Part shown: one piece after another, positions 1 through 12,175 of the stretch
Numbering within the stretch: position 1 is the stretch's first letter
How the letters are laid out: the number at the start of each line of letters is the position of its first letter
From: Candidatus Acetothermia bacterium
Lineage (GTDB): Bacteria; Bipolaricaulota; Bipolaricaulia; M55B111
Length of the DNA: 12,175 nt
Direction: 5' to 3'
NCBI GenBank assembly: GCA_046543235.1
Contig: JBKGZT010000039.1
Location: forward strand, 1 to 12,175
Translations under genes and position numbers: made by a program
The notes under the pieces: model-generated
The model's input: only the letters and a program-made list of their open reading frames with translations
Told to the model about the DNA's origin: nothing
The model's database searches: none

Positions 1-1
1 G

Positions 2-20
2 ATTTCCCCGCTGGGGAAAT
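2..20. terminator. Perfect inverted repeat (ATTTCCCC-GCT-GGGGAAAT), possible terminator hairpin of a gene outside the window
   Basis: 8-bp perfect stem with 3-nt loop seen directly. No clean U-tract immediately after it on +, and upstream context is missing. Confidence 0.3.
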
Positions 21-112
21 TGATCCCTGGTTTTGTCGAACGGTTTCCAAAGCTATAAAATCATTTTGCACAGTTTCTTATACACCATCGTACTACGATC
101 AGGGAGGTAATT

Positions 113-841
113 TTGTCTCAGGTGAAGATACTCGGCATCTTCGACAACGAAACCTCGGAGGAGGATCTCGTAGCAGGCTGGGGGTTTTCCGCCTTGATCT
201 CTAGTTCAGAAAGAGCCCTGCTCTTCGATGCCGGCTCCGACGTTAAGATACTGGAAGAAAACATGGAAGAGCTTGGCGTAATTCCCGGCGACCTGGACGG
301 TATATTCCTGTCTCATCCGCACTGCGATCATGTAGGTGGCCTTTCAGCAGTGCTTAGTCAAAATTCCGACCTTAGCGTCTATGTTACAAAGGGATTCCCT
401 CAGGAAACAAAGAACAAGGTAAGGGATTACGGAGCGGAGCTCGTGGAAATCGCCGGGTCTGAGGAGATTTTCGAAGGTTGGCATTCGACGGGGGAAATGA
501 TCTCGGATTATCATGGCAGTGATTTACCGGAACAGGGCCTGACGGTTGAGGGCGATTCCGGGCCCGTCGTGATTTCCGGCTGCGCCCATCCCGGCATATC
601 GAAAATAGTCGGGAGGGCAAAAGAAATCACTGGCGAACCTCCCCGCCTGGTGCTCGGTGGATTTCACCTCGGCTCTAAAAGCAAAGGAGAAATTAGGGCT
701 ATTCTAAAGGATTTTGCGGGCTACGGAGTCCGGGGTGTCGCTCCAACTCACTGTACCGGAGAGAAGGCCAAAGCTATTATGAGGGTTGAGTACCGGGAGG
801 ATTTCGTAGATTTCGGCGTCGGGGAGCAAATCAGGGTTTAA
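113..841 (+). CDS. MBL-fold metallo-hydrolase (COG1237-like)
   Basis: HxHxDH motif SHPHCDHVGG, plus GWGFSAL, LLFDAG, GCAHPG, GGFH and HCTG motifs typical of this subfamily. TTG start preceded by AGGGAGG SD at 101-107. Confidence 0.9.
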   Translation: MSQVKILGIFDNETSEEDLVAGWGFSALISSSERALLFDAGSDVKILEENMEELGVIPGDLDGIFLSHPHCDHVGGLSAVLSQNSDLSVYVTKGFPQETKNKVRDYGAELVEIAGSEEIFEGWHSTGEMISDYHGSDLPEQGLTVEGDSGPVVISGCAHPGISKIVGRAKEITGEPPRLVLGGFHLGSKSKGEIRAILKDFAGYGVRGVAPTHCTGEKAKAIMRVEYREDFVDFGVGEQIRV

Positions 842-870
842 CCATCCCCGCTTAACCGTCCATCCGGTGT

Positions 871-1027
871 CCCTGGTGCTGGGTCTCGGGTTTTCGGAGA
901 AGGTAGTTTTTGTTTGAAGTAGTTTCCTTATAACCCCCGTCCAGAAGGGCGCGGATATTGACTCTTTGGGAAACGACCCCCTCGGTTTTTCCATTTGAAA
1001 GATCACCCAGCAGCCACTAGAATAGGG
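871..1027 (+). ncRNA. Candidate 6S RNA-like rod-shaped ncRNA
   Basis: Nested pairings by eye: TGCTGGGT(877-884)/ACCCAGCA(1005-1012), GTTTCC(922-927)/GGAAAC(969-974), apical CGTCC(938-942)-AGAA-GGGCG(947-951), with an unpaired U-rich central region. No credible ORF in the gap. Family assignment is inference. Confidence 0.4.
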
Positions 1028-1035
1028 CAGAAGAG

Positions 1036-1551
1036 GTGGCAGTTATGGAGAGAGTTCGAGTGAAAGCTCTACTGGTCGATACGTCTAATAACGCTCCCGT
1101 CGTTCTCCTGGAGGGTGACGAGGACCGTAAGGTCATGCCGATATGGATTGGTCAAAACGAGGCTCTCGCAATTTCCCTCAAGCTTCAGGAGAAGGAGTTC
1201 GAAAGACCTCTGACTCACGACCTTTTGAAGTCCGTTCTGGATAAGTTGGATCAGGATCTGGAAAGGGTCGTGATCGACGACCTGAGTAACAAAACTTACT
1301 ACGCGACCCTTGTTTTGAAGGGTCCGGAAGACCGGGAGCTGAAGGTCGACTCTCGACCCTCCGACTCGATCGCCCTCGCTCTGCGAACGGACAGCCCCAT
1401 CTTCGTCGACGAAGAAATATTTAGGGATGTAGCCATGGAATCTCCTTTTGACGAAGATATCGAAGACGAAGAGGCCGGTGAGGAGTTTGAAGACTTCCTC
1501 GATCAGCAGATGGAATTGAGGAAGTTCAAGGAGTTTACCGACGATAATTAA
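1036..1551 (+). CDS. Bifunctional nuclease family protein (DUF151/DNase-RNase)
   Basis: Signature motifs PIWIGxxEA, RPLTHDL and DSRPSDSIALALR; acidic C-terminus. Start is GTG 1036 or ATG 1045. Confidence 0.92.
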   Translation: MAVMERVRVKALLVDTSNNAPVVLLEGDEDRKVMPIWIGQNEALAISLKLQEKEFERPLTHDLLKSVLDKLDQDLERVVIDDLSNKTYYATLVLKGPEDRELKVDSRPSDSIALALRTDSPIFVDEEIFRDVAMESPFDEDIEDEEAGEEFEDFLDQQMELRKFKEFTDDN

Positions 1552-1577
1552 TCCAACCAGAAATATATCACCCCAGA

Positions 1578-2381
1578 ATGCCAGATAAAGAAAGACTGGA
1601 CGTGCTTTTGCGTGACAGAGGCCTCTGCCGGAGCAGGGAAAAGGCCAAGCGTGAAATAATGGCGGGAAACGTCTACGTCTCGGGCCAGCTCAGTGATAAA
1701 CCGGGGGAACAGGTGCCTCGGGAGTCGGAAATATCTATTGAAAGGGACGAAAAACGTTTCGTCAGCCGTGGTGGGGAGAAGCTGGAAGGGGCGCTTGAAG
1801 GTTTCGACGTGGACGTCAGGGGGAAGAAGGTCCTTGATATAGGAGCTTCCACAGGGGGTTTCACGGATTGTCTCCTCAAAAACGGTGCCGAGAAAGTCCA
1901 CGCGCTGGATGTGGGGAAGGGTCAGCTGGATTGGCACCTACGCCAGGACGAGAGGGTCGTACCGATCGAAGGTAAAAACGCCAGGTACCTCGAAAAAGAG
2001 GAGATCGGAACCAGCGTCGACCTCGTCACGATAGATGTTTCTTTTATTTCTCTGGAACTGGTCCTTCCCAACGCGAAAAACGTTCTGGGGAAACACGGCG
2101 AGATAATTGCCCTGGTCAAGCCCCAGTTCGAAGCCGGTCCGGAAAAAGTGGAGGACGGCGGCGTGGTAACAGACCCGGGAGTTCATCTGGGGGTGCTGGA
2201 GAAAGTTCGGGACGTCGGGGAAGAAACCGGACTCTACCTCGTCAATTGTACTTATTCTTCCATCCAGGGTAAGTCGAGCGAAAATATCGAGTACTTCTTC
2301 CACCTTTCTACCTCAACAGAGCACGATCCGTTCCAGGATCTTCGCGGAGTTATCGAGGATGCCCACGAGAATTTCTCCTGA
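1578..2381 (+). CDS. tlyA: TlyA family rRNA (cytidine-2'-O)-methyltransferase
   Basis: N-terminal S4 domain (KERLDVLL), FVSRGGEKL, DIGASTGGFTD, DVGKGQL, DVSFISL, KPQFE and NIEY motifs. Confidence 0.96.
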   Translation: MPDKERLDVLLRDRGLCRSREKAKREIMAGNVYVSGQLSDKPGEQVPRESEISIERDEKRFVSRGGEKLEGALEGFDVDVRGKKVLDIGASTGGFTDCLLKNGAEKVHALDVGKGQLDWHLRQDERVVPIEGKNARYLEKEEIGTSVDLVTIDVSFISLELVLPNAKNVLGKHGEIIALVKPQFEAGPEKVEDGGVVTDPGVHLGVLEKVRDVGEETGLYLVNCTYSSIQGKSSENIEYFFHLSTSTEHDPFQDLRGVIEDAHENFS

Positions 2382-2420
2382 GGCTAAAGTCGGAATACGA
2401 CCTACAGGGGAGGAGAAACC

Positions 2421-3029
2421 ATGAAGACCGTCGCTCTCACCGGAGGAATTGCTTCCGGGAAAACCGTAGTCCTGGACGAGATCGACCGCAACTTTGACGG
2501 CGTGGTGACGATTCAGGCGGATGACCTCGCCAAGGAGATATACCAACCTTCGAACCCCAATTATGAAGACGTTATCGACCTGCTCGGACCGGATGTAGCG
2601 AATGAAAGTGGAACGGTGGATTCGGAAAAAGTAGCGGATATCGTCTTCGATGACAAGGAAAAGCTGCGGAAGCTGGAAGAAGTTGCTCATCCCTACGTGG
2701 TCAGGAAAATAGAGGAATTATCCGGTTATTACCGAAAAAAAGGTACGGAGCTTCTTCTGGTTGAGATCCCGCTCTTCTTTCAATCCTCCCGGATCGACAG
2801 AAACTCCTTTGACCTCGTCCTGCTTGTGACCGCGAGCAGGGGTAGGCGGGTTGATAGGTTAATGGATAGGGATGGATTAAATCGATCCGAAGCCGAACGC
2901 AGAATCGATCTTCAGGCGCTGCCGAAGGACGCCCGAGAAAAGGCAGATCACGTCATAGAAACCAATCGGGACGTCGAGGAGGCGAGACGAAAAGCGCGGG
3001 AATTCGCGTCTGAACTACTGGGTGCTTAA
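2421..3029 (+). CDS. coaE: Dephospho-CoA kinase
   Basis: N-terminal LTGGIASGKT P-loop, IVFDD..L.KLEEVAHP, EIPLFF, RLMDRDG..RI..Q motifs; strong SD GGAGGAG. Confidence 0.93.
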   Translation: MKTVALTGGIASGKTVVLDEIDRNFDGVVTIQADDLAKEIYQPSNPNYEDVIDLLGPDVANESGTVDSEKVADIVFDDKEKLRKLEEVAHPYVVRKIEELSGYYRKKGTELLLVEIPLFFQSSRIDRNSFDLVLLVTASRGRRVDRLMDRDGLNRSEAERRIDLQALPKDAREKADHVIETNRDVEEARRKAREFASELLGA

Positions 3030-4486
3030 ATTAGCGACCTCTTTTTACATATCTTTTCCACGAACTCCCTATCGTTGTAACTAATCCATTCGTCTCCGAC
3101 TATCTGGTAGTCTTCGTGCCCCTTGCCCGCGATTAACAGGACACCCTTCGGAGGGAGTTCTACTACCGCTCTTTCAATGGCTTCCTTACGCTCCGGTATG
3201 ACCTGATATTCCGACTCCGCCTTTATTCCGTGTTCTATCTCGTGGAGAATCTCCAAACGGTCTTCCTTTTTGGGGTTGTCGTCCGTCAGATAGATGAAGT
3301 CCCCGTATTCGCTGGCTATTTGGCCCATTGCCGGCCTCTTCCCCCTGTCGCTTTCCCCGCCACAGCCGAATACTACCGATACGCTTTTGTAAAGAGCTGC
3401 TAGCTCCCGGAGCACTGCTCGAAACGCTCCGGGATTATGGGCAAAATCTACGTAGATATCGGCCCCGTTTTCCAGCTCCAGTCTCTCCATTCGGCCGGGT
3501 AAGCTACTTGCTCCGCGGAGTCTCTCCGCTACTTTCGTTGGCTCCATACCACTTGCTAAACCCACGGAAAACGCGGCAAGTGCGTTGTAAACGTTGTACC
3601 TTCCAAAGAGCCCCAGCTCAACCTTGGCCTCGCCCCGGGGCGAAGTAACCTTAAAGGAGACCCCGGAACTGGTTTTCCGCAGTTTATCGCCTACTACATC
3701 GGCGTTATCCGTTAGCCCGTAACGAAGGGTCCTCGCTTCGGTGATTTTTTCTAATCTATCGCCGAAATCTTCGTCGCCGTTTATTATCGCGGTGTCTCCT
3801 CTTGTAAGGTATCGGAAGAGTTTCTCTTTTGCTCTTTTGTATTCCTCCATCGAACTGTGATAGTCCAGGTGATCCCTGGTCAAGTTGGTAAATACCCCGA
3901 CGTCGAAGTTAACACTGTTAACCCGATTGAGCTCTAAGCTATGAGAACTTACTTCCAGGACGAAGTTTCTAGTACCCCTATCCCTGAGCCGCCTGGCGAA
4001 TTTCTGGATCTCCGGGGATTCCGGGGTCGTAACCGGCTCCGTGATGCCGGGAGTAACCTCGTTAGTTAGCGTATTGAGAGCACCCGTTTCTTCTTCACCC
4101 AGCACTCGGGTTGACAGGTGGGCGGTGGTCGTCTTTCCATTTGTTCCCGTAATCCCCACGGTAAACAGCGAGGTCGTCGGTGCTTCGTAAAAAGAACTGC
4201 TGAGACTGGCCATTTCCTTTCTGCTATCTCTTACCTTTACGTAGGTGTGGTTTGCCACTTCGACGTCTACAGGATCCTTCTGACCTACTATCGCGACCGC
4301 ACCCCTTTTAACGGCTTCTTTGATGTAATCGTGGCCGTCGGCGTTTTCCCCGACTACGGCTATAAATAGGTCCCCCTCCTCTACTGACCGCGAATCGTAG
4401 GAAATCCCCCGAATTAGGTTCCTCGTATCACCGCGAACGTATTCGTAATTGGCTTCTTCAAGGACCTCGGATAGCCGTTTTTTCAA
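3026..4486 (-). CDS. murE: MurE UDP-N-acetylmuramoyl-L-alanyl-D-glutamate--diamino acid ligase
   Basis: YDSR, DGHDY, GITGTNGKTT, TTPES, EVSSH, FTNLTRDHLDYH, PGRME, DFAHNP, FGCGG, DDNPK and AGKGHE motifs. TTG start with GAGGTGG SD overlaps the upstream stop (TTGA). Confidence 0.96.
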   Translation of the reverse strand: MKKRLSEVLEEANYEYVRGDTRNLIRGISYDSRSVEEGDLFIAVVGENADGHDYIKEAVKRGAVAIVGQKDPVDVEVANHTYVKVRDSRKEMASLSSSFYEAPTTSLFTVGITGTNGKTTTAHLSTRVLGEEETGALNTLTNEVTPGITEPVTTPESPEIQKFARRLRDRGTRNFVLEVSSHSLELNRVNSVNFDVGVFTNLTRDHLDYHSSMEEYKRAKEKLFRYLTRGDTAIINGDEDFGDRLEKITEARTLRYGLTDNADVVGDKLRKTSSGVSFKVTSPRGEAKVELGLFGRYNVYNALAAFSVGLASGMEPTKVAERLRGASSLPGRMERLELENGADIYVDFAHNPGAFRAVLRELAALYKSVSVVFGCGGESDRGKRPAMGQIASEYGDFIYLTDDNPKKEDRLEILHEIEHGIKAESEYQVIPERKEAIERAVVELPPKGVLLIAGKGHEDYQIVGDEWISYNDREFVEKICKKRSLI

Positions 4487-5016
4487 TTTTCCACCTCGTA
4501 CAAATATACTGGATGGCCTTTTTCGTTCTTTTCTTCTCTTGCGGGCTCCCAGCCGGGTAGTTCATGATAGTACGAGACTATCCTGACTCCTGAGACCAGC
4601 TCATCCTCGAATTTCGGAGCCAGCTTTTCGTTCGCGTCCCCCGAAAGGAAGAGGAGGACGCCATCTGCCTCGCTCAGTTTCTTTTCGTACATGTCGCCGT
4701 GTAAGACCCTGGCTTCGGAACGGGCGCCGCCGAGAAGAACCCTTAACTTCGAGACAAAAACCCTAAGAGGGTCAATTTCGATTCCAACGGCTTCGAGTTC
4801 AAAATCCCTGACGGCTTTGGTCAGAAACCTCCCGTCGCCACAGCCCAAATCGTATACCACTTCGCCCGGTTCCAGGTCCAACATCTCCAGCATCTTCGTG
4901 ACGGTATTATGATCGGTGGGTTGCCACCAGGCGTCCAGGGTAGCGTTCCAGCTCAACCAGGAAAGCAGGGCGACGACGAGGAAAAATATCAGAAATGACA
5001 GCGGAGGCAAACTCAT
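4483..5016 (-). CDS. Class I SAM-dependent methyltransferase with N-terminal transmembrane helix (FAM173/archaeal protein lysine methyltransferase-like)
   Basis: Hydrophobic N-terminus (LSFLIFFLVVALLSWLSW), xxxPT pre-MTase segment, motif I YDLGCGDGR, GIEID, GDMY and RIVSY. Confidence 0.85.
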   Translation of the reverse strand: MSLPPLSFLIFFLVVALLSWLSWNATLDAWWQPTDHNTVTKMLEMLDLEPGEVVYDLGCGDGRFLTKAVRDFELEAVGIEIDPLRVFVSKLRVLLGGARSEARVLHGDMYEKKLSEADGVLLFLSGDANEKLAPKFEDELVSGVRIVSYYHELPGWEPAREEKNEKGHPVYLYEVEN

Positions 5017-5095
5017 TTGGTTCCGTGGGCGAAAACCTCAGCGATAAGACTCGACCCCAGGACTCCATTGCGCTCGGCCGGAGGCGGTCTTCGAT

Positions 5096-5185
5096 TGGCG
5101 GAGGGGGTGGGATTCGAACCCACGGAGCCCGTAAAGGCTCTCCGGTTTTCAAGACCGGCGGTTTCGTCCACTCGCCCACCCCTCC
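5096..5185 (-). tRNA. tRNA-Ser (anticodon UGA), encoded CCA, long variable arm
   Basis: Minus strand reads GGAGGGG...CCGGT-CTTGAAA-ACCGG-AGAGCCTTTACGGGCTCC-GTGGG-TTCGAAT-CCCAC-CCCCTCC-G-CCA: 7-bp acceptor stem, G73 discriminator, TTCGAAT T-loop, 90 nt. Confidence 0.97.
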
Positions 5186-5228
5186 TGAATCAAAAAAGTT
5201 TAAAGATTCCGGTTGCCGCTGGCAAGTC

Positions 5229-5657
5229 CTACTCCTCTTCTCCGGAATCCTCCGGCAGGGCTTCTTCCGGAATATCCTCCTGATCTACCTGTAACTTTTG
5301 AACGTAAATATCCACGTGATTAACCCTTAAGCCCGTCTTTTCCTCTATGTCCTCCTTTATCTTCTTCTGGGTCTTCTTGGCCACTTCGTGGACGGGGTAA
5401 CCCTGCTTGACGGCTATTTTCAGAGTCACGGAAACTTCGTCCCCGTCGAAGTCTATGGTTACGCCCCTTCTCTGGCTGCCAAATATCCTTCCGATGTCTT
5501 CAGTTACAGAAGATTTCTTCTGCCCCAACCCTTCGATCTGGGAAGCACCTCCGGCCACGATCGCAGTCACGACTTTCTCCGAGATCGTAATTACGCCCTT
5601 ATCGTTTACCAACCCGCCGTCTATTTCTTTACCCTCTCGTTTTTCATCTTCCGCCAT
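5229..5657 (-). CDS. Asp23/Gls24 family envelope stress response protein
   Basis: GxITISEKVV..IVA...I.GL, RGV.I, GYPVHEVA..TQ.KIKE.IE..TGL.V..VDIYV pattern. Start placed at ATG 5657 because GAGGTG SD lies 6 nt upstream; the ORF-track GTG at 5666 is part of that SD. Confidence 0.9.
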   Translation of the reverse strand: MAEDEKREGKEIDGGLVNDKGVITISEKVVTAIVAGGASQIEGLGQKKSSVTEDIGRIFGSQRRGVTIDFDGDEVSVTLKIAVKQGYPVHEVAKKTQKKIKEDIEEKTGLRVNHVDIYVQKLQVDQEDIPEEALPEDSGEEE

Positions 5658-5675
5658 GTTCTTCACCTCGTCATT

Positions 5676-5703
5676 ATTATAGAGGGAATACCGATTTATT
5701 CAC
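5676..5703 (-). promoter_or_regulatory. Putative sigma70-type promoter for the asp23-tRNA-MTase-murE unit
   Basis: Minus strand has a perfect TATAAT (5681-5676) with GTGAAT (5703-5698) 16 nt upstream, just ahead of the asp23 SD. Confidence 0.45.
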
Positions 5704-5786
5704 ACATCTAAGCGACCGTAGAAAAAAGAGCTCCCAGGAGTTAGAATTCCCCGTTCCTGAGTTAAAGTTGACCGAGGAGGGAGAGA

Positions 5787-6320
5787 ATGAAGGTCGGCGT
5801 GGGTAGTACCAATCCCGTGAAAGTTGAAGCTACTTCCGAAAGTTTCGAACTAATAGGAAGAAGGGTCAGCATTGAAAAGCTTGACGTGGATTCCGGTGTA
5901 TCGGAACAGCCAACATCCGACCGGGAAGCGATTACGGGAGCGAAAAACAGGGCGGAACGGGTGATGGAGGAGGGCCGATTCGACTTCGGGGTCGGCCTGG
6001 AAGGGTCCGTTTCCGATACCGAGTTCGGCATGTTTCTTACAGGCTGGTCCTATTTAATAGATGGCGAGGGAAGAAGTTATATAGGCGGCGGGGGCAGGCT
6101 GCAATTGCCTGGACACGTAGCTGAAAGGATCAGGGGTGGCGAAGAACTGGGGCCGATCATGGATGAATTGACAGGTGGGGAGGAAGTGAAGCGGGGCCCC
6201 GGTGCAATAGGCATCTTTACGGATAGAATCATTACGAGGCAGAAAGCCTACAGAAACGCCCTTATATTTGCGCTGGCGAAGTTGCTAAATCCGGAGCTCT
6301 ATCGGAACCAATTGCGTTAA
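5787..6320 (+). CDS. yjjX: Inosine/xanthosine triphosphatase (DUF84/YjjX family)
   Basis: GSTNPVKV, SGVSEQP, GAKNRA, GVGLEG, ELGPIMD and GAIGIFT...ITR motifs; GAGGAGG SD. Confidence 0.93.
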   Translation: MKVGVGSTNPVKVEATSESFELIGRRVSIEKLDVDSGVSEQPTSDREAITGAKNRAERVMEEGRFDFGVGLEGSVSDTEFGMFLTGWSYLIDGEGRSYIGGGGRLQLPGHVAERIRGGEELGPIMDELTGGEEVKRGPGAIGIFTDRIITRQKAYRNALIFALAKLLNPELYRNQLR

Positions 6321-6407
6321 TTTTTCTGACATAATTTTTTTATGATAGGGTTAGTATAATGAGCAAAACTAGTTTGGTTTAGGTTTTTTCCAAGTTCATT
6401 TACTCGT

Positions 6408-7166
6408 TTATTCTCTTTCCCCGTAGAGTTCCGTCAGCTTGTGGAGGAATTCCTTCGTCCTATCGTGTTCGGGGTTGTTGAAGAACTGGGTCGGCGTGCC
6501 CTGTTCAACGATTTTGCCCTTTTCCATAAAGATTATCTCGTCCGAGACGGAGTTTGCAAATCCCATTTCGTGGGTAACCACCAGCATCGTCAATCCCGAT
6601 TTTGCCAGATCTTTCATTACTTCGAGGACTTCTCCGATGAGCTCCGGATCCAGTGCCGAAGTGGGTTCGTCGAAGAGTATTATCTTCGGTTCCATCGCGA
6701 GTGCTCTGGCTATTCCCACCCTTTGTTTCTGCCCACCGGAAAGCTGAGCCGGATAGGACTCTGCTTGATCGGATAATCCAACCCTTTCCAGTTCTTCGTA
6801 ACCGACACTTTTTGCCTTATCCTTATTTAAGCCTTTTACCTTCCTCAGACCGAGTGTAACGTTTCCGAGCGCGGTAAGGTGCTCGAAGAGGTTGAAATGC
6901 TGGAAGACCATACCGATGTTTTGCCGGAACCTGTTTATGTCCTTGGATCCACCGGTCACCTCCTCCCCTTCTAGCCAGACCCTTCCCTGGTCGGGTTTGG
7001 TTAATTGATTGATACAGCGCAAAAGAGTGCTTTTTCCCGTGCCCGAAGGTCCGATAATCACCTTCGTCTCGGCCTGATTCATTTCGAACGAGACGCCTTT
7101 CAGCACTTCTTCGTTCCCATATTTTTTGTAAATATTTTCTACCTTCAGCAGTTTTTCAGTGGACAT
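6408..7166 (-). CDS. Polar amino acid ABC transporter ATP-binding protein (GlnQ family)
   Basis: Walker [29 protein letters not shown], Walker [14 protein letters not shown] and VTHEMGFA. Start set at ATG 7166 (MSTEKLL) behind AGGAGG SD rather than the ORF-track 7232. Confidence 0.95.
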
Positions 7167-7575
7167 CTTTTTCCTCCTGGGTCCGATTATAAAATACCCA
7201 ATAAATATAAGGTAAATGAGTGAAAATACCAACAGCTACTTTATCTGTCAGCATGAAAATTTCTACCGAAAAAGGACTTCTATCAGGGACGGGGGGAACC
7301 AGTAAAAATCGGTCGAGAGATTTACAATTTTTTTACAAAATCTAAATAACATTAAATGTAGAAAAACCGTTCGTTCACCTCTAAACTAGTTATTTGTTGG
7401 TGGTCATTTATTGGCGTTGTACGGGCTTTTGTATTTTAGCCTGCAAAATGGTCCCATTGTCGTTAATATTAAGTCGCTGGTCAGGGGTTTGTCCCGCGAG
7501 TTTTATCGATTTTTTAGCTAATTCGTTCCAGACTCAGTTAGTTCGATTTAAGAGTTCAAGTTTAAACGAGGTTAA

Positions 7576-9549
7576 ATGAAAAGCCGGGAGGATATTATGC
7601 AAAGAGCAGGTATTAAGGCTTTTATTCGGAGTTCTTTTGGAATCTTGGTTTTGTTGATTTCTATTCAGCTTCTATTCTTCTCTGGTCATGCCCTAGGGCA
7701 ATCCGGTGAGGAATTTCTCAGTTTGGCGGAAGTGGAAAAGGGTATGGAAGGAACCGGAAAGACCGTAGTAGAGGGCAAGGATATATCGACTTTTTCGGTA
7801 GAGGTCGTCGACGTAATCGATGAACCCGGCCAACTCCAGGATTTCATCGTCGTCCGCGCGAGCGGTGAACCCGTGGAGCAGTCGGGAGGAGTAGCTCAGG
7901 GAATGAGCGGTAGCCCGGTTTACATCGACGGAAAATTAATAGGTGCTCTGAGCAGATCAGCTCAATGGAGCAAGGACTCGAGCAACCCGATTGGTTTGGT
8001 CACCCCCATAGGAACAATGCTGGAACTCCTTGAGGATCCGGGTCCGGAGGACGTAAGAACTGACGAATCCGATACGAGAACTAGTTCTGTCGAGGACTCC
8101 CTGGAAGAGATCTTCCCCGGCAAGGACGTGGAGTTTGCTGACTCCCCTGGGGCCGAGAACTCGTCAGGTGGAGGGGAGGACCAGTTGCTTTTCAAGAAAT
8201 CCGTAACGCCCGTGATGGTTTCCGGCCTCTCAGAAGCCTCTTTAAAGGCACTTAAAGATGGGATAGGGGACTCGAACCTGGATAAAGTGTTCGACCCGCT
8301 GGCTACCCTCGGTAGCAGTTCTGTGGATAACCTGAAGGACGGCTTGTCAGGAAACGGTCTCGACTTTCACAAGCTTCAGGGTTCTGAGTCAGGCTCCGAG
8401 GAGACGATGGAACTTCAGCCCGGCGGGCCGATGGGGGTCTCGCTGGCGAAAGGTGATCTATCTATCGGAGCTTTAGGTACCGTTACTTATCGCGACGAGG
8501 ATCAGGTTCTGGGGCTGGGGCACCGGTTCTTGTTGAGCGGGGCCACCGATTTCCTCCTGACGGAAGCTGCAGTGCTGGATACGGTGAAGAGCTATAAGGC
8601 TTCGTTTAAGCTGGGTGACGTCTCAAACGAAGTGGGTGCAGTTACCCAGGATCGAACCCAGGGAGTGATGGGGGTAGTCGGTGAAGAAACGAACCTGTTC
8701 GAGACGGATCTACGGGTATCCCCAAGAGGTGTTGAGGGGAGAAAAAACTTCAACGCCGAGCTCGTTAAGTCCAGTGACTTGATCGGTTCCCTGTCCTACG
8801 CGACCATTCGGGAAGCGATCGACCGTTCCTTGAATAGGCAGGGCCCGGGAACGATCAAGGTCGATTACGAAGTGACCGGGGAGGACCTGCCGGAGCCGCT
8901 GGAGAGGACTGACATCTTCTTTTCCTCTACGGAAGCTTCCTTTCTGCCCTCGCTTCAGGTGGCTCTATTCATCGATGCCCTGGCCCACAACCCGTTCGCC
9001 GACCCCGATCTTTCCAACCTTGAGGCGGACGTTTCATTTGAAAGGGATATCAGGTCGGGCCAGATTACTTACTTTGCAACAGATAAAAGGAACTACGCCC
9101 AGGGAGACCTCCTCGCCTATCAGGTAAAAATTCAGAACTATCGGGGCGAGCTAGTGGAAAAGACTGGAGGATTCCAGCTTCCTCAGGATCTCCCCCCCGG
9201 TAATTACGTGGTCGCGGTTTACGGCGGACCCAGGCCTGCCAACGTAGCCCCGCCCGAAAACCTCGAAAACTTCGAGGATTGGATAAGTTACTTGAACAGC
9301 TTAAAAAGCTACGAGAGCCTCTCCGTCGAGGTACTGAAGCCGTTCGAGGAAAGCGTGGTCCCGATGGCTGGTGCCGGTTACAGGTACGAATCGGCCGCCC
9401 GCGTCAGCGAAAAAATGGACGAAAGGGTAATTTACGGCAGCCAGGCCCTCTCAATAAACGTATCAAAGTCCGAGGAGAGCTCTTCCGAAGAAGAAGTCGA
9501 AATCGAGGAAACCGATTCGGGAGAAGAGGACGGAGAAAAATCGGAGTAG
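7576..9549 (+). CDS. Exported SpoIVB/peptidase S55 domain-containing protein
   Basis: Signal-peptide-like N-terminus ending ..GHALG; GGVAQGMSGSPVYIDGKLIGA catalytic-Ser motif; GTVTY...LGLGH His motif. Alternative start ATG 7597 (GGAGG SD). Confidence 0.85.
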   Translation: MKSREDIMQRAGIKAFIRSSFGILVLLISIQLLFFSGHALGQSGEEFLSLAEVEKGMEGTGKTVVEGKDISTFSVEVVDVIDEPGQLQDFIVVRASGEPVEQSGGVAQGMSGSPVYIDGKLIGALSRSAQWSKDSSNPIGLVTPIGTMLELLEDPGPEDVRTDESDTRTSSVEDSLEEIFPGKDVEFADSPGAENSSGGGEDQLLFKKSVTPVMVSGLSEASLKALKDGIGDSNLDKVFDPLATLGSSSVDNLKDGLSGNGLDFHKLQGSESGSEETMELQPGGPMGVSLAKGDLSIGALGTVTYRDEDQVLGLGHRFLLSGATDFLLTEAAVLDTVKSYKASFKLGDVSNEVGAVTQDRTQGVMGVVGEETNLFETDLRVSPRGVEGRKNFNAELVKSSDLIGSLSYATIREAIDRSLNRQGPGTIKVDYEVTGEDLPEPLERTDIFFSSTEASFLPSLQVALFIDALAHNPFADPDLSNLEADVSFERDIRSGQITYFATDKRNYAQGDLLAYQVKIQNYRGELVEKTGGFQLPQDLPPGNYVVAVYGGPRPANVAPPENLENFEDWISYLNSLKSYESLSVEVLKPFEESVVPMAGAGYRYESAARVSEKMDERVIYGSQALSINVSKSEESSSEEEVEIEETDSGEEDGEKSE

Positions 9550-9558
9550 GCTTAAGCC

Positions 9559-10968
9559 ATGCTGGGTCCGGAGGAGATCGCAGAGGCAACCGGCGGTTCT
9601 CTGTATAACCAAAGGGAAGTAGAAGTTAGGGGTTTTTCAATAGATACGAGAACGATCGGGCGGGGGGAAGTCTTTGTCCCCCTGCCCGGTTCAAATACCG
9701 ACGGCCACAAATTTATCGGAGAGGCGTACGAGAAAGGTGCGGTAGCTTCCCTCGCCTCTTCCGAGGAATACCTCCGGGAAAGTTGCCCCAACATGGTAGT
9801 TGTCGAGGATACCGAAGAGGCACTTTTACGGATGGCCCGGCATCACCGGGAATCCTTCGATGTACCGGTTGTGGGGGTAACCGGAAGCTACGGCAAGACC
9901 ACGACCAAGGAACTCCTTTCTTCGATACTCTCTACCGCCGGCAGAGTGCACAAATCCCCCGGAAACTACAACACGGAATACGGACTTCCCCTTGCGCTGC
10001 TGGAGATGGAGAAACCGGTGGATTTTGCCGTATTGGAGCTTGGCCTTCAGCACCCCGGGGACGTCGAAGTTCTCAGTAAAGCGGCGAAACCGACTACGGG
10101 CGTAATTACCGGCGTCGGCAGTGCTCATTTGGGCAATTTTTCGGGGGTTAGGGAAATAGCCCGGGAAAAGTTAAAACTGACCGCCGGGATGGAAGCGAAT
10201 GGCACGTTGGTGATTAACGCTGACTCCCCGCCACTTTTAAGGGAAGCCACTGGAAGTTCTGGATACAGGACCGTGAAATTCGCCAGGGAAAACCGGGATG
10301 AGGCGGATTACTGGATTTCCGGCCTTCGAATAGCCGGGACCGAAGGAACCAAGATTACCATAAATAAGAAGGAAAGCGGTGGGGGTTCCTGCTCTGAGGA
10401 TTTCCCCCTGACGCTGGAGACCGGTCTTAACTCTTCGGGTAATGCCGGAAACGTCCTTGCTGCCGTTTCCACCGTCCTGGAGATGGATCTGGAGGGTGTC
10501 GATTTGATAGAAGGCGTAAAATTGGAACCACTCCCTCAGCGCCTTAGCCCGAAGAAATTCCCCGGGGGTACGGTAATTGACGATACTTACAACGCCAACC
10601 CCGATGCCACCCGGAACGCCCTGAGTTACCTGTCGGAACTAAAACCGAATGGAAAGAAGATCCTGGTCTTTGGGGACATGATGGAACTGGGAGAGGAGTC
10701 CAGAAGTCTCCACAGGGGGCTTGCTGGCCCCGTCGAAGACGCCGGCCTGGACGAGGTGCTAGTGACCGGCGAACAAGCCAACGCCCTGGCCGAGGAACTG
10801 AGAAAAAGAAATTTCGTGGCGGCGGTAAAATTTTTCGAATCGAAGTCCGCCCTGATATCGGAGCTTGAAAAGTCTTTAATCGGTCAGGAGAACGTCGTGC
10901 TGGTTAAAGGTTCTCGCGGTATGGGTATGGAGAAAATCGTGTCCTATTTGGTGAAAGACTCAAGCTAA
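9559..10968 (+). CDS. murF: MurF UDP-N-acetylmuramoyl-tripeptide--D-Ala-D-Ala ligase
   Basis: SIDTR, DGHKFI, GVTGSYGKTTTKE, GNYNTEYGLP, VLELG, DDTYNANP, GDMMELG and VKGSRGM motifs. Confidence 0.95.
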   Translation: MLGPEEIAEATGGSLYNQREVEVRGFSIDTRTIGRGEVFVPLPGSNTDGHKFIGEAYEKGAVASLASSEEYLRESCPNMVVVEDTEEALLRMARHHRESFDVPVVGVTGSYGKTTTKELLSSILSTAGRVHKSPGNYNTEYGLPLALLEMEKPVDFAVLELGLQHPGDVEVLSKAAKPTTGVITGVGSAHLGNFSGVREIAREKLKLTAGMEANGTLVINADSPPLLREATGSSGYRTVKFARENRDEADYWISGLRIAGTEGTKITINKKESGGGSCSEDFPLTLETGLNSSGNAGNVLAAVSTVLEMDLEGVDLIEGVKLEPLPQRLSPKKFPGGTVIDDTYNANPDATRNALSYLSELKPNGKKILVFGDMMELGEESRSLHRGLAGPVEDAGLDEVLVTGEQANALAEELRKRNFVAAVKFFESKSALISELEKSLIGQENVVLVKGSRGMGMEKIVSYLVKDSS

Positions 10969-10995
10969 ACCGACGGGGTTTTCAGGAGGTAAAGG

Positions 10996-11415
10996 ATGGC
11001 CGTTGAAACGAGGGATATAAACGTCCGGGTTGGCCCGGACAGCAAGATGGAGGATATTACCGCGGATATCGCGGAGGTAGTCACGAGATCGGAATTGGAC
11101 GAGGGAAGCGTAAACCTGTTCGTTCCCGGTGCGACCGGTTCTATAAGCACGGTCGAGTACGAGCCGGGATTGAAAGAAGACATTCCGGAGGCTCTGGAAA
11201 GGCTGGCTCCGGAGGACATCCCGTACAAGCATCATCAGACCTGGAACGACGACAACGGCAGGAGTCACGTAAGGGCCACAATTATGGGACCCGGAACGGT
11301 GGTGCCGTTTGTAAATGGAAAACTTCAGCTCGGAAGATGGCAAAACATCGTCATCATCAACCACGATACCAGGGCAAGAGAAAGGAGGATCGTAGTTCAG
11401 TTGATCGGAGAATGA
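10996..11415 (+). CDS. yjbQ: YjbQ/UPF0047 family protein (secondary thiamine-phosphate synthase)
   Basis: DIT, FVPGATG, EYEPGL, Y.H....DDNGRSHVRA and LGRWQ motifs; AGGAGGT SD. Confidence 0.93.
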   Translation: MAVETRDINVRVGPDSKMEDITADIAEVVTRSELDEGSVNLFVPGATGSISTVEYEPGLKEDIPEALERLAPEDIPYKHHQTWNDDNGRSHVRATIMGPGTVVPFVNGKLQLGRWQNIVIINHDTRARERRIVVQLIGE

Positions 11416-11425
11416 AGACGTAGGA

Positions 11426-11938
11426 CTATTCCAAAGTGGTGACCAGGTCGTCAAGTTCCCGTCGCTGTGAATCCCCACCTGCAGATTTTGCCGGGTGGCC
11501 CACCGGAATAATGGTGAGGGGTTTCTTTTGGGTATCGAGGAGTTCTTTTACAGCTTCCTCGTCAAATGCTCCAACCCAGCAACTACCGAGTCCGAGTTCT
11601 ACGGCCGCTAGCTGCAGGTACGTGGCTGCGATCGTCCCGTCCTGAATGGAGTATAACTGTCCCCTTTCCCCGTATTTATTTTGGGAACGTTCTGCATCCT
11701 GAATAAAAGCAAAGAGGGCCGGTGCCCGTTCGATGAACTTTTGTCCATGTGCGGCCTCAGCCAGATCCTCCTTTAAACCTTTTTCTTTGATGACCACGAT
11801 CTCGTAAGACTGGAGGTTACCGGCGGAGGGTGCCGAGTTTGCTGCTCGTAAGAGTTTTTCTATCTCTTCCTCGGTTAAGGATCTACCGGTAAAAGACCGG
11901 ACCGAGCTGCGCTTCTTGATCAAATCAAAAAAATTCAT
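11426..11938 (-). CDS. Nitroreductase family protein
   Basis: KRSSVRSF, APSAGNLQ, LAAVELGLGSCWVGAF and IIPVGHP motifs. Confidence 0.93.
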   Translation of the reverse strand: MNFFDLIKKRSSVRSFTGRSLTEEEIEKLLRAANSAPSAGNLQSYEIVVIKEKGLKEDLAEAAHGQKFIERAPALFAFIQDAERSQNKYGERGQLYSIQDGTIAATYLQLAAVELGLGSCWVGAFDEEAVKELLDTQKKPLTIIPVGHPAKSAGGDSQRRELDDLVTTLE

Positions 11939-11962
11939 CTCACATCACCGCAGGACGAATGG

Positions 11963-12055
11963 ATTGGATAATAATCTGGCTGGATAACTTCAATTAATTA
12001 TATCCGAGTTAACCCTATCTGCAAGGTAGAATCTGGTTGATGAGTGGATAATAAT
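11963..12055. repeat. Cluster of TGGATAA motifs (DnaA-box-like), including an 11-nt direct repeat TGGATAATAAT
   Basis: TGGATAA at 11965, 11981 and 12045; TGGATAATAAT at 11965-11975 and 12045-12055. AGTGGATAA (12043-12051) is one mismatch from TGTGGATAA. Confidence 0.45.
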
Positions 12056-12083
12056 TTGTTTGACCCGAGAAAAGGTCTATAAT
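12056..12083 (+). promoter_or_regulatory. Putative sigma70-type promoter reading toward the window end
   Basis: TTGTTT (12056-12061), 16-nt spacer, perfect TATAAT (12078-12083). Confidence 0.45.
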
Positions 12084-12124
12084 GTAGTAACGGGATTATC
12101 GGGTTTTTGAAGAATAATTTTCGA

Positions 12125-12175
12125 GTCAAGAACCCCTCCCCAAGGGACGGGGCTTGTAGAAAAACAGCTTTAACG
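12125..12175 (+). mobile_element. Probable IS200/IS605-family element end / 5' start of an IscB omegaRNA (HEARO-like), truncated
   Basis: GTCAAGAACCCCTCCCCAAGGGACGGGGCTTG forms a bulged hairpin and matches the GTCAA-n-ACCCC...GGGGCTTG pattern I recall for IS200/IS605 ends and IscB omegaRNA 5' ends. No associated ORF is visible in the window. Confidence 0.55.

Follow-up and report, generated by a model that had tools for sequence, protein, structure and literature searches.

The window, the whole 12,175-nt stretch of DNA analysed here, comes from an uncultured member of the Bipolaricaulota (Acetothermia). It encodes housekeeping genes including two Mur ligases, a dephospho-CoA kinase, an FtsJ-like methyltransferase, an ABC ATPase and a UPF0047 protein, together with one tRNA-Ser, which is the only match in the whole window at Rfam gathering thresholds. 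The two Mur-ligase genes (3026–4486, minus strand, and 9559–10968, plus strand) are paralogues, each with the full set of three Mur ligase domains, and are found within 7 kb; the second is syntenic with the related locus L001. A 657-aa ORF (7576–9549, plus strand) matches a family only at residues 60–126 (SpoIVB peptidase S55, E 2.7e-10), and its start falls in the kilobase of lowest GC content (7001–8000; 42.8% versus ~51–56% elsewhere). The UPF0047 ORF (10996–11415, plus strand, E 1.3e-32) is overlapped by a 172-aa ORF on the minus strand (10960–11478) that has no family and is probably no gene. The last host gene before the feature described here is a nitroreductase-family gene (11426–11938, minus strand; Pfam PF00881, E 1.5e-33), whose protein has best matches at 77% identity and Candidatus Bipolaricaulota matches at 64–68%. 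The exact sequence of the window's last gene was found on five contigs, the longest of which is 12,175 nt, equal to the window. The sequence therefore truly ends at 12175, and the window is most probably the whole contig, stopping 51 nt into the feature.

Related loci were collected by alignment of nitroreductase orthologues, which yielded 599 pattern matches; 591 of them were confirmed, and the 80 best were retained. Six of these best 80 of 591 (L001–L006) have 58–74% nitroreductase identity, are located on Bipolaricaulota/Acetothermia-type MAG contigs, and have the UPF0047 and Mur ligase neighbours in common with the window. All six encode rpiA (ribose-5-phosphate isomerase A) divergently from the nitroreductase gene, followed in five by a 385-aa gene, NfeD and an SPFH gene; the L006 contig ends earlier. 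The rpiA start in L001 is a TTG at L001 9780. A tblastn search of the window with RpiA gave no match. The rpiA leaders of the relatives vary strongly in sequence and in length, from ~70 to 280 nt. The leader in L004 (3840–4060, minus strand of the locus) is ~270 nt long and contains a long imperfect hairpin with no convincing Rfam family. L006, the most distant relative, encodes an extra 239-aa ORF between rpiA and the nitroreductase gene (996–1715, plus strand), and the nitroreductase–rpiA intergenic region has thus accepted other insertions.

Intergenic DNA of the window aligns with L001 up to ~12122 and includes a 39-nt block that is 92% identical to L001. By this homology with the nitroreductase–rpiA intergenic region, the 5′ flank of the feature is host DNA and not part of a repeated unit. 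A conserved promoter-like site (TTGTTT, 16 nt, TATAAT; 12056–12083, plus strand) was located in a six-way alignment and points into the feature. TATAAT (12078–12083) and TTTG (12055–12058) are invariant in the window and L001–L005, and the spacer varies. In the relatives this site is presumably the rpiA promoter. A promoter scanner called the L001 equivalent with 10/12 positions and did not call the plus-strand site of the window, where the first hexamer scores 3/6. The nitroreductase gene has a divergent promoter-like site of its own (TTGCAG, 16 nt, TATAAT; 11997–12024, minus strand), with hexamers that are invariant or nearly so in the six aligned sequences; it was not called by the scanner. 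The only call made in 11850–12175, on the minus strand, is at chance frequency (1 found, 0.8 expected) and was not used. The segment 11997–12083 forms a compact divergent promoter region in which the two hexamer pairs are conserved and the spacers and leaders are free to vary.

The feature occupies 12125–12175. It begins with GTCAAG (12125–12130), and CTTG at 12153–12156 is followed by an A-rich stretch before the window ends. CCCC/GGGG and TCCC/GGGA pairs, a CAA loop and one bulged C account for 12133–12152. The letters, coordinates and pairs described in the first-pass annotation were confirmed by a sequence check and by the RNA minimum free energy (MFE) fold of 12110–12175 (plus strand), which reproduces all of the pairs, CAAG/CUUG included. 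This fold has −17.9 kcal/mol, compared with a shuffle mean of −12.2 (sd 2.6; z = −2.15), and 8 of 200 shuffles fold at least as well. On its own the hairpin is only mildly unusual. The motif is single in the window (1 match at ≤3 mismatches, 0 expected).

IscB-type elements are transposon relatives of Cas9. HEARO ORFs have been equated with IscB, with RF02033 matches reported in 65% of 5′ UTRs and few nearby TnpA genes (Goltsman et al., PMC9755519). The first-pass annotation had proposed that a HEARO-like IscB omegaRNA begins at 12125, and alignment to the Rfam model does start there, though weakly. In a permissive Rfam scan of 11900–12175, HEARO (RF02033) on the plus strand was the sole family at E ≤ 10, with model position 1 on base 12125. 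The match reaches the last base and is flagged as 3′-truncated. It scores 13.3 bits (E 1.2 in this blind 276-nt search) and covers model positions 1–44 of 211; with 21% of the model present the score is necessarily low, and the gathering score of 83 is unreachable. The conserved GUCA, CCCC, AA, GGGGC and GAAA positions of the Rfam HEARO alignment agree. A control scan of the L004 intergenic region returned irrelevant eukaryotic families at 12.7–17 bits (E 2.5–8.3), and the 13.3-bit match taken alone is at noise level.

A comparison of the 51-mer with 72,556 plasmids (7.3 Gb) by blastn gave poor matches to two records (E 3 and 0.9). The first, at E 3, is to Polaromonas sp. JS666 plasmid 2 (NC_007950.1), with 27/32 bases identical over query bases 1–32. 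It falls in an unannotated spacer, followed on the same strand by an annotated iscB as the next gene. A full-length HEARO was found at this site with 117.1 bits (gathering score 83); the blastn match begins on its first base, and this HEARO lies 355 nt upstream of, and co-directional with, the iscB gene, which encodes RRXRR and HNH domains. The probability that one of two matches would land on HEARO base 1 by chance is, we infer, negligible. The second match (Ruegeria; 23 nt, query bases 24–46, E 0.9) is inside a hypothetical protein and was treated as chance. The 51-mer had no blastn match in phages and matched nothing longer than 13 identical bases in the 80 fetched nitroreductase loci.

Reference 5′ ends were obtained by tblastn with the Polaromonas IscB, which identified 90 plasmid records, and 16 environmental ones were taken. 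A full HEARO (101.8–164.6 bits) is located directly upstream of iscB on the same strand in 12 of the 16, the others being L083, L092, L093 and L097. In L083, from Cupriavidus necator plasmid p1, there is no HEARO at the gathering score, and a group II intron domain (65.5 bits; 457–542, plus strand) is found at the expected HEARO place upstream of an iscB-like ORF. In L089, from a Paraburkholderia plasmid, the Burkholderia sRNA ncS54 (48 bits; 204–278, plus strand) is located ~160 nt upstream of the HEARO and oriented into the guide. The first 32–48 nt of 13 reference 5′ ends (the 12 plus Polaromonas), running from a GTCA start to a GCTTG-like end, were used to build covariance model R1, from which the window was excluded. 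Model R2 was built from 12 references with Polaromonas (L081) dropped because that sequence had been found through the window.

With filters off, R1 matched 12125–12156 over its full length with 30.6 bits (E 1.5e-5, a rough value, as are all E-values of these short models with shortened calibration), and the next match in the window has 12.5 bits. Over 1,152,228 bases, comprising 80 unrelated loci and the window, the window was the top match (rough E 0.0014) and L022 was next with 21.9 bits. The 13 training sequences score 26.2–43.5 bits, a range that includes the window. R1 also recovered the held-out iscB locus L092 (25.7 bits, 340 nt upstream of iscB) and a weak 5′ motif in the decayed locus L097 (14.4 bits). 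R2 gave 29.0 bits for 12125–12156 (rough E 3.8e-5 in the window and 0.0036 in 1.16 Mb), and 41.0 and 30.4 bits for the held-out L081 and L092; L022 reached 24.6 bits. The margin of the window over this best background match is 4.4–8.7 bits across the two models. The L022 site (13764–13795, plus strand) was rejected as an omegaRNA. This hairpin starts with GTCA and has TAAA as its loop. It gives no HEARO match at E ≤ 1 and is followed by an ORF for a pterin-binding enzyme and not IscB, which makes it a false positive, either a chance match or a very old relic.

According to R1 and R2, the conserved 5′ module (GTCA start, first hairpin and GGGGCUUG) is present in the window. Three separate tests, Rfam, blastn and R1/R2, converge on 12125 as family position 1, and the likeness of the hairpin region to IscB omegaRNA 5′ ends is far beyond chance. 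As the first-pass annotation had suggested, 12125–12175 (plus strand) very probably represents the initial 51 nt of a HEARO-type IscB omegaRNA scaffold, truncated by the contig end.

The first 8 nt (12125–12132) are assigned to the 5′ strand of the long-range helix P1 by the consensus structure line of the Rfam alignment. In the references the 3′ partner of P1 is a complement ending in TGAC, and that of the window scaffold is expected beyond 12175. Hairpin 1 (12133–12152) consists, in the MFE fold, of an 8-bp stem that is interrupted by one bulged C and closed by a 3-nt loop. The four outer pairs are all canonical in the R1 alignment, and among the 13 reference omegaRNAs this 4-bp helix has compensatory changes at three of its four pairs. 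Hairpin 2 (12153–12168), defined by the Rfam CS and NC lines, has a short stem, a GAAA-containing loop and one non-standard pair; in the family consensus CUUG at 12153–12156 pairs with 12165–12168. This region is variable and aligns poorly among the references. A linker towards the missing P1 3′ strand (12169–12175, truncated by the contig end) was placed by the low-confidence tail of the Rfam alignment, and by our reading of the 13 reference 5′ ends their linkers are ~2 to 20 nt. The CAAG/CTTG stem of the first-pass annotation forms in the MFE fold but is probably not a biological pairing, since the family consensus structure puts 12125–12132 in P1 and 12153–12156 in hairpin 2. GTCA is the invariant start of all 13 reference omegaRNAs and of the window scaffold. 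The GTCA at 12125 would also be the transposon boundary, because in IscB elements this boundary coincides with the scaffold start (Meers et al., bioRxiv 10.1101/2023.03.14.532601).

The host DNA immediately before the scaffold (12101–12124, plus strand) is homologous to the L001 rpiA leader and is a putative guide source through its last 16–24 nt. The guide of an IscB omegaRNA is described as lying directly 5′ of the scaffold, outside the transposon (Meers et al., bioRxiv 10.1101/2023.03.14.532601). About 17 nt of guide are reported to be functional (Kato et al., PMC9640706), and one enzyme prefers guides of up to 24 nt (Goltsman et al., PMC9755519). An origin of the guide in the 5′ flank and an assembly break at the contig end, both anticipated earlier, agree with a flank of host DNA shared with relatives and with a window as long as the longest of the five contigs.

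HEARO is absent from L001–L006 (0/6 at Rfam gathering thresholds, none in the R1 or R2 match lists). All six relatives have rpiA beside the nitroreductase gene and lack the element at the same site; they are different species, in which the exact junction is unreadable. Absence of the motif from all six does support insertion. The loss of homology at 12125 was down-weighted as a sharp insertion boundary, since similarity to L001 also fades at nearly this point in the rpiA leaders of L002–L005, and a homology break alone is therefore no proof of insertion. A TAM-like motif at the L001 site is not claimed, the species being too far apart.

No transposase, IscB or TnpB family was found among the 14 ORFs scanned in the window. 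In the 11 reference loci with a usable annotated start, iscB begins 227–355 nt after the first HEARO base; this count omits L082, which has no annotated start, and L084, whose annotated start overlaps the RNA. By analogy, an iscB start would be expected at about 12352–12480, beyond the window. IscB elements are described as mostly lacking a nearby tnpA (Meers et al., bioRxiv 10.1101/2023.03.14.532601; Goltsman et al., PMC9755519). A stop at 12175 is as expected of a contig that runs into a repeat, and the break is at most suggestive of multicopy status. A 32-position motif pattern with 26 specified bases had no match in 185,579 species genomes, a set to which the source genome evidently does not belong, and no close copy is known.

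The best explanation, to which we assign a probability of about 0.8, is that 12125–12175 is a HEARO 5′ end marking the edge of an IscB (OMEGA, IS200/IS605-related) element in the nitroreductase–rpiA intergenic region of this uncultured bacterium. Such an element would encode iscB, be transcribed, use its guide and be mobile and multicopy.

A genuine HEARO 5′ end could also belong to a decayed or non-autonomous remnant, such as an isolated piece of scaffold or a PATE-like mini-element that lacks a functional iscB. The visible part is only 51 nt long, one pair in hairpin 2 is non-standard, and protein-less PATE-like relatives of IscB and TnpB elements exist (Meers et al., bioRxiv 10.1101/2023.03.14.532601). 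Decayed loci also occur among the sampled plasmids: in L097 the iscB match is in three pieces and the 5′ motif is weak (14.4 bits), and L083 has its group II intron and no HEARO. We nevertheless consider a remnant unlikely. The 5′ module is well preserved, with 30.6 bits lying in the range of intact references and canonical outer pairs in hairpin 1; RNA and gene are kept together in 12/16 sampled iscB loci; and an assembly break better fits a longer repeated unit than a 50-nt relic.

Chance resemblance is very unlikely. Under this alternative the hairpin would be lineage-specific and belong to the 5′ leader of a host gene, rpiA or another, with a contig end unrelated to it. The relatives' rpiA leaders vary widely and can hold hairpins, as in L004, the Rfam E-value is 1.2, and a non-IscB background site reaches 24.6 bits. 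Against these points, the three separate tests place family position 1 at the same base, 12125, no frame of 12125–12175 resembles the N-termini of the relatives' RpiA proteins by our reading, and RpiA has no tblastn match. A hairpin-1 lookalike noticed by eye in the long L004 leader was set aside, as the Rfam scan of that leader gave no HEARO and only eukaryotic chance matches. It is extremely improbable that the G+C-rich hairpin, which is present on either strand, forms the right end of a tnpB element on the minus strand or terminates a convergent minus-strand gene beyond the window, two readings that the first-pass annotation had allowed: HEARO, matched on the plus strand from model position 1, is the sole family in 11900–12175, with no TnpB-type RNA family at E ≤ 10 and no tnpB in the window; the minus-strand fold of the region is at chance level (z = −0.81; 40/200 shuffles); 11850–12175 has no terminator-like site on either strand; and the next gene in 6/6 relatives is rpiA, co-directional with the plus strand of the window.

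For an IscB element edge at 12125, a mechanism can be proposed from what is known of the family. The conserved host promoter (−10 at 12078–12083) would start transcription near 12090, given the usual spacing between −10 and start, and produce a host leader of ~34 nt followed by the scaffold. The last ~16–24 host nucleotides, up to 12124, would become the guide. The scaffold (P1, hairpin 1 and hairpin 2, then nexus and pseudoknot parts beyond the contig) would bind IscB, and the resulting RNP would cut an empty, excised site matching the guide, after which recombination would restore the element. The rpiA gene would lie beyond the far end of the element and be reached only by read-through. In published work the IscB omegaRNA is encoded upstream of the ORF and transcription must enter from outside the element; where TnpA excision leaves a scarless donor joint, the IscB RNP cleaves it, and the element is thereby restored by recombination (Meers et al., bioRxiv 10.1101/2023.03.14.532601). 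By convention the scaffold side counts as the right end of the transposon and not the left (Meers et al., bioRxiv 10.1101/2023.03.14.532601), a matter of naming only.

A more specific arrangement is conceivable, though doubtful, in which the element separates the rpiA start from its conserved promoter. This housekeeping promoter would then make the omegaRNA, the guide would be the rpiA leader, and rpiA expression would depend entirely on read-through of both the omegaRNA and iscB. If true, expression of a pentose-phosphate gene would be tied to the element, and the nuclease would be aimed at all rpiA promoter alleles of the population that are uninterrupted, a drive-like situation in a deep-branching uncultured phylum.

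The feature is an ordinary further example of the well-described IscB omegaRNA family, with no observed departure from it. The case shows that 51 nt at a contig edge suffice for assignment to this family with reasonable confidence, and the assignment explains the assembly stop. It adds an instance from the Bipolaricaulota (Acetothermia), an uncultured phylum. A single full-text literature search found no paper combining IscB and Bipolaricaulota, which is no evidence of absence from published IscB catalogues. The locus also exemplifies a published view, that IscB guide RNAs rely on transcription coming into the element from the host, as a promoter conserved in six sequences points into the scaffold.

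Compared with the HEARO family (RF02033), the window shares the GTCA start, the P1 5′ strand, the C-run/G-run hairpin with an A-rich loop, GGGGCUUG and a small GAAA-type hairpin, and like the HEARO references it has a variable host flank directly 5′ of the scaffold. It differs in containing only positions 1–44 of 211 and in having, in the Rfam register, one non-standard consensus pair per hairpin. The Polaromonas sp. JS666 plasmid 2 locus (NC_007950.1, 158631–160422) matches 27 of 32 bases from scaffold base 1, but it comes from the Betaproteobacteria and not the Bipolaricaulota, its hairpin 2 is longer and its flanks are unrelated. The same plasmid encodes a TnpB-family gene (L081 1–1229, minus strand) on the strand opposite to the iscB locus, ~1.8 kb away from it. 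TnpB omegaRNAs (reRNAs) at IS200/IS605 right ends are likewise guide RNAs derived from a transposon end with the guide outside the element. They differ in having the guide on the 3′ side of the scaffold and in overlapping the tnpB end (Meers et al., bioRxiv 10.1101/2023.03.14.532601), and no such family matched 11900–12175 at E ≤ 10. The guide adaptor hairpin of OgeuIscB is also the first scaffold module and joins the guide to the nexus stem, but it is described as a single 14-bp hairpin of ~43 nt, whereas the HEARO type has P1 enclosing two small hairpins (Kato et al., PMC9640706). The window module may be equivalent to the adaptor, by position only. A parallel in architecture and proposed role is the IscB of Geobacillus stearothermophilus ISGst, in which the scaffold is at the transposon end, guide and transcription come from outside, and the excised donor joint is cleaved (Meers et al., bioRxiv 10.1101/2023.03.14.532601). 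Unlike in ISGst, the upstream gene in the window is divergent, and a promoter rather than gene read-through would thus drive the omegaRNA.
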